NCBI GenBank assembly: GCA_900765165.1
Contig: CAAFQR010000110.1
Location: 6,776-70,775 of the forward strand
Direction of reading: 5' to 3'
DNA length: 64,000 nucleotides
From: Veillonellaceae bacterium
GTDB lineage: Bacteria > Bacillota > Negativicutes > Veillonellales > Veillonellaceae
Part shown: positions 1-64,000 of the stretch, in pieces
Numbering within the stretch: the first letter of the stretch is position 1
How the letters are laid out: each line of letters opens with the position of its first letter
Program-made: the position numbers and the translations under genes
The notes under the pieces: generated by a model
Told to the model about the DNA's origin: nothing
What the model saw: only the letters and a program-made list of their open reading frames with translations
Databases searched by the model: none

Positions 1-696
1 GTCATTCTCTTAGGTGGCGAGTTTATCCCGGCGGCGCTTATCGAAGCGTCCTTGGCTAAGGGCCTGCCGATTTATAAGACCTATGGCATGACGGAAACCT
101 TTGCCCAAAGCGCGACGGTGAGCCTGGTGGACCATCCGGATAAGCGAGATTCTGTGGGCTACCCTTTGCCGGGCGTGTCCTTTGAAGTGCGTAATGCGGA
201 CAAGGACGGCATCGGCGAGGTGTGGGTGTCCACGCCGACCTTGATGTGGGGCTATTTGGAACAAGAGCCTATTGAAGGGCCGTTTAACACGGACGATGTA
301 GGCTATGTCGATGACGATGGCTATTTGTACATCGTCAATCGCCGCAAAGATATTATCATCTCCGGCGGCGAAAATATCTATCCGAAGGAGCTGGAGGATT
401 GCCTCTATCGCCTTGATGGTGTCCGCGAATGTGCCGTCGTGCCCGTTCAGGATGACTATTGGGGCCAGATTCCGGTGCTCTTCTATGCCGGTGACGTGAC
501 GGAAGATAGCGTGCGCGACCATATGCTGGCTAGCTTGGCCAAGTATAAGGTGCCGAAGCGCATTCATCGCTTGGAAGCACTGCCGCGTAACGGCTCCGGT
601 AAAATCGTGCGCCGTGCCTTGACGGAACCGGCTACTGAGACTGGTGAAATGACTAGCCTCACCGACGGACCGTCGAATAAGGGCGCTGAGGACTAA
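1..696 (+). CDS. menE: O-succinylbenzoate--CoA ligase (AMP-dependent synthetase), C-terminal part; reading frame is open from position 1, so the 5' end lies upstream of the window
   Basis: Frame-1 translation from nt 1 gives VILLGGEFIPAAL... continuous with the 52..696 ORF. C-terminal acyl-CoA synthetase motifs (YKTYGMTETF, GDVGYVDDDGYLYIVNRRKDIIISGGENIYP, K-x-P-K) are present. menC lies directly downstream. Confidence 0.75.
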   Translation, partial: VILLGGEFIPAALIEASLAKGLPIYKTYGMTETFAQSATVSLVDHPDKRDSVGYPLPGVSFEVRNADKDGIGEVWVSTPTLMWGYLEQEPIEGPFNTDDVGYVDDDGYLYIVNRRKDIIISGGENIYPKELEDCLYRLDGVRECAVVPVQDDYWGQIPVLFYAGDVTEDSVRDHMLASLAKYKVPKRIHRLEALPRNGSGKIVRRALTEPATETGEMTSLTDGPSNKGAED

Positions 697-700
697 GGCT

Positions 701-1867
701 ATGAAAATCGTAAAAGCCGAGCTTTGGCACGTTCAGCTACCGATGAAGTTTACGTTTCGCACGTCCCAAGGGGCGGTTGCTCGTCGCGATACGCTAATTC
801 TAGCGATTACCGACGACGAAGGCCGCATCGGCTATGGCGAAGCAGTTCCCTTTGTGGATCCCTTCTACACCGCCGAAACCTTGGACGCTAGCTACCAGTT
901 TTTGCAAGAGCATTACTTACCGCTCTTGCCGGGACGAGAGCTAGCAGAGGCGTTAGCGCTTCATGACGAACGCATCGCGCTGTTAACAAAAAAGCTCGGA
1001 CAGTCCATACAAGCTTTGTACCCTATGGCTTTAGCCGGTGTTGAAAACGCCCTATTAAACCTTTGGTACGAAGTACATAACGAAAACACCGTAGCAGCCA
1101 TGCTCGGTGAACCGCTGGGGACAGTGATTCCCGGTGGTGTCGTTATAGGCGACATGTCCATTCCAGACGTGCTAATGACTACGAAAAAGTATGTACAGGC
1201 AGGCTATAAGCGGGTGAAATTAAAGATTTCCCCAAAGGACGGCTATGACCGATTAGCCGCCGTGCGTCAGGAATTTCCCGATTTAGTTTTAGCCGCCGAT
1301 GCGAATCGAAGCTATCCCCTAGAGGCAGCGCCATTGGTAGCGCGATTACAGGATTTGAAGCTAGCTTCCTTGGAGGAATCCTTTCAGGTACCTTCGGGGA
1401 TGAAAGCAGCTACAGTGTATCAGAATTTACAAGCCCAAGGCTTTGACTGTAAAGCATTGCCCTTGTGCTTTGACGAAAGCGTGCAGTCACTGCGGGAGCT
1501 ACAGGAAATGTATGCTACCGGTGCGATGACGGCGCTTAATATAAAGGTTGGCCGCTTAGGTGGTTTACGCCAAGCGGTGCAATGTATTCAATTTTGTCGC
1601 CAAAACGGTATTGGCTTTTGGATTGGTAGCATGGTGGAAAGCAGTATTTCCAAAATGCTCCACGTGCAGCTCGCAGCCCTTAGCGATGTGTGGATGGCCG
1701 GTGATCTATCTGACTCGTCGCGCTATTTCGCTGAGGACTTAACCGAGCCGGCACTAGTCTTTACCGATGGATATATGGCGGTTCCGCAAGGGCCGGGACT
1801 GGGAACCGTGGTACAGCGTCAGCGTATTGAGCAGCTGGCGGTGCGTCACGTTGATTTCACAGCCTAA
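701..1867 (+). CDS. menC: o-succinylbenzoate synthase (enolase superfamily)
   Basis: 388-aa enolase-superfamily protein (MKIVKAELWHVQLPMKFTFRTSQG...). Begins 5 nt after the menE stop and sits in a men gene context. Confidence 0.75.
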   Translation: MKIVKAELWHVQLPMKFTFRTSQGAVARRDTLILAITDDEGRIGYGEAVPFVDPFYTAETLDASYQFLQEHYLPLLPGRELAEALALHDERIALLTKKLGQSIQALYPMALAGVENALLNLWYEVHNENTVAAMLGEPLGTVIPGGVVIGDMSIPDVLMTTKKYVQAGYKRVKLKISPKDGYDRLAAVRQEFPDLVLAADANRSYPLEAAPLVARLQDLKLASLEESFQVPSGMKAATVYQNLQAQGFDCKALPLCFDESVQSLRELQEMYATGAMTALNIKVGRLGGLRQAVQCIQFCRQNGIGFWIGSMVESSISKMLHVQLAALSDVWMAGDLSDSSRYFAEDLTEPALVFTDGYMAVPQGPGLGTVVQRQRIEQLAVRHVDFTA

Positions 1868-1947
1868 ACGAGCGGGCAGTAGGATGTATCACCGAGCAGG
1901 TTTTACGGTGGTAAAAGCAAGTAGTATTAAGAAGCAGGAGGCAGGTA

Positions 1948-2319
1948 ATGACGTTAATCGATTGCTTGAACATTGAATTCGTCCACGTAACCGATGAAGG
2001 CTTTGAAAGTGCTATGACACTTTCTGAATTTCATGCACAGCCTATGGGCTATTTGAATGGCGGAGCAACCTTAGCCTATGCGGAAGTCGCTGCAGGTATG
2101 GCATCCATGAAGATGGGGGCGGGTGCATACGTAGCAGTGGGCCAAAGCGTAACGGCACAGCATATTCGGCCGATGAAGGCAGAAGGACGATTGTTGGCAT
2201 TTGGTGAGTTATTACATGCCGGTAAAAGAAATCATGTTTGGTCTATTCGCATGAAAAATGAAGCGGGGCAGTTGATTTCACAGGTAACGGTAGTAAATGC
2301 ACTACTTCACGAAAAGTAA
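1948..2319 (+). CDS. PaaI/YbgC-type hotdog-fold thioesterase; candidate 1,4-dihydroxy-2-naphthoyl-CoA thioesterase
   Basis: 123-aa protein with the hotdog thioesterase signature (GYLNGGATLAYAEVAAGMA...HAGKRNHVWSIRMKNEAGQLIS). Has an RBS (AGGAGG) and lies downstream of menE-menC. Confidence 0.65.
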   Translation: MTLIDCLNIEFVHVTDEGFESAMTLSEFHAQPMGYLNGGATLAYAEVAAGMASMKMGAGAYVAVGQSVTAQHIRPMKAEGRLLAFGELLHAGKRNHVWSIRMKNEAGQLISQVTVVNALLHEK

Positions 2320-2424
2320 AGTAGTACGCATGGTGTTTTGAAACACACTGTGTTGGGGCTTGATTAGCGTTGAGCGAAAGGTTTGAGAAAAGGAGGAATC
2401 AGTAAGTAATTCAGGAGGCGCAAA

Positions 2425-4362
2425 ATGTCTGAGGAAACAAAAGCAGTAAAAATGCAAGACACAGCGATGGATCCACACCGAGAGTATGTGGAAATTAACA
2501 GTTACGTTATCTTTTGGGGTTTATTCTTTGCAGCGTTATTCGCGTTAGCAGTAGGGTACTTGTGCTTGAAAATCGGGCAAACTGTCGATGCCTTTGCACC
2601 GGTATCCGTTTTAGCCATGGGTATGGCTATCATGTTCAAGCGTGCCAATGCGTTCCCGGAAACGGTACACATTCAGGCAATCGCTAGCTCCGGTACGAAC
2701 GTGCTCGCAGGGGCTATGTTCTTCTTGCCGGCGTTGTATATTTTAAATATGCCGAACATCTCGATTTTGCAGATGATTGTGCCGGTCGTATTGGGCGGCG
2801 TGTTAGGCGTATTCTTGTCCGTTATGTTCCGCCGTTATTTCTGTGAAGAAATGGATGGCGTGTATCCGTTCCCGTCCGGTCGTGCTGCAGCAGAAGTATT
2901 GAGCAGTGCCGGCGGTAACAAAGCGAAGCTCATGGTTATTTCCGGTACCGTTGGTGCCGCTTTCGACTTCGTGTTGAATACCTTGGGCTGGTGGAGTGAA
3001 AGCTTGAACGCGCACTCCTTCGCATGGGGCCGTTTGTTGGAAGAAAAATTCAAGATCACCTTTGGTCTTGACAGTGATGCGGCATTGCTCGGTATCGGTT
3101 ACTTCACCGGTCTTCGCTATGCAGCCATCATCTGCGGCGGTTCGTTCTTTGCTTGGTTCGTGTGCATGCCGACCATTTACTTCTTAGGTGGCGACCATGA
3201 AATGATCGTTAAAGGACAGACGGTGTTGTTGGCGAATGCACCGATGAGTGCTGTATTTACGCAGTATGTGCGTCATATCGGTATTGGTATGCTCGCTATG
3301 GCCGGTATTATCGGCTTGCTCACTATGTCCGGCGTTGTTAAAAACGTTGTAGTTAATGCCATTCGTGACATTTTCTCTAGCAACAAAACAACGGCTAGCG
3401 TAACGTTGCTCCGTACGCAGCGCGACATTCCGATGTCCGTATTGGCTGTTGGTATTTTGGTAACCGTTTTACTTTTCGGTGCGTACTTCCATTATTTCTT
3501 CGCATCGACGTGGACGCAGACCATCATTGCTTTCATCATGGTAATGGTGTTTGCATTCCTTTTATCCGTAGTTGGTATTAGCTCCATTGCCTTCACCGGT
3601 AATGAACCGGTTTCGGGCATGACAATCTTCATGCTTATCGTGTCTGCCGTTGTTTTATCTTCGGTAGGCATGGGCGGCGACATTGGGGTTATGGCAATCT
3701 TGATGATGGCATCCTTCATTGGTACCACCATCGGCGTAGCCGGTAACTTCATGTCTGAATTGAAGGTAGCTCACGTATTGGGCGCTACGCCGAAAAAAAT
3801 GCAGCAGTGGCAGATTGTTGGCTGTATCGTATCCGGCGTTGTATCCATTGGCGTATTGCTCTTGTTAAATCAAGCATACGGCTTCACCGGTCCTGATGCG
3901 TTACAGGCACCGCAGGCTAATGCGATGGCTGCTATTGCTCAGCCGTTGATGGCTGGTGGCAGTGCGCCGTGGCCGCTTTACATGGCTGGCGCGTTCTTCG
4001 CTATCGTATTGTGGATGATTGGCGTTCCGCCGTTGGCTTTCGCCTTAGGTACGTACTTGCCGATGGACATCAACTTACCGGTATTGGTAGGTGGCTTCTT
4101 GTCCTGGCTCGTATCCAGCCGCAGCAAGGATGAAAAATTAAATGCGTTGCGCTTAAGCGAAGGTAGTACCGTTGCTTCCGGTTTCGTAGCCGGTGGCGCT
4201 ATTGGTAGCTTGTTCAGCGCTGTGCTTCACATTGCCGGTGTTGACGTATTTGCCGAAGCTTGGAACAAAACGCAGGGTAGCTTGTTGTTAGGCGTATTAA
4301 CCTACTTAGGCTTGTGCGCGATGATCTATTTTATTGCTATGAAGATTAAAACTTCTAAGTAA
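2425..4362 (+). CDS. OPT-family oligopeptide transporter (paralog 1)
   Basis: 645-aa polytopic membrane protein, very similar to the next gene (about 80% identity by eye). OPT family signature regions present; RBS GGAGG. Confidence 0.8.
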   Translation: MSEETKAVKMQDTAMDPHREYVEINSYVIFWGLFFAALFALAVGYLCLKIGQTVDAFAPVSVLAMGMAIMFKRANAFPETVHIQAIASSGTNVLAGAMFFLPALYILNMPNISILQMIVPVVLGGVLGVFLSVMFRRYFCEEMDGVYPFPSGRAAAEVLSSAGGNKAKLMVISGTVGAAFDFVLNTLGWWSESLNAHSFAWGRLLEEKFKITFGLDSDAALLGIGYFTGLRYAAIICGGSFFAWFVCMPTIYFLGGDHEMIVKGQTVLLANAPMSAVFTQYVRHIGIGMLAMAGIIGLLTMSGVVKNVVVNAIRDIFSSNKTTASVTLLRTQRDIPMSVLAVGILVTVLLFGAYFHYFFASTWTQTIIAFIMVMVFAFLLSVVGISSIAFTGNEPVSGMTIFMLIVSAVVLSSVGMGGDIGVMAILMMASFIGTTIGVAGNFMSELKVAHVLGATPKKMQQWQIVGCIVSGVVSIGVLLLLNQAYGFTGPDALQAPQANAMAAIAQPLMAGGSAPWPLYMAGAFFAIVLWMIGVPPLAFALGTYLPMDINLPVLVGGFLSWLVSSRSKDEKLNALRLSEGSTVASGFVAGGAIGSLFSAVLHIAGVDVFAEAWNKTQGSLLLGVLTYLGLCAMIYFIAMKIKTSK

Positions 4363-4643
4363 GATACTAATTCGAGACAATAATAGCTTTCCGCTGGCTA
4401 TTATGCGCTTTAGGGGGATTTGTAGGCGTAAGCCTATCGTAGGCTTAGATTTATGATAGGCTTTGCCTATGCTTTTGATGAAATAAAATGAAGAGGGCAC
4501 AATTGATTTCACAGACAAATCGGTTGCAGGTGTCTTACTCCGGGGCTTAAGCGAGTAAGGCAGTAGGATGGTTGAGGCTTGATGAGAGAAAAATTTGGGA
4601 ACGAAAGATTATTAGAAACGATTAGTAATCAGGAGGCTCAAAC

Positions 4644-6581
4644 ATGTCTGAAGAATCAAAAGCAGTCAACAACCATGGCAATGTCATGGATCCACACCGT
4701 GAGTATGTGGAAATTAACAGTTATGTTATCTTTTGGGGCTTGTTTTTTGCGTCGCTTTTCTCGCTAGCCATTGGCTATCTCGGTTTGAAAATTGGGCAAA
4801 CCGTCGATGCCTTTGCACCGGTATCGGTGCTGGCTATGGGGATGGCCATCCTCTTTAAGCGCGCTAATGCATTTCCGGAAACGGTGCATATCCAGGCTAT
4901 CGCCGCTTCCAGTACCAACGTATTGCCTGGTGTTATCTTCTTCTTACCGGCGCTGTATATTTTAAATATGCCGGAAATGTCATTTTTACAGATGTTGATA
5001 CCTATCGTCGTCGGTGGTATTTTAGGCGTATCCTTGTCGGTTATGTTCCGTCGGTATTTCGTAGACGAAATGGATGCAGTATATCCATTCCCGGCGGGTC
5101 GTGCCGGCGCGGAAGTATTGAGTAGCTCTAGCGGTAGCAAGGCGAAGCTGATGGTTATCTCCGGTACCATTGGGGCGGCCTTCGACTTTGTGCTGAACAC
5201 CTTGGGGTGGTGGAGCGAACATCTCAATAGTAATGCCTTTGCTTTAGGGCGCATGGTAGAAGAGAAGTTCAAGCTTACATTCCGCTTAGATAGCGACGTA
5301 GCGTTGTTGGGGATTGGTTATTTCACCGGCCTTCGCTACGCAGCCATTATCTGCGGCGGTTCGTTCTTTGCTTGGTATGTGTGCATGCCAACGATTTATT
5401 ACCTCGCCGGTAGCCACATGATGGTTGTGGACGGCCAGACCATTGCTTTAGCCGATGCTCCGCTAAGCGCTGTATTCTCGCAATATGTGCGCCACATCGG
5501 TATTGGCATGTTGGCCATGGCAGGTATTATCGGTATGCTTACTATGTCCGGCGTTGTGAAAAAAATCATGACCAACGCCATTCGCGATATTTTCTCGAAG
5601 AATAAGAAAACCGCAACGGTTACGTTGCTTCGTACGCAGCGCGACATTCCGGTGTCCGTATTGGCTATTACTATTATCGTAGCGATTATACTCTTTACGA
5701 TTTACTTCCATGTGTTCTATTCAGCTACGTGGGTACATACCTTACTTGCCTTTGTGTTGGTATTGGTATTCTCGTTCTTGTTATCCATTGTAGGTATTAG
5801 TTCCTTGGCCTATACGGGCAATGAACCGGTTTCGGGCATGACCATTTTCATGCTTATCGTATCGTCTGTTGTATTGTCGTCAGCCGGTATGGGCGGCGAT
5901 CTTGGTATTATGGCGGTGCTCTTGATGGCAGCCTTTATTGGGACTACCGTAAGCTGTGCCGGTAACTTTATGTCGGAACAGAAGGTGTGCTACCTGTTGG
6001 GCGCTACACCGAAGAAAATGCAACAATGGCAGCTTTTGGGCGTTATCGTATCGGCCATCGTGTCCATTGGCGTTATGATTCTGTTAAATAAGGCATATGG
6101 CTTCACCGGCCCTACAGCTTTACAGGCACCGCAGGCTAACGCCATGGCCGCTATCGCACAGCCGTTAATGGCCGGTGGTAGTGCACCGTGGCCGCTCTAC
6201 ATGGCAGGCGCTTTCTTTGCCGTTGTATTGTGGATGATTGGCGTACCGCCGTTGGCCTTTGCCTTGGGCACTTATTTGCCAATCGACATTAACATGCCGG
6301 TATTAGTAGGTGGCTTCCTATCCTGGCTCGTATCCAGTCGCAGCAAAGACGAAAAACTTAACCAGCTTCGCTTAAGCGAAGGTAGCACTGTTGCCTCCGG
6401 TTTCGTTGCCGGCGGCGCTATCGGCAGCTTAGCCAGTGCTGTACTGCACATCGGTGGCGTTGATTGGTTCGCTGATGCGTGGAACAAAACCCAAGGCAGC
6501 TTGCTGTTGGGCGTTGTTATGTATCTGGTAATGTGCGCTGTTATATATGTAGCGGCGATGAAGATTAAGAGCGCTAAATAG
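4644..6581 (+). CDS. OPT-family oligopeptide transporter (paralog 2, tandem duplicate)
   Basis: 645 aa, collinear with the 2425..4362 product along its whole length. RBS AGGAGG. Confidence 0.8.
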   Translation: MSEESKAVNNHGNVMDPHREYVEINSYVIFWGLFFASLFSLAIGYLGLKIGQTVDAFAPVSVLAMGMAILFKRANAFPETVHIQAIAASSTNVLPGVIFFLPALYILNMPEMSFLQMLIPIVVGGILGVSLSVMFRRYFVDEMDAVYPFPAGRAGAEVLSSSSGSKAKLMVISGTIGAAFDFVLNTLGWWSEHLNSNAFALGRMVEEKFKLTFRLDSDVALLGIGYFTGLRYAAIICGGSFFAWYVCMPTIYYLAGSHMMVVDGQTIALADAPLSAVFSQYVRHIGIGMLAMAGIIGMLTMSGVVKKIMTNAIRDIFSKNKKTATVTLLRTQRDIPVSVLAITIIVAIILFTIYFHVFYSATWVHTLLAFVLVLVFSFLLSIVGISSLAYTGNEPVSGMTIFMLIVSSVVLSSAGMGGDLGIMAVLLMAAFIGTTVSCAGNFMSEQKVCYLLGATPKKMQQWQLLGVIVSAIVSIGVMILLNKAYGFTGPTALQAPQANAMAAIAQPLMAGGSAPWPLYMAGAFFAVVLWMIGVPPLAFALGTYLPIDINMPVLVGGFLSWLVSSRSKDEKLNQLRLSEGSTVASGFVAGGAIGSLASAVLHIGGVDWFADAWNKTQGSLLLGVVMYLVMCAVIYVAAMKIKSAK

Positions 6582-6588
6582 TGCTGGC

Positions 6589-6912
6589 TTTTCCGAGGCG
6601 TATAGTGCCTTGGTGTAAGAGCTGAAAAACGGCACCCCATTGGACTTTCTATAAAGTCGTGGGGTGCCATCTTTTTGCGTGCTTTTAGAAAACATGAGTA
6701 AAGGGTTCTGTTAACGCAGGTCAAAGCCTTCTGTTTCACAAATGGCTGTTGCCCTCGCGTTAACAGAACCCTTTTTGACTCTTGTGTAAGCCAAAGCCAA
6801 CGCAAAAAAGATGGCACCTTCCTTAATAGAAATCGGCTAGGGTGCCGTTCTTTCAGCTGCGTTACACAAGATCGACAGCGCTGTTCGGAAAAGCCAGGCA
6901 CTATTTTAGCGG
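6589..6912. repeat. Nested-palindrome element, copy A: three concentric inverted repeats around a ~40-nt apical loop
   Basis: Core stem 6703-6717 (GGGTTCTGTTAACGC) pairs with 6757-6771 (GCGTTAACAGAACCC). The next layer pairs 6663-6680 (GGTGCCATCTTTTTGCGT) with ~6806-6826 (ACGCAAAAAAGATGGCACC). The outer layer pairs 6589-6650 with 6840-6912. Confidence 0.7.
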
Positions 6913-6974
6913 TTGGGGGGGGGCGGAATTTAGAGCAGCGGCGCTATCGGTGGACTTGTTTTTTGCACCAATAC

Positions 6975-7215
6975 TTCGAGCAATTTATGCTTATGTAAGT
7001 AAAGACCTCTGTTAACGTAGGTCAAAGTCTACGGCTACGCCAATGACTATTGCCCTCGCGTTAACAGAGGTCTTTTTACTTTTCGTGCATCATAAAGCCT
7101 CACTCGAAGATGTTGGTACCGTAGCAAAGCCGTTAGCTGTAGGGACCGCTTTTATTGAAGCTGCGTTACACAAGATCGACAGCGCCGTTCGGAAAAGCCA
7201 GGCACTATTTTAGCG
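6975..7215. repeat. Nested-palindrome element, copy B (same orientation as A)
   Basis: Core stem 7013-7027 (AGACCTCTGTTAACG) pairs with 7069-7083 (CGTTAACAGAGGTCT). The loop AGGTCAAAGTCTACGGCTACGCCAATGACTATTGCCCT is conserved with copies C and D. The right flank 7158-7215 is a direct repeat of 6857-6912. Confidence 0.7.
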
Positions 7216-7374
7216 GCTTAGGGGGAGAAGAGCGGAATTTAGAGTATCGACGTTCTCCCCAACCCCATTGTCCCTTGCGAGAAAGTATCTAAGCAGTAAA
7301 TCGGACGAGCCTCCGAGCAAAGTAAGTCTGGCTTACGTGCTAAGCCGTAAAGGATGTGTAAATGGCTTGGGAAG

Positions 7375-7650
7375 GCAAGAACGATCTTGTGTAACGTAGG
7401 CGCAAAAGGACTGTCCGTAAATATAAAGGGGCAGCACTGGTATTTGTCACTTCGAGGAGACGATAAAGGAGCGGTAACGTTAAAAAGGGTTCTGCATGCG
7501 CAAGGTCAACAGTCATTGGCGAAGCCGTAGACTTTGACCTGCGCATGCAGAACCCTTTATTAGTGACGTAGAGAATACTCGAAGTGACAATACCAAAGGT
7601 GTATTTTATTTTATATTCGGACAGCCCTTTTTCGCCTCTTACCGAGTCGT
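7375..7650. repeat. Nested-palindrome element, copy C (inverted orientation)
   Basis: Core stem 7487-7501 (GGGTTCTGCATGCGC) pairs with 7541-7555. Outer inverted repeats are GTCACTTCGAG/CTCGAAGTGAC and GCGCAAAAGGACTGTCCG/CGGACAGCCCTTTTTCGC. The loop is the reverse complement of the A/B loop. Confidence 0.7.
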
Positions 7651-7694
7651 GCTAGGCTAACCCCAGCCATGAAACACCGGAACGGACTGAGCCG

Positions 7695-8252
7695 TTAAGC
7701 CAGCCGCTTTGCCCCGAGGCTCAACGCATTTACGATAGATACTTCCGCAAGCGACAACACTATTATCATTAAGAAATCCGCCGGAATGTCAAATGCAAAG
7801 GCCACTTGGAAGATGTGTAACAGCGGCACTGTTTCATTCAAGTACAGCGCCAAGATGGCGACTTTATAGCTTAAGCCAAACACATAGGTGATGACAATAC
7901 CTAAGCAGTTAAGCCAGAAATAACCCTTTCTGGTATGAACGTCGTATTTTGATTTCACATAGGCTAACACACCGGCTGTAGCGATAAAACCAACGAGATA
8001 ACCAAAGGTCGGGCGCACAACATAGCCGAAGCCGCCGCCACCGGCGAACACAGGAATGCCGATGAGACCCATGAGCACATACGTCGCTACTGCACCGGCT
8101 GCGTAACGAACCGGCAACAAAACGCCACACAGCAATACGAACGTGAACTGTAACGTGTAATAATCGAAGTAGGGCAGTGGAATCTGAATGCGAGCCCCAA
8201 CAGCAATCAACGCAATGAGTAATGCAGCACGAAACAACAATCTAGTTTTCAT
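7695..8252 (-). CDS. bioY: Biotin transporter BioY (ECF-transporter S component)
   Basis: 185-aa protein with 5-6 TM segments. Family signature present (GARIQIPLP...TLQ...GGGFGY...PTFGYL). Confidence 0.8.
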   Translation of the reverse strand: MKTRLLFRAALLIALIAVGARIQIPLPYFDYYTLQFTFVLLCGVLLPVRYAAGAVATYVLMGLIGIPVFAGGGGFGYVVRPTFGYLVGFIATAGVLAYVKSKYDVHTRKGYFWLNCLGIVITYVFGLSYKVAILALYLNETVPLLHIFQVAFAFDIPADFLMIIVLSLAEVSIVNALSLGAKRLA

Positions 8253-8304
8253 AATAAAACCCTCCTCTTAAATACCTGCCTTCAGTATAGAAAAGGAAAA
8301 ACTG

Positions 8305-8338
8305 TTTGTCAACCAACTAAAATAGTATGGTTTACATA
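8305..8338. promoter_or_regulatory. Candidate BirA operator upstream of bioY
   Basis: TGTCAACC-N14-GGTTTACA at 8307-8336 matches the bipartite BirA box (TGTAAACC-N14/15-GGTTTACA) with one mismatch. It lies 55 nt upstream of the bioY start on the promoter side. Confidence 0.5.
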
Positions 8339-8520
8339 TAAAACGGGCACATGGAGGAGGACCCAAATGTCGGCGCGTCCTATTACATGTAGTCACACCA
8401 TTGCGAAACGCACTAAATTCCCCATTCTTCCCACCTAAGGATTCTTACGCAGAAAAGCGACTATGGCCGAGTATCAAAGTAAGACTTGCTAGAATGGCCC
8501 GGTATAATTTTCGGGACAGC

Positions 8521-8800
8521 AAAAACGATCTTGTGTAACGTAGCCGATAAAAAGGTGGTCCTCAGCGGGAACGTTGGGGCGGAGGTAGCGTTCACTTAGC
8601 GGAGGCGCTGAGAAAGTAACAATGTAAAAAAGGAGTCTGTCGACGCAAGGGCAACAGTCATTGGCGTAGCCGTAGACTTTGACCTGCGTTGACAGACTCC
8701 TTTACTTGTAATTTCCAGAACACGCTAAGTGACGCTACCAAACGTCTTTTAACGATAGCGATAGGACCACCTTTTTACGGCTCTTCACAAGAAGCCGTTG
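8521..8800. repeat. Nested-palindrome element, copy D (inverted orientation)
   Basis: Core stem 8632-8646 pairs with 8686-8700 (GGAGTCTGTCGACGC / GCGTTGACAGACTCC, one G-U/A-C position). Outer inverted repeats are GTTCACTTAGCG/CGCTAAGTGAC and AAAAAGGTGGTCC/GGACCACCTTTTT. The 5' flank ACGATCTTGTGTAACGTAG is shared with copy C. Confidence 0.7.
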
Positions 8801-8835
8801 AGAGCCCGAAAATTAACCGAGCCTAACTAAAAGGA

Positions 8836-9762
8836 TTACATGATCAAGGCCATAATCGCTTTCTGCGTATGCAACCGGTTCTCTGCTTCATCAAAGATCA
8901 CATTCGCATTGAGTTCAAATACTTCATTGGTAATTTCTTCTTCTCTGTGTGCCGGCAAGCAGTGCATTACGATAGCATCCTTAGCTGCTACGTCTAAGAG
9001 CTCGCGGTTAACCTGGTAACCGTTGAAGATGGAAAGACGTTTTTCGTATTCTGCTTCCTGGCCCATGCTGGCATATACGTCGGTATAGAAGATATCGGCG
9101 TCCTTAGCAGCGGCTAAGGGGTCGTGGGTGATGGTAATGGAACCACCGGTTTCCTCTGCATCTTCCTTGGCTAACGCTACGATACCGGCATTCGGTTCGA
9201 AGCCTTTCGGCCCGGCGAAGACGAAGTGCATGCCCATTTTAGCGCAAGCGAACATCAACGAATGCGCCATGTTATTGCCGTCGCCGACGAAGGTCATTTT
9301 ACAGCCTTTCAAATCATTGCCTTTATATTCCGTGGCGGTGAAAATATCCGTCATGGCCTGACACGGATGGAGCAGGTCAGTTAAGGCATTGATAACGGGA
9401 ATGTCCGCATATTCGGCGAATTCCGTAACGTTGGAGTGTGCAAAGGTACGGATCATAATACCGTCTACGTAGCGCGACAATACGCGGGCCGTATCTTTGA
9501 TTGGTTCACCACGGCCAATTTGTAAATCGCGATTGGAAAGGAAGAGACCCTGGCCGCCCAATTGATAAATACCGGTTTCGAAGGAAACGCGGGTACGGGT
9601 AGAGGATTTTTCGAAAATCATGCCTAATGTTTTACCGGCCAACAGCTGATGAGGAATACCGTGCTTTTGTTTATATTTTAACTCTTTGGTGAGTGCCAAT
9701 ACTTCCTCGACTTCCGCTACGGACAGATCGTGTATTGAAATAAAATCGTCACCTTTTTGCAT
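8836..9762 (-). CDS. argF: Ornithine carbamoyltransferase
   Basis: STRTR and HCLP motifs typical of OTCase. Start chosen at the internal ATG (MQKGDDFISIHDLS), which is preceded by AAGGAG. The ORF track's longer start at 9822 has no RBS. Confidence 0.85.
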   Translation of the reverse strand: MQKGDDFISIHDLSVAEVEEVLALTKELKYKQKHGIPHQLLAGKTLGMIFEKSSTRTRVSFETGIYQLGGQGLFLSNRDLQIGRGEPIKDTARVLSRYVDGIMIRTFAHSNVTEFAEYADIPVINALTDLLHPCQAMTDIFTATEYKGNDLKGCKMTFVGDGNNMAHSLMFACAKMGMHFVFAGPKGFEPNAGIVALAKEDAEETGGSITITHDPLAAAKDADIFYTDVYASMGQEAEYEKRLSIFNGYQVNRELLDVAAKDAIVMHCLPAHREEEITNEVFELNANVIFDEAENRLHTQKAIMALIM

Positions 9763-9910
9763 AATAAAACTCCTTATTCTATATGAAATCTCCTTATTCT
9801 TTAGTAAAGTCATGCGGAGCAAGCCGTGCCGTCGGAGCGACGAGGCATGCTAAGTCAATAATCCGAGTCGTAGTGTGCTAGCAGCGGGCGCTAGGCCCGC
9901 TCATTAGCGA

Positions 9911-11107
9911 TTAGTCCGCATACTTCGGTAATACTTTTTTGAGGCCGTTGATTAAGATATCTACGTGAGCTTTCGTAATGTTCAACGGCGGTACGAAACG
10001 CAATACATTGCCGGCGGTGCAGTTAATGATAAGACCTTCGCCAAGGCAAGCGTTTACGATTTCGCGGCCCGGTTTCGTTAATTCGGCGCCGACGATTAAG
10101 CCAAGACCACGAACTTCTTTGATCAAAGTCGGGAATTGTTTCTGTAATTCTTCAAGCTGTGCTTTAAGGTAAGCACCAACGGTAGCTGCGTTTTCCATGA
10201 GGCCGCCGTTGAGGAGTGTATCAAGCACTACATTGGCACCGGCGCAAGCTAAGGGGTTGCCACCGAAGGTAGAACCATGGTCGCCAGGTGCGAAGGTGTG
10301 AGCCAATTTATCGGTTGCAAGGAAGGCACCAATCGGCACGCCACCGGCAAGGCCTTTAGCCAAGGTGATGATGTCCGGTTTTACGCCGAAGTTTTCATAG
10401 CTACCGAATTTACCGGTACGGCCCATACCAGCCTGAATTTCGTCGAAGATGAGCAGCGCATCGTGTTCTTTACAAAGAGCAGCTACGCCCTGGATGTATT
10501 CAGCAGTCGGTACATGTACGCCGCCTTCGCCTTGAACAGCTTCGAGCATTACGGCGCAGGTTTTATCTGAAATGATTGCCTTAAGAGCGTCTAAGTCACC
10601 ATACGGTACATAGTCAAAGCCTGCCGGCAACGGACCGAAGCCGTGATGGTAATGGTCCTGACCGGTTGCCGTCAAGGTAGCTAAGGTACGGCCGTGGAAG
10701 CTGTTAAGTGCCGTGATAATCTGAACTTTTTCAGGATCCTTAGAAGTAGCGTATTTACGAGCCAATTTGATAGCCCCTTCGTTAGCTTCCGCACCGGAGT
10801 TAGCGAAGAATACGCGGTCCATGCCGCTTACTTTCTTCAATTTAGCGGCAGCGTCAGCCTGCACTTCTGTGTAGTACAAGTTGGAGCAGTGAATCATTTT
10901 ACTAGATTGGGTAGCAATAGCAGCTACTAACGGTTTGTAGTTATGACCAACTACGTTTACGGCAATACCGGCCAAGAAGTCCAAGTATTTGTTGCCGTCA
11001 GTATCGAAAACGTACGGGCCATCACCATGGTCGAGTACGATGTTATATCTAGCAAAGACCGGAAAATAATCGGCTGCATCGTGTTTGATAATTTCTTCGT
11101 TAAGCAT
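9911..11107 (-). CDS. argD: Acetylornithine aminotransferase (class III PLP aminotransferase)
   Basis: 398-aa class-III aminotransferase with the PLP-lysine region (DEIQAGMGRTGKF). Sits in the arg operon context. Confidence 0.85.
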   Translation of the reverse strand: MLNEEIIKHDAADYFPVFARYNIVLDHGDGPYVFDTDGNKYLDFLAGIAVNVVGHNYKPLVAAIATQSSKMIHCSNLYYTEVQADAAAKLKKVSGMDRVFFANSGAEANEGAIKLARKYATSKDPEKVQIITALNSFHGRTLATLTATGQDHYHHGFGPLPAGFDYVPYGDLDALKAIISDKTCAVMLEAVQGEGGVHVPTAEYIQGVAALCKEHDALLIFDEIQAGMGRTGKFGSYENFGVKPDIITLAKGLAGGVPIGAFLATDKLAHTFAPGDHGSTFGGNPLACAGANVVLDTLLNGGLMENAATVGAYLKAQLEELQKQFPTLIKEVRGLGLIVGAELTKPGREIVNACLGEGLIINCTAGNVLRFVPPLNITKAHVDILINGLKKVLPKYAD

Positions 11108-11223
11108 TGTAGATAACGCCTCCTTGTAAAGTAGCGGTTAATTCATAGTCGCGGGTAATTCATAGTCGCGAGTAATTCTGAGTCGCGAGTGATTTAGCGG
11201 GGCTAGTGCATAGCCGTTCGCTC

Positions 11224-12240
11224 TTAGTGGTTAATTTCAGTACCGATACCGTTATCGGTGAAGAGTTCGAGGATGATGGCGTGCGGTTCGCAACCATTGA
11301 TGATGCTAACTTTGCCAGCGCCGGTTTTCAATGCATGTAAGGAAGCTTCCACCTTCGGAATCATGCCGCCGCTAATCTGGCCTTTGTTAATCATGCCAGC
11401 AGCTTCATAGCCGCTCAAGGAGCTTAAGAACGTGGACGGATCTTCGAATACCTTGTAAACGCCTTTGGTGTTCGTTAAGAGGATAAGCTTCGTAGCTTTC
11501 AAAGCGCCGGCGATTTCAGCGGCTGCATAGTCAGCGTTGATGTTGTACGTGCTTTCGCCCTTGCCAGTGCCGATAGGGGAGATAACCGGTACATAGCCGT
11601 TGTCCAAGAGGTCGTTGATGATCTTGGTATTAACTTTCTGAACTTCGCCAACGAAGCCGATGTCTACTAAGTGGCTGTGGCCGTTATCTTCGTGAATTTC
11701 AGCCAATTTCTTCGTAGCCCAGAGGAGGTTAGCGTCTTTACCGCTAAGGCCTACAGCGGGGATGCCCAACTTGTTGAGGCGGTTAACGATTTCAGAGTTC
11801 AATTTGCCAACCAATACCATTTCAGCGATGGTTACCGTTTCCTGGTCCGTTACGCGAAGGCCGCTAACGAAGGTGGATTCTTTGCCGAATTTTTGAAGGA
11901 AATCAGTGATGTCAGGGCCGCCGCCATGTACGATAACCGGGCGGATACCGATACATTTCATGAGGGCGATGTCCTGCATAACCTGAGTTTTCAATTCGTC
12001 GTTGATCATAGCGTTGCCGCCGTATTTGATAACGATGGTTTTGCCGGCGAATTTCTGGATATACGGTAAGGCTTCAACTAAAACGGAAGCTTTTACATTC
12101 GGATCGAAGTGATCGGTCGGTAAACCGAATTCCGGTTCGATTTCCGGAGCTACCGTCGGGTTTGCCGGATTCTTTTTATCAGTCGTTTCGTTTACAGTCG
12201 TTACATTATGGAGATTTAATTCAGTTATCATGAGTCTCAT
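11224..12240 (-). CDS. argB: Acetylglutamate kinase, with an unusual ~45-aa N-terminal extension
   Basis: Conserved core begins at ...ASVLVEALPYIQKFAGKTIVIKYGGNAM. No alternative in-frame start lies nearer the core (codon 49 is GTA). The second ATG at 12231 has a better-spaced RBS. Confidence 0.8.
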   Translation of the reverse strand: MRLMITELNLHNVTTVNETTDKKNPANPTVAPEIEPEFGLPTDHFDPNVKASVLVEALPYIQKFAGKTIVIKYGGNAMINDELKTQVMQDIALMKCIGIRPVIVHGGGPDITDFLQKFGKESTFVSGLRVTDQETVTIAEMVLVGKLNSEIVNRLNKLGIPAVGLSGKDANLLWATKKLAEIHEDNGHSHLVDIGFVGEVQKVNTKIINDLLDNGYVPVISPIGTGKGESTYNINADYAAAEIAGALKATKLILLTNTKGVYKVFEDPSTFLSSLSGYEAAGMINKGQISGGMIPKVEASLHALKTGAGKVSIINGCEPHAIILELFTDNGIGTEINH

Positions 12241-12272
12241 CCTTTCAGATAGGTAATGGAGTAGTTAGTATA

Positions 12273-13487
12273 TCAGGTGTGATATTCGCCGTTAATTTTT
12301 ACATAGCCATAAGTTAAGTCACAGGTCCAAACCGTAGCCGATTCCGTACCCTGGTTGAGGTCGATGTCGACAACGATGTCATGTTCTGCCATAATCGCAC
12401 GAAGTGCTGCTTCGTTGTAATCGGTGCCCATGCCTTTGGTGAAGATAGGGATGCCGCCAATGGAGAGGGTCGTTTTTTCCGGTACCATATTTGCGCCGGA
12501 GTAACCAACGGCACAGATGATGCGGCCCCAGTTCGGGTCTTCACCGAAGAACGCTGTTTTAACGAGCGGCGAGTTTGCTACTGCCATACCTACCGTTTTA
12601 GCGTCGTTGAAATCAACAGCGTTGTGGATGTTGATGGTAATGAATTTGCCAGCTCCTTCGCCGTCAGCAGCGATTTGCTTAGCTAATTCGATGGTAATAT
12701 TCTTGAGGACTTCTTTCACGGTTTCAAAGTCTTCATTTTCTGTATCGATGATGTCGTTACCGGCAAGGCCGTTAGCGAGGACGATGCACATGTCGTTGGT
12801 GCTCATGTCGCCGTCAACGGAGATCATGTTAAAGGAAAGGTTAACAGCGGCGCTTAAGGCTTTTTGCAACAGGGCCGGCGTAATAGCCAAGTCCGTTGTA
12901 ATGTAGCACAGCATGGTGGCCATGTTCGGTCGAATCATGCCGGAGCCTTTAGCGATACCGCCGATGTGAACTTCTTTGCCGCCTACTGTAAAGGTTGCCG
13001 TAGCAGTTTTGCTCTTCGTATCGGTAGTTAAGATAGCAGCGGACGCATCAGCACTACCGGTAGGGGAGAGCTCAGCGGCTACTTTAGGAATGCCGGCGGT
13101 GATGGTGTCCATCGGAAGCTGAACGCCGATAACGCCGGTGGAGCCAACGATAACTTCTTCCGGTTTGCAGCCTAAGGTCTTTGCCGTAACTTCGCCCATG
13201 TTGTGAGCGTTTTTAAGACCTTCGTCGCCGGTACAAGCATTGGCGCAGCCTGCATTGGAGATAACCGCATGAGCGGTTCCGTTTTTAACGGTTAATTTGG
13301 AAACGTGAACCGGTGCAGCGGCCACCTTGTTCTGAGTGAAGGTGCCGGCTACAGCAGCCGGTGTTTCGGTGTAAATCAAAGCTAAGTCTTTGTTGCCACT
13401 TTTCTTTAAGCCGGCTACGATACCAGCTGCTTTAAAGCCCTTTGCAAAGGTAACGCCGGCAGGGTCGTTTATTTTAATTGGGATCAT
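12273..13487 (-). CDS. argJ: Bifunctional glutamate N-acetyltransferase / amino-acid acetyltransferase
   Basis: 404 aa with the ArgJ autoproteolytic region (...ATMLCYITTD...). Confidence 0.85.
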   Translation of the reverse strand: MIPIKINDPAGVTFAKGFKAAGIVAGLKKSGNKDLALIYTETPAAVAGTFTQNKVAAAPVHVSKLTVKNGTAHAVISNAGCANACTGDEGLKNAHNMGEVTAKTLGCKPEEVIVGSTGVIGVQLPMDTITAGIPKVAAELSPTGSADASAAILTTDTKSKTATATFTVGGKEVHIGGIAKGSGMIRPNMATMLCYITTDLAITPALLQKALSAAVNLSFNMISVDGDMSTNDMCIVLANGLAGNDIIDTENEDFETVKEVLKNITIELAKQIAADGEGAGKFITINIHNAVDFNDAKTVGMAVANSPLVKTAFFGEDPNWGRIICAVGYSGANMVPEKTTLSIGGIPIFTKGMGTDYNEAALRAIMAEHDIVVDIDLNQGTESATVWTCDLTYGYVKINGEYHT

Positions 13488-13542
13488 AATGTCTACCTCT
13501 TTGTTATATGTTAGATGATGTCAGATGTGAGCCAGCGTTACA

Positions 13543-14580
13543 TCAAGGGAACATGGGGACAAGCTTTAAGCCCGTTGCTTCCGGGAAGCCGTTGGCAATA
13601 TTAAAGTTCTGTACAGCCTGGCCGGCAGCGCCTTTTACCAGGTTGTCGATAGCGCTTAAGACGATAACGCGTTTGGTTCGTTTGTCATAGTGCCAGCCAA
13701 TGTCGACGAAGTTGGAGCCGCGAACGAATTTCGTGTTCGGATAGGCGCCAAGACCGAGAAGTCGGATGAACTGTTCGTCGGCGTATTTCTTTTCAAAAGC
13801 GGCGGTAATCGTTTCTGCGGTAACGCCGTCGTTGCATTTGGCATAGGCGGTAGCTAAGATACCGCGGCTCATTGGTACCAGGTGCGGCGTGAAGTTCAAG
13901 GTAATGTCCTTGCCACAAAGAGAACCGAGGGCCTGTTCGATTTCCGGTGTATGGCGGTGCGTTGCTACGCCATAGGCTTTGAAATTATCGTAGAATTCAG
14001 GGAAGTGGGTGTCCGGTTTAGCACTGCGGCCGGCGCCGGAAACACCGGATTTGGCGTCGATAACGATGGAGTCCGTATCGATTAAGCCAGCTTCTACTAA
14101 CGGCGCTAAGGCCAAGATGGAAGCGGTGGTGTAGCAACCGGCATTGCCAATGATCTTGGCGTCCTTAACCTGGTCACGGGTTAATTCGGCTAAGCCGTAA
14201 ACGCGCGGTGCGTCAGGATAGGTGTGCGGCACATGGTACCAAGCTTCGTAGGTGTTAACGTCGTCGAAGCGATAGTCGGCACCAAGGTCGATAATTCGGA
14301 CTGGAAGGTCCTTAACGGCGAGGCCGATTTTCATAGCGTGGCCATGGGGCAAGCCAACGAACAAGAAGTCGCTGTCTTTGGCAATGGGTACGATGTCAGC
14401 GGCGCTTTCCAAAACCAAATCGGTGACTCCTCGCAAGTGGGGATACACTTCGCAAAGCGGTACGCCAGGATTGCTTTCCGACGTTACGTGTGTAATTGTT
14501 ACCTCCGGATGCTGCAATAAGAGTTTTACCAATTCGGCACCGGCATAACCGGTTGCGCCGATAATACTTACTTTTACCAT
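13543..14580 (-). CDS. argC: N-acetyl-gamma-glutamyl-phosphate reductase
   Basis: 345 aa. N-terminal NAD-binding GATGYAG motif and catalytic Cys region (GCYTTASIL) present. First gene of the minus-strand arg operon. Confidence 0.85.
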   Translation of the reverse strand: MVKVSIIGATGYAGAELVKLLLQHPEVTITHVTSESNPGVPLCEVYPHLRGVTDLVLESAADIVPIAKDSDFLFVGLPHGHAMKIGLAVKDLPVRIIDLGADYRFDDVNTYEAWYHVPHTYPDAPRVYGLAELTRDQVKDAKIIGNAGCYTTASILALAPLVEAGLIDTDSIVIDAKSGVSGAGRSAKPDTHFPEFYDNFKAYGVATHRHTPEIEQALGSLCGKDITLNFTPHLVPMSRGILATAYAKCNDGVTAETITAAFEKKYADEQFIRLLGLGAYPNTKFVRGSNFVDIGWHYDKRTKRVIVLSAIDNLVKGAAGQAVQNFNIANGFPEATGLKLVPMFP

Positions 14581-14602
14581 ACTGTCCCTCCTGCCTGCGA
14601 CC

Positions 14603-14720
14603 TGTGAAATAAAGGGCGGTCGCTGTGAAAATGCTTACCTATATCGTGAATTAATATTCGTTCCGTGTGAATATTTACCAAGTGATTGAAATTATAAACT
14701 TTTATGCATAAAAATGCAAG
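14603..14720. promoter_or_regulatory. argC promoter region with a candidate ArgR/AhrC ARG box
   Basis: TATGCATAAAAATGCAAG at 14703-14720 resembles the Firmicutes ARG box (CATGAATAAAAATTCAAG). It lies ~125 nt upstream of the argC start in an AT-rich promoter region. Confidence 0.35.
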
Positions 14721-14852
14721 TACATTTTGAAAAAAATTCGTTTATGTAGCGAAAATTTTTCGTCGAGGTGGAAAATAGGGTCTAGAATCCCCTTATATAT
14801 AAGGTTTTGTATAGAGGTTTTTTGAGAGTGCTGTGAAAATTAGCTAGGAGCA

Positions 14853-14893
14853 TAAAAAAACAGCCGACTCACGGAGTCGGCTGTTGGGTTTTG
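14853..14893. terminator. Bidirectional intrinsic terminator (T-run on both strands)
   Basis: Hairpin CAGCCGACTC-ACGG-AGTCGGCTG flanked by A7 upstream and TTGGGTTTTG downstream. On the minus strand it terminates the AEC transporter gene. Confidence 0.7.
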
Positions 14894-14976
14894 TATTACA
14901 CTGTATTATGTATACTGTGTAATATGAATATTAATAATCGGGACGCTCGGAAAGTGAGCTTGGTTTCGCTGTACAA

Positions 14977-15957
14977 TTATACAAGGGGGAACATGTTGTA
15001 CGCGAAGATGATGGCGATTGGCAAGGTGATGGCCGATAACACGGTGGTGGCCATTACAATTTGCGTAGCCAGCTCTGGGTTGTTTTTCATTTCAAAGGCT
15101 ATAAGGGCCGTATTGAGCGCCGTCGGCACGCTGTAGGTAATGGTAACCGCTTGGGCCGCAATGGGGCTTATAGGGCCATATAGGTGCATGAAAATGAGGA
15201 TGAACACGGCGGCTACGATAGGACCACCGATAAGGCGAAGTGCGGTGCCAACCATAACGTCGAATTTGAAGAAATTGTACGGTGTACGGTTCAGTTGCAC
15301 GCCTAAGGTGATGATGGCCATACCAACGAAGGCGTGGCTAATAATCGTAAGGGGCGACCAGAACATGAAGGTCGTAAAGTCTACAGGTAGGAGCTTTGCT
15401 AAAATAGCGGCCGGAACGACGTAGAGCATGGGCATGCGGAATACCATGCGCAATGCGTCGCGGCTTGTCATGTTGCCGGTGCCGGCCTGGTAGAAGCCTA
15501 AGGTGTTACAGAAGATAGTCTGCACAACGAAGGTAGCGATAATGGCTACGATGCCGGCTTGCAAATACGGCGTCTGACCGTTGACGATGTACGGATGATT
15601 GGAAAATACGAAGCTGGCAATGGCGATGCCGATGTTGCCGCCGTTGTTGAACATGGTGCCGTTCTTGATGATCATCGTTTTTTTATGGTCATAGCCTAAT
15701 AGCTTTGATACGGCAGTGGCCATGAAGCCATTAGAAAAGAGTATGAGGAACGCACACAGCGAAATTTCTATACTTTCGTGATCTAGATGCGCCGTGTACA
15801 ACGACGCGAACGCATAGGTCGGTAACAGGATATAGAAATTTAATTTGCTGAGCGAACGTAAATCAAGTGTGAATTTTCGGTCTAAAATAAACCCGACGGC
15901 TACCATAATCAGAATCGGCATAATACTTGTCCAGAATATATGGATTACCAGCAGCAT
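14977..15957 (-). CDS. AEC-family (auxin efflux carrier / malate permease-like) transporter
   Basis: 326-aa membrane protein with about 10 TM segments; AEC family architecture. Confidence 0.7.
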   Translation of the reverse strand: MLLVIHIFWTSIMPILIMVAVGFILDRKFTLDLRSLSKLNFYILLPTYAFASLYTAHLDHESIEISLCAFLILFSNGFMATAVSKLLGYDHKKTMIIKNGTMFNNGGNIGIAIASFVFSNHPYIVNGQTPYLQAGIVAIIATFVVQTIFCNTLGFYQAGTGNMTSRDALRMVFRMPMLYVVPAAILAKLLPVDFTTFMFWSPLTIISHAFVGMAIITLGVQLNRTPYNFFKFDVMVGTALRLIGGPIVAAVFILIFMHLYGPISPIAAQAVTITYSVPTALNTALIAFEMKNNPELATQIVMATTVLSAITLPIAIIFAYNMFPLV

Positions 15958-16252
15958 AGCATCATCTCCTATCTATTTATATCTTAACTATACAGGATTG
16001 ACAGAAAGTTGACAAATAATAAATCATGCATAGATAGTATAAAATCCAAAAAAGTTTAATCTCCGCTAAAAAATAGGGAATTAAACTCTTTCAATCCGCT
16101 TGTAAATCTTTTATAATGAAGTTATCAAGGCCGATGATGATACTGATAGTTAATTAGTAGGAGTTACTGTTATCGATAACAATAGGTATGAAAAGCTTTA
16201 TATAGGCTCGGTATATTCAGTAGCCTATAGATTTTATTGAGGAGGTAATAGA

Positions 16253-17059
16253 ATGCAGTTTAAGCGTAAAGCATTAGCATTGTTATTGGGCGCAGCCGTT
16301 ATGGTGGCGGCCGCCGGTTGTGGCCAGTCCGCCGATAAGAAGGATGCCGGTGCTGCTGATAAATCGCAAACAATTACTGTATCCGCAGCAGCAAGTATGC
16401 AAGCTGCTATGAATGAATTAAAGGATAACTATGTGAAGGCGCATCATTTAGATGCTTCGCAGATTGCTATTAACTATGGTGGATCCGGCACCTTGCGCCA
16501 GCAGATTGAACAGGGCGCACCGTCCTCTATTTTCGTGTCCGCTGACGAAAAGAACATGAAAATGTTGCAGGACAAACAGCTGGTAAGTAATGTAAAACCG
16601 TTGACGGCTAACTCTTTGGTATTGATTGTACCGAAGGGTAAACCGGCTATTAAAATTAACCAGTTGGCTAACGTAAATCGCTTGGCTATCGGTACTGTTG
16701 AAACCGTACCGGCTGGTCGTTATGCACAGCAGACCTTGACGAAGTTGGGCATGTGGGATTTATTGCAGTCTAAGATTGTATACGCTAAAGACGTAAAAGC
16801 AGTAGCGGCTTATATTGCTGCCGGCTCTGCTGATGCAGGCTTCGTATATAAAACCGATGCTATGGATATGAAGGATAAAGTGGATATTACCGATACGGCG
16901 CCGGCTGATTCCCATTCGCCGATTATCTATCCTATCGCTATGGTTACGAAAAATGAAAATCAGCTTACCAAGGAATTCTACGCATACTTAACGAGTCCGG
17001 AAGCACAGCAGATTTTACAGAAATACGGCTTCACCAGTGTGCCGAACTCGGCTAAATAA
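16253..17059 (+). CDS. modA: Molybdate ABC transporter substrate-binding lipoprotein
   Basis: Lipoprotein signal (AAGCGQS). ModA family motifs (SAAASMQ...NYGGSGTLRQQIEQGAP...). RBS GGAGG. Confidence 0.85.
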   Translation: MQFKRKALALLLGAAVMVAAAGCGQSADKKDAGAADKSQTITVSAAASMQAAMNELKDNYVKAHHLDASQIAINYGGSGTLRQQIEQGAPSSIFVSADEKNMKMLQDKQLVSNVKPLTANSLVLIVPKGKPAIKINQLANVNRLAIGTVETVPAGRYAQQTLTKLGMWDLLQSKIVYAKDVKAVAAYIAAGSADAGFVYKTDAMDMKDKVDITDTAPADSHSPIIYPIAMVTKNENQLTKEFYAYLTSPEAQQILQKYGFTSVPNSAK

Positions 17060-17173
17060 TCTACTCAGTAGGGTAAAGGCACCGCCAGCATTTGTGCGGT
17101 GCCTTTTTCATAGCACTTTGCGTGCCTAAGTGGCATTGTGGTTTAGTATTTGAATAGATAAGGAGGGCACTGT

Positions 17174-17842
17174 ATGAGTCCGTTGTGGCTATCCATTGAA
17201 GTGGCCGCCTTAGCGCTCGTTAATATCGTCGTTGTTGGCTTGTTCCTTAATTTCTTGCTAAAGCGATATAAGTTTCGCGGCAAGACGTTTATTGATTCGA
17301 TTTTAACACTGCCTTTAGTACTGCCGCCGGTAGTGGTAGGCTTTGCGCTACTTATCGTGTTTTCGCCGGGCAATAGCTTTGGTTCCTGGCTTCAGGCCAA
17401 TGGCTTAGGCGTTGTGTTCACGAAAGCCGGTGCCGTTTTGGCGTCGTCCATTATAGGCTTTCCGCTCTTTTATCAGACGGTGCGGTCGGCCTTGGATTCC
17501 ATCGATCCATCTGTAGAAGATGTAGCGCGTACCTTAGGCGCTTCGGAGCTGCGCATATTTTTCACCATTTCCATGCCATTGGCGTGGAAGGGGATCTTAA
17601 CCGGTGCCATTTTGGCCTTCAGTCGTGCCCTTGGTGAATTCGGTGCAACCATTTTAATTGCCGGTAACATCCCGGGCGTAACACGCACTATGCCGCTCGC
17701 CATTTATTCTCTCGTTGAATTTGGCGATTATAACGGTGCCTTGACGATCGTTTGCTATATTTGTGCCTTAACCTTAGCGTTGCTCTGGACGGTTCATTTC
17801 TTGACCAAGGGCAGCTTGTTCCGCCAAGGCGAGCAGCGATAA
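17174..17842 (+). CDS. modB: Molybdate ABC transporter permease
   Basis: 222 aa with the EAA-loop permease motif (ALGEFGATILIAGNIPG). Confidence 0.85.
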   Translation: MSPLWLSIEVAALALVNIVVVGLFLNFLLKRYKFRGKTFIDSILTLPLVLPPVVVGFALLIVFSPGNSFGSWLQANGLGVVFTKAGAVLASSIIGFPLFYQTVRSALDSIDPSVEDVARTLGASELRIFFTISMPLAWKGILTGAILAFSRALGEFGATILIAGNIPGVTRTMPLAIYSLVEFGDYNGALTIVCYICALTLALLWTVHFLTKGSLFRQGEQR

Positions 17843-17854
17843 GGAGGTGCGACG

Positions 17855-18493
17855 ATGATTACATTCAACATTACGGTGCACCGACCTACCGTTACGGTGG
17901 CTGGCAGTGGCACCTTAAGCAGTGGCATTACAGCTCTTACCGGGTCCTCCGGTAGCGGTAAATCAACGATTATTAAGAGCTTAGCCGGCCTTGTAAAGCC
18001 GGACGAAGGCTTTATCAAGCGCGATGACATGGTGTGGTTCGATAGCACCAAGAAGCAGTTTTTGCGGCCTCAAGAACGCCACGTAGGCTATATGCCGCAA
18101 GGGAACATCATCTTCCCGCATATGTCGGTATACAAGAACATTACCTATAGCAAACGAGGCGATGAGGGGTTACTGCAACGGATTATGGACCGCTTGCAGC
18201 TGGAACGCTATCGGAATACGAAGGCCGGCGATTTGTCCGGCGGGGAACAGCAGCGTGTAGCGCTGGGACGAGCGCTTTACGCCAAGCCGGTTATCCTGTT
18301 GTTAGATGAACCGCTGTCGGCGTTAGATTGGAATCTGCGCGCCCAGGTGCGTCAAGACTTGGTAGATATTATCCGCGAGTGGGATATTCCTTGTCTGTGG
18401 GTAACCCATGATAAAGAAGAAGCCGATGACGTAGGCGACTTCCGCTGGTACTGTGAGCATGGTGAGCTTACGACCAGTGAACCTGTGAAATAA
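17855..18493 (+). CDS. modC: Molybdate ABC transporter ATP-binding protein (short form; no C-terminal TOBE/MOP domain)
   Basis: Walker A (GSSGSGKST), ABC signature (LSGGEQQRV) and Walker B (LLLDEP) present. Only 212 aa. Confidence 0.8.
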   Translation: MITFNITVHRPTVTVAGSGTLSSGITALTGSSGSGKSTIIKSLAGLVKPDEGFIKRDDMVWFDSTKKQFLRPQERHVGYMPQGNIIFPHMSVYKNITYSKRGDEGLLQRIMDRLQLERYRNTKAGDLSGGEQQRVALGRALYAKPVILLLDEPLSALDWNLRAQVRQDLVDIIREWDIPCLWVTHDKEEADDVGDFRWYCEHGELTTSEPVK

Positions 18494-18495
18494 CG

Positions 18496-18590
18496 AGACG
18501 GGGCTCCTTGGGGAGCCCCGTTTTTGCGCCTTGAAGGTTGGCGTTCAGGATACTAAAAAAGGTGGCAACGATTTCGTTGCCACCTTTTGT
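18496..18590. terminator. Two consecutive intrinsic terminators between modC and rubrerythrin
   Basis: GAGACGGGGCTCC-TTGG-GGAGCCCCG followed by TTTTTG at 18496-18527. AAAAAAGGTGGCAACG-ATTTC-GTTGCCACCTTTTGT at 18555-18590 is bidirectional. Confidence 0.75.
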
Positions 18591-18689
18591 GCACTTGCAC
18601 TAGGTTATAAACCACTTGGTTTAGTTATGGAAACGCTACTTAGCGAATCTAGTGTATGGTGTTACCTGCTTAGGTTATTCAATTAAGAA

Positions 18690-19238
18690 TTAGAGCAAGG
18701 TTTCGCCGTGCTGGGAGAAGAAAGCCTGCGGATGGCCACATACCGGGCAAACCTGCGGAGCTTCAGTACCAACATGGATGTAACCGCAGTTAGCGCAGAT
18801 CCAAGCAACCGGCTGTTCGCGTTTGAATACTTTGCCGCCGTTTACGAAGGAAAGAAGATCGTTGTAACGTTCTTCGTGGCGTTTTTCGATAGCGCCAACC
18901 TGTTCGAACAAGTAAGCAATCTTAGTGAAGCCTTCTTCTTTAGCGGTTGCTGCGAATTCCGGATACATGGTAGTGTTTTCGTAATGTTCGCCAGCAGCAG
19001 CGTCTTTCAAGTTAACTGCTACGTCAGCGTTAACGTCGCCACCCTGCAATAATTTGAACCAAATTTTAGCATGTGCGCTTTCGTTAAGAGCTGTTTCTTC
19101 AAAGTAGTCAGCAATTTTATTTAAACCTGCTTTGCGAGCAGCAGCTGCATAATAGGTATATTTACGGTTAGCTTGAGATTCACCGGCAAAAGCGGCTTGC
19201 AAATTCTGTTCTGTTTTCGAACCTTTTAATTCAGACAT
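18690..19238 (-). CDS. rbr: Rubrerythrin
   Basis: Diiron ferritin-like domain (E...EXXH motifs) plus a C-terminal rubredoxin-like CxxC...CxxC (CANCGYIHVG...CPVCGHP). Confidence 0.85.
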   Translation of the reverse strand: MSELKGSKTEQNLQAAFAGESQANRKYTYYAAAARKAGLNKIADYFEETALNESAHAKIWFKLLQGGDVNADVAVNLKDAAAGEHYENTTMYPEFAATAKEEGFTKIAYLFEQVGAIEKRHEERYNDLLSFVNGGKVFKREQPVAWICANCGYIHVGTEAPQVCPVCGHPQAFFSQHGETLL

Positions 19239-19808
19239 CGTAATCGCTCCTTTTCATGTACTTACATCGGATGCATCAGTATGGGAATGTAGTAGTAAAC
19301 TTTTACTTACATAAAACTAAACTTTTAGATGACAATGAAAAACATAACTTAATGAATAATCATTGTTGATTACATTATAGCGTCAGGAGTTGAGAAATGC
19401 AAGAGGTATTTTTAATATTTTTGATATAAAATTATAGTTGATAATGTTTATCAATACAGCGTTTACGCGGTATTTTCGAATTCTAATAGATATAAATGCA
19501 ATAAAACACCTATTTTTAGTTATTGAGAATAACTATCACAAGAGAAGAAAACTAATTGAGAATACATAGAGATATCAAACAATATGGTATATATATAATA
19601 GCCATAAGAGGGGCTGTTAAAAGGCGCTGAGTGTTCAGTAGTACTACACAGTCGTTGCCTATGACGATAGAAAATTTGAAATATAATTTGAAAAACTATG
19701 GTATGAATATAAGGGAAAGCGTATAATAAGACATAGAAATAGAGAAAAATAGAAATACATCACAGAATGTGGCGTAAGCGAATAAGGTTTACGCAAAAGG
19801 AGGTACGT

Positions 19809-20033
19809 ATGGCATTTGTTCGGTATTATGTAGGCGATGTGGTAAAGATGAAAAAAGCCCATCCTTGCGGTAGCGATGAATGGGAAGTTATGCGCATCGG
19901 CACTGATTTCACCATTGTGTGCAAGGGCTGTGGTCATCGCGTTATGATTGCGCGACCGAAATTTGAAAAAGCGGTCAAGAAGCTAGTGCACCGAGCAGCT
20001 GTCGACGGTGAAGGTGCAGAAAAAGCTGAATAA
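19809..20033 (+). CDS. DUF951-like small protein with Cys-x2-Cys motifs (putative zinc-ribbon)
   Basis: 74 aa; AAGGAGG RBS 6 nt before the ATG at 19809; HPCGSDEW...CKGCGH motif. The ORF-track start at 19767 lacks an RBS. Confidence 0.55.
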   Translation: MAFVRYYVGDVVKMKKAHPCGSDEWEVMRIGTDFTIVCKGCGHRVMIARPKFEKAVKKLVHRAAVDGEGAEKAE

Positions 20034-20069
20034 TCGCGTCCCAACAGGTGACGCTAGCGAGGTGAGGCG

Positions 20070-21101
20070 ATGATACAGTTAACAAAATATGCGGCAAAAG
20101 GGGGATGCGCTTGTAAAATCGGACCCCATATTTTGGCGCGCGTTTTACAAGGTGTACAGCTACCGACCAGTGATAAGGTGCTAGTCGATATGAGTGGCGC
20201 CGATGATGCCGGCGTGTATCAGCTGGATGATAAGCAGGCATTGGTGCAGACGTTGGATTTCTTCACGCCTATTGTGGATGACCCGGAGCTGTTTGGGCGC
20301 ATTGCGGCGGCAAATAGTGTCAGCGATGTGTATGCTATGGGTGGCACGCCCATAACGGCCATGAATATTGTAGGCTTCCCGGTGCCGTTAGTCGAACAAG
20401 GGGCTTTGACGGCTGTGTTGAACGGCGCGGCTGACGTACTGCGCGAAGCCGGCGTTGCCGTTGTCGGTGGTCATAGTATTGAAAATGAAACGCCTATTTA
20501 CGGCTTATCGGTAACAGGGCTTATCGACCCGAATCGCGTGTGGCGCAATGAAGGCGCTCAGGTTGGGGACGCACTAATCTTGACGAAGCCTCTGGGCACG
20601 GGTGTTATGAGCTTAGCTTTAAAGGGCGGCTTATATGATGACGGCGTCGCTGAAGCGGTGCAGTCTATGCAGACGCTTAACCGCAAGGCTGCTGAAACAG
20701 CGAAGAGCTTTACAGTTCACGGCTGTACAGATATAACCGGCTTTAGTCTTATGGGGCATGGAACGGAAATGGCCAATGGCAGCAATGTGTCGCTACGCCT
20801 TGAAGTGGCGCGGTTGCCGCTGTTCAGCCATGTTCAAGAAGCAGCAGGAATGGGCCTCGTGCCGGCTGCTACCTATGGGAATCGGAAAGCCGTTACCAGC
20901 GTATGGTTTGATCCGGTGTTAGCACCGGTTTGGAGCGATATATGTTACGATCCGCAAACGTCGGGCGGCTTGTTGTTAGCTGTGCCGGATGACGAAGCGG
21001 ACGCGCTCGTTACGGCGTTACACGAAAATGGTGTACCCCAAGCGGCGCGCATTGGTCGTGTTATTGAGAAAGGAGACTTTGCAGTTTATGTCTATCAGTG
21101 A
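20070..21101 (+). CDS. selD: Selenide, water dikinase (selenophosphate synthetase), Cys-type
   Basis: N-terminal glycine-rich active-site loop AAKGGCACKIGP (Cys, not Sec). AIR-synthase-like fold motifs (DDAGVY, GGHSI). Confidence 0.85.
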   Translation: MIQLTKYAAKGGCACKIGPHILARVLQGVQLPTSDKVLVDMSGADDAGVYQLDDKQALVQTLDFFTPIVDDPELFGRIAAANSVSDVYAMGGTPITAMNIVGFPVPLVEQGALTAVLNGAADVLREAGVAVVGGHSIENETPIYGLSVTGLIDPNRVWRNEGAQVGDALILTKPLGTGVMSLALKGGLYDDGVAEAVQSMQTLNRKAAETAKSFTVHGCTDITGFSLMGHGTEMANGSNVSLRLEVARLPLFSHVQEAAGMGLVPAATYGNRKAVTSVWFDPVLAPVWSDICYDPQTSGGLLLAVPDDEADALVTALHENGVPQAARIGRVIEKGDFAVYVYQ

Positions 21102-21786
21102 TATCGTAGTGGATGCCCGCGGCGTGTTGTGCCCGGTGCCGGTAATTGAAACGAAAAAAGCGATGGATGCTAACCCGAATAGCGTCATCGTCACGCTTGT
21201 AGATAATGAAGTAAGCCGCGATAATGTTAAGAAGTTCGGTGAATCGAAGGGCTGTGCCGTGTTGGTGTCCCAGGATGGCAAGACCTTTACGCTTCGCTTA
21301 GAACCGAAGCAGGACGAACCGGCGAATACGACCGCTGATGCGGGTAAGAAGGCAGCTATGGCAGCCGCTATGGGTACCGTTGCAACCGCTGCTGTTGGTG
21401 GCGGCGTAGCAGCAGCGCCTAATGTGGGTCCTGTGCCGACGACGAATGGCATCGGCCATAAGGTATTGCTCATGACCAAGGATTACTTAGGTGAAGGCAA
21501 TCAGGACTTGGGCCGTACGTTGATGAAGACGTTCTGGTTCTGCTTGACAGAAGCAGCAGTGAAGCCGAAGAAGATTTATTTCATCAATAGCGGTGTTAAA
21601 ATGGTAGCCGAAGGCTCTGTGCATCTGGATAACCTGAAAGCCTTGGCTGACGCCGGCGTTGAAATTGCGGCGTGCGGCATTTGCCTTGATTTCTATGGCC
21701 TCAAGGAAAAGGTAGCCGTTGGCAGCATTACGAACCTGTACGCTATTAGTGATGATTTGCTTACAGAAGCTACGGTAGAGCTGTAA
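21088..21786 (+). CDS. yedF: YedF-like selenium-metabolism protein (TusA/SirA-like N-domain plus DsrE/YedF-like domain)
   Basis: Start at MSISDIVVDARGVLCPVPV (CPxP motif typical of TusA-like proteins), 7 nt after a GGAG. Overlaps the selD 3' end by 14 nt. Ala/Gly-rich linker, then a DsrE-like domain. Confidence 0.7.
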   Translation: MSISDIVVDARGVLCPVPVIETKKAMDANPNSVIVTLVDNEVSRDNVKKFGESKGCAVLVSQDGKTFTLRLEPKQDEPANTTADAGKKAAMAAAMGTVATAAVGGGVAAAPNVGPVPTTNGIGHKVLLMTKDYLGEGNQDLGRTLMKTFWFCLTEAAVKPKKIYFINSGVKMVAEGSVHLDNLKALADAGVEIAACGICLDFYGLKEKVAVGSITNLYAISDDLLTEATVEL

Positions 21787-21802
21787 GCGCGAGGGACCAC
21801 CT

Positions 21803-22072
21803 ATGGCACAGACCTCGGTTTGGGACACAGTGATTCTCTTTACAGACTACTATTTCGGGACGAAAGCAGAAGCGGTGCTGAGCCCTCGTTTCAATGTGAA
21901 ATTAATCCCCACACCGCCGGCCTTGCACAATGCTTGTGGCTTGTGTTTGCTCCTAGAACGGTCTTCCTTGAAGGATGCCTGTCAGAAATTAGCCGACGAA
22001 AAAATAAGCTATTCCGGGGTGTATGAATATTTAGGACCGCAGGTAGAAGGGCCTAAAATCGTTATGAAATAG
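21803..22072 (+). CDS. DUF3343-like small protein (putative Se/S carrier family)
   Basis: 89-aa ORF 17 nt after yedF. Motif VKLIPTPPALHNACGLCLLLE matches my recollection of the DUF3343 core (KLIPTP...CG...). Recalled from memory; no search was run. Confidence 0.4.
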   Translation: MAQTSVWDTVILFTDYYFGTKAEAVLSPRFNVKLIPTPPALHNACGLCLLLERSSLKDACQKLADEKISYSGVYEYLGPQVEGPKIVMK

Positions 22073-22125
22073 TAAGCGCTATGCTACGTGTTATGCTGCA
22101 AGGCGCATCGTAAATTGCATAAACT

Positions 22126-22166
22126 ACAAAAAGGAGCTTGAACGCAAATGCATTCAAGCTCCTTTA
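22126..22166. terminator. Bidirectional intrinsic terminator (ychF on the minus strand; selD-yedF operon on the plus strand)
   Basis: AAAAAGGAGCTTGAA-CGCAAATGCA-TTCAAGCTCCTTT: a 10-bp stem with A/T runs on both sides. Confidence 0.75.
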
Positions 22167-22195
22167 GTATATATAACTATATACGTGTTATTGTA

Positions 22196-23302
22196 TTATA
22201 CATTGAAGCGGAAGTAGGTTACGTCGCCGTCTTTCATGACATAGTCCTTACCTTCCAAGCGAACGAGGCCTTTTTCTTTGGCTGCATTCTGGCTGCCGCA
22301 AGCGATGAGGTCATCATAGGCTACGATTTCGGCACGAATGAAGCCTTTTTCGATATCGCTGTGAATTTTACCGGCTGCCTGCGGTGCTTTGGTACCTTCT
22401 ACGATGGTCCAAGCGCGAGCTTCCATTTCACCGGCAGTGAAGAAGTTGATAAGACCCAACAAGGAATAGCTAGCTTTGATAAGTTTGTCCAAGCCGCTTT
22501 CGGTAACGCCTAAATCTTCTAAGAAGGCGCGCGATTCTTCGTCGGATAATTCGGCGATTTCCGATTCGATACGAGCGGATACAACAACGACTTCGGAACC
22601 TTCGTTAGCAGCGTATTCCTGTACGCGTTTAACGTATTCGTTGCCGCTGTAATCGCTGATTTCATCTTCGGAAATGTTAGCTACGAACACCGATTTTTTA
22701 GCGGTCAAGAGGGTTAACTCTTTGATCATTTCCAATTCGTCTTCGTTGAGGTCTAAGGCGCGAACCGGCGTAGCGTCGCCTAAGGCTTCGATGATGCGGT
22801 CCAATAACGGCATTTCAGCGCGCGCTTCTTTGTCGCCGCTCTTGGCGATTTTTTCGATGCGCTGACGGCGTTTTTCCACCGTATCGAGGTCGGCGAGGCA
22901 CAATTCGGTGTTGATGATTTCAATATCGCGGATGGGGTCAACCGAGCCGGATACGTGAGTTACGTTAGGGTCGTCGAAGCAACGAACAACCTGCGCAATA
23001 GCATCAACCTGGCGGATATGGCTAAGGAATTTATTGCCCAAGCCTTCGCCCTTGGAGGCACCGGCAACAAGACCGGCAATATCTACGAAACGCATAGCAG
23101 CCGGTACAATCTTCTTGGATTTGAACATTTCGGCTAACACATTGATGCGTTCGTCCGGCACGTCTACAACACCAACGTTTGGTTCAATGGTGCAGAACGG
23201 GTAATTGGCAGCTTCGGCGCCGGCTTTGGTAATAGCATTGAACAGGGTACTTTTCCCTACGTTAGGCAACCCAACAATGCCAACTTCTAAATTTGTACTC
23301 AT
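22196..23302 (-). CDS. ychF: Ribosome-binding ATPase YchF (Obg-like)
   Basis: G1 motif GLPNVGKST, NKxD-like region and C-terminal TGS domain; 368 aa. Confidence 0.9.
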
Positions 23303-23442
23303 GACAACTCACCTTTATAGTATAATCAAAATAGGAACGCACCTACAGCGAGGTGCGTTAAGACTCAAAATATTATAGCATTATATATAGTGACGATGCA
23401 ACCGCAGGCCGTTCATTTCACCGGTGAAATAAGAAAAATCCG

Positions 23443-23471
23443 TTGACACGGCGCGTCTACTTGTGTATAAT
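23443..23471 (+). promoter_or_regulatory. Sigma-A promoter of rpsF-ssb-rpsR
   Basis: TTGACA (23443-23448), 17-nt spacer, TATAAT (23466-23471). Confidence 0.55.
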
Positions 23472-23550
23472 AGAAAAGCTTATTGATGGTAAGCGCTTCC
23501 TACCCCTATGAGAGATAGGGGCTTAAGTCCGAAAGAGGAGGTGATTTTGT
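23472..23550 (+). promoter_or_regulatory. rpsF 5' leader with hairpin; candidate S6:S18 autoregulatory leader
   Basis: Hairpin CCCCTATGAGAGATAGGGG followed by GAGGAGG. The position matches the known S6-S18-binding rpsF leader element. Confidence 0.3.
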
Positions 23551-23835
23551 ATGAACAAATACGAAGTCATGGTTATTGTGAAACCGGCCGAAGAAGAGGC
23601 AACTAATGCTGTAATTGAAAAAATTGAGGCTTTAATTGCTCGTGTAGGCGGCACAGTAGAAAAGGTAGATCGTTGGGGCAAGCGCCGTCTTGCTTACGCA
23701 GTGAAAAAATTCACTGACGGTTTCTACGTTTTGGTTAATTTCGAAGCAGATCCTGCTGAAATCAAAGAAATCGACCGCGTATTGAAAATTAACGACGACG
23801 TCCTTAAACACCTGATTGTTAAACACGACAAATAA
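23551..23835 (+). CDS. rpsF: 30S ribosomal protein S6
   Basis: MNKYEVMVIVKP...WGKRRLAY; 94 aa. Confidence 0.95.
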   Translation: MNKYEVMVIVKPAEEEATNAVIEKIEALIARVGGTVEKVDRWGKRRLAYAVKKFTDGFYVLVNFEADPAEIKEIDRVLKINDDVLKHLIVKHDK

Positions 23836-23853
23836 GAGCCGAGGAGGTATCTT

Positions 23854-24261
23854 ATGAACTCAGTACAAATCTTGGGTAATTTAGCTCGTGACCCTGAAGT
23901 GCGTTTTACGAAAACCGGCCGTGCCGTAGCAACGTTTACGGTGGCTGCAACGAATACGTATATCGATTCCGCTACGAATGAAGCGAAAGAACAAACCGCT
24001 TTCATCAACTGTGTAGCTTGGGGTCGTTTGGGGGAAGCTGCTGGTAACCTTCGTAAAGGTAGCCGGTGCTTTGTTGAAGGCCGTTTGAACACTCGTTCCT
24101 ATGAAACGCAGGACGGGCAGAAACGGTATGTTACTGAAGTAGTTGCTAACTTTGTTGGCACTGCCTTAGACGCGCAGAACTCCGATTCCTTCGGCGGCGG
24201 TTCGTCGAATTTCGATAGCTTCGGCGGCGGTAACAACAACGAAGAAAACATTCCGTTCTAG
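23854..24261 (+). CDS. ssb: Single-stranded DNA-binding protein
   Basis: OB-fold N-terminal domain, Gly-rich tail and C-terminal acidic tip ending DIPF. Confidence 0.9.
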   Translation: MNSVQILGNLARDPEVRFTKTGRAVATFTVAATNTYIDSATNEAKEQTAFINCVAWGRLGEAAGNLRKGSRCFVEGRLNTRSYETQDGQKRYVTEVVANFVGTALDAQNSDSFGGGSSNFDSFGGGNNNEENIPF

Positions 24262-24300
24262 TGTTTAGGACTCCTACTACTTCGAAAAGGAGGATTCACA

Positions 24301-24531
24301 ATGAGAAGAGACAGAGGCAGAAAGCCGAGAAGAAAAGTCTGCAATTTCTGTGTAGACCATCTTGATGAAATTGATTACAAAGATGTGGCAAAACTTCGTC
24401 GTTTTACGACTGAACGCGGTAAGATTCTTCCGCGCCGCATTTCTGGCACCTGTGCAAAACATCAGCGTAAATTAACGTTGGCAATCAAACGCGCTCGCGC
24501 AATCGCATTGTTACCGTTCACTGCTGAATAG
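24301..24531 (+). CDS. rpsR: 30S ribosomal protein S18
   Basis: [17 protein letters not shown]...[13 protein letters not shown]; 76 aa. Confidence 0.95.
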
Positions 24532-24540
24532 TAAACAGAT

Positions 24541-24592
24541 AAATCGGGACTGTTATACGAGGCCGTTCTCCTCGTATAGGCAGTCCTTTTTT
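24541..24592 (+). terminator. Intrinsic terminator after rpsR
   Basis: GGGACTGTTATACGAGG...CCTCGTATAGGCAGTCC followed by TTTTTTATT. Confidence 0.7.
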
Positions 24593-24754
24593 ATTGCCAA
24601 AATACGCTATGGGGCGATGGGTTATTTCACAAAAGGTCGTTGAAATAACGAACCAGGTATAGTATACTGGAGGAGTACATTGCTCTATTGTAGAACGGAG
24701 CATTGGGTAGTACGGTAGTGACTGCAGGGCAGTCGGTAGAAAGGAGAATTTTAT

Positions 24755-25741
24755 ATGGGTAAGCGTAGTATGGTATGGGCCATGGTAGGCATGTTAGCGG
24801 CCGGCCTTTTGTTAGGTGGTTGCGGCGGCCAAGGTGGCAGTGTTAGTAATGATGGTAAGATTCACATTGGGGTTATTCAACCGGTGGAACATCCGGCGCT
24901 GGATGCTTCGGTCAAGGGGTTTGCGGATGGTTTGGCACAACGTGGCTACAAGGATGGCGATAAAATTGTGCTGGATAAGCAGAATGCTCAAGGTGACCAG
25001 TCCAATATGGAAACCATCGTTAATCGGTTCATCGCAGATAAGGATAAGCTAATCTATGCGGTGGCTACGTCGACGGCGCAGGTTGCGGCCAATAAGACGA
25101 AGGATATTCCCATTGTAGGCGCAGCGATTTATGATTACCAGAAGGCAGGCCTCGTGAAGAGCTTGGAAAAACCGGGCACAAACGTAACGGGGACGACGAA
25201 CTTCAATCCGGTGGAAAAACAGCTTGATCTTATTTTAAAAGTATTGCCGGGTACTAAAGAAGTGGGCGTTATCTATGCGTCTTCGGAGGTAAATTCGCAG
25301 GCGCAAATCGAAATGTTCAAGGCTTACGCGGCTAAGAAGAACATTAAAATCGTAGAAGGCACCATCAGCAATGTTAACGACATTCAGCAGGTGGCTACGA
25401 ACATGATTCAGCAAGGCGTGAAGGTTATCTTCGTGCCGACGGATAACTTGGTGGCTTCGTCCATGGCTAATTTGACGGCTATTACAGACAAAGCGAAGGT
25501 GCCGGTATTCGTAGCTGATGACAATTTGCTTAAGAGCGGCGGTCTCATGGGTTACACCGTTGATTACTACAAGCTAGGCGTGCAGGCTGGCCAGATGGCA
25601 GCGGATATTTTGGATGGCAAATCCAAACCGGAAGACATGGCCATTCAGTCGCAGCCGACTATGAAGTTAGCAGTCAACAAGGATGCGTTGCAGCGCTTAG
25701 GCATTACCTTGCCAGCCGATTTACCACAAGAAGCTAAGTAA
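24755..25741 (+). CDS. Orphan ABC-transporter substrate-binding lipoprotein (ABC_sub_bind / PF04392-like)
   Basis: Lipobox LLGGCGG. Family resemblance (HIGVIQPVEHPALD...YAVATSTAQ...IVGAAIYD). No permease or ATPase adjacent. Confidence 0.7.
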   Translation: MGKRSMVWAMVGMLAAGLLLGGCGGQGGSVSNDGKIHIGVIQPVEHPALDASVKGFADGLAQRGYKDGDKIVLDKQNAQGDQSNMETIVNRFIADKDKLIYAVATSTAQVAANKTKDIPIVGAAIYDYQKAGLVKSLEKPGTNVTGTTNFNPVEKQLDLILKVLPGTKEVGVIYASSEVNSQAQIEMFKAYAAKKNIKIVEGTISNVNDIQQVATNMIQQGVKVIFVPTDNLVASSMANLTAITDKAKVPVFVADDNLLKSGGLMGYTVDYYKLGVQAGQMAADILDGKSKPEDMAIQSQPTMKLAVNKDALQRLGITLPADLPQEAK

Positions 25742-25787
25742 GTTTCCTGTGAAATGACGGCATCAAAGTGCTAAGAGTATGGGATAT

Positions 25788-25830
25788 CATAAAGGCAGAC
25801 CGGGCTTTCCGGCCTGCCTTTAAAATTTCT
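25788..25830 (+). terminator. Intrinsic terminator after the substrate-binding protein gene
   Basis: AAAGGCAGACCGGGC-TTTCC-GGCCTGCCTTT followed by AAAATTT. Confidence 0.65.
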
Positions 25831-25928
25831 CGAAAAAATTTTTGAGTAATCATAAAAAATGCTTGCCAAGGGTTCTAAATTATGATATATTATAAAAGTA
25901 CCTGATGTGACAACATCAAGTGCTTGCG

Positions 25929-26003
25929 GCCCCGTGGTGTAGCGGTTAACATGTCGCCCTGTCACGGCGAAGATCGTCAGTTCAAATCTGATCGGGGTCG
26001 CCA
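25929..26003 (+). tRNA. tRNA-Asp (anticodon GTC)
   Basis: Hand-folded cloverleaf. Acceptor GGCCCCG / CGGGGTC (one G-U), anticodon stem TCGCC/GGCGA, loop CTGTCAC, T-loop TTCAAAT, CCA encoded. Confidence 0.8.
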
Positions 26004-26026
26004 TTTTTTTTATTCAATTAAATTTG

Positions 26027-26102
26027 CCTCGGTAGCTCAGTCGGTAGAGCAATGGACTGAAAATCCATGTGTCGACAGTTCGATTCTGTCCTGAGGCACC
26101 AT
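26027..26102 (+). tRNA. tRNA-Phe (anticodon GAA)
   Basis: GCCTCGGTAGCTCAGTCGGTAGAGC... Anticodon stem ATGGA/TCCAT, loop CTGAAAA, T-loop TTCGATT, CCA encoded. Confidence 0.85.
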
Positions 26103-26116
26103 ATTGATACACACAT

Positions 26117-26203
26117 GCGGTTGTGGTGGAAAGGCAGACACGCCATCTTGAGGGGGTGGTGAGCTTACGCTCGTATGGGTTCAAGTCCCATCAACCGCAC
26201 CAT
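26117..26203 (+). tRNA. tRNA-Leu (anticodon GAG), long variable arm
   Basis: Acceptor GCGGTTG/CAACCGC, 3-bp D-stem, anticodon stem CCATC/GGTGG with loop TTGAGGG (G37), variable stem-loop GAGC-TTAC-GCTC, T-arm ATGGG-TTCAAGT-CCCAT, CCA encoded. Confidence 0.75.
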
Positions 26204-26211
26204 ACAAAAAT

Positions 26212-26268
26212 AAGGAACGGTAACAAATTGCAATACGTTGTGATTTGTTACCGTTCTTTTGTTTATGC
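26212..26268 (+). terminator. Intrinsic terminator after the tRNA cluster
   Basis: GGAACGGTAACAAAT-(loop)-ATTTGTTACCGTTC followed by TTTTGTTT. Confidence 0.75.
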
Positions 26269-26541
26269 GCCTTTTTTTGCCCTCTATTACTATTAAGGGA
26301 GTAGGAAGCCTTGATGTTTACTGGTGTTTGTTGAACTTGTTCCATTTTGGAACAAGTTGTATTTTTTATGTGTTTGATAATAACTTCTTGAAATCTCTGA
26401 GAAAAATGTAATCTGTAGCAGTATGTGCAAATTTTGCACATACTGAAGGTCAATTCTTGACTTGGCATTTGGTGTCGTGTCATGATATAAGTACTAAATT
26501 AGGATTTTAATATATTAATGAGTACTATAGGGAGGTAGGCT

Positions 26542-26739
26542 ATGAATAAGATTAAAGAAGCTAGACAACAGGCCGGTTTAACACAAAAAGCTATGCATGA
26601 AATGTTTGGCATTCCCAAAAGAACGATAGAAGATTGGGATTCCGGTAAACGTTATCCGCCGGAATGGGTAGAACGTTTAGTGCTTGAAAAATTGGAAAGC
26701 TTGATAAAGGAAAAAGAAGCTAAAGCTACAGAGAGTTGA
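26542..26739 (+). CDS. Small XRE-type helix-turn-helix DNA-binding protein
   Basis: 65 aa; HTH QQAGLTQKAMHEMFGIPKRTIEDWDSGKRYPP; RBS GGGAGG. Lies in an AT-rich islet next to the tRNA genes. Confidence 0.6.
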   Translation: MNKIKEARQQAGLTQKAMHEMFGIPKRTIEDWDSGKRYPPEWVERLVLEKLESLIKEKEAKATES

Positions 26740-27163
26740 AATACATCCCATACGCTTTTTTAAACGCTATATTCGCCATATAGTGTTCATTAGAATTCGG
26801 CAGAACCCCTATTGGAGGTTCACTGTATTCATAGTTATGCTGTATCCAGCCTCTTGTAAGCTTAGAGCGCTTCAGTACCATCAATGTTTTATAGGTTATC
26901 GTTTTGGTAGTAAGGTCATAACAGAAGCGTACTTTGGTAATTGTATCGGTGCTGATATTGGCGTTTCTAGAGATATATTCGGCATCGATGATATAGCTTG
27001 GTGGATTGTATAGTACAACATTAACTGTATCGGTATCTAAATATAGGTAGCTAAAGCCGGATGTCGAAATGGGTACGAAATTGTGGGCCAATGCACAGTT
27101 CGTAATTGATAAGACTGTGGTGACGAGTACAGCAAATATTATTTTTTTCAGCATAGTTAACAC
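26726..27163 (-). CDS. Hypothetical secreted protein (signal peptide; no recognisable domain)
   Basis: 145 aa; N-terminal hydrophobic signal MLKKIIFAVLVTTVLSITNCALA. Its 3' end overlaps the HTH gene convergently. Low GC. Confidence 0.4.
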   Translation of the reverse strand: MLTMLKKIIFAVLVTTVLSITNCALAHNFVPISTSGFSYLYLDTDTVNVVLYNPPSYIIDAEYISRNANISTDTITKVRFCYDLTTKTITYKTLMVLKRSKLTRGWIQHNYEYSEPPIGVLPNSNEHYMANIAFKKAYGMYFNSL

Positions 27164-27193
27164 ATCTCGTTTCTGTTTACATAACGTATGAGA

Positions 27194-27335
27194 CTCAAAT
27201 AAACCACAAATAAACCCCGATAAACTGTGAATGATAAAATCTGAAAAAAGCAGATATATTAAGGAGTTTTTGCGGCTTTACAATTTTTAAACTCCGATAA
27301 ACCCCCGATAAACACAAATAAAGCCCCGATAAACT
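27194..27335. repeat. Iteron-like direct repeats (CCGATAAAC x4, within two copies of a ~22-bp unit CACAAATAAAsCCCCGATAAACT)
   Basis: Units at 27194-27220 (ACAAATAAACCCCGATAAACT) and ~27305-27330 (ACAAATAAAGCCCCGATAAACT), plus AAACTCCGATAAACCCCCGATAAACAC between them. Confidence 0.6.
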
Positions 27336-27449
27336 CTAAACTTTATAATTCTGCAATAAAGTAGTATTATATACATTGTACGACAATACGTGCAAAAATA
27401 AAGGCGCACCTCTTATTTCACAGAGGGCGTATTTTTGTGTGGAGGAAGC

Positions 27450-28028
27450 ATGAGTGCGAATTTATATATCGGCTTAGTTCACTATCCGATTTACAATAAG
27501 CAGTATGACGTAGTTACGACGGCCATTACGAACTATGACGTGCATGATATTGCGCGGGCGGCCATTACCTACGATGTGTCCAAGTATTTTATCATTCATC
27601 CGGTGCCGGCGCAGCGGGCGATGGTGGAAAAGATTATGGCGCATTGGAAGACGGGCTTTGGCAGTACGTACAATCCGGATCGCAAGGAAGCCTTTGCAGA
27701 GGTGGCATTGGTGAATTCGGTGCGGGAAGCTATCGACAGTGTAACAGCGGCAGAGGGCGAACGGCCATTGGTAGTGACTACCGATGCTAGAACGTACGAA
27801 AATACAGTAACTTACGCACAAATGAGGGAAAACCTTGAAAAAGGTACACGGCCTGTGTTAGTATTATTTGGTACCGGCTATGGTATGACTAAAGAGACCA
27901 TGCGGGAATTTGATTATATTTTGGAACCGGTTTACGGTCACGGGCCATACAATCACTTGTCGGTGCGCAGTGCGGTGTCGATTATCTTGGACCGCTTGCG
28001 TGGCGAAGAATGGTGGCTGAAACGGTAG
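27450..28028 (+). CDS. Putative SPOUT-class RNA methyltransferase (Methyltrn_RNA_4 / PF09936-like); product call tentative
   Basis: ~190-aa soluble protein with GGAGG RBS before the ATG at 27450. Family assignment rests on overall resemblance recalled from memory. Confidence 0.4.
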   Translation: MSANLYIGLVHYPIYNKQYDVVTTAITNYDVHDIARAAITYDVSKYFIIHPVPAQRAMVEKIMAHWKTGFGSTYNPDRKEAFAEVALVNSVREAIDSVTAAEGERPLVVTTDARTYENTVTYAQMRENLEKGTRPVLVLFGTGYGMTKETMREFDYILEPVYGHGPYNHLSVRSAVSIILDRLRGEEWWLKR

Positions 28029-28071
28029 CCGGAAATACGGTTAACTATAAGTCTGACAGGAGGGCGACAGG

Positions 28072-28809
28072 ATGTCCGGACATTCAAAATGGGCAAACAT
28101 TAAGCACAAAAAAGGTAAAACAGATGCGTTAAAAGCAAAAGTAACGACCAAGATCAGTCGTGAAATCACCGTGGCAGCACGGATGGGCGGCGGCGACCCG
28201 GTTGGTAACATGCGTTTGAAATTAGCGCTTCAGAAAGCACGTGAAAACAACATTCCGAAAGACAATATTCAGCGTGCCATCGCTAAAGGCGTAGGCGCTA
28301 CGGATATGGATAATTACGAAGAAATTACCTATGAAGGCTATGGCCCTGGCGGTGTTGCATTAACGGTTGAATGCTTGACGGACAATCGCAATCGTACCGC
28401 AGCTGACGTACGTCATGCGTTCACGAAGAGCGGCGGTAACATGGGGGAAACCGGTTGCGTAGCTTGGATGTTCAAACGCAAAGGCGTATTCGTAATCGAT
28501 GCCGAAGGTCATGACGAAGAAGAATTGACCATGTTAGCATTGGAAGCCGGCGCTGAAGACTTAAAAGAAGAAGACGGCTCCTTTGTTATTTACACGGATC
28601 CCGATGATTTCGATACGGTAGAACAGGCTTTGGCTGACCAGAACATCGAAACGGAAGTAAGCAAGATTACGATGGTACCTGATAACAGCATTGCATTGGA
28701 AGGCGAAAACGCTGAAAAAATGCAGCGCATGTTAGACGCTTTGGACGACTTAGACGACGTTCAGGACGTGTATCATAATGCTATCTTACCGGATGAAGAC
28801 GAAGATTAG
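28072..28809 (+). CDS. yebC: YebC/PmpR-family transcriptional regulator
   Basis: MSGHSKWANIKHKKGKTDALKAKVTTKISREI... (canonical YebC N-terminus); 245 aa. Confidence 0.9.
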   Translation: MSGHSKWANIKHKKGKTDALKAKVTTKISREITVAARMGGGDPVGNMRLKLALQKARENNIPKDNIQRAIAKGVGATDMDNYEEITYEGYGPGGVALTVECLTDNRNRTAADVRHAFTKSGGNMGETGCVAWMFKRKGVFVIDAEGHDEEELTMLALEAGAEDLKEEDGSFVIYTDPDDFDTVEQALADQNIETEVSKITMVPDNSIALEGENAEKMQRMLDALDDLDDVQDVYHNAILPDEDED

Positions 28810-28916
28810 TAATAATTATAATAAGGTGCTAGTTAATATTTTGTAAAACGTTTGTTATAAAACTTATTGACACAAAATAGTTTTACTGGTAAGCTTAGTC
28901 CATACTAAATGTGGCA

Positions 28917-28958
28917 ACGACGCCTGATGGAGAGATTCTCTCTGTCAGGCGTTTTTTG
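28917..28958 (+). terminator. Intrinsic terminator after yebC
   Basis: CGCCTGATGGAGAGA-TTCTC-TCTGTCAGGCG followed by TTTTTTG. Confidence 0.8.
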
Positions 28959-29077
28959 ATGTTGAAGCCGCTACAACAATAGTATAGGTAGGACAATGGC
29001 GTCGATGGTGTATGAGGGATACAACTGTCGGTGCCGTTTTTTATTGTCCAAGTTTGAGAGGATTTAGAGGAGGCAGT

Positions 29078-30478
29078 ATGATGAATGCAAATCACGACCT
29101 TACAGTCAGTAAGGAAATGACGGAAGCCCAAGCTACAGGCAAGGGCGAGAACCTTGAACGTGTGTTGAAGCCAATCCACTTGTGGGCATTGGCCGTAGGT
29201 CTTGTAATTTCAGGTAACTATTTCGGCTGGAGCTATGGCTTCGCAGCCGGTGGCGTAATGGGCTTGGCATTGGCTATGATCCCGGTTACGATTTTCTATG
29301 TTACGTTTATCTTATCCTATAGCGAATTAGCTACGGCTATTCCGCACGCAGGCGGTCCGTCTGCTTACGCCCGTCGCGCCATGGGCAAATTTGGCGGCTT
29401 TTTAAATGGTATTAGCTGCTTAATCGAATTCGTATTTGCACCGCCGGCCATTGCGTTGGCTGTTGGCGGTTATGTACACGCGTTGTTGCCGTTCATCGAC
29501 CCGATGGTGGCAACGGTAGTTGCGTTCTTCTTCTTCGTGTTCCTTAACTACTTAGGCATGAAGACGTCGGCTACCTTCGAATTAACCGTTACGGTTATTG
29601 CCTTGGTTGGTCTCGTATTGTACTGGGTATTGGCTGCACCGCACTTCGATGCGTCTCGCGTTTTGACAACGCCGTTGTTGCCGCAGGGCTTTAGCGGTGT
29701 TATGGCTGCTGTGCCGTTCGCTATTTGGTTCTACTTAGCCATTGAAGGCGGCGCTATGAGTGCTGAAGAAATGGTTAACCCGCAGAAAGATATTTCCAAA
29801 GGCTTCTTAAGTGGCATGGCCACTTTACTCGTTATGGCTGTATTGACCTTGTTCTTAACGGCCGGCATTGCTGACACGAAGGAAATCTCCTCCGTTGACT
29901 TCCCGTTGCCGTTGGCTTTGAGCGCTGTCTATGGCAATGGCTCCTTGCCGGTACTCCTCATGAGCGGCATTGGCTTGTTCGGCTTAGTTGCTTCCTTGCA
30001 CGGCATCATCGTAGGCTACTCACGTCAGACCTACGCTATGGCTCGTTCCGGTTATTTGCCGAAATTCTTGGCTAAATTGGACCCGAAACGCCGCACGCCG
30101 GTATGGGCCCTTATTTTACCGGGCATCGTATGCTTGGTAACCGCCTTGACTGGTTTGACTGACTTGGTTATCACCATCGCTTGCTACGGCTCCGTTATTA
30201 TGTACATTACGAGCCTCGTTGCGTTCTTCTTGCTCCGTCAGAAAGAACCGAACTTACACCGTCCGTTCCGTGTTAAATCCATGGTTATCCCGGTAGTAAG
30301 CTTCATCATGGCTATCTTCTGCTTAGGCAGCTTGGTATTGGCGTCTGCTGAAGTACTGCCGTACGTTGTAGGCATCTACGCTGTGGCTTTGATTTATTAC
30401 TTCGTATATGGCAACAAACACATCCGCCCCTTCGAAGAAGAATTCGGCGTTATGGATGAATTGGATGAGGTGAAATAA
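29078..30478 (+). CDS. eat: Ethanolamine permease (APC superfamily, Eat-type)
   Basis: 12-TM APC transporter. Start at MMNANHDL is preceded by GAGGAGG. Lies immediately upstream of eutABC. Confidence 0.8.
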   Translation: MMNANHDLTVSKEMTEAQATGKGENLERVLKPIHLWALAVGLVISGNYFGWSYGFAAGGVMGLALAMIPVTIFYVTFILSYSELATAIPHAGGPSAYARRAMGKFGGFLNGISCLIEFVFAPPAIALAVGGYVHALLPFIDPMVATVVAFFFFVFLNYLGMKTSATFELTVTVIALVGLVLYWVLAAPHFDASRVLTTPLLPQGFSGVMAAVPFAIWFYLAIEGGAMSAEEMVNPQKDISKGFLSGMATLLVMAVLTLFLTAGIADTKEISSVDFPLPLALSAVYGNGSLPVLLMSGIGLFGLVASLHGIIVGYSRQTYAMARSGYLPKFLAKLDPKRRTPVWALILPGIVCLVTALTGLTDLVITIACYGSVIMYITSLVAFFLLRQKEPNLHRPFRVKSMVIPVVSFIMAIFCLGSLVLASAEVLPYVVGIYAVALIYYFVYGNKHIRPFEEEFGVMDELDEVK

Positions 30479-30480
30479 GC

Positions 30481-31887
30481 ATGACCGAAGAGATACTCAG
30501 CGTTGGTATCGACATTGGTACCACCACGAGTCAGGTCATCTTTAGTAAGCTTACCTTAGAAAATAGCTCATTTACGGCGGTACCGGAAGTGTCGATTAAA
30601 GACAAAGAGATTATCTATCGCAGCGACGTTCATTTTACGCCGCTGACGATGGACGATACCATCGATATTCCGGCCATTGAAGCCTTAATTGACGCAGAAT
30701 ATGCTAAAGCAGGTGTGCGCCGGGAGGATATAGGTACCGGCGCCATCATTATTACCGGCGAAAGCTCGCGCAAGGAAAACGCGCGGCGCGCCGTTATGGG
30801 CCTGTCTCGTCATGCCGGCGACTTTGTAGTAGCCTCGGCCGGGCCTGATTTGGAATCGGTGTTGGCCGGCTATGGTGCCGGTGCCGGCGATTATTCGAAA
30901 CACACGGCGAAGCCGGTGATCAACTTTGATATTGGCGGCGGCACGACGAATGCGTCGGTGTTCGTGGACAATACCATTGAAGACTCCTTTGCCTTAGACA
31001 TTGGCGGCCGTTTGGTGCGCGTCGATGAAATGAACCGCCTCACCTACGTATCGGAGCGGATTAAGCCTTTGATACGTGAGCTCGGCCTTAACATTGCCGT
31101 TGGACAAGACGCCGATGTAGTAGCGCTTTGTGAGCTTACTGACGCGTTTGCTCAGGTGCTCTTAAAAATCTGCGACCAAGCACCGTTAAGTGACGCCGAA
31201 GCGCAGCTTTATATTAACCACAAGGACAAAGGCCAAGTGATAGACGCCGTCATGTTTTCCGGTGGTGTCGCCGAATGCATTTATGACGAAGGGGACGCAC
31301 CGCTTACGCTAGACGACTTGCAACGCTACGGCGATATCGGTCCTTTTGTGGGTCGGTCGGTGGCGAAGGTGTTCAGTAATGCGCCGCATATTCAGCTCTT
31401 GGTGCCTAACGAAAAAATACGCGCCACCGTTATTGGTGCCGGCAGTTATTCGGTGCGCCTTAGCGGTACGACGGTGCTAGCCAATGATGACCTGGCGCCA
31501 CTTAAGAACATCCCTGTTATCGCCATTAATCACGTAGACGATACACAGCGTCTTAAGGCGGAGCTTTCGTTAAAGCAGCGCATGTATGAACCGGGCCAGC
31601 AATTGGCGGTAGCCCTTTCCTGCGAAACGGTGAACGATTACGTATCCATGAAAAAGGTAGCCAAGGCCTTAGCCGAAGGCGGCAAGGACTTAGGCCCTGT
31701 TTTACTCGTTATCGTCCGCGAGGATTATGCGAAGGCGCTAGGCTTATTGCTACAAAAATACAGTAACGGTCAACCGGTTATTTGTTTAGACCGCATTAAT
31801 GTGGCCCAAGGTGATTATGTGGATATTGGTAAATCCGTAGCAGGCATCGTGCCTGTAGTGGTGAAAACCCTAATATTCCAAAGCTAA
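30481..31887 (+). CDS. eutA: Ethanolamine ammonia-lyase reactivase EutA
   Basis: 468 aa with two actin-like ATPase motif blocks (GIDIGTTTSQ and DIGGGTTNASVF). Confidence 0.85.
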   Translation: MTEEILSVGIDIGTTTSQVIFSKLTLENSSFTAVPEVSIKDKEIIYRSDVHFTPLTMDDTIDIPAIEALIDAEYAKAGVRREDIGTGAIIITGESSRKENARRAVMGLSRHAGDFVVASAGPDLESVLAGYGAGAGDYSKHTAKPVINFDIGGGTTNASVFVDNTIEDSFALDIGGRLVRVDEMNRLTYVSERIKPLIRELGLNIAVGQDADVVALCELTDAFAQVLLKICDQAPLSDAEAQLYINHKDKGQVIDAVMFSGGVAECIYDEGDAPLTLDDLQRYGDIGPFVGRSVAKVFSNAPHIQLLVPNEKIRATVIGAGSYSVRLSGTTVLANDDLAPLKNIPVIAINHVDDTQRLKAELSLKQRMYEPGQQLAVALSCETVNDYVSMKKVAKALAEGGKDLGPVLLVIVREDYAKALGLLLQKYSNGQPVICLDRINVAQGDYVDIGKSVAGIVPVVVKTLIFQS

Positions 31888-31957
31888 TGGCACTGGCTTG
31901 GGTGTTTATTTCACAAGCTAGGAATAAGTATAGAAGAACAAGGAGATTGGAAGGTCT

Positions 31958-33349
31958 ATGAAACTGAAAACTACGTTATTTGGTCAAACCTACAGCTTCC
32001 GCGATGTGAAGGATGTGTTGGCCAAAGCCAATGAAGAAAAATCCGGCGATATGTTAGCCGGTATAGCCGCCCAATCGACGGTAGAACGAGTAGCCGCGAA
32101 AGCGGTGCTGGCGGATATGACGCTAGAAGATTTGCGCAAGAACCCGGTTGTGCCTTATGAAGAAGACGATGTTACGCGCGCCGACCAGGACGCGGTGAAC
32201 GAAGCGGTGTACGACCAGATTAAGTCATTGACGGTTGGCGAGTTCCGCGAATTTTTGCTGAGCGCCAACGATTTTGACATAGCCGCTATTCGCAGTGGTT
32301 TGACGTCGGAAATGGTAGCCGCTGTGGCTAAGCTGATGACAAATATGGACTTAGTGTACGCGGCGAAGAAACTGCATGTAGAAGCAACGTGCAACACCAC
32401 CATTGGTCGCCCCGGCACATTGTCGACGCGCTTGCAGCCGAACCATGCCACAGACGATCCGGAAGGCATCATGGCATCCGTTATGGAAGGCATTAGCTAC
32501 GGCATTGGTGATGCGGTTATCGGGTTAAATCCGGTTGTCGATACCATTGGCAGCGTGTCTGATATCTTAAAAGAATTCAAAACGTTTATGAATAAATGGC
32601 AGATTCCGACGCAAAACTGCGTGCTGGCTCATGTTACGACACAGATGAAGGTGTTGGAACAGAATTTGGCACCTATGGATTTGATGTTCCAAAGCTTGGC
32701 CGGTTCTGAAGTTGCCAGTCGCGCCTTCGGTATTAACGTAGCACTGATGGACGAAGCGTACGCGCTTATGAAGGAACGGAAAAGCTCAACGGGTCCGAAT
32801 TTCATGTACTTTGAAACGGGCCAAGGGTCGGAACTTAGTGCCGACGGCAATCACGGCGCGGACCAGCTCGTCATGGAAGCGCGTTGCTACGCCTTTGCGA
32901 AACGCTACCATCCATTCCTGGTTAATACCGTTGTGGGCTTCATTGGACCGGAATACTTGTATGACGGCCGCCAAATGATTCGCGCCGGCCTTGAAGATCA
33001 TTTCATGGGTAAGCTGACCGGCATTCCTATGGGCTGCGATGTATGCTACACCAATCACATGCGCGCCGACCAGAACGATTTGGAAAACCTGGCTATGATG
33101 CTCACCATGGCGGACTGCAATTATTTCATGGGTATTCCTTGTGGTGACGATGTGATGCTTATGTATCAATCCAGCAGTTATCAGGATGGCAACGCGTTGC
33201 GCCGCATTTCGGGCAAACGAGCTATCGCCGAATTCGACCAGCGCATGCAGGAATTGGGTATCTTTGATGAAAATGGTCATTTAACGGCTATGGCCGGCGA
33301 CCCGTCGCTCTTCGCCGATGACGCTACTAAGGGAGGTCTTGCTATATGA
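31958..33349 (+). CDS. eutB: Ethanolamine ammonia-lyase large subunit
   Basis: 463 aa, strongly conserved EutB sequence throughout. Confidence 0.9.
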   Translation: MKLKTTLFGQTYSFRDVKDVLAKANEEKSGDMLAGIAAQSTVERVAAKAVLADMTLEDLRKNPVVPYEEDDVTRADQDAVNEAVYDQIKSLTVGEFREFLLSANDFDIAAIRSGLTSEMVAAVAKLMTNMDLVYAAKKLHVEATCNTTIGRPGTLSTRLQPNHATDDPEGIMASVMEGISYGIGDAVIGLNPVVDTIGSVSDILKEFKTFMNKWQIPTQNCVLAHVTTQMKVLEQNLAPMDLMFQSLAGSEVASRAFGINVALMDEAYALMKERKSSTGPNFMYFETGQGSELSADGNHGADQLVMEARCYAFAKRYHPFLVNTVVGFIGPEYLYDGRQMIRAGLEDHFMGKLTGIPMGCDVCYTNHMRADQNDLENLAMMLTMADCNYFMGIPCGDDVMLMYQSSSYQDGNALRRISGKRAIAEFDQRMQELGIFDENGHLTAMAGDPSLFADDATKGGLAI

Positions 33350-34119
33350 TGAACGAAGAATTTGTGCCAGACGTTTCCTTGCCGTCGGTGAAAGATAAGG
33401 TGCTCATTGCGCACCCGCATATTCCGGAGTTAGTACGTCGTCTGAAATCAAAAACCAACGCCCGCCTTGGCATTGGCCATGCCGGTGACCGTTTGAAGAC
33501 GGAAACGATGCTAAAGTTTAGAGCGGATCACGCCATTGCGCAGGATGCAGTGTGGACCGAAATCGATGAAAGTGTGGTTGATGAATTAGGCTTTTACAAG
33601 GTGCAAACCTTGGTCCGCGATAAGGAAGAATATGTGCGTCGCCCTGATTTGGGCCGTAGCTTTGGGCCGGAAGTAATTGAAGCCATTAAGCGGGACTGCG
33701 TGAACGCACCGGATGTGCAGCTCGTCGTAGCCGATGGCTTAAGCGGTTTTGCCATTAATGCTAATCTTCGTGATATGTACGCCATCATGATGGATGGTTT
33801 TGAAGAAAAAGGCTACAAGGTAGGTACACCAATCTTTGTACGCTATAGCCGCGTCGCTACCATGGATAAGATTAGCGATGCACTGGGCGCGAAGGTAACC
33901 ATACAGCTCATCGGCGAACGTCCGGGCCTTGCCACCGGCGAAAGCATGAGCGTGTACATGGCCTATGAGTCCAGTGCTACGAAGCCGGAATCACAGCGTA
34001 CGGTTATTTCGAATATTTACAAGAACGGCATTCCGCCGCTAGAAGCGGGCGCGCAGGTTGTGCATTTAACCGAGCTTATGATGAAAGTTAAGAAGAGCGG
34101 CATCGATTTGAAGCTGTAA
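33346..34119 (+). CDS. eutC: Ethanolamine ammonia-lyase small subunit
   Basis: 257 aa; overlaps the eutB stop by 4 nt (ATGA). Confidence 0.85.
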   Translation: MMNEEFVPDVSLPSVKDKVLIAHPHIPELVRRLKSKTNARLGIGHAGDRLKTETMLKFRADHAIAQDAVWTEIDESVVDELGFYKVQTLVRDKEEYVRRPDLGRSFGPEVIEAIKRDCVNAPDVQLVVADGLSGFAINANLRDMYAIMMDGFEEKGYKVGTPIFVRYSRVATMDKISDALGAKVTIQLIGERPGLATGESMSVYMAYESSATKPESQRTVISNIYKNGIPPLEAGAQVVHLTELMMKVKKSGIDLKL

Positions 34120-34249
34120 GCAATATCGGTAGTGAGTGGTGAAAAGCCACTTGCTACCGATGTTTTTCGATATAATGTATTTTTAAATTCAACATTTGTT
34201 TACCTAAAATGGAAAAAAGTCCTTGCCTTTTGGTTGGAGATGCTTTATA

Positions 34250-34486
34250 ATGCGATGTGTAACAAGTTCGTAAGCAAAGACGATGATGAAGAAGGAATAG
34301 TGGTACATGTTCAGAGAGGCAGCGGTTGGTGCGAGGTGCCGATGTTACATTATTCTTCCGCTTCGGAGATAAAGGTGATGAATCTTTCGGGTATGCCCGT
34401 TATAGCAGACTAAAGATGGCCGTAAGGCAATTTGGGTGGTATCGCGGGTGCTCTCGTCCCTTAGTGGATGGAGAGTCTTTTTTTAT
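34250..34486 (+). promoter_or_regulatory. T-box riboswitch-like leader 1 (T-box sequence AATTTGGGTGGTATCGCGG plus terminator)
   Basis: Promoter TTGCCT-17-TATAAT at ~34210-34250. ~170-nt Stem-I-like region with an AGAGA motif. T-box motif at 34428-34447, then a 10-bp hairpin and T7 run at 34478-34484. Confidence 0.5.
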
Positions 34487-34487
34487 A

Positions 34488-34632
34488 TACGCATTACAAT
34501 TCAAGTAGTTGAAGCTACTGAAATGAAAAGCGTATTTGCCGCGAACGGAGAACCTCATACCTTATGTGCTAAATTGGGTGGCACCGCGAGAACAGAGAAG
34601 CTCGTCCCAAGGGACGACTTCTCTTTTTGTGT
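34488..34632 (+). promoter_or_regulatory. T-box-like element 2 (canonical T-box sequence AAATTGGGTGGCACCGCG plus strong terminator), directly upstream of serC
   Basis: T-box consensus at 34571-34588. Terminator AGAGAAGCTCGTCCC-AAG-GGGACGACTTCTCT followed by TTTTGTG at 34594-34632. Only ~85 nt of leader upstream, so Stem I would be very short. Confidence 0.5.
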
Positions 34633-34644
34633 ATTTAGCGTAGC

Positions 34645-35733
34645 TTGGAGGCAAAGAGCAGTATGGAGCGAGTATATAATTTTAATGCAGGGCCGTCGCC
34701 GATGCCCTTAGAAGTGTTAGAAGCATTGAAAGGCGATTTGACGAATTTCAGAAACACCGGCATGGGGATTACGGAAATTTCGCATCGATCCAAGGAATTT
34801 CAGGATATGCTGGATGAAACGAAAGCCCTCGTCAAGAAGCTAATGAAGCTTGGCGATGACTATAAGGTGGTGTTCATCCAAGGGGGCGGCAACATGCAGT
34901 TCCTCATGACGAGTATGAATTTCTTAAAGAACAAAGGTGCTTACTTAGACACCGGCGTATGGACCACGAAGGCCCGCAAGGCCGCTGCCTTCTTCGGCGA
35001 AACCTATGAAGTGGCATCGTCGAAGCCGGAACGGTATAACCACATTCCGAAGGAATTTACTTTACAGCCGGATACCGATTACTTATATATTTGCGTAAAC
35101 AACACCGTGTATGGCACGGAATACCATCAGATTCCTGACGTAGACGTACCGCTTATTGGCGATATGTCATCGGACATTTTGTCCCGTGAGCTGGATTATT
35201 CGAAATTCGATTTAATCTGGGCGGGCATTCAGAAAAACCTAGGCGCTGCCGGCGTAGCCTTGGTGGTCGTAAAAGATGACTTCTTGGCGAAAGCGCGCAC
35301 GGATATTCCGGATTTCTTGAAGTACCAAACCTTCGTTGATTCCGATTCCACGTACAACACGCCGCCGGTATTCAGCATTTACACGTTGAACCGCATGGCC
35401 CACTGGATTGAAGACAATGGTGGCTTGAAGGGCATGGAAGAACGGAACAAGAAGAAAGCTGATTTATTGTATAACCTCATTGATGAAAGCAATGGTTTTT
35501 ATAAAGGTCATGCCGTGAAGGAAGACCGTAGCCGCATGAACGTAACGTTTAACCTGGCAACGCCGGAAATGGAAGCCGACTTCGTAGCAAAAGCGAAGGC
35601 GCAGAATTTCATCGGCCTTAAAGGTCATCGCCTCGTTGGCGGCATTCGCGCTTCTATTTACAACGCCGTTACCGTTGAAACCGTAGAAAAGCTGGTTGCT
35701 TTCATGAAAGAGTACCAGGCACAGAATCAGTAA
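34645..35733 (+). CDS. serC: Phosphoserine aminotransferase
   Basis: 362-aa class-V aminotransferase (FNAGPSPMP...GNMQF...). Confidence 0.9.
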   Translation: MEAKSSMERVYNFNAGPSPMPLEVLEALKGDLTNFRNTGMGITEISHRSKEFQDMLDETKALVKKLMKLGDDYKVVFIQGGGNMQFLMTSMNFLKNKGAYLDTGVWTTKARKAAAFFGETYEVASSKPERYNHIPKEFTLQPDTDYLYICVNNTVYGTEYHQIPDVDVPLIGDMSSDILSRELDYSKFDLIWAGIQKNLGAAGVALVVVKDDFLAKARTDIPDFLKYQTFVDSDSTYNTPPVFSIYTLNRMAHWIEDNGGLKGMEERNKKKADLLYNLIDESNGFYKGHAVKEDRSRMNVTFNLATPEMEADFVAKAKAQNFIGLKGHRLVGGIRASIYNAVTVETVEKLVAFMKEYQAQNQ

Positions 35734-35820
35734 ACTTATTTCACAGGGCCGAGTCAGTTGAGAGGGACTCGCCGCTACTTATCGATTAGAGAAACAGAGA
35801 GTATTTGAGGAGGACATCAC

Positions 35821-37410
35821 ATGTACAAGATTTACATCACCCAGGACGTAGCTAAAGAAGCTAAGGAATTATTGGAAAAGGATTACGAAGTCGTTATTGG
35901 CAAGAATTTGACTGAAGACGAGCTTTGTGACATGATCGCCGATTATGACGGCATTATCACCCGTAGCCAGACGATGGTAACCGCTAAGGTTATCGAAAAA
36001 GCAGACAAGCTGAAGGTTATCGGCCGCGCCGGTGTTGGTATTGACGGTATCGACATTAACGCCGCTACGCAGAAAGGGATTACCGTTGTAAATACGCCGG
36101 AATCGAACACCATCGCTGCTTGCGAACATGCATTGGCTTTGTTGCTCGGCATTACTCGTCACATTCCGCAGGCGCACCAGTCCATTATGGAAGGCCGTTG
36201 GGATCGCAAAACCTTCACCGGGATTCAGCTGTTGGACAAGACGGTGGGTATTATTGGCTGTGGTCGTGTTGGTTCGAACGTAGCAAAACGTTTGCAGGCC
36301 TTCAACATGAAGACCATCGGCTATGACCCGTACATTTCTGCGGAACGCGGCAAACAGTTAGGCGTTGAATTAGTCGACCTCGACACCTTGCTGGCTGAAT
36401 CGGATTACATTACTTTACATACGCCGTTGACCGACGAAACGCGTGGCATGATTGGTGCCGAAGAAATCGCTAAGATGAAAGACGGCGTGTACATCGTAAA
36501 CGCTGCTCGCGGTGCGATTATCGACGTTGACGCTTTGGCGGCAGCCCTTAAATCGGGTAAGGTAGCCGCTGCCGGCATCGACGTATGGGCCCATGAACCG
36601 TTATTACCGGAAAACAACCCGTTCCTCAACATGCCAAACGTGGCGTTGACGCCGCATATTGGTGCGTCCACCCGTGAAGCCCAGGCCGGCGTTGCTACCG
36701 ACGTAGCTAATGGTGTGGCGCAGGTATTGCGCGGCGAACCGGTGGCTACTGCTGTTAATGCATCGCCGATTACGAAGGCAACCTTGCATGTAATCCAGCC
36801 GTACTTCGACTTGTGCGAACGTATTGGCCACATCGGTATCGACTTGGCCGGTGGCCGTATCAATGGCGTTACCGTTGAATACACCGGTGAATTGGCAGAA
36901 ACGGAAACGGCACCGCTTACGACGGCTGTGTTAAAAGGCTTGTTGGCTCCGATTTTGCAACAGACGGTTAACTTCGTAAATGCGCGCGGCATTGCGGAAG
37001 AACGCAATATCGAAATCAAGGAAACGAAGACAAAACGCGGTCAGTACTTCACGAATACCGTTACGGTTACTATCGAAACGGACAAGGGCAACCATCGCGT
37101 TACGGGCACCTTGTTTGACCGCAAGGAAGCTAAGATTGTGGCTCTTGATAATTTCAGAGTGGACTTGGAACCGAAGGGCTGCTTCATTTTGGCACCGCAT
37201 GAAAATAAACCGGGCATGATTGGCCAGGTAGCAACGGTTCTTGGCACCGCCGGTATCAACATTAATGGCATGCAGGTTGGCGCTACGACGACGCACGACG
37301 TAAACGTTATGGCCGTTGCGGTCGATAAAGATATTCCGACGGGCATTATCCCGGCGTTGATGAACATTGAAGGCATTGAAGATATTAAGGTTATTCACTG
37401 CGAACACTAA
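35821..37410 (+). CDS. serA: D-3-phosphoglycerate dehydrogenase (long form with ASB and ACT domains)
   Basis: 529 aa; NAD-binding GxGxxG (GIIGCGRVG), catalytic His region, C-terminal ACT domain. Confidence 0.9.
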   Translation: MYKIYITQDVAKEAKELLEKDYEVVIGKNLTEDELCDMIADYDGIITRSQTMVTAKVIEKADKLKVIGRAGVGIDGIDINAATQKGITVVNTPESNTIAACEHALALLLGITRHIPQAHQSIMEGRWDRKTFTGIQLLDKTVGIIGCGRVGSNVAKRLQAFNMKTIGYDPYISAERGKQLGVELVDLDTLLAESDYITLHTPLTDETRGMIGAEEIAKMKDGVYIVNAARGAIIDVDALAAALKSGKVAAAGIDVWAHEPLLPENNPFLNMPNVALTPHIGASTREAQAGVATDVANGVAQVLRGEPVATAVNASPITKATLHVIQPYFDLCERIGHIGIDLAGGRINGVTVEYTGELAETETAPLTTAVLKGLLAPILQQTVNFVNARGIAEERNIEIKETKTKRGQYFTNTVTVTIETDKGNHRVTGTLFDRKEAKIVALDNFRVDLEPKGCFILAPHENKPGMIGQVATVLGTAGININGMQVGATTTHDVNVMAVAVDKDIPTGIIPALMNIEGIEDIKVIHCEH

Positions 37411-37421
37411 AAGGAGGATCT

Positions 37422-38060
37422 ATGCTGCGAATTATATTACTTCGTCATGGCGAGACTAAATGGAATGTAGAAGGTCGTTTTCAGGGGCAAATCGATACAG
37501 ATTTGTCGGAACGCGGGTTAGCGCAGGGCCAGAAGGCAGCGGCTGCTTTGGCTGATGTGCCTATTGATGTGGCTATTGCGAGCCCCTTGTCCCGGTCCTA
37601 TTTGACCTGTAAAATGGCGGCTGACATGCACAACCTGACCGTACGTAAGGATCCGCGGTTAATTGAAATTTCCCATGGCCTGTGGGAAGGTGTTCACGCT
37701 GATGAAATAAAAGACCGTTATGGCGAAGAGCTGGCTTTGTGGCACAGCGCGCCGGAAAAGGTGCAGATGCCGGAAGGGGAAAATTTAGAAGACGTGCGCA
37801 AGCGCGCTCGTGAAGCCTTTGATGAATATACCCGTGAATATGACGGGAAGACAGTGCTTATCTGTGCTCATGATGCGGTGAATAAAGCCATCATCTGTGA
37901 TTTGTTAGGCTTGTCGGTAGCTCATTTCTGGCAGATTAAACAGGACAATGCGTGCATTAACGTGTTGGAATGGGACAAAGGTGTATGGCGTGTCGTAACG
38001 CTTAACGCCACGAACCATATGGGTTATCTGTTCAGCGGTATTGAACAAAAAGGTCTGTAA
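37422..38060 (+). CDS. Histidine-phosphatase-superfamily protein (phosphoglycerate-mutase-like); candidate phosphoserine phosphatase
   Basis: RHGETxWN motif (LLRHGETKWN) and conserved His (ICAHDA). Begins 11 nt after serA, with a GGAGG RBS. Confidence 0.75.
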   Translation: MLRIILLRHGETKWNVEGRFQGQIDTDLSERGLAQGQKAAAALADVPIDVAIASPLSRSYLTCKMAADMHNLTVRKDPRLIEISHGLWEGVHADEIKDRYGEELALWHSAPEKVQMPEGENLEDVRKRAREAFDEYTREYDGKTVLICAHDAVNKAIICDLLGLSVAHFWQIKQDNACINVLEWDKGVWRVVTLNATNHMGYLFSGIEQKGL

Positions 38061-38189
38061 TGCTTTCCGTGTTTTAAGGTGTAGATTACGTGAGTGTTGT
38101 TATAGGTTGGTAAGGTGTGTTATGAAAATAGCCGACAGGGCTTGGGCCCTGTCGGCTATTTGTGTGTAGATGTAGTTTATTTCAGATGC

Positions 38190-38978
38190 TTAGTACAAGT
38201 CCGGCTTGCGGTCGCGGAACACGTTGATGCGTTCGCGAATGTCTTTTAAAATGTCTAAGTCGATTTCGCCGGTAGCGATGGTTTCGGTGTCGCCAAGGTG
38301 CAAAATTTCTTCGCCCCACGGATCGAGGAGCAGCGAATTGCCGGCGCATTTGATGCGGCCAATGCTACCGCATGCGTTAACGGCACAGAGGAACATCTGG
38401 TTTTCGATGGCGCGGGCCACGTTTAGAATGTGCCAATGACGAAGACGCAGGTCCGGCCACTGGGCGGGCACGAAGAAGAGGTCTACCCCTTTGAGGACGG
38501 ATTTGCGGATAAGCTCCGGAAAGCGGATATCGTAGCAAATAACGCCGGAGCAGGGAATGCCGTCTAGCTCGAAGTGCTGGATGTGGTCGCCGCCGGCAAA
38601 GTATTTGTCTTCCTTGGCGGGAGTGAAGCCGTGAATCTTGTCGTATTCGGACACGATGGCGCCGGTGCGGTCTACTACGTAAGACGTGTTGTAAACGACG
38701 CCGTTTTTGCGGGTCGCCACAGAGCCGCCTACAATGTTTACGCGATGCTTAGCGGCCATGCGCTGCAATAAATTTTTCGTGCGCTCACCGTTTTCATCGG
38801 CTAGCTCCGGTAAGCGGGTGTCCGGCTTGAAACCGGTGTTCCACGTTTCCGGCAACACGAGAATATCCGATTGTTTTTCACGAGCCGTCTGGTCAATCAA
38901 CATTTCAACCCGTTCGTAGTTCCGTTCCGGGTCGTTAACGGCTACATCTAATTGAAAGAGAGTAATGCGTTTTTTCAT
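38190..38978 (-). CDS. Carbon-nitrogen hydrolase family protein (nitrilase/amidase superfamily)
   Basis: Catalytic triad context (E in LPETWNTGF, K, C in GVICYDIRFPE). Start at MKKRITLFQLD is preceded by AAGGAGG; the ORF-track upstream start is not supported. Confidence 0.8.
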   Translation of the reverse strand: MKKRITLFQLDVAVNDPERNYERVEMLIDQTAREKQSDILVLPETWNTGFKPDTRLPELADENGERTKNLLQRMAAKHRVNIVGGSVATRKNGVVYNTSYVVDRTGAIVSEYDKIHGFTPAKEDKYFAGGDHIQHFELDGIPCSGVICYDIRFPELIRKSVLKGVDLFFVPAQWPDLRLRHWHILNVARAIENQMFLCAVNACGSIGRIKCAGNSLLLDPWGEEILHLGDTETIATGEIDLDILKDIRERINVFRDRKPDLY

Positions 38979-39225
38979 AGGAGCCTCCTTGCCGATGGGG
39001 CGATATATGCGAGTCAAAGCGAGCGCTACGACCTTGTTCGTAGCGGATTTTTACTGAAATGACGCCTGTAATACGTTTAGTATAGAGACGGAGAAAATCG
39101 CTGTCAATAGGATACAAAATCTTTACTAAAATTGTAGGTCAGGGCTGGACGGTTGTGGTATAATATAGGTTGTATATTTTTACGAAAAACTAAAAAATTG
39201 TTGTGTATATAAGAAGAGGATGGTT

Positions 39226-40047
39226 ATGAAACGTATACGGATTGCAGCATTAGTGATTATGGGCTTAGCGCTCCTCCTTTTAAGCGGCTGTGGCGCTACC
39301 GATACTAAGCAAGCGGCGGCAACGCCGGAACAGCCGAAGGCAGCAGCGCCGGCGGCAGAGAATGTACCTACGGCGGTGCCGAAGGGCATTCCGGTGCTCA
39401 TGTATCATAAAGTTGGTCCTGACAAGGACAATGATGCGGTTATTCGCGAAGACTTATTCCGCGCACAGATGAAATTCTTGCACGATAATGGCTTCCATCC
39501 GATTACGTTGGCACAGCTCAATGACTATGTGCGCAATGGCAAGCCTGTACCGGTTAAACCGGTAGTGCTTACCTTTGACGATGGCTATGCCGACACCTAT
39601 AGTATCGTTTACCCGGTTATGAAGCAGTACGGCTTTGCGGCTACTGTATTCGTCAATCCCGGTGACGTAGGCACGCGCTTAACGTGGGCGCAGATTAAGG
39701 AAATGAAGGACGGTGGCATTACCATCTCCAATCATGGCTTCAATCATGTGCGTATGAGTGAATTAACCGATGCCGAACAGACGGCGAATATTGTGAAGGC
39801 GCAGGAAGCGCTGAAGCAGCAGCTCGGTATCGACAATACTTGGTTCTGCTATCCCTATGGCCGTGAAAATGCATTTTCTGAAAAAACGGCTAAGGCAAAC
39901 GGCATTTTGCTAGCGGTTACCATGAATCCAGGCTGGGTGCACCAAGGCGATAATCCCTATGCGCTGCATCGCATTTGGATTGGCAATGCCGTTGATTTGA
40001 AACATTTTGAAGAACGAATTACGACGGAACATTACACGGATTTATAA
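39226..40047 (+). CDS. Polysaccharide deacetylase (NodB-homology) lipoprotein
   Basis: Lipobox LLSGCGA. NodB motifs (TFDDGYAD, HGFNH...). Confidence 0.75.
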   Translation: MKRIRIAALVIMGLALLLLSGCGATDTKQAAATPEQPKAAAPAAENVPTAVPKGIPVLMYHKVGPDKDNDAVIREDLFRAQMKFLHDNGFHPITLAQLNDYVRNGKPVPVKPVVLTFDDGYADTYSIVYPVMKQYGFAATVFVNPGDVGTRLTWAQIKEMKDGGITISNHGFNHVRMSELTDAEQTANIVKAQEALKQQLGIDNTWFCYPYGRENAFSEKTAKANGILLAVTMNPGWVHQGDNPYALHRIWIGNAVDLKHFEERITTEHYTDL

Positions 40048-40065
40048 ACGGGACAGGAGTTGACT

Positions 40066-41013
40066 ATGAGAAGATTCTTTAGCAAAGCATGGGTGAAGTT
40101 CATTTTAGTTATGTTTGTTTTCACCGCGGTTTCCTCGCCCTTTGTGGTTTTGTTCGGGCCGTTTGATAACATTAAGCGCACCGTTGTAGGGGCTATTATG
40201 CGGTCGCGCCATCCGCAGTACATTACTTGGCTCTTTAGCCAGGATGAAATTAACCGCATCGTCGGTACGGTTGGTACTGTTCGTAGCCAGGACTTGTTCA
40301 AATTCAAGGCTCGTACAGACAACACGTTGAAATTACGTAAAATCGATTCCACTCGTTTCGTTGGTTTCCTCTTAGAAATTCCGGACCCGCGCCGTATTCA
40401 GGTAGCGACAGCAGCGAATATTCAGGAAAAAGGTGACACGGTAAGTAACATTGCGAAGAACAATGACGCCGTAGCCGCTATTAACGCCGGTGGTTTCTAT
40501 GATCCGAATGGTACCGGTACCGGTCGTTTGCCGTATGGCTTTATCATGCAGAACGGCAAATACATTATCGGTAAGGATGTAGGACCTGACGAAAACGTAG
40601 ATTTTGTTGGTTTCACTAAATCCGGTAACTTAATTGCCGGCAACTACAATAAAACGGAATTGTCTGATATGGACGCTGTTGAAGGGATTACCTTTGGTCC
40701 GCCGCTTATCGTAGATGGTAAGAAGATGATCACCGATGGTGACGGTGGCTGGGGTATTGGTCCTCGTACGGCTATTGGTCAGAAGAAGGACGGTACTGTT
40801 ATCTTCCTCGTAATCGATGGTCGTCAGCCTGGCTATTCGACGGGCGCTACGCTTCGTGACGTACAGGATATTCTCTACTCGGAAGGCTGCTACATTGCGG
40901 CTAACCTCGATGGTGGTTCCAGTACGACCATGTATTATAACGGCAAGGTTGTAAATAAGCCGGCCGATTTGTTAGGCGAACGCATGATACCTACTGCGTT
41001 TATTGTTAAATAG
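40066..41013 (+). CDS. Phosphodiester glycosidase family protein (NAGPA / DUF2233-like), membrane-anchored
   Basis: N-terminal TM anchor. C-terminal region resembles NAGPA/uncovering-enzyme-like proteins (AINAGGFYD...DGGSSTTMYY). ATG at 40066 has a GGAG RBS; the track start at 40060 is TTG. Confidence 0.6.
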   Translation: MRRFFSKAWVKFILVMFVFTAVSSPFVVLFGPFDNIKRTVVGAIMRSRHPQYITWLFSQDEINRIVGTVGTVRSQDLFKFKARTDNTLKLRKIDSTRFVGFLLEIPDPRRIQVATAANIQEKGDTVSNIAKNNDAVAAINAGGFYDPNGTGTGRLPYGFIMQNGKYIIGKDVGPDENVDFVGFTKSGNLIAGNYNKTELSDMDAVEGITFGPPLIVDGKKMITDGDGGWGIGPRTAIGQKKDGTVIFLVIDGRQPGYSTGATLRDVQDILYSEGCYIAANLDGGSSTTMYYNGKVVNKPADLLGERMIPTAFIVK

Positions 41014-41021
41014 GAGGTCCC

Positions 41022-41951
41022 ATGAAGTCATTCGGTAAAATAACTTCGGCCTTTTTGCTGGGCCTTTTATTGCAAGGCGGTATATATTACTATTTAGACC
41101 AGGTCTACTTGGCACCGACAGCCGATTTCCAGGTTACCGGCAACGATAATAAAGAAAAAGACGGTAACTTCCCGGACGTAGGCACGGGCAATAAATACTA
41201 TTCTAATGGCCATCACTACATGGCCGTAGTAACGCAGAATTCTGTAAAAATTTACGCATCCGGTAAGAGTGACCCGGTAACCCTTGATTTGAAGGGCCGT
41301 GAGGTCAGCTATTTTGAATGGTTGCCTGACCGCGATTTAGCGATTATGGGCCTTTATGGCGGCTCTAGCGGTAATGTTGTCTTAGCTCGTGTAAATCCTG
41401 AAAATCCGGATAATGAAGCGGATACACCGATTAAGGACTTGCCGGACGGTAGTAAAATCGTAGATGCTGCGTTCTCTGTAGCAACGAACGTTGTGTACAT
41501 GAAGGTTAAGGTATCCGAAAATGCATACCGCATTTATCGCACCGATGCTAACTATGATACGCGTCGCGTTTACATGCAGGCATCCAACATTGGCCGTATT
41601 GCTGTATTCTATGATGAAGACCGCTTCTTCTACGATAATGTTAAGACTGGCGATGTATTCATGTTCAATGGCACCGAAGGTGGTTGGCGTGTTATTAATC
41701 CGCCCGGTCGTTATCGCTTAATCGGCGTTGATAAGGATAAGAACATCTATATTGCGAAGGTAAATACGGATGACAAGGTATTATCTGTAAGCCGTGGTCA
41801 GCTTGGTGTAGGCTTTAAGACTATTGATACCTATGATACACCGAAGGATTTGCAGGATGTAACGGTGGCTTCGGTATTGAAGGATGAACAGTCCGGCAGC
41901 AATAGCTCCGGTTCGGATTCCAGCTCTGATTCGAGTAGCAAGAAAAAGTAA
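41022..41951 (+). CDS. Hypothetical membrane-anchored extracytoplasmic protein with C-terminal Ser/Asp-rich tail
   Basis: 309 aa; N-terminal TM/signal; beta-rich body; tail SGSNSSGSDSSSDSSSKKK. Sits 8 nt after the NAGPA gene. Confidence 0.55.
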   Translation: MKSFGKITSAFLLGLLLQGGIYYYLDQVYLAPTADFQVTGNDNKEKDGNFPDVGTGNKYYSNGHHYMAVVTQNSVKIYASGKSDPVTLDLKGREVSYFEWLPDRDLAIMGLYGGSSGNVVLARVNPENPDNEADTPIKDLPDGSKIVDAAFSVATNVVYMKVKVSENAYRIYRTDANYDTRRVYMQASNIGRIAVFYDEDRFFYDNVKTGDVFMFNGTEGGWRVINPPGRYRLIGVDKDKNIYIAKVNTDDKVLSVSRGQLGVGFKTIDTYDTPKDLQDVTVASVLKDEQSGSNSSGSDSSSDSSSKKK

Positions 41952-41971
41952 ATAATATACACTATAGAACG

Positions 41972-42015
41972 CCGGTTTGCCCTTTTCTAGGGCTAAGCGG
42001 CGTTTTGGTGTACTA
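41972..42015 (+). terminator. Intrinsic terminator after the three-gene secreted cluster
   Basis: ACGCCGG-TTTGCCC-TTTTCTA-GGGC-TAAG-CGGCGT followed by TTT (two-tier hairpin). Confidence 0.5.
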
Positions 42016-42151
42016 GTTCGAATTAGTTGAAAAAGTGATAAATACCCTCGTATCTATGGGGTAACCGTAGGTATGCATAAAGCGTATATATGATAAAAGA
42101 GGTCTACCATTGCGTAGACACTGCCTCGAAAGGGCAGGGGAAGGAGATAGT

Positions 42152-42472
42152 ATGAGCAAGTTTAAGATTCAAAAAGGGTTAACAGATGCAGACATGATGA
42201 AAAATTTCAAGGAAGAAGAAACCTTTGAAAACACCATGCTTCGCGGTGAATCAGAAACCGCACGGCGCCTGGCTAAAGCTAAGAAACCAACCAATGATAA
42301 GGAAGCCTTTTATCGCGAATTCTTAACGGAAAAGCTAGAAACGCAGATTGGCAAGCTCCTTTTAGACATTAAAATGGAGTACTTCAAGGAAGGTGTAGGC
42401 GACTTCTTCATCGAAGTTCGCAAGGATGGGAAAAACCTGGTATTACACACCGGACCGAAGAAAATAAAATAA
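42152..42472 (+). CDS. Hypothetical small protein (106 aa)
   Basis: GGAAGGAG RBS before the ATG at 42152 (MSKFKIQKG...). Charged and helical; no family recognised. Confidence 0.45.
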   Translation: MSKFKIQKGLTDADMMKNFKEEETFENTMLRGESETARRLAKAKKPTNDKEAFYREFLTEKLETQIGKLLLDIKMEYFKEGVGDFFIEVRKDGKNLVLHTGPKKIK

Positions 42473-42522
42473 ATTCATATATATTATGCCCAATCAAGGA
42501 TGATTAATCCGTATTAAAAATA

Positions 42523-42552
42523 TGTTGACAAAGAATGGCAATAGTAGTGTAA
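42523..42552 (+). promoter_or_regulatory. Sigma-A promoter (TTGACA-17-TGTAAT) with a ~160-nt structured leader before the carboxyltransferase gene
   Basis: TTGACAAAGAATGGCAATAGTAGTGTAAT. The leader contains CCCTAGGCTACCCTAG / TAGGGTA inverted repeats. Confidence 0.45.
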
Positions 42553-42712
42553 TAGATATGTAGCGTAAAGCCCTAGGCTACCCTAGTTTTATGGGTAGTT
42601 GATGTAGGGTATATGGTGAGTTTAGATACGGTCGCTGGCCTTTGTAAAAGGTGGAAGATTTTGCAAGGATTAGCAGTGGGCGACCCTATCAATTGTGAAG
42701 GAGAAGAAGTTA

Positions 42713-44125
42713 ATGAAAGCGAAAAAAGTAAGACTTATGGAAACCGTTCTTCGCGACGGTCATCAATCCGTCTTGGCAACCCGTATGCGCACCGAACAGA
42801 TGGTTCCGGTATTGGAACAGTTGGATGAAATCGGTTATGACGCAATTGAATGCTGGGGTGGTGCAACATTTGACAGCTGCATTCGTTTCCTTGATGAAGA
42901 TCCGTGGCAACGTTTGCGTACGTTGAAGAAACACCTTAAAAACACTCCGCTTCAGATGTTATTGCGCGGCCAGAACTTGTTGGGTTACAAACACTACGCA
43001 GATGATGTTGTAGAAGAATTTGTTAAGAAAGCCAAAGAAAACGGCATTGACCGCATTCGTATTTTTGACGCTTTGAACGACCCGCGCAACATGCAGAAAG
43101 CTATTGAAGCAGGTAACAAATGCGGCGTTCATGTACAGGGCACCATGGTATACACGATCAGCCCGGTACACACTAACGAAATGTTCGTAAACGTAGCTAA
43201 AGAATTGAAAGAAATGGGCATGAACTCCTTGTGCATTAAGGATATGTCTGGTTTGTTAGCTCCGTACGATGCTGCATCCTTGATTCAGGACTTGAAGAAG
43301 GCTCTCGGCGACGACATGATGATCGACCTTCACAGCCACTTCACTTGCGGCTTGGCAAGTGCAACGTACTTGAAAGCTGTTGAAGCTGGTGTAGACGTAA
43401 TCGATACGGCTTTGAGCCCGTTCGGTCATGCTACTTCCCAGCCGGCTACGGAAAGTATCGTAGAAATGTTCCGCGGTACCCCGTATGACACTGGCTTAGA
43501 CTTGGCTAAATTGCGTGATTTGGCTCAGTACTTCATGGATGTACGTAAACAGATTTCCGACGAATTCAACTTGACTCCGGCACACGAAGTATTGCCGAAA
43601 GTTCGTCATTACCAGATCCCTGGTGGCATGCTTTCCAACACCCAGAACCAGTTGCGTGAAATGGGCATGGAAGACAAATTCTTCGATGTAATGGACGAAA
43701 TGCCGCGTGTACGTGCTGACCTTGGTTATCCTCCGTTGGTAACTCCGACCAGCCAGATCGTTGGTACTATGGCTATGATGAACGTTAACTTCATGGCTAA
43801 CGGTATGGAACGTTACACCATGACTTCCAACGAAGTTAAAGACTTAGTTCGCGGTAAATACGGTAAATTACCGGCTCCGATTTCCGAAGATATTCGTAAG
43901 AAAATCATCGGCGACGAAGAACCGATTACTTGCCGTCCGGCTGACTTAATCGCACCTGAATTGGAAAAATATCGTCAGGAAATGAAGGATCATGGCTTCG
44001 AAGGTTTCAGCGAAGAAGACGTTTTGACCTACGCTATGTTCCCGGAAGTTGCTTTGCCGTTCTTCGAACGTCATGCTCAGCAGATCACCAAGAAAGTATT
44101 GACGATCAACAGCAAAGAAGACTAA
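42713..44125 (+). CDS. Carboxyltransferase subunit (pyruvate carboxylase subunit B / oxaloacetate decarboxylase alpha / transcarboxylase 5S-like) lacking a biotinyl domain
   Basis: TIM-barrel carboxyltransferase motifs (ETVLRDGHQS, DMSGLL, HSHFTCGLA). Ends without a biotin-carrier AMKM motif. Start at MKAKKVRLMETVLRDG, after GGAG. Confidence 0.75.
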   Translation: MKAKKVRLMETVLRDGHQSVLATRMRTEQMVPVLEQLDEIGYDAIECWGGATFDSCIRFLDEDPWQRLRTLKKHLKNTPLQMLLRGQNLLGYKHYADDVVEEFVKKAKENGIDRIRIFDALNDPRNMQKAIEAGNKCGVHVQGTMVYTISPVHTNEMFVNVAKELKEMGMNSLCIKDMSGLLAPYDAASLIQDLKKALGDDMMIDLHSHFTCGLASATYLKAVEAGVDVIDTALSPFGHATSQPATESIVEMFRGTPYDTGLDLAKLRDLAQYFMDVRKQISDEFNLTPAHEVLPKVRHYQIPGGMLSNTQNQLREMGMEDKFFDVMDEMPRVRADLGYPPLVTPTSQIVGTMAMMNVNFMANGMERYTMTSNEVKDLVRGKYGKLPAPISEDIRKKIIGDEEPITCRPADLIAPELEKYRQEMKDHGFEGFSEEDVLTYAMFPEVALPFFERHAQQITKKVLTINSKED

Positions 44126-44195
44126 TTGCAAATAATTCTATTTGCTCCCCATTGAATGCAATGGTCAGTGTGAGCTGACCGTATAATAGAAGGAA

Positions 44196-44242
44196 CCGTA
44201 ACGGGGGAAGTATATTCCCAGCGTTACGGTTTCTTTTTTTGT
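44196..44242 (+). terminator. Intrinsic terminator after the carboxyltransferase gene
   Basis: GGAACCGTAACG-(loop)-CGTTACGGTTTC followed by TTTTTTT. Confidence 0.75.
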
Positions 44243-44421
44243 ATTTGCTTATTGTAACGGAATCGGTGTCGTTGTATGTGTGGAAAGTAATTGTACGCGT
44301 AGGACGTATATTATGGTTGACATTTATCAATTGGACGGCTATAGTTTAAATCATACTTATTTAGTGGGAATTGTTGCTGGATTGGGCAACAAGCAAGTGT
44401 TTTGGAGAAAGAAGGAGAATC

Positions 44422-45735
44422 ATGGCAGATGCAAATCGCGATGAAGTAAAACGCGTAGTGCAAGAAACTATGCGTAAGAACCGCAATGGCGCTTCTGGTC
44501 GTCAGTTGGCCTTGTGGTTAGGGGCATTGGTAATTGGTGCTATTTTAGGGTGGTTAGGTATTAAACCGCTCAATGATTTCTTTGATTTTATTGCTACTGT
44601 GTTCACTCGGTTATTCCAGTTTATCGCTGTACCGACGATCGCCTTAGCTGTTATTACTACGTTGGCTGCCTTAGGTGGTCGTAAGGATACGGGCCGTATC
44701 TTTGCTCACGCCGTAACCTACACGTTGTTGACGACCATTTGTGCCGCCACAGTTGGTTTAGCGTTGTTCCTGTGGATTGCACCGGGCAACTTGCCGGCTG
44801 ATGTAATTGGCGCAGGTCAGTCCGCTGTACCGGTTCAGAAATTAGGTTCCTTGTCTTATTATGATCATTTCTTGACCGTTATTCCGAACAACCTCTTACA
44901 GCCGTTTGTAGCTGGTAATGTGTTGTCTGTAATGCTCGTAGCCGCTGCCTTTGGCTTAGGCCTTGCATTCATGCCGAAAACGGAAAACCGCGAACAGCTG
45001 TTGAAGGTTATCCATGGCATGCAGGAATTGTTATTTACCTTGATTCGTGCGTTGCTCTTCGTGTTGCCGGTAGGTATCGTAGCCTTCGCTGCACAGCTTT
45101 CCGCACAGATTGAAGCCGGCGTTATCGTTGGTGCCTTAGGTAAATATACCGCCGTTGTATTAGGTGGTAACCTTATCCAGTTCTTCATTATCTTGCCGCT
45201 GTTGTTGTTAATCCGCGGCTTGAACCCAATTTACGTATTCCGCAAAATGGCACCGGCTTTGGCTGTAGCCCTCTTTACGAAGAGCTCTGCCGGTACCTTG
45301 CCGGTAACCTTGGCTTCTGCTGAACAGAATCTTAAAGTTAACCCGCGCGTGTCTCGTTTCGTATTGCCGATTTGCACCACCATCAACATGAATGGTTGCG
45401 CAGCGTTCATCTTGGTTACGAGCCTCTTCGTAATGCAGAACGCCGGCTATGAATTATCCATGGGTACCATGGTAATGTGGCTCTTCATCGCTGTTATTGC
45501 CGCTATTGGCAACGCTGGCGTACCGATGGGCTGCTACTTCCTGACCTTGTCCTTAATGTCCGGTATCGGCGCTCCTATCGGTTTGATGGGCGTTATCTTG
45601 CCGATTTACACCATTATCGACATGATTGAAACCGCCGAAAACGTTTGGTCCGATGCATCTGTATGCGCTATGACCAACCACGATTTGGAAGGCAAATTGG
45701 AAGAAACGGACGAAGAAATTCCCGTTGCGTTATAA
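44422..45735 (+). CDS. Dicarboxylate/amino-acid:cation symporter (DAACS family)
   Basis: Start MADANRDEV after AAGGAG. DAACS architecture with the conserved NMNG-like motif (TTINMNGCAAF). Confidence 0.8.
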   Translation: MADANRDEVKRVVQETMRKNRNGASGRQLALWLGALVIGAILGWLGIKPLNDFFDFIATVFTRLFQFIAVPTIALAVITTLAALGGRKDTGRIFAHAVTYTLLTTICAATVGLALFLWIAPGNLPADVIGAGQSAVPVQKLGSLSYYDHFLTVIPNNLLQPFVAGNVLSVMLVAAAFGLGLAFMPKTENREQLLKVIHGMQELLFTLIRALLFVLPVGIVAFAAQLSAQIEAGVIVGALGKYTAVVLGGNLIQFFIILPLLLLIRGLNPIYVFRKMAPALAVALFTKSSAGTLPVTLASAEQNLKVNPRVSRFVLPICTTINMNGCAAFILVTSLFVMQNAGYELSMGTMVMWLFIAVIAAIGNAGVPMGCYFLTLSLMSGIGAPIGLMGVILPIYTIIDMIETAENVWSDASVCAMTNHDLEGKLEETDEEIPVAL

Positions 45736-45868
45736 TCCCACTATACATTAAATGCCAGCTTAGCTGGTGAAATAAAAGGCTGTTACCTCTCAGCACGAGC
45801 TGATGTAGGTAACAGCCTTTGGTGTTACAGCGGCGTTGGTCGCCTTGATACGTTGCAGTAGCGCGTTC

Positions 45869-46420
45869 TTAGCGCTTCGGTAGCAGCGTACGCAACTGTC
45901 GTAGCCACGTAATATAATTGGTTTCCCGTAAGATGGCATAGGCTAAGATGCAGCGATGACCAAAGCGGTCCTTCGGATCCAGTGTGCCGGTGCCAAAGAC
46001 CAAGGCCTGACGAGCCTGCAAATAGGACAGCTTATTTTCGTGACGGGATAATTCTTCGTCTAGCATTGCCGGCAACTCTGGTGCCGAAGCTTCGTTAAGC
46101 AAATACAGCTTCATAGGAAACTCATCTCGCGACGGTGCCGGTACAGGTAAAGGCTCTTTAAGCCACATGCTTAAGGCGTCACGGCCCTCATCGGTTAAGC
46201 TATAATACTTCTTCTCTAATTTTTCTCCCACTACATCGAGTCGCGATGTGATAAGGCCATCGGCCTCCATTTTGATTAACTCCGGATAAATTTGGCTGTG
46301 ATTGGCATACCAGAAGTCATTAATCTCTGTTTCAAAGAGCTTTTTAATATCATAGCCGGATAGCTCCTGCTGTGATAAAAGACCTAAGATAACAAATCTT
46401 AGGTTATTTTTCTTTGCCAT
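45869..46420 (-). CDS. padR: PadR-family transcriptional regulator
   Basis: N-terminal winged-helix PadR signature (FVILGLLSQQELSGYDIKK...SQIYPELIKMEADGLI); 183 aa. Divergent from padC. Confidence 0.85.
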   Translation of the reverse strand: MAKKNNLRFVILGLLSQQELSGYDIKKLFETEINDFWYANHSQIYPELIKMEADGLITSRLDVVGEKLEKKYYSLTDEGRDALSMWLKEPLPVPAPSRDEFPMKLYLLNEASAPELPAMLDEELSRHENKLSYLQARQALVFGTGTLDPKDRFGHRCILAYAILRETNYITWLRQLRTLLPKR

Positions 46421-46478
46421 AGTCCCACTCCTCCTGTTGACAACATCATACTATAAGTATATCATAGTAACAGAATTA

Positions 46479-46502
46479 TAACATGTAAATATTTACATGT
46501 TA
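46479..46502. promoter_or_regulatory. PadR operator: perfect palindrome TAACATGTAAATATTTACATGTTA (ATGT-N8-ACAT core)
   Basis: 20-bp perfect palindrome at 46481-46500, centred in the padR/padC divergent promoter. Confidence 0.7.
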
Positions 46503-46633
46503 TAATTAAAGAAATGGTAATTTTAATACAAATTTTAGCAGTAAGTGGCACTTTAATTCAAGCGATTGCCGTCATAACATCGCAGACTGTAAGCGTAAAG
46601 TGCTACTAAAAATGAAGAGAAGGAGACAGCTTT

Positions 46634-47164
46634 ATGGAATACAAAGAACTGGAAGACTTTTTAGGTACTCATTTTATCTACACCTATGACAATGGCTGGG
46701 AATACGAATGGTATGCTAAGAACGATCACACCGTAGATTACCGTATTCATGGTGGCATGGTAGCCGGCCGTTGGGTAACGGATCAGGAAGCGGTTATCGA
46801 AAAAGTATCCGATGGTGTTTATAAAGTAGCATGGACGGAACCGACGGGCACTGACGTAGCCCTTGATTTCATGCCGAACGACAAATTGATGCACGGCGTT
46901 ATTTTCTTCCCAAAGTGGGTAGAAGAACATCCGGAAATCACCGTTTGCTACCAGAACGAACACATTGACTTGATGCATGAATCGCGTTTGAAATACGCTA
47001 CGTATCCGAAGCTGGTGGTGTCTGAATTCGCGAAGATTACCTATATGGGCAAAGCAGGTCAGGACAATAACGACGTTATTTCCGAAGCGCCTTATGAAGG
47101 TATGACTGACGACATTCGTGCTGGCAAATACTATACGGCAGATTACAAACGCAAAAACAAGTAA
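46634..47164 (+). CDS. padC: Phenolic acid decarboxylase
   Basis: 176 aa, collinear with B. subtilis PadC as I recall it ([17 protein letters not shown]...[14 protein letters not shown]...[10 protein letters not shown]...ITVCYQN...EAPYEGMTD). Confidence 0.9.
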
Positions 47165-47169
47165 GAATA

Positions 47170-47218
47170 GAAAAGGCTTGTCCGCACAGTTTCCCGCTAT
47201 GCAGACAAGCCTTTTGCT
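47170..47218. terminator. Bidirectional terminator between padC and pyrE
   Basis: AAAAGGCTTGTC-(loop)-CAGACAAGCCTTTT. Confidence 0.75.
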
Positions 47219-47243
47219 ATATATAGGTTTTTACACTTGGTTA

Positions 47244-47831
47244 CTATTTAATGTGTTTGCTGCCACGTTCGGTCATAGGAACGCCGTCTTTGCAAAGCGG
47301 GCATTCTTCCGGTTTGAAGGTCGGAACTGTTAAGTGGAGCAATGCCTGTACCTGGTCGTTCGGAACGCCGAAGTCTGCCGTGCCGCCGCTGCGGTCTACG
47401 AGCAAGCCAACGCCAACGATGTGGCCGCCGGAAGCGTTAACAACGTCAACAACTTCACGAACGGAACCGCCGGTAGTTACGATGTCTTCAACGATGAGAA
47501 CACGAGTACCCGGTTCGATGCGGAAGCCGCGGCGGAGGGTCATTTTACCTTTTTCACGTTCCGTGAAGATAGCGCGAGTGCCTAAGGATTTACCTACTTC
47601 GTGAGCTAACAAAATGCCGCCCGTCATAGGTCCGATAACTAATTCAACATTCTGGTCACGGAAGCGTTCAGCCAATTCCTGGCACAGCTTTTCCGTGTAT
47701 TTCGGATGCTGCAATACATTGAATTTTTCTACATACATCGGGCTGTGAAGACCGGAGGTCAAGAGGAAATGACCTTCCAAAATAGCCTTAGTATCGATTA
47801 ATAACTGTTTTACTTCCTGTTCGCTTAACAT
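47244..47831 (-). CDS. pyrE: Orotate phosphoribosyltransferase, with a C-terminal Cys-containing extension (…CPLCKDG…)
   Basis: PRPP-binding motif VLIVEDIVTTGGS; 195 aa. Confidence 0.85.
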   Translation of the reverse strand: MLSEQEVKQLLIDTKAILEGHFLLTSGLHSPMYVEKFNVLQHPKYTEKLCQELAERFRDQNVELVIGPMTGGILLAHEVGKSLGTRAIFTEREKGKMTLRRGFRIEPGTRVLIVEDIVTTGGSVREVVDVVNASGGHIVGVGLLVDRSGGTADFGVPNDQVQALLHLTVPTFKPEECPLCKDGVPMTERGSKHIK

Positions 47832-47832
47832 G

Positions 47833-48546
47833 TTAAATAGCCTCCATTTCTTCGATAATCATGCGTGCGGCTTCAGCCGGTTCGTCAGCTTGGGTGATAG
47901 GGCGACCGATGACGAGCATGGACGCGCCATCCTTTAAAGCGCTGGCCGGTGTGGCAATGCGCTTCTGGTCATTGGCCTGAGCAAAGGACGGGCGAATACC
48001 CGGCGTTACGATTAAGAAATCGTCGCCACAGGCTTCGCGGATAAGCTTAGCTTCCAGCGGGGATGCGACAACGCCATCCATGCCGGCTTCTTTTGCAAGC
48101 TTAGCGAGACGAATTACTTGATCGGCGATAGGTAACTGACCGCCAATAGCCTGCCAGTTTTCGTCGTCGAAGCTGGTTAACACGGTTACCGCCAGAAGCT
48201 TTGGACGCTTAACGCCAAGGCGTGCTGCCGTTTCGTGCGCTGCCTGTACAGCCGCTTCCATCATAACCTTGCCACCTTGGCCGTGGAGTGTAATCAAGTT
48301 AACGCCTAAGCGGGTCAACGAGCTAACCCCGTGAGCTACGGTGTTGGGAATATCGTGTAATTTCAAATCCAGAAATACGTTCTTGTTCTGTTCCTTCAGA
48401 TACATTACGGTCTGTTCGCCAGCGGCGTAGAACAGCTCCATGCCTACTTTGTAGAAATTAACGGAATCCCCTAAACGCGCCACAGTCGCCTTTAAAGCGT
48501 CCATGGAAGCGACGTCTAAGGCTACAATCAGTCGTTCGTCTGCCAT
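47833..48546 (-). CDS. pyrF: Orotidine-5'-phosphate decarboxylase
   Basis: LIVALDV...DLKLHDIPNTV motifs; 237 aa. Ends 1 nt before pyrE. Confidence 0.9.
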   Translation of the reverse strand: MADERLIVALDVASMDALKATVARLGDSVNFYKVGMELFYAAGEQTVMYLKEQNKNVFLDLKLHDIPNTVAHGVSSLTRLGVNLITLHGQGGKVMMEAAVQAAHETAARLGVKRPKLLAVTVLTSFDDENWQAIGGQLPIADQVIRLAKLAKEAGMDGVVASPLEAKLIREACGDDFLIVTPGIRPSFAQANDQKRIATPASALKDGASMLVIGRPITQADEPAEAARMIIEEMEAI

Positions 48547-48742
48547 AGTATGCCCTCCTCTAAATATACAATCAAATAATTTTTACATAAAAGCGCCAGT
48601 AAGTCAATACGAAATTTCGTAAACGCAAGAAAGAAAAATGGGGTATAATGGTGTATAGATAATGACTATCATCCTACGTAGTGATGGTAGAATTCCATAG
48701 AACCGGACGCAGATGGCGTCAATTACACAAAGGAGTGACACT

Positions 48743-49363
48743 ATGCTCGATTTCGTAGCTTTTGACTTTGAAACAGCCAATAAATATCCGAACAGCGCTT
48801 GTTCGCTAGCCGTAGTAACCGTTCAGAATGGTGAAATTATTAAGCGCGGCTACAGCCTCATCAAACCGCCGTTCATGCAGTTCGACCCGGAATGCATCGA
48901 CATTCACGGCATCCAGCCTGCGGAAGTAAAGGACAAGCCTACCTTCGATAAGCTGTGGCTCGCCATTTACAACAATCATTTGAAGGGCAAGCTGTTAGTA
49001 GCACACAACGCGCGCTTTGATGTGGGCGTGTTGCGGGCTACCCTCGATTATTATGGTCTCGAATGGCCTGAATTAGACTTTACGTGTACCGTAAAAATTT
49101 CGCGCCGCGTATGGCCTGATTTGCAGAACCACAAGCTCAATACCTTAGGTGCTTTCTTAGGCCTTGAGTTCAAGCATCACTACGCCTTAGACGACGCTGA
49201 AATCTGCGCCAAAGTAGCCGTAGCGGCTGCGAAGGAACGGGGCGTAGACTCTATGAACGCCTTGCTGGCATCCATTAAGCTGGACAAGGAACAATTCTTA
49301 ACCGATGAAAAACGAGCGGAACAAAAAGCGGCGCAAGCGGGCGAACAGACGTCGTTCTTCTAA
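48743..49363 (+). CDS. DEDDh-family 3'-5' exonuclease domain protein (DnaQ-like)
   Basis: Exo I motif FDFETAN; Exo II/III regions (AHNARFD, YHxxxDD as HHYALDDAE). Start after AAAGGAG. Confidence 0.75.
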   Translation: MLDFVAFDFETANKYPNSACSLAVVTVQNGEIIKRGYSLIKPPFMQFDPECIDIHGIQPAEVKDKPTFDKLWLAIYNNHLKGKLLVAHNARFDVGVLRATLDYYGLEWPELDFTCTVKISRRVWPDLQNHKLNTLGAFLGLEFKHHYALDDAEICAKVAVAAAKERGVDSMNALLASIKLDKEQFLTDEKRAEQKAAQAGEQTSFF

Positions 49364-49471
49364 GTAAGCGGATTTATTTCACAAGCAAGCGCAGCCTACG
49401 TTGTAGAAGGCGTGCCAGGCATATAGCAAGCAGTATGGGCTTGTAACTAGGTGTAAATAGGAGGTACTCAC

Positions 49472-51852
<2,381 letters not shown>

Positions 51853-51905
51853 GCGAAAAAGAGGGCGCATACAGCGCAACGACTCTTGTAACTACATAAG
51901 CAAAA

Positions 51906-51950
51906 AGGCGCTGGAATCAGTTTTCACTGATTCCAGCGCCTTTCTTATTT
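51906..51950 (+). terminator. Intrinsic terminator after the pdp-cdd gene
   Basis: AGGCGCTGGAATCAG-TTTTCAC-TGATTCCAGCGCCT followed by TTCTTATTT. Confidence 0.8.
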
Positions 51951-51975
51951 CACCAGTTAACTTAAGTTCTCAGGC

Positions 51976-52812
51976 TTAGAATGCCGGAACGATAGCACCC
52001 TGGTATTTGTCTTCGATGAATTTCTTGATTTCAGGAGAATTCAAAGCAGCTGCCAATTCTTTGATTTCAGGACGGTTTTCATCGCCGGCACGAACGGTCA
52101 ATACGTTAGCGTACGGGGAGTTCTTGTCTTCGATTACCAAAGCGTCTTTCAACGGATTGAGTTTAGCTTCCAATGCATAGTTGGTGTTGATAACAGCCAA
52201 GGCTACGTCATCAAGGCTACGCGGCAACTGAGCAGCGTCCAATTCTACGAACTGTAAGTGTTTCGGGTTAGACGTAATGTCTGCCGGCGTGGAGCTCAAG
52301 TTCTTCGGATCCTTCAACGTGATGAGGCCAGCTTTCTGCAATAATAACAATGCGCGACCTTCGTTAGTCGGGTCGTTCGGTACGGCTACTTTAGCGCCAT
52401 CCGGAACGGCGTTCTTCAAATCTTTGTCTTTAATGGTCTTGGAGTAAACGCCCATCGGTTCAACGTGAACTTTAGCAACAGCTACGAGGTTTTCGTTGTG
52501 TTCCTTAGCGAATTTTTCCATGTACGGAACGTGCTGGAAGAAGTTAGCATCCAATTCTTTGTCGTTCAACGCGATGTTCGGTTTTACGTAATCGGTGAAT
52601 TCAACGATTTTAAGATTGATGCCTTTCTTAGCCAAAATCGGTTTTACCTGTTCTAAGATTTCAGCATGCGGGGTCGGGCTAGCGCCAACCGTTAAGGTTA
52701 CTTCTTTTTTGTCACTGCCACCAGCATTGGCGGTTTTGTCGCTGCCGCAACCGGCGAACACGAGTGCGCTGCCTAACACGAGGCTAGCTGCTAATGCAAA
52801 TAATTTCTTCAT
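51976..52812 (-). CDS. metQ: MetQ/NlpA-family lipoprotein (methionine ABC substrate-binding), orphan
   Basis: Lipobox VFAGCGS. Start MKKLFALAA after AGGAGG. No metN/metI adjacent. Confidence 0.8.
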   Translation of the reverse strand: MKKLFALAASLVLGSALVFAGCGSDKTANAGGSDKKEVTLTVGASPTPHAEILEQVKPILAKKGINLKIVEFTDYVKPNIALNDKELDANFFQHVPYMEKFAKEHNENLVAVAKVHVEPMGVYSKTIKDKDLKNAVPDGAKVAVPNDPTNEGRALLLLQKAGLITLKDPKNLSSTPADITSNPKHLQFVELDAAQLPRSLDDVALAVINTNYALEAKLNPLKDALVIEDKNSPYANVLTVRAGDENRPEIKELAAALNSPEIKKFIEDKYQGAIVPAF

Positions 52813-52894
52813 GTACAAGTCCTCCTCTTTCTCTACAATGAGTACACTATTTCCAAGAAACTGCCGAGAGGTGAACAGCCTCATCGCTCCCCCG

Positions 52895-53045
52895 AATATA
52901 AAAAAGCGACGACTGCGGTTTTCCGAGTCGTCGTATAAGTCACGTGTTATCTCTCGGTAAGTACCGCAGGATTTAGCACCATCGTATGGTTGCCGGATTT
53001 CATTGGGCCAGTCCCTCCATCACTCTCGATAAGTTCTTTATGGAA
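52895..53045 (-). promoter_or_regulatory. SAM-I (S-box) riboswitch with intrinsic terminator, controlling metQ
   Basis: Minus-strand sequence AAGAACTTATCGAGAGTGATGGAGGGACTGGCCCAATGAAATCCGGCAACC...GGTGCTAAATCCTGCGG matches S-box conserved blocks. Terminator GACGACTCGG-AAAA-CCGCAGTCGTCGCTTTTTT on the minus strand at 52898-52935. Confidence 0.75.
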
Positions 53046-53094
53046 TTTCTTCGATAAGTATATCAATAAAACCTACTGTTTGTAAAGGGCTTTT

Positions 53095-54012
53095 TTACAA
53101 AATTTTGTCACCCCAGTAGGACCAAAGTAGTCCAACGGTGAACAAAGCGTGATATAACGTGGTGCTTAGGGCAGAAAACTTCATGGCTTTGTCCATGGTG
53201 ACGGTATTTTCCTGACTTTGCAAAATACGCACGCCCTTCATGGCCGTGATGAAGGAAATGGATGAAATAAGAACCACCAGGGGCACTTTATTGGTGAATG
53301 CGAAGAACGCCGTCCACGCAATGGTAAAGGCGAAGAGACCGCCTAAGAGCTTGGTGCCTCCTTCGTGACCCATGAGGATGACCAAGGTGCGGCGACCGTG
53401 GGCCTTATCGTTGGCAAAGTCACGCAAATTGTTGGTCATCATAATAGCGCCAATTAAAATGGTGGACGGAATGGCGGGGATGAGCAAGTCCCACGTCAAC
53501 TGACCGGTCCAGGTGTAAGCGGTGATGAGCACGATGGCAAAGCCCATAGCGATGCCGGAGGCCAACTCGCCAAAGGGCGTGCGGCTTAAGGGCTTCGGAC
53601 CACCGGAATAGCACACCATAATGGCCATGCAGATGAGCCCGGCCGGGATGAACCACCATGTAATCATAGCAGACAAGGCCACGCCGATAATCAGTGGGAT
53701 GATGGTGAACACATAGCCTAAGCGCTTAATGCCGGCCGGCGATAAGCCTTCGCGCACAATGGAGCCGCTGTTGCCGATGACCTGATTGAGATCGAGGCCG
53801 GATTTGAAATCAAAATACTCGTTCCAAATGTTGGCGGCCATTTGGGCCGTTAACACGCAGATAAAGACGAGTAACGTATAAAATAAACTTTGAGACGCAC
53901 TATGCACGTGAGGGTGCATAACACCGCCGTACGCCGCGCCGAGGATAACCGGACTAAAAGATGCAGTTAAGGTGCGCGGACGAATTAGGCGATAAAACTG
54001 AGCAATTGTCAT
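53095..54012 (-). CDS. menA: UbiA-family prenyltransferase; probable 1,4-dihydroxy-2-naphthoate polyprenyltransferase
   Basis: Start MTIAQFYRLIRPRTL. Polytopic UbiA/MenA architecture with a D-rich motif (NEYFDFKSGLD). Overlaps the upstream gene's stop by 4 nt. Confidence 0.75.
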   Translation of the reverse strand: MTIAQFYRLIRPRTLTASFSPVILGAAYGGVMHPHVHSASQSLFYTLLVFICVLTAQMAANIWNEYFDFKSGLDLNQVIGNSGSIVREGLSPAGIKRLGYVFTIIPLIIGVALSAMITWWFIPAGLICMAIMVCYSGGPKPLSRTPFGELASGIAMGFAIVLITAYTWTGQLTWDLLIPAIPSTILIGAIMMTNNLRDFANDKAHGRRTLVILMGHEGGTKLLGGLFAFTIAWTAFFAFTNKVPLVVLISSISFITAMKGVRILQSQENTVTMDKAMKFSALSTTLYHALFTVGLLWSYWGDKIL

Positions 54013-54917
54013 ACGATATGAACATCCTTTCTTGCCTTGCGGAAAGGCCCAACGTAGAGTGATTCGGATACGGGCAGCTGTGCGGCGAATACGCCGACGC
54101 ACATAGCAAATACGCCGATAAGCTCTTGAAGACTCATGCGTTCGCCTAAGACTAGATAGCCTAAAATGCCGGCAAACACCATTTCAAGACTCATGAGGAG
54201 CGATGCTTCTGTTGGCGGTACTTTCTTCTGTCCAAGGAGCTGTCCTGTGTAGCCAAGACCTACGGACAAAACGCCGCCCCATACGATGGAGGGCCACGTC
54301 ATTTCAATCATGGACCATTCGAAGGGCTCGAAGAGAATCCCTGCGATGGCCGAGTAAAAGGCGCAACCTAAGAACTGGCCAATGGCGAGCTTAAAGGCCG
54401 GATAGCACTTGGTGTATTTATTTAACAGAAGAATCTGGGCGGCCCAGAAGAGCGTGGAGATGATGACCACCAAGTCACCCCAGCCGAAGGTGAAATTATC
54501 CTTCAGCGACAACAGCGCCGTGCCGATGAGCGCCACTACAACGCCGAATATGGCAGTCATGCTAATGCGCTGGCCTAAGAAAAGTCCGATTAAGGGCACT
54601 AACACGATGTATAATGCAGTTAAAAAGCCTGCCTTTGATGCGGTAGTATAGATAAGACCAATCTGCTGTAAGGCAGCGCCGCAGAATAAAACAAAGCCGA
54701 GTATTAACGACCCGACTAGCAATGAATACGGTGCTTTTTCTTTTGGTACGCTGTCTTTGAAGAAGAACAGCAACGGCGACACCGTTAAGGCTCCTAATAC
54801 AAAACGTATAGCGTTAAATGTATTGGGACCGATTAGGTCCGCCGATATGCGTTGCGCGATAAACGCAGAACCCCAAATTAAAGCGGTAAACACCAAACAC
54901 AACCTAGCTTGTAGCAT
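54009..54917 (-). CDS. EamA/DMT-family transporter
   Basis: 10-TM protein with two EamA-like repeats. Start MLQARLCLVF. Confidence 0.75.
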   Translation of the reverse strand: MLQARLCLVFTALIWGSAFIAQRISADLIGPNTFNAIRFVLGALTVSPLLFFFKDSVPKEKAPYSLLVGSLILGFVLFCGAALQQIGLIYTTASKAGFLTALYIVLVPLIGLFLGQRISMTAIFGVVVALIGTALLSLKDNFTFGWGDLVVIISTLFWAAQILLLNKYTKCYPAFKLAIGQFLGCAFYSAIAGILFEPFEWSMIEMTWPSIVWGGVLSVGLGYTGQLLGQKKVPPTEASLLMSLEMVFAGILGYLVLGERMSLQELIGVFAMCVGVFAAQLPVSESLYVGPFRKARKDVHIV

Positions 54918-55070
54918 GCGCGCCCCCTTTCCGGGACGGATCCCGTTAACATACATTAAAAACGTGAAAAATGTGGTATAATTAACAAAATGGCATAATT
55001 CCTAGCTATATATTCATTGATACATTCATTGTAGCCGAAAAAATATGTCTTGTAAAATGATATTGAGAGG

Positions 55071-56576
55071 GTGTTACAGTTGATTTCAAAAGCTTTATTA
55101 ACGGACCTATACCAGTTAACGATGATGCAAGGGTTATTTAAAAAGAATATGCACCGCACGCCATGCGTGTTTGACCGCTTCTATCGCAAGAATCCTTTTG
55201 ACGGCGCGTATACGGTGGTGGCCGGCTTAGAGCATGTAATCGACTATTTGGAACACTTAGCGTTTAACGAAGACGATATTGCGTACTTGCGCAGTACCGG
55301 TATTTTTGAAGAAGATTTTCTGGAGTACTTGAAGGATTTTCGTTTCACCGGCTCGGTTGTGGCAGCGCCGGAAGGGACTGTTGTATTCCCCGGTGAAGTG
55401 TTGCTCCGTGTGAAGGCTCCGAAGGATGAAGCGATGCTCATCGAAACGCCGCTATCCATGTACTTGAACCATGAATCCTTGATTGCAACAAAGGCGCGCC
55501 GTATTCGCAGCGTAGCCGGTCATGATTCGTTGGCCGAATTCGGTATGCGCCGTGCGCAGGGTACCAACGCGGCCGTCTATGGCGCTCGGGCTACGATTAT
55601 TGGTGGCTTTAACGGTACCAGTAATGTGTACAGTGCCGCTCAATATGGCATCAAGCCGGTAGGTACCATGGCCCATAGCTGGATCATGAGCTTTAGCGAC
55701 GAGTTGACTGCCTTTAGAGCCTATGCGGAACAATACGAAAACATGCTGGTACTCTTGGTAGATACGTATGACACGCTGCGTAAAGGCGTGCCCGCTGCGA
55801 TTCAGGTGTTCAAGGAAGTGCGTGAACGCCGAGGCGGCACCATGCCGAAAGGCTACGGCGTTCGGTTAGACAGTGGCGACTTGTCCTACTTGTCGCAGGA
55901 AGTTCGCAAGATGATGGACGATGCCGGCTTCAACGACGCCATTATCTTTGCGTCCAACGACCTTGACGAATACACCATTGTGGATTTGAAGCATCAGGGC
56001 TGCGCCATTTCGTCGTGGGGCGTTGGTACTAAGCTCATCACCGCCGATGGCACGCCGGCCTTAGGTGGCGTGTACAAGCTGGCCGGTCAGTGGGCCGACG
56101 ATGGCACCTTTACGCCGACCATTAAATTCTCGGACAATATTGAAAAATTGACCAATCCTGGTTTCAAAAAAGTATTGCGCCTTATCAATCGCCGCAACCA
56201 CAAATTAATCGGTGACCTTATTTGCCTGGACGACGAAACCGTTGATACGACGAAGCCTTATGATTTCGTGAACCCGCAGTATCCGTGGAAATGCACCCAT
56301 TTGGAAGCGGATTCCTTCGATGTGGTGCCGTTGTTGCAACCAATCTTCGAAGATGGTAAATTAGTATACAACAAGCCGTCGCTCAATGAAATCGTAGACT
56401 ACGCAGAAGATCAAATGCGCTTGCTGTGGCCGGAATATTTCCGCTTGCAGCGCCCGCCGGTAGTGAAGGTTAACATTAGTAAGGCATTGTTTGAATTGAA
56501 GTCCAGCTTGCTTCTCAAAAAAGTAGGCGACTCCCAGCAAGGTAAAAAGCGATTAACCGAAGTTTTATACGAATAA
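55071..56576 (+). CDS. pncB: Nicotinate phosphoribosyltransferase
   Basis: ALLTDLYQLTMMQG..., conserved throughout. Start is non-ATG: GTG at 55071 or TTG at 55080 (the latter has the better RBS spacing). Confidence 0.85.
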   Translation: MLQLISKALLTDLYQLTMMQGLFKKNMHRTPCVFDRFYRKNPFDGAYTVVAGLEHVIDYLEHLAFNEDDIAYLRSTGIFEEDFLEYLKDFRFTGSVVAAPEGTVVFPGEVLLRVKAPKDEAMLIETPLSMYLNHESLIATKARRIRSVAGHDSLAEFGMRRAQGTNAAVYGARATIIGGFNGTSNVYSAAQYGIKPVGTMAHSWIMSFSDELTAFRAYAEQYENMLVLLVDTYDTLRKGVPAAIQVFKEVRERRGGTMPKGYGVRLDSGDLSYLSQEVRKMMDDAGFNDAIIFASNDLDEYTIVDLKHQGCAISSWGVGTKLITADGTPALGGVYKLAGQWADDGTFTPTIKFSDNIEKLTNPGFKKVLRLINRRNHKLIGDLICLDDETVDTTKPYDFVNPQYPWKCTHLEADSFDVVPLLQPIFEDGKLVYNKPSLNEIVDYAEDQMRLLWPEYFRLQRPPVVKVNISKALFELKSSLLLKKVGDSQQGKKRLTEVLYE

Positions 56577-56637
56577 TAAGCGTTTGTGACGCTCAAATGC
56601 GGCGCCACGCATGCGTTTTCGCTAAGGAGGTACAATC

Positions 56638-57360
56638 ATGGCAATTCGTAAACAGTTAAAATATGTTCGTCGTGCCTTGGCCACGATGGCCTTAGGTGTA
56701 GGTTTATTGGGCGCATCCGTATGGGCCGCGCCGGTATCCGTTGTTGGCGGCACCGCGCAGTTGCCGGATAACGTAACCATTACGAAAGCATCGACCACCT
56801 CGATGGGCACGTCTGCTATTAATCAGTTGAAGACCAATGGCAGTGCCGAAGTGCAGCAGTTATTGCAAAAATACACGGTTGGCAAAAATGTAGACGTGTA
56901 CCAGTTGGCTACGACCACGCAGGCCGGTATTCAAACCGCTTGGCTCTATACGGTACAGCCGGAAGAACAGCTGGTGAACACCTACGGCAGCATGCTCAAT
57001 CCGACCTTGGTCGACATGGCGTTACCGGCCGTTAATCAGCAGTGGTTCAATGCACAGCCGGCTATCGACAAAGCTATCGATGCGTACACGACGGTGAACC
57101 CCGCCTTGGCACCGCTTCATTTGTCGGTAAAATTGCAGGACCAGGCACCGATTACTAAGGTAGTAGGCGCTCAGAACCCGAGCTATGTAGCGAACACCCG
57201 TGCCCAGTTCAACGTGGATGGCTTCGTTGTGCCGGAATACGTGTCCGTTGCGGTGGCTTTGACTCAGCCCCGTCCCACCATGTACGTTATGGTTACCGAT
57301 GACGCTTCGCGTCAAACCTTTGAACCGGTCTTTGCCGAATTCGTAAAGACCTTACACTAA
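56638..57360 (+). CDS. Hypothetical secreted protein
   Basis: Signal peptide MAIRKQLKYVRRALATMALGVGLLGASVWAAP. 240 aa, Gln/Thr/Val-rich; no domain recognised. RBS AGGAGG. Confidence 0.55.
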   Translation: MAIRKQLKYVRRALATMALGVGLLGASVWAAPVSVVGGTAQLPDNVTITKASTTSMGTSAINQLKTNGSAEVQQLLQKYTVGKNVDVYQLATTTQAGIQTAWLYTVQPEEQLVNTYGSMLNPTLVDMALPAVNQQWFNAQPAIDKAIDAYTTVNPALAPLHLSVKLQDQAPITKVVGAQNPSYVANTRAQFNVDGFVVPEYVSVAVALTQPRPTMYVMVTDDASRQTFEPVFAEFVKTLH

Positions 57361-57374
57361 TTTCCTTGTGAAAT

Positions 57375-57420
57375 AACACGCCCCCGCCGTCCGTTAGGAT
57401 GGTGGGGGCGCTTTGCGTTT
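57375..57420. terminator. Bidirectional GC-rich terminator
   Basis: CGCCCCCGCC-(loop)-GGTGGGGGCG followed by CTTTGCGTTTT. Confidence 0.7.
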
Positions 57421-57440
57421 TGATGCAATTCACGCTTTAG

Positions 57441-57977
57441 TTATGCTTTTGGCAGTTTATACTGTGCTGTATCGATGCCTTCGAGGTTGAGTAATTTTAC
57501 CTTCACATCGATACCGCCGGTGTAGCCGGTAAGATTGTTGTTCGCACCAATAACGCGGTGGCACGGCACGATGACCGGAATCGGATTGTGTCCTACGGCA
57601 CCGCCAATGGCGCGGGCGCCCAGGCTTTTATTGGTGTCATCTTTATAGATTTTCTTGGCTAAGTCGCCATAGGTTACCAGCTTGCCATAAGGAATATCCA
57701 ATAGTGCCTGCCATACGCGAACGCGGAAATCTGTGCCAATAAGGCGGATGAAAGGGAGCTTCCCCGGATTTTTACCTTGGCAATACCGCTGAAGCCACGT
57801 AATGGTGGACTTAAAAATAGGAAGATTCGTCTTTTCAATCACTTCTTCCGTTACGGGAACGTCATATTTTTGCGTCGGCAAGCTTAAGCCGATTAACGCC
57901 TTGCCATCACTGTATAAGGTCACTGCACCGAGCGGTTCAATCGTTGCGTGGCCAATGTATGTGGTCATAGGACACAC
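57441..57977 (-). CDS. ogt: Methylated-DNA--protein-cysteine methyltransferase
   Basis: Active-site PCHRVI motif; 178 aa. Confidence 0.85.
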   Translation of the reverse strand: MCPMTTYIGHATIEPLGAVTLYSDGKALIGLSLPTQKYDVPVTEEVIEKTNLPIFKSTITWLQRYCQGKNPGKLPFIRLIGTDFRVRVWQALLDIPYGKLVTYGDLAKKIYKDDTNKSLGARAIGGAVGHNPIPVIVPCHRVIGANNNLTGYTGGIDVKVKLLNLEGIDTAQYKLPKA

Positions 57978-58105
57978 CTCCTTCGTATATAACCATTATA
58001 CTAAATATACTATATTCTTTATAGCAGGAGTTGAACTCTTAAGCCAGATTCGTTACAATAAAGCTATAAATTCACCTTGTCGTATTAGAAAGGAGTTTTA
58101 TTAGT

Positions 58106-58477
58106 ATGAAAGCAGTTCACACGGAACACGCACCGAAAGCATTAGGACCTTACTCTCAGGCATATGTAGCCAATGGTTTTGTATTCATTTCCGGCCAGGG
58201 CGGTATTGATCCGGCAACGGGCAAATTGCAGGAAGGCGTTGAAGCACAGACCTTGCAGGCTATGAAAAATATCGAAGCTATCTTGAAAGAAGCTGGTACC
58301 GACTTCTCCAAAGTTGTTAAGACCACTTGCTTCTTGGCAGACATTAAAGACTTCGCAACCTTCAACGGCATCTATGCTGATTACTTCGTAAGCAAACCGG
58401 CTCGCAGCTGCGTAGCAGTAAAAGAATTGCCGGCTAACTTCTTGGTGGAAGTTGAAGTTATCGCTGTAGTTGACTAA
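58106..58477 (+). CDS. ridA: RidA-family reactive-intermediate (enamine/imine) deaminase
   Basis: 123 aa with the YjgF/RidA signature (APKALGPYSQA...FISGQGG...). Confidence 0.9.
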   Translation: MKAVHTEHAPKALGPYSQAYVANGFVFISGQGGIDPATGKLQEGVEAQTLQAMKNIEAILKEAGTDFSKVVKTTCFLADIKDFATFNGIYADYFVSKPARSCVAVKELPANFLVEVEVIAVVD

Positions 58478-58517
58478 TTTCACAGAATTTCTGAAATAAA
58501 CAGCATCATCTAAGATA

Positions 58518-58566
58518 GACTGTCCTGGCGTACTCAGTACATAGTAGGACAGTCTATTTTTGCATA
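58518..58566 (+). terminator. Intrinsic terminator after ridA
   Basis: AGATAGACTGTCCTG-(loop)-AGGACAGTCTATTTTTG. Confidence 0.8.
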
Positions 58567-58577
58567 CATATAAAGTT

Positions 58578-58882
58578 CTTGACAGAATAGTGACCGCGGT
58601 AGTACAGTAAACCCAAGGTTTTTGTGGCGCTTATTTCAAGCAAGACATCTGATGGAGTTTTAGCTCACAGGGCAAGGCATCTATGACGAGTTTTAGCACC
58701 ATTGAAAGGACGCAGGACAAAGGCCAATACAAATTTATCGCTTGGATTGTAATAACCGAGACGAATGCAGATTTCAAGAATATATCCATCCCTAGGCGTA
58801 GTGGGCCCAACGTGGGCGCAGTCTGTGCCTAAGCGGGATGTCTATTTGTGTCGCATCTTTTCGGATGCGGCTTTTTTTGTGT
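58578..58882 (+). promoter_or_regulatory. Promoter (TTGACA-18-TACAGT) plus ~290-nt structured leader ending in an intrinsic terminator, immediately upstream of panC
   Basis: TTGACAGAATAGTGACCGCGGTAGTACAGT at 58578-58607. Terminator GTCGCATC-TTTTC-GGATGCGGC followed by TTTTTTTG at ~58848-58882, 50 nt before the panC ATG. GAGTTTTAGC occurs twice. Confidence 0.45.
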
Positions 58883-58928
58883 CTGCGTGCGGTACGCCAA
58901 GCCTTTTTCTAAGAAAGGGTGTTTACCA

Positions 58929-59780
58929 ATGATTATTTGTCACACTGTTGAAGAGCTTCGTCGTCATGTGAAGGCCTATAAGGCGCAGCAAAAGACTATC
59001 GGTTTGGTGCCGACTATGGGGGCGCTGCACTGTGGTCATGCTTCGCTCATCGAAGCGGCTGCCAAAGAGAATGACGTTGTCATTACGTCTGTGTTCGTGA
59101 ATCCTACGCAGTTTGGCCCCAACGAAGATTACGACGCCTATCCCCGCACGTTAGACAAGGATGCCGTAGTGGCCGAAAAGGCAGGCGCCACGATTTTATT
59201 CGCGCCGGCGCCGTCGGAAATGTATCCGCACCAGGATCCGGTTTGGGTTGAAGTGACCGGCGACATTACGAAGGTGCTCTGCGGCCGCACGCGTCCCATT
59301 CACTTTAGAGGTGTCACCACCGTTTGCATGAAGCTATTCAATTTGTCCCAGTGCGACCGCGCCTACTTTGGCCTAAAGGATGCACAGCAGACGCAGGTGC
59401 TAACGCGCATGGTTGACGAGCTTTTTATGAATGTTGAGCTCCGCTTAATGCCTATCGTCCGTGAAATGAACGGCCTCGCCGTAAGTTCTCGAAATGTGTA
59501 CTTATCCGATACGGAAAAGACGGCGGCGCTAGTGTTATCTCGTTCCTTGAAGAAGGCAAAAGAGGCCTTTACTAGTGGTGAACGCAATAAGCAGACCTTG
59601 TTGGACACGGTAACAAAAGAAATTCAAAGCGAGCCGTTAGCCCAAATCGATTATGTTGAAATGTACGCCATCCCTGGCTTAGGTGCTGTGGCGGAAACGG
59701 TGGACCAGTCGGTGCTCTTAGCCATTGCGGTACGCATCGGTTCAACCCGTCTTATCGACAATGTCATCTTAGAAGGGTAA
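58929..59780 (+). CDS. panC: Pantoate--beta-alanine ligase
   Basis: Start MIICHTVEELRR; HIGH-like motif (PTMGALHCGH), conserved throughout. The ORF-track start at 58848 lies inside the leader/terminator. Confidence 0.85.
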   Translation: MIICHTVEELRRHVKAYKAQQKTIGLVPTMGALHCGHASLIEAAAKENDVVITSVFVNPTQFGPNEDYDAYPRTLDKDAVVAEKAGATILFAPAPSEMYPHQDPVWVEVTGDITKVLCGRTRPIHFRGVTTVCMKLFNLSQCDRAYFGLKDAQQTQVLTRMVDELFMNVELRLMPIVREMNGLAVSSRNVYLSDTEKTAALVLSRSLKKAKEAFTSGERNKQTLLDTVTKEIQSEPLAQIDYVEMYAIPGLGAVAETVDQSVLLAIAVRIGSTRLIDNVILEG

Positions 59781-59784
59781 GGTG

Positions 59785-60777
59785 ATGACCATGCTGGGAA
59801 CAATCATCCATTACCTGACTAAGTACATGGCGGTTGGCGTTATCGCTGCAGGCCTTTTCGGTATGTTGGTGCCGTCGGTGGCAAAGCCGTGGGCCAGTTA
59901 TATTCCAATCTTCTTAGGAGTTATCATGTTCGGCATGGGGCTTACGCTAACGCCCCAGGATTTTAAGGAAGTATTCAAGCGCCCTAAAATGATTGCCCAA
60001 GGGGCGTTGCTCCAGTTTGCGGTTATGCCGCTGGTGGCGTTTGGCTTGATTACGGTGTTCAATTTGCCACCGGAAATCGCCATTGGTGTAGTCCTCGTCG
60101 GTTGCTGTCCCGGTGGTACTGCGTCCAATGTTATTTCCTACATTGCCCGTGCCGATGTGCCATTGTCGGTGTCTATGACCATGGCGAACACCATGCTGGC
60201 ACCGCTTATGACGCCGCTTTTGATTTGGCTCATTGCCGGTGCGTGGATTGAAATTAGCTTCTGGTCCATGGTGTTATCCATCGTGAAGATTGTGCTGTTG
60301 CCGTTAGTGGCCGGCATTGGCTGCAACTATTTCTTCCCCAAGCAGATTCAGGGCATTACGAAGGTGATGCCGCTGTTTTCTTCGTTGGTAATTATGGTTA
60401 CCGTAGCCTGCGTCGTGTCCTTGTCGGGTCGCGCTGTTATTGAAAATGGGTTAACCATTTTTGTTATCGTCATCCTTCACAATTTGTTAGGCATGACCTT
60501 TGGTTATTTAGGTGCTAAGCGCTTTGGCCTTAAAGAGGCACAGGTTCGCGCTATGGCTATTGAAGTGGGCATGCAGAACTCCGGCTTAGCGTCTGCGCTA
60601 GCGCTTATGTATTTTACAGCAGCCGGTGGCATTGCCGGCGCTATTTTCTCCGTATGGCATAACATTTCCGGTTCTATCTTTGCATCATACTGTATGGCCA
60701 AAGATGAACGGAAGGAACAAGAAGAACAACAGCAACTAGGATATGTGGTTGTTCCGGAATCGGCTAAACGTGATTAA
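59785..60777 (+). CDS. Bile acid:sodium symporter (BASS) family transporter; candidate pantoate/ketopantoate importer
   Basis: 10-TM BASS architecture. Starts 4-5 nt after the panC stop, so probably translationally coupled. Confidence 0.75.
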   Translation: MTMLGTIIHYLTKYMAVGVIAAGLFGMLVPSVAKPWASYIPIFLGVIMFGMGLTLTPQDFKEVFKRPKMIAQGALLQFAVMPLVAFGLITVFNLPPEIAIGVVLVGCCPGGTASNVISYIARADVPLSVSMTMANTMLAPLMTPLLIWLIAGAWIEISFWSMVLSIVKIVLLPLVAGIGCNYFFPKQIQGITKVMPLFSSLVIMVTVACVVSLSGRAVIENGLTIFVIVILHNLLGMTFGYLGAKRFGLKEAQVRAMAIEVGMQNSGLASALALMYFTAAGGIAGAIFSVWHNISGSIFASYCMAKDERKEQEEQQQLGYVVVPESAKRD

Positions 60778-60808
60778 AAGCGTTAGCTGTGTAAGGGTTA
60801 ATCGAATA

Positions 60809-60848
60809 GTAGTAAAGAATAAGGCGACCTCCAAAGAGGTCGCCTTTA
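60809..60848. terminator. Bidirectional terminator
   Basis: AAGGCGACCTC-CAAA-GAGGTCGCCTT. Confidence 0.75.
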
Positions 60849-60885
60849 GTGTGTAATTGTTTGTGTTATATAGTTTTTAGCTTTG

Positions 60886-62034
60886 TTAGTCGTCGCCGAA
60901 GATGTTGAACAGCGTAAACATCGGTTCTACCCAATCCGGGAACAGGTCAAAGTTCCGTTCCGGTTCGATGGTCGGGTGCAACCAGGTGCTCCACGAGGTG
61001 TGGAAGTTGGTTTGATGGTTCTGCTGTACATAGCGATAGAATTTGCTCAGCATCTGGAGGCGCTGTTCAGCGTACGGCTTTTTCCAGCCTGTTACGTCAT
61101 TGACAGCCGCTTCATCCAAGCCGTTTAAGGCTTTCTGGTGTTCCAGAATAGTGGCGAAGGGGAGCTCCGGATGCTTCATCATTTCATACATGGCCATGAA
61201 AGTAGTCGTGCGACCTTGGCCGGCTTCGCAGTGGAAATGAACCCACGCATCGTCCGGTAGGTTTTTCACGGCATTGACAAAGTCGTCTACCGCGGTGGGG
61301 CTAGGCCAAATGTGATCAGTGGCCGTGATGCGGACATAGTGGAAGCCCGCTTTGGTAGCGACCGTTTCCTCCGTAGCGGCCGAGTTCACCTGGATGGACT
61401 GGGAATCGGCAACGGTTTTCTTTTTAGATAAGGTGTTTACCGTAATGGCTTGGCCCGGCAAGGTTTTTACCAATTCTGATTCGGCTTGCTGAATGGACGC
61501 ATTGCTTTGACCGACGTTAGCCCAGTCTCGCTTGCCATAGCGGCTAATCGGCTGACCGTTTACGTACAAATGGGTTTCTTGACGAAGGTCGAAGTCGTAC
61601 AAGGGACCTTTCGTGTGGGTGCGCAAATCAGCAGCGATGGTTTGCCACTGCGTAGCCGTAGGCTGCGCGCTACCGGACATAGCCGTGCCGGGTACCGTTA
61701 TGCCGTTTAAGGTAGTCGTTGCATCTGCGGTGCGGAACTTAGCAGGTAATTTAGCTGCATCCGGCACATCGACACGCCAAATGGCGGTAGCGTAAGGATT
61801 GGGCAAGCGTTTATCGCTGTACACTTCGTTAGGATCTTCCGGTGTATTCGCTTTTTTAGCTGCTTCTTCGGCGCTGGCAGTAGTAGCTGTTGCCGTGGCA
61901 GCCGGAATCTGCAAATCCGGAATCGCAGCCTTCGGCAACGAAATGCCGTCGGCGGCCATAGCCGAACCGCACATAGCGGAGCTGACCAATACAGCTAAGG
62001 CTGCTTGACGCCAAATGTTTTTATTCGATTTCAT
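60886..62034 (-). CDS. Secreted protein-tyrosine-phosphatase-like phytase (PTP-like inositol polyphosphatase)
   Basis: Signal peptide. P-loop HCEAGQGRTT (CX5R[S/T]) closely matches the HCEAGVGRTT loop I recall from the Selenomonas ruminantium PTP-like phytase. Start MKSNKNIWRQ, after an RBS. Confidence 0.7.
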   Translation of the reverse strand: MKSNKNIWRQAALAVLVSSAMCGSAMAADGISLPKAAIPDLQIPAATATATTASAEEAAKKANTPEDPNEVYSDKRLPNPYATAIWRVDVPDAAKLPAKFRTADATTTLNGITVPGTAMSGSAQPTATQWQTIAADLRTHTKGPLYDFDLRQETHLYVNGQPISRYGKRDWANVGQSNASIQQAESELVKTLPGQAITVNTLSKKKTVADSQSIQVNSAATEETVATKAGFHYVRITATDHIWPSPTAVDDFVNAVKNLPDDAWVHFHCEAGQGRTTTFMAMYEMMKHPELPFATILEHQKALNGLDEAAVNDVTGWKKPYAEQRLQMLSKFYRYVQQNHQTNFHTSWSTWLHPTIEPERNFDLFPDWVEPMFTLFNIFGDD

Positions 62035-62187
62035 AGGGACTGTCCCTTCTTTCCTTACTACATGTTTTGTATGATGTGTTTGCATTATATATACCTGTAT
62101 TGTACCGTTGAACGCAGACGACCGCAAGCCTAGACTTGCGGTTACGTCGTTGTTTTATACGAGGGGAGAGAGAATGGGTTTTATATA

Positions 62188-63327
62188 TTATCGGTTATCC
62201 GGGCGGTCCCCGTTGTTAGGAAAATCGGGATGTTCGCCGGGCTGACCGTTGTTGACCATGTTGTCATGGTGTTCTTTTTTAACGTGGTGTTTATGATGTT
62301 CACCATCGCGTTTTTCGCCGTCATGGCGGAAGCCGTCACGGTGTTCACCATCAAAGCGTGGATTGTGGTCGCGGTCCATGCCGTCATGGCGGAAGCCGTC
62401 GCGGGGTTCGCCATCAAAGCGCGGATTGTGGTCGCGGTCCATGCCGTCATGACGGAAGCCATCGCGGTGTTCGCCATCGAAGTTGCGGTTGTCTTCGCGG
62501 TTCATGCCGTCAGGACGGAAGTTTTCGCGAGCGCCTTCGCGTTTAAAGCCATCACGACGTTCGCCTTCACGCATGAACGCTACTGGATGCTGACCATTGC
62601 GTTCGAAGCCTTCATGGCGTTCGTTGTTATGCATACGAGGCGGCAACAGTGCCATCTGGCCAGGCGCCATTGTCTGACCACCGACGCGGTTATCTTCTGT
62701 TGCAGAGTACTGGGAATCCTTTTCGTCACGAGGCTGCGGATTTTCCGTTACAGCTACCGGAGTAGCCGGTTTCATAGGCGCTACGCGCATGCCGTGGTTG
62801 TACTCTGGACGGTCGCCGCCTTTGAATTCTCGATTGCCGTCTTTAAAGCCGTTGTCGTCTTTAACTTCGCGGTCGTTATCTTTGAATTCGCGAGGACCGT
62901 TGTTCTGGTAGCCACGGTTGCCATTTTGTTCGCGGAGCTTGCCATAGCGGTAAGCAGCTTCGCCTTGCTGCGCCGTGCGAGCGGTGTTGTTCACTGCGTT
63001 AGGTGCGGTGGAGTCCGCTGCAGGTGTACCCGGTACCAAGAAGATAGCAGCATCGGCTTCTACTTGGTTACGTGCATTTGAGCGAGCTTCGACTAATTTA
63101 TCATAGAAAGTACTGTCCTGCTGAGCAGTTTTAGCCGTGCTCTGCGGCTGTGCTACCGGTGCACTCTGTACGGTAGGTGGTACGGCCATGGTAACCGGTA
63201 CAACGCTGCTTGCCTGGTCAGCAGCGAATGCGCTGCCCCACAAGGCGCCACCTAAAATGCCGATAGCGATTGCTTTCTTTAAGATTGCATGTGTATTTTC
63301 TTTGAAAACCGAAGTTGATTTAGTCAT
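62188..63327 (-). CDS. Secreted low-complexity His/Asp/Arg/Glu-rich tandem-repeat protein
   Basis: Signal peptide; Ala/Pro/Gln-rich spacer; repeats (RDGFRHDGMDRDHNPRFDGE x~3, plus FKDN/FKDG variants); C-terminal HHKHHVKKEHH. Start MTKSTSV after GAAGGAG. The underlying ~63-nt DNA tandem repeats lie at 62290-62520. Confidence 0.6.
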   Translation of the reverse strand: MTKSTSVFKENTHAILKKAIAIGILGGALWGSAFAADQASSVVPVTMAVPPTVQSAPVAQPQSTAKTAQQDSTFYDKLVEARSNARNQVEADAAIFLVPGTPAADSTAPNAVNNTARTAQQGEAAYRYGKLREQNGNRGYQNNGPREFKDNDREVKDDNGFKDGNREFKGGDRPEYNHGMRVAPMKPATPVAVTENPQPRDEKDSQYSATEDNRVGGQTMAPGQMALLPPRMHNNERHEGFERNGQHPVAFMREGERRDGFKREGARENFRPDGMNREDNRNFDGEHRDGFRHDGMDRDHNPRFDGEPRDGFRHDGMDRDHNPRFDGEHRDGFRHDGEKRDGEHHKHHVKKEHHDNMVNNGQPGEHPDFPNNGDRPDNR

Positions 63328-63757
63328 GTGAAACACTCCTTCACTTTTGTTGCCGAGTTTAGTATTAATGGTTGAGCAATCACTGAAGTTGTCGTGAGCG
63401 ATTGCTGAGCATTTATACTGCCATCTGCTTATTAGCAGTTGGTACCGGGATGGCAGTTCAAGTTTTATGTGTACATTGTAAGAAGAAAAAATGAAGTAAA
63501 CATGACGATTTCGTGAAGGTATCATGAAATATATATGAAGGTTTAGTGAAACCGTAGATGAAGAAAAGATGAAGTAAAATCAAGCGTTTTTGAGTATTTT
63601 GACAGCGTATAGAAAAACTGCGCCTGTCTATGGTATTGCCTAAAGCTCTATAAGGACTATATAATAGAGCGAGACATTTTCATCGCCCTCGAGGTGATTT
63701 AACATGATATGAAATACAAAATGTATAGTCTTTATAGATACTAGGAGGTAACCATCA

Positions 63758-64000
63758 TGACAGACGCAGATTTCATGCGCGAAGCCCTTGTTGAGGCGAA
63801 GAAGGCTTATGACCTTGGTGAAATTCCCATCGGTGCTGTTTTAGTTCATGATGGTGAAATTATCTCTCGCCATCATAATCGCCGCGAAATGGACCACGAT
63901 GCGACGGCCCATGCCGAAATGCTGGTCATTCGCGAAGCCTGTGACGCACTTGAACGTTGGCGGTTGACCGGTTGCACGCTTTATGTTACTATAGAGCCGT
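63758..64000 (+). CDS. tadA: tRNA-specific adenosine deaminase, N-terminal part (3' end beyond the window)
   Basis: MTDADFMREALVEAKKAYDLGEIPIGAVLVHDGEIISRHHNRRE...HAEMLVIREA (CDA fold H-A-E motif); RBS AGGAGG. Confidence 0.85.

What the first reader, a model, noticed from the sequence alone, without database searches (positions are those of the whole stretch)
6589..8800. Four copies of a ~250-320-bp nested-palindrome element with covarying stems and a conserved 40-nt loop
Four intergenic elements flank bioY: A and B on one strand, C and D inverted. Each has a 15-bp core stem around the same ~40-nt loop, AGGTCAAAGTCTACGGCTNCGCCAATGACTRTTGMCCT. The stem sequences differ between copies (GGGTTCTGTTAACGC, AGACCTCTGTTAACG, GGGTTCTGCATGCGC, GGAGTCTGTCAACGC) but are compensated on the opposite arm every time. 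That is selection on structure rather than sequence, and it argues against recently transposed MITE copies. Each core is wrapped in one or two further layers of inverted repeats (CACTTCGAG/CTCGAAGTG or CACTTAGCG/CGCTAAGTG, then GGACTGTCCG/CGGACAGCC or GGTGGTCC/GGACCACC). Flank modules (GCTGCGTTACACAAGATCGACAGCGC...GCCAGGCACTATTTTAGCGG) recur in direct and inverted orientation. No ORF of any length spans these segments, so this is either a structured ncRNA family (possibly cis-regulatory or sRNA paralogs) or a protein-recognised hairpin family of the REP/BIME or Correia type. Neither class matches by eye.
Basis: seen in the sequence. Interest (0 to 1): 0.78.

Follow-up and report, generated by a model that had tools for sequence, protein, structure and literature searches.

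The report
Fold-back terminator-like repeats flanking bioY
Four related 300-490-base DNA palindromes sit just after the stop codons of three genes in an uncultured gut Veillonella; they look like oversized transcription terminators whose two arms are kept matched at least partly by DNA copying, so they are unusual but probably not a new RNA gene.

Summary
Four homologous elements (A, B on +; C, D on -) each fold into one long imperfect hairpin. Across six sequence variants (four here, two alleles from other strains), 34 of 71 pairs changed on both sides and 94% of cells stay paired (0/500 shuffles).

- The palindromes are larger than reported (A 6576-6906, C 7268-7757, D 8439-8876).
- In C and D the 3' arm holds an inverted copy of the native last 63 nt of bioY and about 35 nt of argF. 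That is a DNA-level inverted duplication.
- The stems are almost purely Watson-Crick (376 WC, 8 G.T, 6 A.C), and the antisense strand folds equally well, so there is no RNA-strand signature.
- Alleles are mosaics of paralogues, which indicates gene conversion.
- One common allele has lost half of D.

Core and outer stems follow the local intrinsic-terminator pattern. All copies lie in sense orientation after a stop codon, with T5-6 after the core stem.

I found no match in Rfam, plasmids or phages, no further copy in the window or in related Veillonella loci, and no real match in the three public collections scanned by exact pattern. No TSD or transposase was found.

Best reading: locus-restricted fold-back repeats acting as compound terminators, maintained by template switching and gene conversion. 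The conserved asymmetric apex is unexplained.

The parts
6576..6906 (+). Element A, whole palindrome. It starts at the last codons and stop of the OPT gene (stop 6579-6581). The conserved unit is 6610-6874 and the core hairpin is 6700-6774.
   Evidence: Self inverted match 6576-6906, 72% over 349 nt. Arm alignment. Fold of -170 kcal/mol as a single hairpin.
6907..6950 (+). G-rich 'tail' after A (GGTTGGGGGGGGGCGGAATTTAGAGCAGCGGCGC). It doubles as the start of B's 5' arm. The G-tract length is polymorphic between strains.
   Evidence: Direct repeat D6, 6923-6948 / 7232-7257. Tail also present after A2 and D. G8AGG/G9/G10AGG variants.
6924..7215 (+). Element B, a tandem copy of A with a period of about 304 nt. 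The conserved unit is 6924-7178, the core hairpin is 7001-7075, and the 3' module runs to 7215. Its outer pairing is poorer than in A.
   Evidence: Direct repeats D2 and D3 (74 nt, 91%). nhmmer E=1e-84. Fold of -116 kcal/mol.
7216..7257 (+). Tail after B (GGCTTAGGGGGAGAAGAGCGGAATTTAGAGTATCGACG). The break between strain types 1 and 2 lies at its end (7254).
7268..7335 (-). Distal 3' arm of C. It is an inverted copy of the last 63 nt of the bioY coding sequence (7695-7757).
   Evidence: Local alignment score 47, against shuffle mean 12.7 and maximum 21 (0/1000). The BioY C-terminal region (AEVxIVNAL) is shared with relatives, which have no element copy, so the CDS is the source.
7268..7757 (-). 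Element C, whole palindrome, directly after and overlapping the 3' end of bioY (stop 7695-7697). The conserved unit is 7382-7646 and the core hairpin is 7484-7558.
   Evidence: Self inverted match 7268-7757. Folds as a single 490-nt hairpin, DNA parameters -132.6 kcal/mol, z -14.5.
8444..8480 (-). Distal 3' arm of D. It is an inverted copy of the last ~35 nt of argF (8836-8871).
   Evidence: Score 34 against shuffle maximum 28 (0/1000). The argF C-terminus matches relatives.
8439..8876 (-). Element D, whole palindrome, directly after and overlapping the 3' end of argF (stop 8836-8838) and upstream of the bioY promoter. The conserved unit is 8526-8791 and the core hairpin is 8629-8703.
   Evidence: Arm alignment; inverted pair I19. 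Folds as a single 438-nt hairpin, RNA parameters -206.6 kcal/mol, z -15.9.
8395..8438 (-). Tail after D (TTAGGTGGGAAGAATGGGGAATTTAGTGCG), homologous to the tails of A and B.
   Evidence: Inverted pair I14, 7223-7242 / 8413-8432. Alignment.
7695..8252 (-). bioY (context gene flanked by D and C). It has its own promoter and a BirA-type operator at about 8284-8340, so D is not its leader.
   Evidence: Pfam BioY. Promoter TTGACA-17-TATACT at 8312-8284. Operator conserved in relatives.

Best explanation
These are a locus-restricted family of long fold-back (imperfect palindrome) repeats that arose in one uncultured gut Veillonella species.

Anatomy. Each copy is a nest of terminator-type hairpins. 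An outer stem is flanked by A5/T5. A core stem of 17-19 bp has A3 before it and T5-6 after it. The ordinary 2-4-nt loop is replaced by a conserved ~55-nt asymmetric apical hairpin.

Position. Each copy sits in sense orientation directly after a stop codon (OPT, bioY, argF; B follows A). It most likely works as a strong compound intrinsic terminator or insulator for that gene.

How the arms stay matched (inferred). Perfect pairing despite 49-76% identity between copies is produced largely at the DNA level. Intramolecular template switching, or fold-back copying, writes one arm from the other. This has extended the stems outward by copying the upstream coding sequence in inverted form. Gene conversion between the neighbouring paralogues moves both arms together. 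Selection for terminator strength probably adds to this.

Shown: the anatomy, the covariation, the mirrored coding ends, the allele mosaicism, and the absence of the elements from relatives.
Inferred: the termination function and the template-switch mechanism.
For: Structure
- Single long hairpins with z-scores of -14.5 and -15.9.
- 34 of 71 pairs changed on both sides; 0/500 shuffles reach the observed values.
- Helices are 376 WC, 8 G.T, 6 A.C, and sense and antisense strands fold equally well.

DNA-level copying
- Inverted copies of the native bioY and argF 3' coding ends lie in the 3' arms (0/1000 shuffles each).
- The matching C-termini are shared with Veillonella relatives.
- Those relatives lack the elements and have only 70-210 nt between argF and bioY.
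- The conserved tail lies distal to the mirrored segment. So the mirrored DNA was added at the base of an existing hairpin.
- Allele C2 is 87-97% D-like inside and C-like outside.
- Template switching is a published mechanism for creating and maintaining hairpin stems (PMC8794818, found).

Terminator reading
- Ordinary terminators in the window are perfect 14-19-bp stems of the form AAAGG...CCTTT with tiny loops. The core and outer stems of the elements follow the same pattern.
- T5-6 follows the core stem and only A3-4 precedes it in all six variants (sequences printed; the automatic count misread B, whose sequence shows T5).
- All four copies are in sense orientation just after a stop codon or after another copy.
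- Unrelated nested long hairpins occur at gene ends in relatives.
Against: - Termination was not measured.
- The apex keeps the same bulges, a 3x3 internal loop and the same tip in both apex types, although three of its pairs are swapped. Frequent arm-to-arm copying should erase such asymmetry. The short-A / long-T asymmetry at the core base is also conserved. Some selection on a specific structure is therefore likely and is not explained by this model.
- Unit length is held at 255-269 nt.
- Helices alternate with internal loops at the same positions in all copies, as in functional RNAs.
- A terminator does not need 300-490 nt.
- The D2 allele shows that at least D is dispensable. That weakens any functional claim, including termination.
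- Genome-wide copy number is unknown.
Confidence: 0.5

Rival explanations
1. A mobile or formerly mobile fold-back element (MITE-, REP- or PATE-like). Its asymmetric apex or conserved ends (GTRAAGAGC ... CTRCGTTACACAAGATCG) would be recognised, as a DNA hairpin, by a transposase or recombinase encoded elsewhere. It would insert preferentially at gene 3' ends or terminators.
For: - Four paralogous copies at three different gene ends that are element-free in the nearest relatives.
- Conserved ends and apex with variable middles.
- Conserved bulges resemble the extrahelical bases used by hairpin-binding enzymes (own knowledge of IS608 TnpA and IntI/attC).
- The strain-variable cargo lies between inverted copies C2 and A2.
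Against: - No target-site duplication.
- No insertion polymorphism: every strain read has the same sites occupied, and the only variants are deletions.
- No further copy in the 64-kb window, in ~13 kb of flanks or in relatives' bioY loci (1.38 Mb searched in all).
- No match in plasmids or phages.
- No real match in the GTDB genome collection, JGI metagenomes or viral contigs when scanned with exact patterns.
- No transposase or integrase in the window.
- Copies are only 49-76% identical.
Confidence: 0.17
2. A structured RNA family expressed as the 3' UTR of the upstream gene, or as a 3'-UTR-derived RNA. The conserved apex would bind a protein or carry a specific function beyond termination, such as mRNA stabilisation, RNase III processing or regulator recruitment.
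For: - Strong covariation with helices and internal loops at conserved positions.
- Sense orientation after genes in all copies.
- Conserved asymmetric apex with three compensated pairs between the two apex types.
- Conserved unit length.
- Terminator stems with conserved tips are known to hide functional RNAs (PMC8632094).
Against: - No Rfam match, even at E<=10, other than generic long-hairpin miRNA models.
- No G.U excess over A.C (8 against 6), and G.U pairs are only 2% of cells.
- The antisense strand folds as well.
- The family is confined to one locus of one species in all data reachable.
- D2 strains lack half of D.
- C and A have no downstream gene in the same orientation to regulate, and D is separated from bioY by bioY's own promoter and operator.
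Confidence: 0.18
3. Functionless by-product. The palindromes would be neutral debris of repeated local rearrangement (tandem and inverted duplications, deletions) at a recombination-prone junction between convergent operons.
For: - The locus is highly variable between strains: a cargo swap, the D2 deletion, the L010 deletion and a G-tract polymorphism.
- Mirrored coding ends.
- The elements are absent from relatives, which do without them.
Against: - Near-perfect Watson-Crick helices persist in copies that are only about 50-60% identical.
- The T-tract asymmetry and unit length are conserved.
- The apex is 90-100% conserved.

Neutral debris should decay into mismatched arms unless arm-to-arm copying is very frequent.
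Confidence: 0.12

Closest known systems
Rho-independent (intrinsic) transcription terminators, including bidirectional ones
   Same: - GC-rich perfect stem followed by a T-tract.
- A-tract on the 5' side.
- Position just after stop codons, in sense orientation.
- Same stem pattern (AAAGG-N12-15) as the ordinary terminators of this genome.
   Different: - Total size is 300-490 nt instead of 30-50.
- Two to three nested stem layers.
- The loop is replaced by a conserved 55-nt asymmetric hairpin.
- The copies are homologous to each other.
- The arms reach into the coding sequence.
ERIC/IRU and other long imperfect-palindrome intergenic repeats (Correia/NEMIS, RUP, BOX, RPE, Nezha); comparison from own knowledge
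   Same: - Non-coding imperfect palindromes in transcribed intergenic regions or 3' UTRs.
- They fold as long hairpins.
- They can act as terminators or RNA-processing sites.
   Different: - No sequence homology.
- 2-4 times longer.
- Not dispersed in the 77 kb examined.
- No TSD or TA target.
- Copies are strongly diverged but compensated, whereas those families are sequence-conserved.
- Known from a single species and a single locus.
Template-switch mutations / quasipalindrome correction (Ripley model; Monttinen and Loytynoja, PMC8794818)
   Same: - Inverted copying of nearby sequence creates and lengthens perfect stems in one step.
- It yields 'compensatory' changes without selection.
- The mirrored bioY and argF ends fit this mechanism exactly.
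   Different: - Described events are mostly short, of a few to tens of nt.
- Here the stems total about 150-240 bp and the family is paralogous.
- The mechanism is inferred here, not observed.
Integron attC sites
   Same: - Structure conserved rather than sequence.
- Extrahelical bases.
- Placed directly after an ORF, in a fixed orientation.
   Different: - No RYYYAAC/GTTRRRY boxes at the stem base.
- 265-490 nt, against 57-141 nt for attC.
- No intI or attI.
- The flanked genes are core genes syntenic with relatives (argF-bioY), not cassettes.
REP/BIME with RAYT; IS200/IS605 end hairpins (PATE)
   Same: Hairpin DNA with conserved bulges that could be read by a Y1/HUH enzyme.
   Different: - REP elements are 20-40 nt and present in hundreds of copies.
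- No RAYT or TnpA in the window.
- No dispersed copies in the 77 kb examined.

Membership tests
Intrinsic terminator | GC-rich stem immediately followed by a U/T-tract on the transcribed strand | tested here: met
   Core stems of 17-19 bp at 95-100% complementarity. T5-6 directly after the stem in all six variants (sequences). Outer stems are followed by T4-5 in C, D and C2.
Intrinsic terminator | Short hairpin with a small loop (3-8 nt) | tested here: not met
   The 'loop' is 37-41 nt and itself structured. The terminator scan, which requires a loop of 3-8 nt, found 0 sites.
Intrinsic terminator | Located downstream of a stop codon in sense orientation | tested here: met
   A follows the OPT stop (6579-6581), C follows the bioY stop (7695-7697), D follows the argF stop (8836-8838), and B follows A.
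Intrinsic terminator | Transcripts actually end there | not testable with these tools
   No RNA-seq or Term-seq data available.
MITE | Target-site duplication flanking the element | tested here: not met
   Direct-repeat test of gene end against the post-element region is at chance level for A, C and D.
MITE | Many dispersed, similar copies in the genome | tested here: inconclusive
   No other copy in the 64-kb window, in ~13 kb of flanks or in 1.27 Mb from relatives. The rest of this genome could not be reached.
MITE | Parent IS or transposase with matching inverted repeats | tested here: inconclusive
   No transposase or integrase among the genes of the window and flanks. Genome-wide status unknown.
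REP/BIME-RAYT | 20-40-nt palindromes in high copy number with a RAYT gene | tested here: not met
   Units are 255-269 nt. There are four copies in one cluster only, and no Y1 transposase in the window.
Integron attC | R''/R' core sites (RYYYAAC ... GTTRRRY), 57-141 nt, intI nearby | tested here: not met
   The stem base reads TTGGTGTAAGAGC ... GCTRCGTTACACAAG. The size is 265-490 nt. No integrase in the window.
Curated structured RNA (Rfam 15) | Match to a covariance model at gathering score | tested here: not met
   Only sub-threshold hits to generic miRNA-precursor hairpin models.
Structured ncRNA (generic) | Covariation supporting a conserved secondary structure | tested here: met
   The sample is only six related sequences, and DNA-level copying gives the same signal.
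Structured ncRNA (generic) | Strand-specific signal (G.U tolerated, A.C not; sense strand folds better) | tested here: not met
   G.T 8 against A.C 6. The antisense MFE is equal or lower in 5 of 6 variants.
Invertible DNA switch (inverton) | Both orientations of the segment between the inverted repeats occur in a population | tested here: not met
   All copies in the roughly 25 strain loci read have the same apex orientation.
Retron msr/msd | Adjacent reverse transcriptase gene | tested here: not met
   No RT among the neighbouring genes.

The most novel reading that the evidence does not exclude
The ~55-nt asymmetric apex, with conserved bulges, a 3x3 internal loop and compensated pairs between its two types, could be the recognition site of an unknown hairpin-binding protein. 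The elements would then be a new kind of fold-back element, or a new 3'-UTR RNA module. It would seed itself at gene ends and then grow by copying the adjacent coding sequence into its own stem.
Probability: 0.15. Interest if true: 0.7.

Novelty: new variant of a known kind. Interest (0 to 1): 0.4.

Why it matters
If the best reading holds, this is a clean natural example in bacteria of template switching and gene conversion producing textbook 'compensatory covariation'. That includes stems extended by copying protein-coding sequence. It is therefore a warning for covariation-based ncRNA discovery. It is also a useful locus for studying how terminator hairpins grow into long palindromes and how bacteria tolerate them. 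The elements break metagenome assemblies at this locus. If instead the apex proves to be a specific protein or RNA module, it would define a new element class, though so far one confined to a single uncultured species.

Tried and rejected
- **Rfam.** Searched at gathering score and at E<=10. Found nothing except generic hairpin miRNA models.
- **Public collection scans.** The apex pattern gave 0 hits in genome contigs, viral contigs and metagenome contigs. The flank pattern gave 0 hits in viral contigs and 10 chance hits in metagenomes, none of them an element by nhmmer.
- **blastn against plasmids and phages.** No match.
- **Protein-database trick with ORFs read across the elements.** No candidates.
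- **Sister species.** None exist between 80% and 99% BioY identity. The organism is known only as 'Veillonella sp.' MAGs.
- **More strains via BioY allele look-ups.** These returned only the same haplotypes.
- **Walking beyond the window.** Limited to about 10 kb by the tool rules.
- **Ideas rejected:**
  - A direct duplication of gene ends (a DUP-INV-DUP structure): not significant.
  - An ISL3-like 'GGCTCTT' end: inconsistent between copies.
  - A link between the BirA half-site-like TGTYAAC in the core stems and biotin control: wrong spacing, and absent in C.
  - An ssDNA promoter or sso origin: no plasmid or ICE context.
  - A riboswitch-like terminator-embedded aptamer: no downstream gene under its control.
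Full report
**What is there**

The region 6576-8876 holds four homologous non-coding elements: A and B on the + strand, C and D on the - strand.
- The apex pattern occurs 3 times against 0.00 expected.
- The 15-mer CGTTACACAAGATCG occurs 4 times against 0.08 expected.
- Neither occurs anywhere else in the 64-kb window. An nhmmer profile of the copies also finds no further copy in the window.

Three corrections matter.
1. The '40-nt loop' is itself a hairpin ending in a 3-nt tip. It has a 3x3 internal loop and conserved bulges. Copy A carries a second apex type that differs at about 10 positions, three of them compensated pairs.
2. Each element is one continuous imperfect hairpin.
3. The palindromes are larger than reported: A 6576-6906, C 7268-7757, D 8439-8876. 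D folds as a single 438-nt hairpin (-206.6 kcal/mol, z -15.9) and C as a single 490-nt hairpin (z -14.5).

All reading frames are full of stops.

**Organism and relatives**

The BioY and MenC proteins are exact matches to proteins of uncultured 'Veillonella sp.' MAGs. The locus is on several hundred human-gut metagenome contigs. The nearest sequenced species are Veillonella sp. R32, V. intestinalis, V. ratti and V. seminalis, with BioY 76-80% identical.
- They keep the argF-bioY synteny but have only 70-210 nt between the two genes.
- In V. ratti the BirA operator follows the argF stop almost directly.
- nhmmer and an 84-nt covariance model of the core plus apex find no copy in 80 related bioY loci, in the rest of the window, or in the ~13 kb of flanks I could reach. 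That is 1.38 Mb in all.
- Rfam, plasmids and phages give no match. Exact-pattern scans of GTDB genomes, JGI metagenomes and viral contigs give only ten chance hits.

The species itself appears to be absent or masked in the genome collection, so its genome-wide copy number is unknown.

**Covariation is real**

Other strains supply two more full-length variants: C2 after bioY and A2 after OPT. They lie at the same sites as C and A. The adjacent coding sequence is nearly identical between strains (bioY and its upstream region 98-100%), but the elements are only about 63-70% identical.

The six units are 255-269 nt long and 49-76% identical. RNAalifold predicts 71 pairs, of which 34 have changes on both sides.
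- 94.1% of cells are paired, against 80.1% in shuffles.
- All five measures are 0/500.
- Slid controls give 35-47% paired.

**It does not look like RNA-specific selection**

- In the main helices there are 376 Watson-Crick cells, 8 G.T, 6 A.C and 15 other mismatches. Wobble pairs are rare and no more common than the antisense-strand wobble.
- The antisense strand folds as well as or better than the sense strand in five of six variants.
- The distal 3' arm of C (7268-7335) is an inverted copy of the last 63 nt of the bioY coding sequence. The distal 3' arm of D (8444-8480) is an inverted copy of the last ~35 nt of argF. Each is 0/1000 in shuffles.
- Those C-termini are native, because they match the proteins of the element-free relatives. 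Part of each stem was therefore made by inverted copying of local DNA.
- The conserved G-rich tail lies distal to the mirrored segment in D and A. So the mirrored DNA was added at the base of a pre-existing hairpin. This is what a replication template switch or fold-back priming event produces (mechanism described in PMC8794818).
- No direct duplication or TSD accompanies it.

**Paralogues exchange sequence**

- C2 is 87-97% identical to D through the middle stem, core and apex, but is C-like at its outer stem and flank.
- A2 combines an A-type apex with stems resembling those of B and C.
- Conversion tracts that carry both arms preserve pairing automatically.

The locus is also structurally unstable.
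- Type-2 strains carry a 4.3-kb lacI-Nramp-DHDPS cargo in place of B.
- The D2 allele, seen in four of the strains read, has lost the 3' half of D between two CGGCTACG microhomologies.
- One strain has lost A, B and the end of OPT.
- A G-tract in A's tail varies in length.

No strain has an empty site, and apex orientation never varies.

**What they probably do**

Ordinary terminators in this window are perfect 14-19-bp stems of the form AAAGG-N-CCTTT with 2-4-nt loops and a T-run on the side of the upstream gene. The core stems (for example AAAGGAGTCTGTCAACGCA...) and the outer stems (AAAAAGGTGGTCC...GGACCACCTTTTT) obey the same pattern.

In all six variants the core is preceded by only A3-4 but followed by T5-6 (sequences). 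That is an orientation-specific feature. Every copy is oriented so that transcription from the upstream gene meets this T-tract. bioY has its own promoter and BirA-type operator between D and its start codon, so D is not a bioY leader. Relatives carry unrelated nested long hairpins at gene ends, so oversized terminator hairpins seem to be a habit of this clade.

I therefore read the elements as compound, sense-oriented intrinsic terminators or insulators built on a fold-back repeat. Confidence is 0.5, and the function is inferred.

**What remains odd**

- The apex keeps identical asymmetric features in both of its types.
- The short-A / long-T asymmetry and the unit length are conserved.
- Helices and internal loops sit at the same positions in every copy.

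Frequent arm-to-arm copying alone should erase asymmetry. Some constraint on a specific structure, such as a protein site on DNA or RNA, is therefore not excluded.

The rivals are a hairpin-recognised mobile element (0.17), a 3'-UTR structured RNA (0.18) and neutral rearrangement debris (0.12).

**Comparison and verdict**

The elements work most like intrinsic terminators and resemble ERIC- or Correia-type palindromic intergenic repeats. They fail the membership tests for MITE (no TSD, no dispersed copies seen), REP/RAYT, attC, retron, inverton and every Rfam family.

I class them as a new variant of a known kind. The 'selection on RNA structure' reading is only partly supported. Interest is moderate (0.4), mainly as a natural case where DNA-level copying mimics RNA covariation and lengthens stems with coding sequence.

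Noticed in passing
window 8284-8340 (- strand): bioY has its own sigma-70-like promoter (TTGACA-17-TATACT). It overlaps a BirA-type operator, TGTAAACC-N14-GGTTGACA, that is conserved upstream of bioY in Veillonella relatives.
   Followed up: partly
window 6915-6923; L003, L004, L107 equivalents: The homopolymeric G-tract in the tail after element A varies between strains (G8AGG, G9, G10AGG).
   Followed up: partly
L001 10997-15170 (also L002, L006, L008, L108), replacing window 6950-7254: A strain-variable 4.3-kb cargo (LacI-family regulator, Nramp transporter, DHDPS-family enzyme) takes the place of copy B. It lies between A's tail and the mirrored bioY end, flanked by the inverted copies C2 and A2.
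   Followed up: partly
L006, L007, L010 9568-9756; L107 3559-3771: Allele D2: the whole 3' half of element D is deleted between two 8-nt CGGCTACG microhomologies, one in the apex and one in the 3' flank motif.
   Followed up: yes
L010 11056-11159; L009 about 11934-12035: One strain has lost about 700 nt: most of B, all of A and the last 81 nt of the first OPT gene. Another has a 211-nt deletion inside the same OPT gene. The first OPT paralogue seems dispensable.
   Followed up: no
L114 1014-6497 (would lie near window 28.9 kb): One strain carries an island between yebC and the eut-operon permease. It encodes a tyrosine integrase, a PemK-like toxin, an S24/HTH repressor, and a PAPS-reductase/DUF3440 plus ParB_N pair. 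The window lacks it.
   Followed up: no
L011 10672-10776; L017 16305-16450: Unrelated nested long hairpins lie at gene ends in Veillonella sp. R32 and V. absiana. One has 20-nt perfect arms around an inner hairpin. The other has 19-nt arms enclosing 24-nt arms.
   Followed up: partly
L109, L111, L112, L113: Many short metagenome contigs end within 0-150 nt after bioY. Assemblies break at element C, probably because of the shared apex and the palindrome.
   Followed up: no
window 2425-4362 and 4644-6581: Two tandem OPT-family transporter genes of equal length (645 aa), about 77% identical in DNA.
   Followed up: no
window 52944-53035 (-); 25928-26199 (+): A SAM (S-box) riboswitch and a cluster of three tRNA genes are the only Rfam matches in the window.
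   Followed up: no

What the first reader, a model, noticed from the sequence alone, without database searches (positions are those of the whole stretch)
34250..34632. Two consecutive T-box-like terminators upstream of serC-serA
The T-box consensus appears twice: AATTTGGGTGGTATCGCGG at 34428-34447 and AAATTGGGTGGCACCGCG at 34571-34588. Each is followed by its own hairpin and T-run, and the two terminators share a CTCGTCCC motif. The first has a full-length leader (~230 nt) with promoter and a Stem-I-like region. The second has only ~85 nt available, so its Stem I would be ultra-short or absent. T-box control of serine biosynthesis genes is uncommon. The specifier codon is unresolved: a UCC/UCU in ATTCTTCCGC is a candidate.
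Basis: partly seen in the sequence, partly recalled or inferred. Interest (0 to 1): 0.55.

Follow-up and report, generated by a model that had tools for sequence, protein, structure and literature searches.

The report
Serine T-box with duplicated terminator switch
The serC-serA-phosphatase operon is preceded by one complete serine-tRNA-sensing T-box riboswitch followed by a second antiterminator/terminator copy with no tRNA-decoding stem of its own; this "partially tandem" design is conserved and widespread, is already acknowledged in the literature, and has no known mechanism.

Summary
Each has an antiterminator, a competing terminator and a U-run.

Element 1 (34274-34464) matches Rfam RF00230 end to end at E = 4e-18. 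Its 81.4 bits fall below the curated 93. It has a covarying Stem I and Stem II, and the specifier is UCC (Ser) at 34357-34359.

Element 2 gets no Rfam match. Even so, all 37 Veillonellaceae-type serC loci fetched carry it. Its core is about 94% identical across them, against 39% for the sequence just upstream. The spacer after terminator 1 is only 16-37 nt in representative relatives. There is therefore no second Stem I, and the window's 84-nt spacer with its hairpin is a lineage-specific insertion.

Module 2 keeps UGGN, the A2 G•U wobble and the 3' AA flank. It lacks the 5' purine string and usually lacks a stable Stem III. Terminator 2 (about -22 kcal/mol) is stronger than terminator 1 (about -13).

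A metagenome scan found at least 36 further sequence families with the same design.

Verdict: this is a partially tandem Ser T-box, a new member of a known but mechanistically unsolved kind. My best inference is that one Stem-I-anchored tRNA-Ser is checked twice.

The parts
34223..34251 (+). Promoter: -35 TTGCCT (34223-34228), 17-nt spacer, -10 TATAAT (34246-34251)
   Evidence: The consensus scan scores it 10 of 12. The same position is TTGACA-17-TATAAT in nearly all 37 relatives.
34274..34464 (+). Module 1: complete T-box leader (Rfam RF00230 match), running from the K-turn through the antiterminator 3' strand
   Evidence: The match is 81.4 bits, E = 4.4e-18, over model positions 1-219. In RNAalifold on 18 leaders, 16 of 46 predicted pairs keep pairing through changes on both sides, concentrated in Stem I and Stem II.
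34287..34365 (+). Stem I. GA/K-turn motif GAUGAUGA lies just 5' of it, the AG bulge AGAGAG is at 34313-34318, and the distal loop GCGGUUGGUGCGAG is at 34322-34335
   Evidence: Shown by the Rfam alignment and by covariation at columns 19-99 of alignment A2.
34357..34360 (+). Specifier codon UCC (Ser) at 34357-34359, followed by the conserved purine G at 34360
   Evidence: UUUCC[A/G]CUUC is invariant in 37 leaders, and GUCCG in Phascolarctobacterium L041 also reads UCC. The position corresponds to the codon slot of the Rfam specifier loop. The loop is compact and lacks the usual AGUA/GAA S-turn, which helps explain the sub-threshold Rfam score.
34371..34408 (+). Short Stem II hairpin (34371-34387) and Stem IIA/B pseudoknot region with the F-box CCGUUA (34388-34408)
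   Evidence: Stem II has compensatory changes at 4 of its 6 pairs. The IIA loop and the downstream GCA/GCCU/GGAGA segment covary by eye in the alignment; this part is inference.
34414..34430 (+). Module 1 Stem III with flanking purines: AGAUG, GCC-GUAA-GGC, AA
   Evidence: [quoted passage not shown] It is present in all 31 leaders tested.
34434..34460 (+). Antiterminator 1: A1 GGG/CCC, 7-nt bulge UGGUAUC, A2 GCGGG/CUCGU
   Evidence: Shown by the Rfam alignment. The evaluated energy is -7.2 kcal/mol.
34446..34484 (+). Terminator 1: bulged hairpin 34446-34479 whose last two pairs use the first two of seven U (34478-34484)
   Evidence: Found by the terminator scan. The minimum free energy is -13.4 kcal/mol.
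34485..34568 (+). Spacer of 84 nt with a hairpin at 34487-34535. It is a lineage-specific insertion and not a Stem I
   Evidence: Folding gives z = -4.8. The exact hairpin sequence occurs only in L001-L005, which are contigs of the same species. Representative relatives have 16-37 nt of unconserved sequence here. It is not repeated elsewhere in the window.
34571..34608 (+). Module 2 T-box sequence and antiterminator 2: AAAUU flank, A1 GGG (34576-78)/CCC (34606-08), bulge UGGCACC (34579-85), A2 GCGAG (34586-90)/CUCGU (34601-05)
   Evidence: The T-box motif matches exactly. The energy is -7.2 kcal/mol. The core is 94-95% identical across 23 distinct sequences, against 39% for the 9 nt upstream. 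The only variation inside the pairs is G.U to A-U at the base of A2.
34594..34628 (+). Terminator 2: 13-bp hairpin AGAGAAG-C-UCGUCC / GGACGA-CUUCUCU (34594-34624) followed by a U-run ending at 34628
   Evidence: Found by the terminator scan. The minimum free energy of the module is -22.0 kcal/mol. The outer stem covaries in distant serC leaders, AGGCAAG/CUUGCCU in L048.
34647..35733 (+). RBS GGAGG (34647-34651) and serC, with ATG at 34663
   Evidence: NCBIfam phosphoserine transaminase, 462.6 bits against a cut-off of 253. The gene call of 356 aa is identical on 22 public contigs.
35821..38060 (+). serA (35821-37410) and a histidine-phosphatase-family phosphoserine-phosphatase-like gene (37422-38060). 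Together with serC these encode the three steps of serine biosynthesis under this leader
   Evidence: TIGR01327 PGDH scores 635 bits against a cut-off of 454. The PspA-type phosphoserine phosphatase model scores 185 bits, below its cut-off of 350.

Best explanation
This is a partially tandem serine T-box. It has one tRNA-decoding domain (Stem I with specifier UCC, Stem II, the IIA/B pseudoknot and Stem III) followed by two successive switches, each made of a T-box sequence, an antiterminator and a terminator. When tRNA-Ser(GGA) is uncharged, it docks on Stem I and its free 3' NCCA end pairs with UGGU in antiterminator 1. RNA polymerase then passes the weak terminator 1. About 140 nt later here, and about 75-90 nt later in relatives, the polymerase meets a second and much stronger terminator. 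That terminator can be avoided only if antiterminator 2 is also stabilised by an uncharged tRNA 3' end pairing with UGGC. Module 2 has no Stem I, no 5' purine string and usually no Stem III, so I infer that it does not catch a free tRNA. I infer that it re-samples the 3' end of the tRNA already anchored on the shared Stem I. In this model, folding of terminator 1 after the polymerase has passed releases the 3' end from antiterminator 1. The net effect is a second aminoacylation checkpoint that removes leaky read-through of terminator 1 and sharpens the response of the whole serine pathway (serC, serA, phosphatase) to serine starvation. Shown here: the anatomy, the specifier, the conservation and the energetics. 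Inferred from homology: tRNA 3' end binding at module 2. Inference only: sharing of Stem I and hand-over of the 3' end.
For: Module 1 is a complete T-box. Rfam gives E = 4e-18, Stem I and Stem II covary, the specifier UCC plus purine is invariant, and the RRRxG-Stem III-AA motif is present.

Module 2 is under strong purifying selection. It is present in 37 of 37 loci. Its core is 94-95% identical, against 39% immediately upstream. This includes the unpaired bulge UGG[C/U]ACC, which has no reason to be conserved unless it binds something in trans.

Module 2 retains the published sensing features: UGGN at the 5' edge of a 7-nt bulge, G.U at the base of A2, and the 3' AA flank.

T2 is about -22 kcal/mol and AT2 about -7 kcal/mol. 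No promoter fits in the 35 nt between T2 and serC, so the operon cannot be expressed unless AT2 is actively stabilised.

There is no room for a Stem I. The spacer is 16-37 nt in representative relatives and is unconserved.

The UGGN base follows the cognate tRNA. Cytosine, which pairs only with G73, occurs in Ser (serC) leaders and in the Asp leader L131 (specifier GAC, non-discriminating AspRS). It also occurs in L055, L120 and L051, whose specificity was not determined. Thirty other clusters have U in both modules.

Kinetic argument for anchoring: loss of only the Stem I elbow platform lowers kon from 0.5 to 0.024 uM-1 s-1 and abolishes read-through in vivo, and the antiterminator without Stem III does not bind tRNA appreciably (PMC7583486). 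The window for capture at module 2 is only about 30 nt of transcription.

The same architecture recurs in at least 36 independent sequence clusters, each with one Rfam T-box hit.
Against: No experiment exists for any partially tandem T-box; the review states that their modes of action are unknown.

Module 2 fails two features that the literature calls indispensable for a discriminator: Stem III and the 5' purine string.

Published data describe the fully docked tRNA-antiterminator complex of transcriptional T-boxes as stable. Release of the 3' end from AT1 within the 1-3 s before T2 is transcribed is therefore not assured.

The idea that UGGC in module 2 out-competes UGGU in module 1 is not universal. 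Some leaders have U/U, C/C or C/U.

AT2 shows no covariation because it is nearly invariant, so its fold rests on homology alone.

The G73 discriminator base of tRNA-Ser in this organism could not be checked, because no tRNA-Ser gene lies in any sequence held.
Confidence: 0.55

Rival explanations
1. Module 2 is an autonomous minimal sensor. It captures the 3' end of any free uncharged tRNA with a matching discriminator base (G73 class) without help from Stem I. The leader would then act as an AND gate: tRNA-Ser uncharged, and bulk uncharged tRNA high.
For: [quoted passage not shown] In several GC-rich partial-tandem families, module 2 keeps a clear GC hairpin in the Stem III position. Insertions of 170-200 nt between T1 and T-box 2 are tolerated in L020, L026, L030, L031 and L035.
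Against: In the serC family, module 2 lacks the 5' purine string everywhere and lacks a stable Stem III in most loci. The antiterminator alone does not bind tRNA appreciably. Weakening Stem I alone abolishes read-through in vivo in studied T-boxes. The capture window of about 30 nt of transcription is too short for a low-affinity bimolecular encounter.
Confidence: 0.2
2. Module 2 does not bind tRNA. T2 is a fail-safe terminator that catches transcripts which leaked through T1. In properly antiterminated transcripts, the unused 3' strand of T1 (GGAUGGAGAG) stays free and pairs with the second CUCGUCC, so T2 is blocked. This would be a structural memory of the first decision.
For: Both modules carry the identical CUCGUCCC, so cross-pairings between the modules are possible. 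T1 is weak and bulged, and so probably leaky, while T2 is strong.
Against: This model does not explain why the 5' strand of T-box 2 is invariant at all 14 consensus positions, including the unpaired UGGNACC bulge. It does not explain why the N position follows the cognate tRNA's discriminator base. By my hand pairing, the cross-helix has about 7 bp with a bulge and is long-range, so it is weak compared with T2 at -22 kcal/mol; it was not computed with a tool.
Confidence: 0.1
3. These are two complete T-boxes in tandem, and the second has an ultrashort Stem I formed by the window's spacer hairpin (34487-34535), as in actinobacterial ileS leaders.
For: The spacer folds into a stable hairpin with z = -4.8. 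It contains GAA-AUG-A and UCA strings that loosely resemble specifier contexts.
Against: The hairpin exists only in the window's own species. The other serC loci have spacers of 16-37 nt in representative loci, or unrelated repeat-rich insertions of about 170-200 nt in five loci, with no conserved sequence. There is no Stem II S-turn or IIA/B pseudoknot, which ultrashort Stem I T-boxes require (PMC7583486). Rfam finds nothing there at E <= 10.
Confidence: 0.03
4. The second T-box sequence is a decaying relic of a former full tandem T-box and has no present function.
For: The GCC-NN-GGC strings upstream of T-box 2 in some Dialister loci look like an eroded Stem III.
Against: The core is 94-95% identical across genomes whose SerC proteins are only 57-71% identical to the window's and whose flanking spacer is 39% identical. 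The T2 outer stem keeps pairing through compensatory changes. The same design occurs in at least 36 unrelated sequence clusters.
Confidence: 0.02

Closest known systems
Partially tandem T-boxes. These are named in Zhang 2020, WIREs RNA, PMC7583486. From my memory only, Vitreschak et al. 2008 (RNA 14:717) described T-boxes 'containing a duplicated terminator-antiterminator element'. That paper is not held, so this could not be verified.
   Same: There is one Stem I/specifier domain followed by two T-box-sequence/antiterminator/terminator modules a few tens of nucleotides apart. I found the same layout in at least 36 other sequence clusters upstream of amino-acid transporters, ilvB-type genes, aspS and serC.
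   Different: Nothing held describes this serC/Ser(UCC) family of Negativicutes, its module 2 anatomy (no purine string, eroded Stem III), or the asymmetry between a weak T1 and a strong T2. The literature gives no mechanism for the class.
Canonical single transcriptional T-box leaders (RF00230), for example B. subtilis tyrS and glyQS, and Paenibacillus polymyxa serA (PMC8002221)
   Same: Module 1 has every domain: K-turn, specifier loop, AG bulge, distal loop, Stem II, IIA/B, Stem III, T-box, antiterminator and terminator. It controls an amino-acid gene that matches its specifier. T-box control of serine biosynthesis is experimentally established for serA in Paenibacillus and predicted for serC (UCC) in clostridia.
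   Different: The specifier loop is compact and lacks the AGUA/GAA S-turn, and the window's score of 81.4 bits is below the Rfam gathering score. A second switch follows the first.
Complete tandem T-boxes (trp operons of the Bacillus cereus group, thrS/thrZ, ilv-leu; surveyed in PMC12452182)
   Same: There are two sequential terminators that both require antitermination. The expected result is a steeper, more digital response with lower leak.
   Different: Complete tandems have two full Stem I domains and are thought to need two tRNA molecules. Here the second unit has no decoding domain, and Rfam-based surveys would not detect it.
Isolated T-box discriminator domain (Stem III plus antiterminator; G. 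kaustophilus glyQ, PDB 6PMO, Li et al. 2019 as cited in PMC7583486)
   Same: Module 2 has helices A1 and A2, the 7-nt bulge with UGGN at its 5' edge, the G.U wobble at the base of A2, and the 3' AA flank.
   Different: Module 2 lacks the 5' RRRxG purine string in all loci and a stable Stem III in most. The literature regards both as indispensable for tRNA binding and for rejecting 2'-aminoacyl tRNA.

Membership tests
T-box leader (Rfam RF00230), module 1 | Score at or above the curated Rfam gathering threshold of 93 bits | tested here: not met
   The score is 81.4 bits, E = 4.4e-18, over the full model 1-219. There was no hit in the default gathering scan. The shortfall lies in the compact specifier loop and the short Stem II.
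T-box leader (Rfam RF00230), module 1 | Stem I with K-turn, a specifier loop carrying a codon followed by a purine, an AG bulge and a distal loop | tested here: met
   Shown by the Rfam alignment. UCC plus A/G is invariant. Stem I pairs show compensatory changes.
T-box leader (Rfam RF00230), module 1 | A 14-nt T-box sequence forming an antiterminator with a 7-nt bulge (UGGN at its 5' edge), competing with a terminator followed by a U-run | tested here: met
   AT1 is 34434-34460 at -7.2 kcal/mol. T1 is 34446-34479 at -13.4 kcal/mol, with 7 U at 34478-34484.
T-box leader (Rfam RF00230), module 1 | The specifier matches the amino acid of the regulated genes | tested here: met
   UCC is a Ser codon. 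Downstream lie serC, serA and a phosphoserine-phosphatase-like gene.
T-box leader (Rfam RF00230), module 1 | tRNA-dependent antitermination | not testable with these tools
   This needs in vitro transcription or reporter assays.
T-box discriminator domain, module 2 | T-box sequence with helices A1 and A2, a 7-nt bulge with UGGN adjacent to A1, and G.U at the base of A2 | tested here: met
   GGG/CCC, UGGCACC and GCGAG/CUCGU are invariant in 23 distinct sequences, apart from N = C/U and G.U to A-U in 2 of the aligned sequences.
T-box discriminator domain, module 2 | Stem III immediately 5' of the antiterminator | tested here: not met
   In the window and most Dialister loci, the best hairpin in that position is absent or has a positive free energy. 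It is plausible only in a minority of loci, such as L032, L033, L041 and L011/L017.
T-box discriminator domain, module 2 | Flanking purines 5'-RRRxG ... AA-3' | tested here: not met
   The 3' AA is present (AAAUU/AAUUU). The 5' side is pyrimidine-rich spacer or the U-tail of T1 in all loci. Module 1 has AGAUG...AA in all loci tested.
T-box discriminator domain, module 2 | Competing intrinsic terminator | tested here: met
   T2 is 34594-34624 at about -22 kcal/mol with a U-run. Its outer stem covaries in distant serC leaders.
Partially tandem T-box (duplicated terminator-antiterminator) | A single Stem I/specifier followed by two T-box/antiterminator/terminator modules, the second without a decoding domain | tested here: met
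   There is one Rfam hit and two T-box motifs. The spacers are 16-37 nt and unconserved in representative relatives.
Partially tandem T-box (duplicated terminator-antiterminator) | The arrangement is conserved in orthologous loci and so is not a one-off duplication | tested here: met
   It is present in 37 of 37 Veillonellaceae-type serC loci. More distant SerC leaders L048 and L073 also have it.
Complete tandem T-box | A second full Stem I with its own specifier | tested here: not met
   There is no Rfam hit for element 2 at E <= 10. Relatives have no room for one. The window's hairpin is lineage-specific.
Ultrashort-Stem-I (actinobacterial ileS-type) T-box | A short Stem I hairpin with the specifier in its apical loop, plus a Stem II S-turn and a IIA/B pseudoknot | tested here: not met
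   No conserved structure lies between T1 and T-box 2.

The most novel reading that the evidence does not exclude
One decoding domain serves two sequential aminoacylation checkpoints. The tRNA-Ser anchored on Stem I first gives its 3' end to antiterminator 1. After the polymerase passes, folding of terminator 1 ejects the 3' end. A stripped-down antiterminator 2 then recaptures it, working without Stem III or the purine string because the ligand is already tethered. This would be an intramolecular hand-over of a ligand between two expression platforms. It would also show that the minimal functional discriminator is smaller than currently thought.
Probability: 0.35. Interest if true: 0.7.

Novelty: new member of a known kind. 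Interest (0 to 1): 0.42.

Why it matters
[quoted passage not shown] This serC leader is a clean test case. It is deeply conserved across Veillonellaceae and relatives. It has a clear specifier (UCC) and an unambiguous target pathway. Its second module has lost the elements (Stem I, the 5' purine string and mostly Stem III) that current structural work regards as needed for tRNA binding, yet it is more strongly conserved than anything around it and guards the stronger terminator. Working out how it is antiterminated would show whether a tethered tRNA can be read twice, and how small a working aminoacylation sensor can be. On the practical side, the first element falls below the Rfam gathering score and the second is invisible to Rfam. 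Standard annotation and Rfam-based tandem-riboswitch surveys therefore miss this regulation and the whole partial-tandem class.

Tried and rejected
1. The default Rfam gathering scan found no T-box. A permissive scan of the leader alone was needed.

2. I considered the window's spacer hairpin (34487-34535) as an ultrashort Stem I, because it contains GAA-AUG-A and UCA strings. I rejected this because the hairpin is absent from every other genome.

3. I looked for a promoter between T1 and T-box 2. The string TG-n-TAAATT lies just before GGGTGG. I rejected it because that string is the T-box flank itself, the spacing is not conserved, and a transcript starting there would lack the 5' strand of the antiterminator. 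This is an inference from the sequences.

4. I considered the hairpin of T1 or its U-tail as a substitute Stem III for module 2. Some low-GC families show UGUUU...AAACA or UUGUU...AACAA pairings by eye. I found nothing convincing in the serC family.

5. I considered cross-pairing models, namely the 5' strand of T-box 1 with the second CUCGUCCC and the 3' strand of T1 with the second CUCGUCC. They are possible on paper but do not explain the conservation of T-box 2.

6. A covariation test of AT2 was uninformative because the element is nearly invariant. MAFFT misaligns the 3' strand of T2 where one base is missing, so I did not run the count of structure pairs on it.

7. I searched for a tRNA-Ser gene to check G73 and found none in the window or in 25 loci.

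8. Vitreschak 2008 and Gutierrez-Preciado 2009 are not held. A phrase search for 'duplicated terminator-antiterminator' found nothing relevant.

Full report
**Observation**

The two T-box sequences are present. AAATTGGGTGGCACCGCG lies at 34571-34588. The pattern TGGGTGGNAYCGCG matches without mismatch only at these two places in the 64-kb window.

Each sequence is followed by a terminator-like hairpin and a T-run. Each can instead fold into the canonical antiterminator: helix A1 GGG/CCC, a 7-nt bulge starting with UGGN, and helix A2 GCGNG/CUCGU.

A sigma-70-like promoter, TTGCCT-17-TATAAT at 34223-34251, precedes the leader. Relatives conserve it as TTGACA-17-TATAAT.

Downstream lie serC (ATG at 34663), serA and a histidine-phosphatase-family phosphoserine-phosphatase-like gene. 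Together these encode the full three-step serine pathway. Upstream is eutABC.

**Element 1 is a complete serine T-box**

The default Rfam scan reported no T-box. Scanning the leader alone gave a full-length RF00230 match at 34274-34464, with 81.4 bits and E = 4.4e-18, below the gathering score of 93.

I fetched 41 loci that encode SerC relatives. Thirty-seven come from Dialister, other Veillonellaceae and Phascolarctobacterium, with SerC 57-71% identical to the window's. Aligning 37 complete leaders (the window plus 36 of these loci) shows all the T-box domains:
- the GA/K-turn motif;
- the AG bulge;
- the distal loop;
- a short Stem II;
- the IIA/B region with the F-box CCGUUA;
- Stem III in the published form AGAUG-GCC NNNN GGC-AA.

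RNAalifold on 18 diverse leaders finds that 16 of 46 predicted pairs keep pairing through changes on both sides. These are concentrated in Stem I and Stem II.

The 3' side of the specifier loop reads UUUCC[A/G]CUUC-GGAG in every genome. The specifier is therefore UCC (Ser) at 34357-34359, followed by the conserved purine at 34360. The loop is compact and lacks the usual AGUA/GAA S-turn, which helps explain the sub-threshold score.

**Element 2 is a conserved switch without a decoding domain**

All 37 Veillonellaceae-type loci have a second T-box sequence upstream of serC, about 71-85 nt before the start codon in 32 of them. Among 14 representative leaders, the distance from the U-run of terminator 1 to the flank of T-box 2 is 16-37 nt in relatives and 84 nt in the window.

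That spacer cannot be aligned across genomes. The 9 nt immediately upstream of the conserved block have 39% mean pairwise identity. The T-box 2/antiterminator core has 94-95%.

So there is no second Stem I. The window's spacer hairpin (34487-34535, z = -4.8) occurs only in contigs of the same species. It is not repeated elsewhere in the window. Rfam reports nothing for element 2 even at E <= 10.

I compared module 2 with the published definition of the discriminator domain (PMC7583486). Module 2 keeps:
- the G.U wobble at the base of A2 (A-U in three loci);
- the 3' AA flank.

Module 2 lacks:
- the 5' RRRxG purine string, in all loci;
- a stable Stem III, in the window and most Dialister loci.

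**Energetics**

Both antiterminators evaluate at about -7 kcal/mol. Terminator 1 is a bulged hairpin of -13 to -15 kcal/mol in the window and in three of the four relatives folded. Terminator 2 is a 13-14-bp hairpin of about -22 kcal/mol. T2 is the stronger of the two in 13 of 14 representative serC leaders.

Only about 35 nt, including the ribosome-binding site, separate T2 from the start codon. Expression of the operon therefore requires that antiterminator 2 be actively stabilised.

**The design is widespread**

I scanned metagenome contigs for two consensus T-box sequences 50-80 nt apart. The pattern excludes the Dialister serC leader because module 1 there reads TATCGCG.

After removing coding-repeat artefacts, 106 remained, in 36 sequence clusters. 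All have the same layout: T-box 1, terminator 1, a spacer with a median of about 25 nt, T-box 2 and terminator 2.

Rfam finds one full T-box per leader. In a few cases it bridges to the second antiterminator.

The downstream genes include:
- SerC;
- a class V aminotransferase;
- many Na+/solute symporters;
- ABC and periplasmic binding proteins;
- ilvB-type enzymes;
- a non-discriminating AspRS.

In several GC-rich families, module 2 retains a clear GC hairpin in the Stem III position. The serC family therefore looks like a more eroded version.

**What is known**

From memory only, the abstract of Vitreschak et al. 2008 reports a structural class of T-boxes with a duplicated terminator-antiterminator element. 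That paper is not held and I could not verify the wording.

A 2025 survey of contiguous riboswitches counts only complete tandem T-boxes and lists no ser genes.

T-box control of serine biosynthesis is established for serA in Paenibacillus. It has been predicted, with specifier UCC, for serC in C. thermocellum and D. hafniense.

The window therefore holds a new member of a known kind. It is the Negativicutes serC family of partially tandem Ser T-boxes.

**Mechanism**

Shown here are the anatomy, the conservation, the energetics and the specifier.

Inferred by homology: the module 2 bulge binds the NCCA end of an uncharged tRNA. The unpaired UGG[C/U]ACC is invariant, and nothing else explains that.

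The N position is informative. Cytosine pairs only with G73. In partial tandems it occurs in the Ser leaders and in the Asp leader L131 (specifier GAC). It also occurs in three leaders whose specificity I did not determine (L055, L120, L051). Thirty other clusters have U in both modules. By textbook identity rules, bacterial tRNA-Ser and tRNA-Asp carry G73. I could not check this in the organism itself.

Which tRNA is read at module 2 is inference. I favour the tRNA already anchored on the shared Stem I, for three reasons:
- The antiterminator without Stem III does not bind tRNA appreciably.
- Loss of only the Stem I elbow platform lowers kon about 20-fold and abolishes read-through in vivo.
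- The time between synthesis of the 5' strand of T-box 2 and the 3' strand of T2 corresponds to only about 30 nt of transcription.

In this model, folding of T1 after the polymerase has passed is favoured by about 6-8 kcal/mol over AT1. That folding would free the 3' end for recapture by AT2.

The main difficulties are the reported stability of the fully docked complex, the missing discriminator elements, and the fact that the module 2 bulge is not always the better match (U/U, C/C and C/U combinations exist).

**Rivals**

- Module 2 may be an autonomous low-affinity sensor of free uncharged tRNA.
- T2 may be a tRNA-independent fail-safe terminator with a structural memory through cross-pairing.
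- The second element may be an ultrashort-Stem-I T-box. The comparative data reject this.
- The second element may be a relic. Its conservation rejects this.

**Verdict**

Two corrections apply: serine T-boxes are documented, and the double-terminator design is a known class.

Interest is moderate. The element is ordinary in kind, but it is a well-conserved and experimentally tractable example of an architecture whose mechanism is an explicitly open question. It is also invisible to standard Rfam annotation.

Noticed in passing
window 52944-53035 (- strand): There is a SAM-I riboswitch (RF00162) at 69.7 bits, above its gathering score of 44.4. I did not examine the gene it controls.
   Followed up: no
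window 25928-26202 (+ strand): There is a cluster of three tRNA genes: Asp(GTC), Phe(GAA) and Leu(GAG). The window contains no tRNA-Ser gene.
   Followed up: no
L020 ~2050-2235 and ~2310-2480; similarly in L030, L031 and L035; one insertion in L026 ~2250-2420: Repeat-rich insertions of about 170-200 nt carry motifs such as GGTTTCTC/AACCTGAG and GGTGACTGGT/AGTCACCAGT. In some Dialister genomes they sit both between terminator 1 and T-box 2 and between terminator 2 and serC, and both switch modules stay intact. They look like small mobile or repetitive elements, and they show that the spacer tolerates large insertions.
   Followed up: partly
L049, L057, L059 and about 30 similar gut-metagenome loci (for example L049 1615-1770): In one abundant partial-tandem family, the stem of terminator 1 seems to be formed by the T-box 5' strand itself (GGUGGUACC pairing with a downstream GGUGCCGCC, followed by a U-run). 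The more usual arrangement uses the antiterminator 3' strand. This would be a different terminator topology. I saw it by eye only.
   Followed up: no
L073 1189-1291 (-), L078 6673-6792 (+), L049 3381-3548 (+): TPP and cobalamin riboswitches lie near other partial-tandem T-box loci. They are probably unrelated neighbours.
   Followed up: no
window 34132-34175: A hairpin, GGTAGTGAGTGG...CCACTTGCTACC, followed by TGTTTTT lies directly after the eutC stop codon. It is probably the terminator of the eut operon, and it insulates the serC leader promoter from upstream transcription. It appeared only as weak spurious Rfam hits.
   Followed up: no
window 34663-35733 versus genome contigs: The exact SerC protein is indexed in 452 blocks of public assemblies and was read on 22 contigs. 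The best match among 185,579 species-representative genomes is only 71% identical, in Dialister spp.. The source species therefore seems common in metagenomes, but the species-representative genome scan returned no close relative of it.
   Followed up: partly
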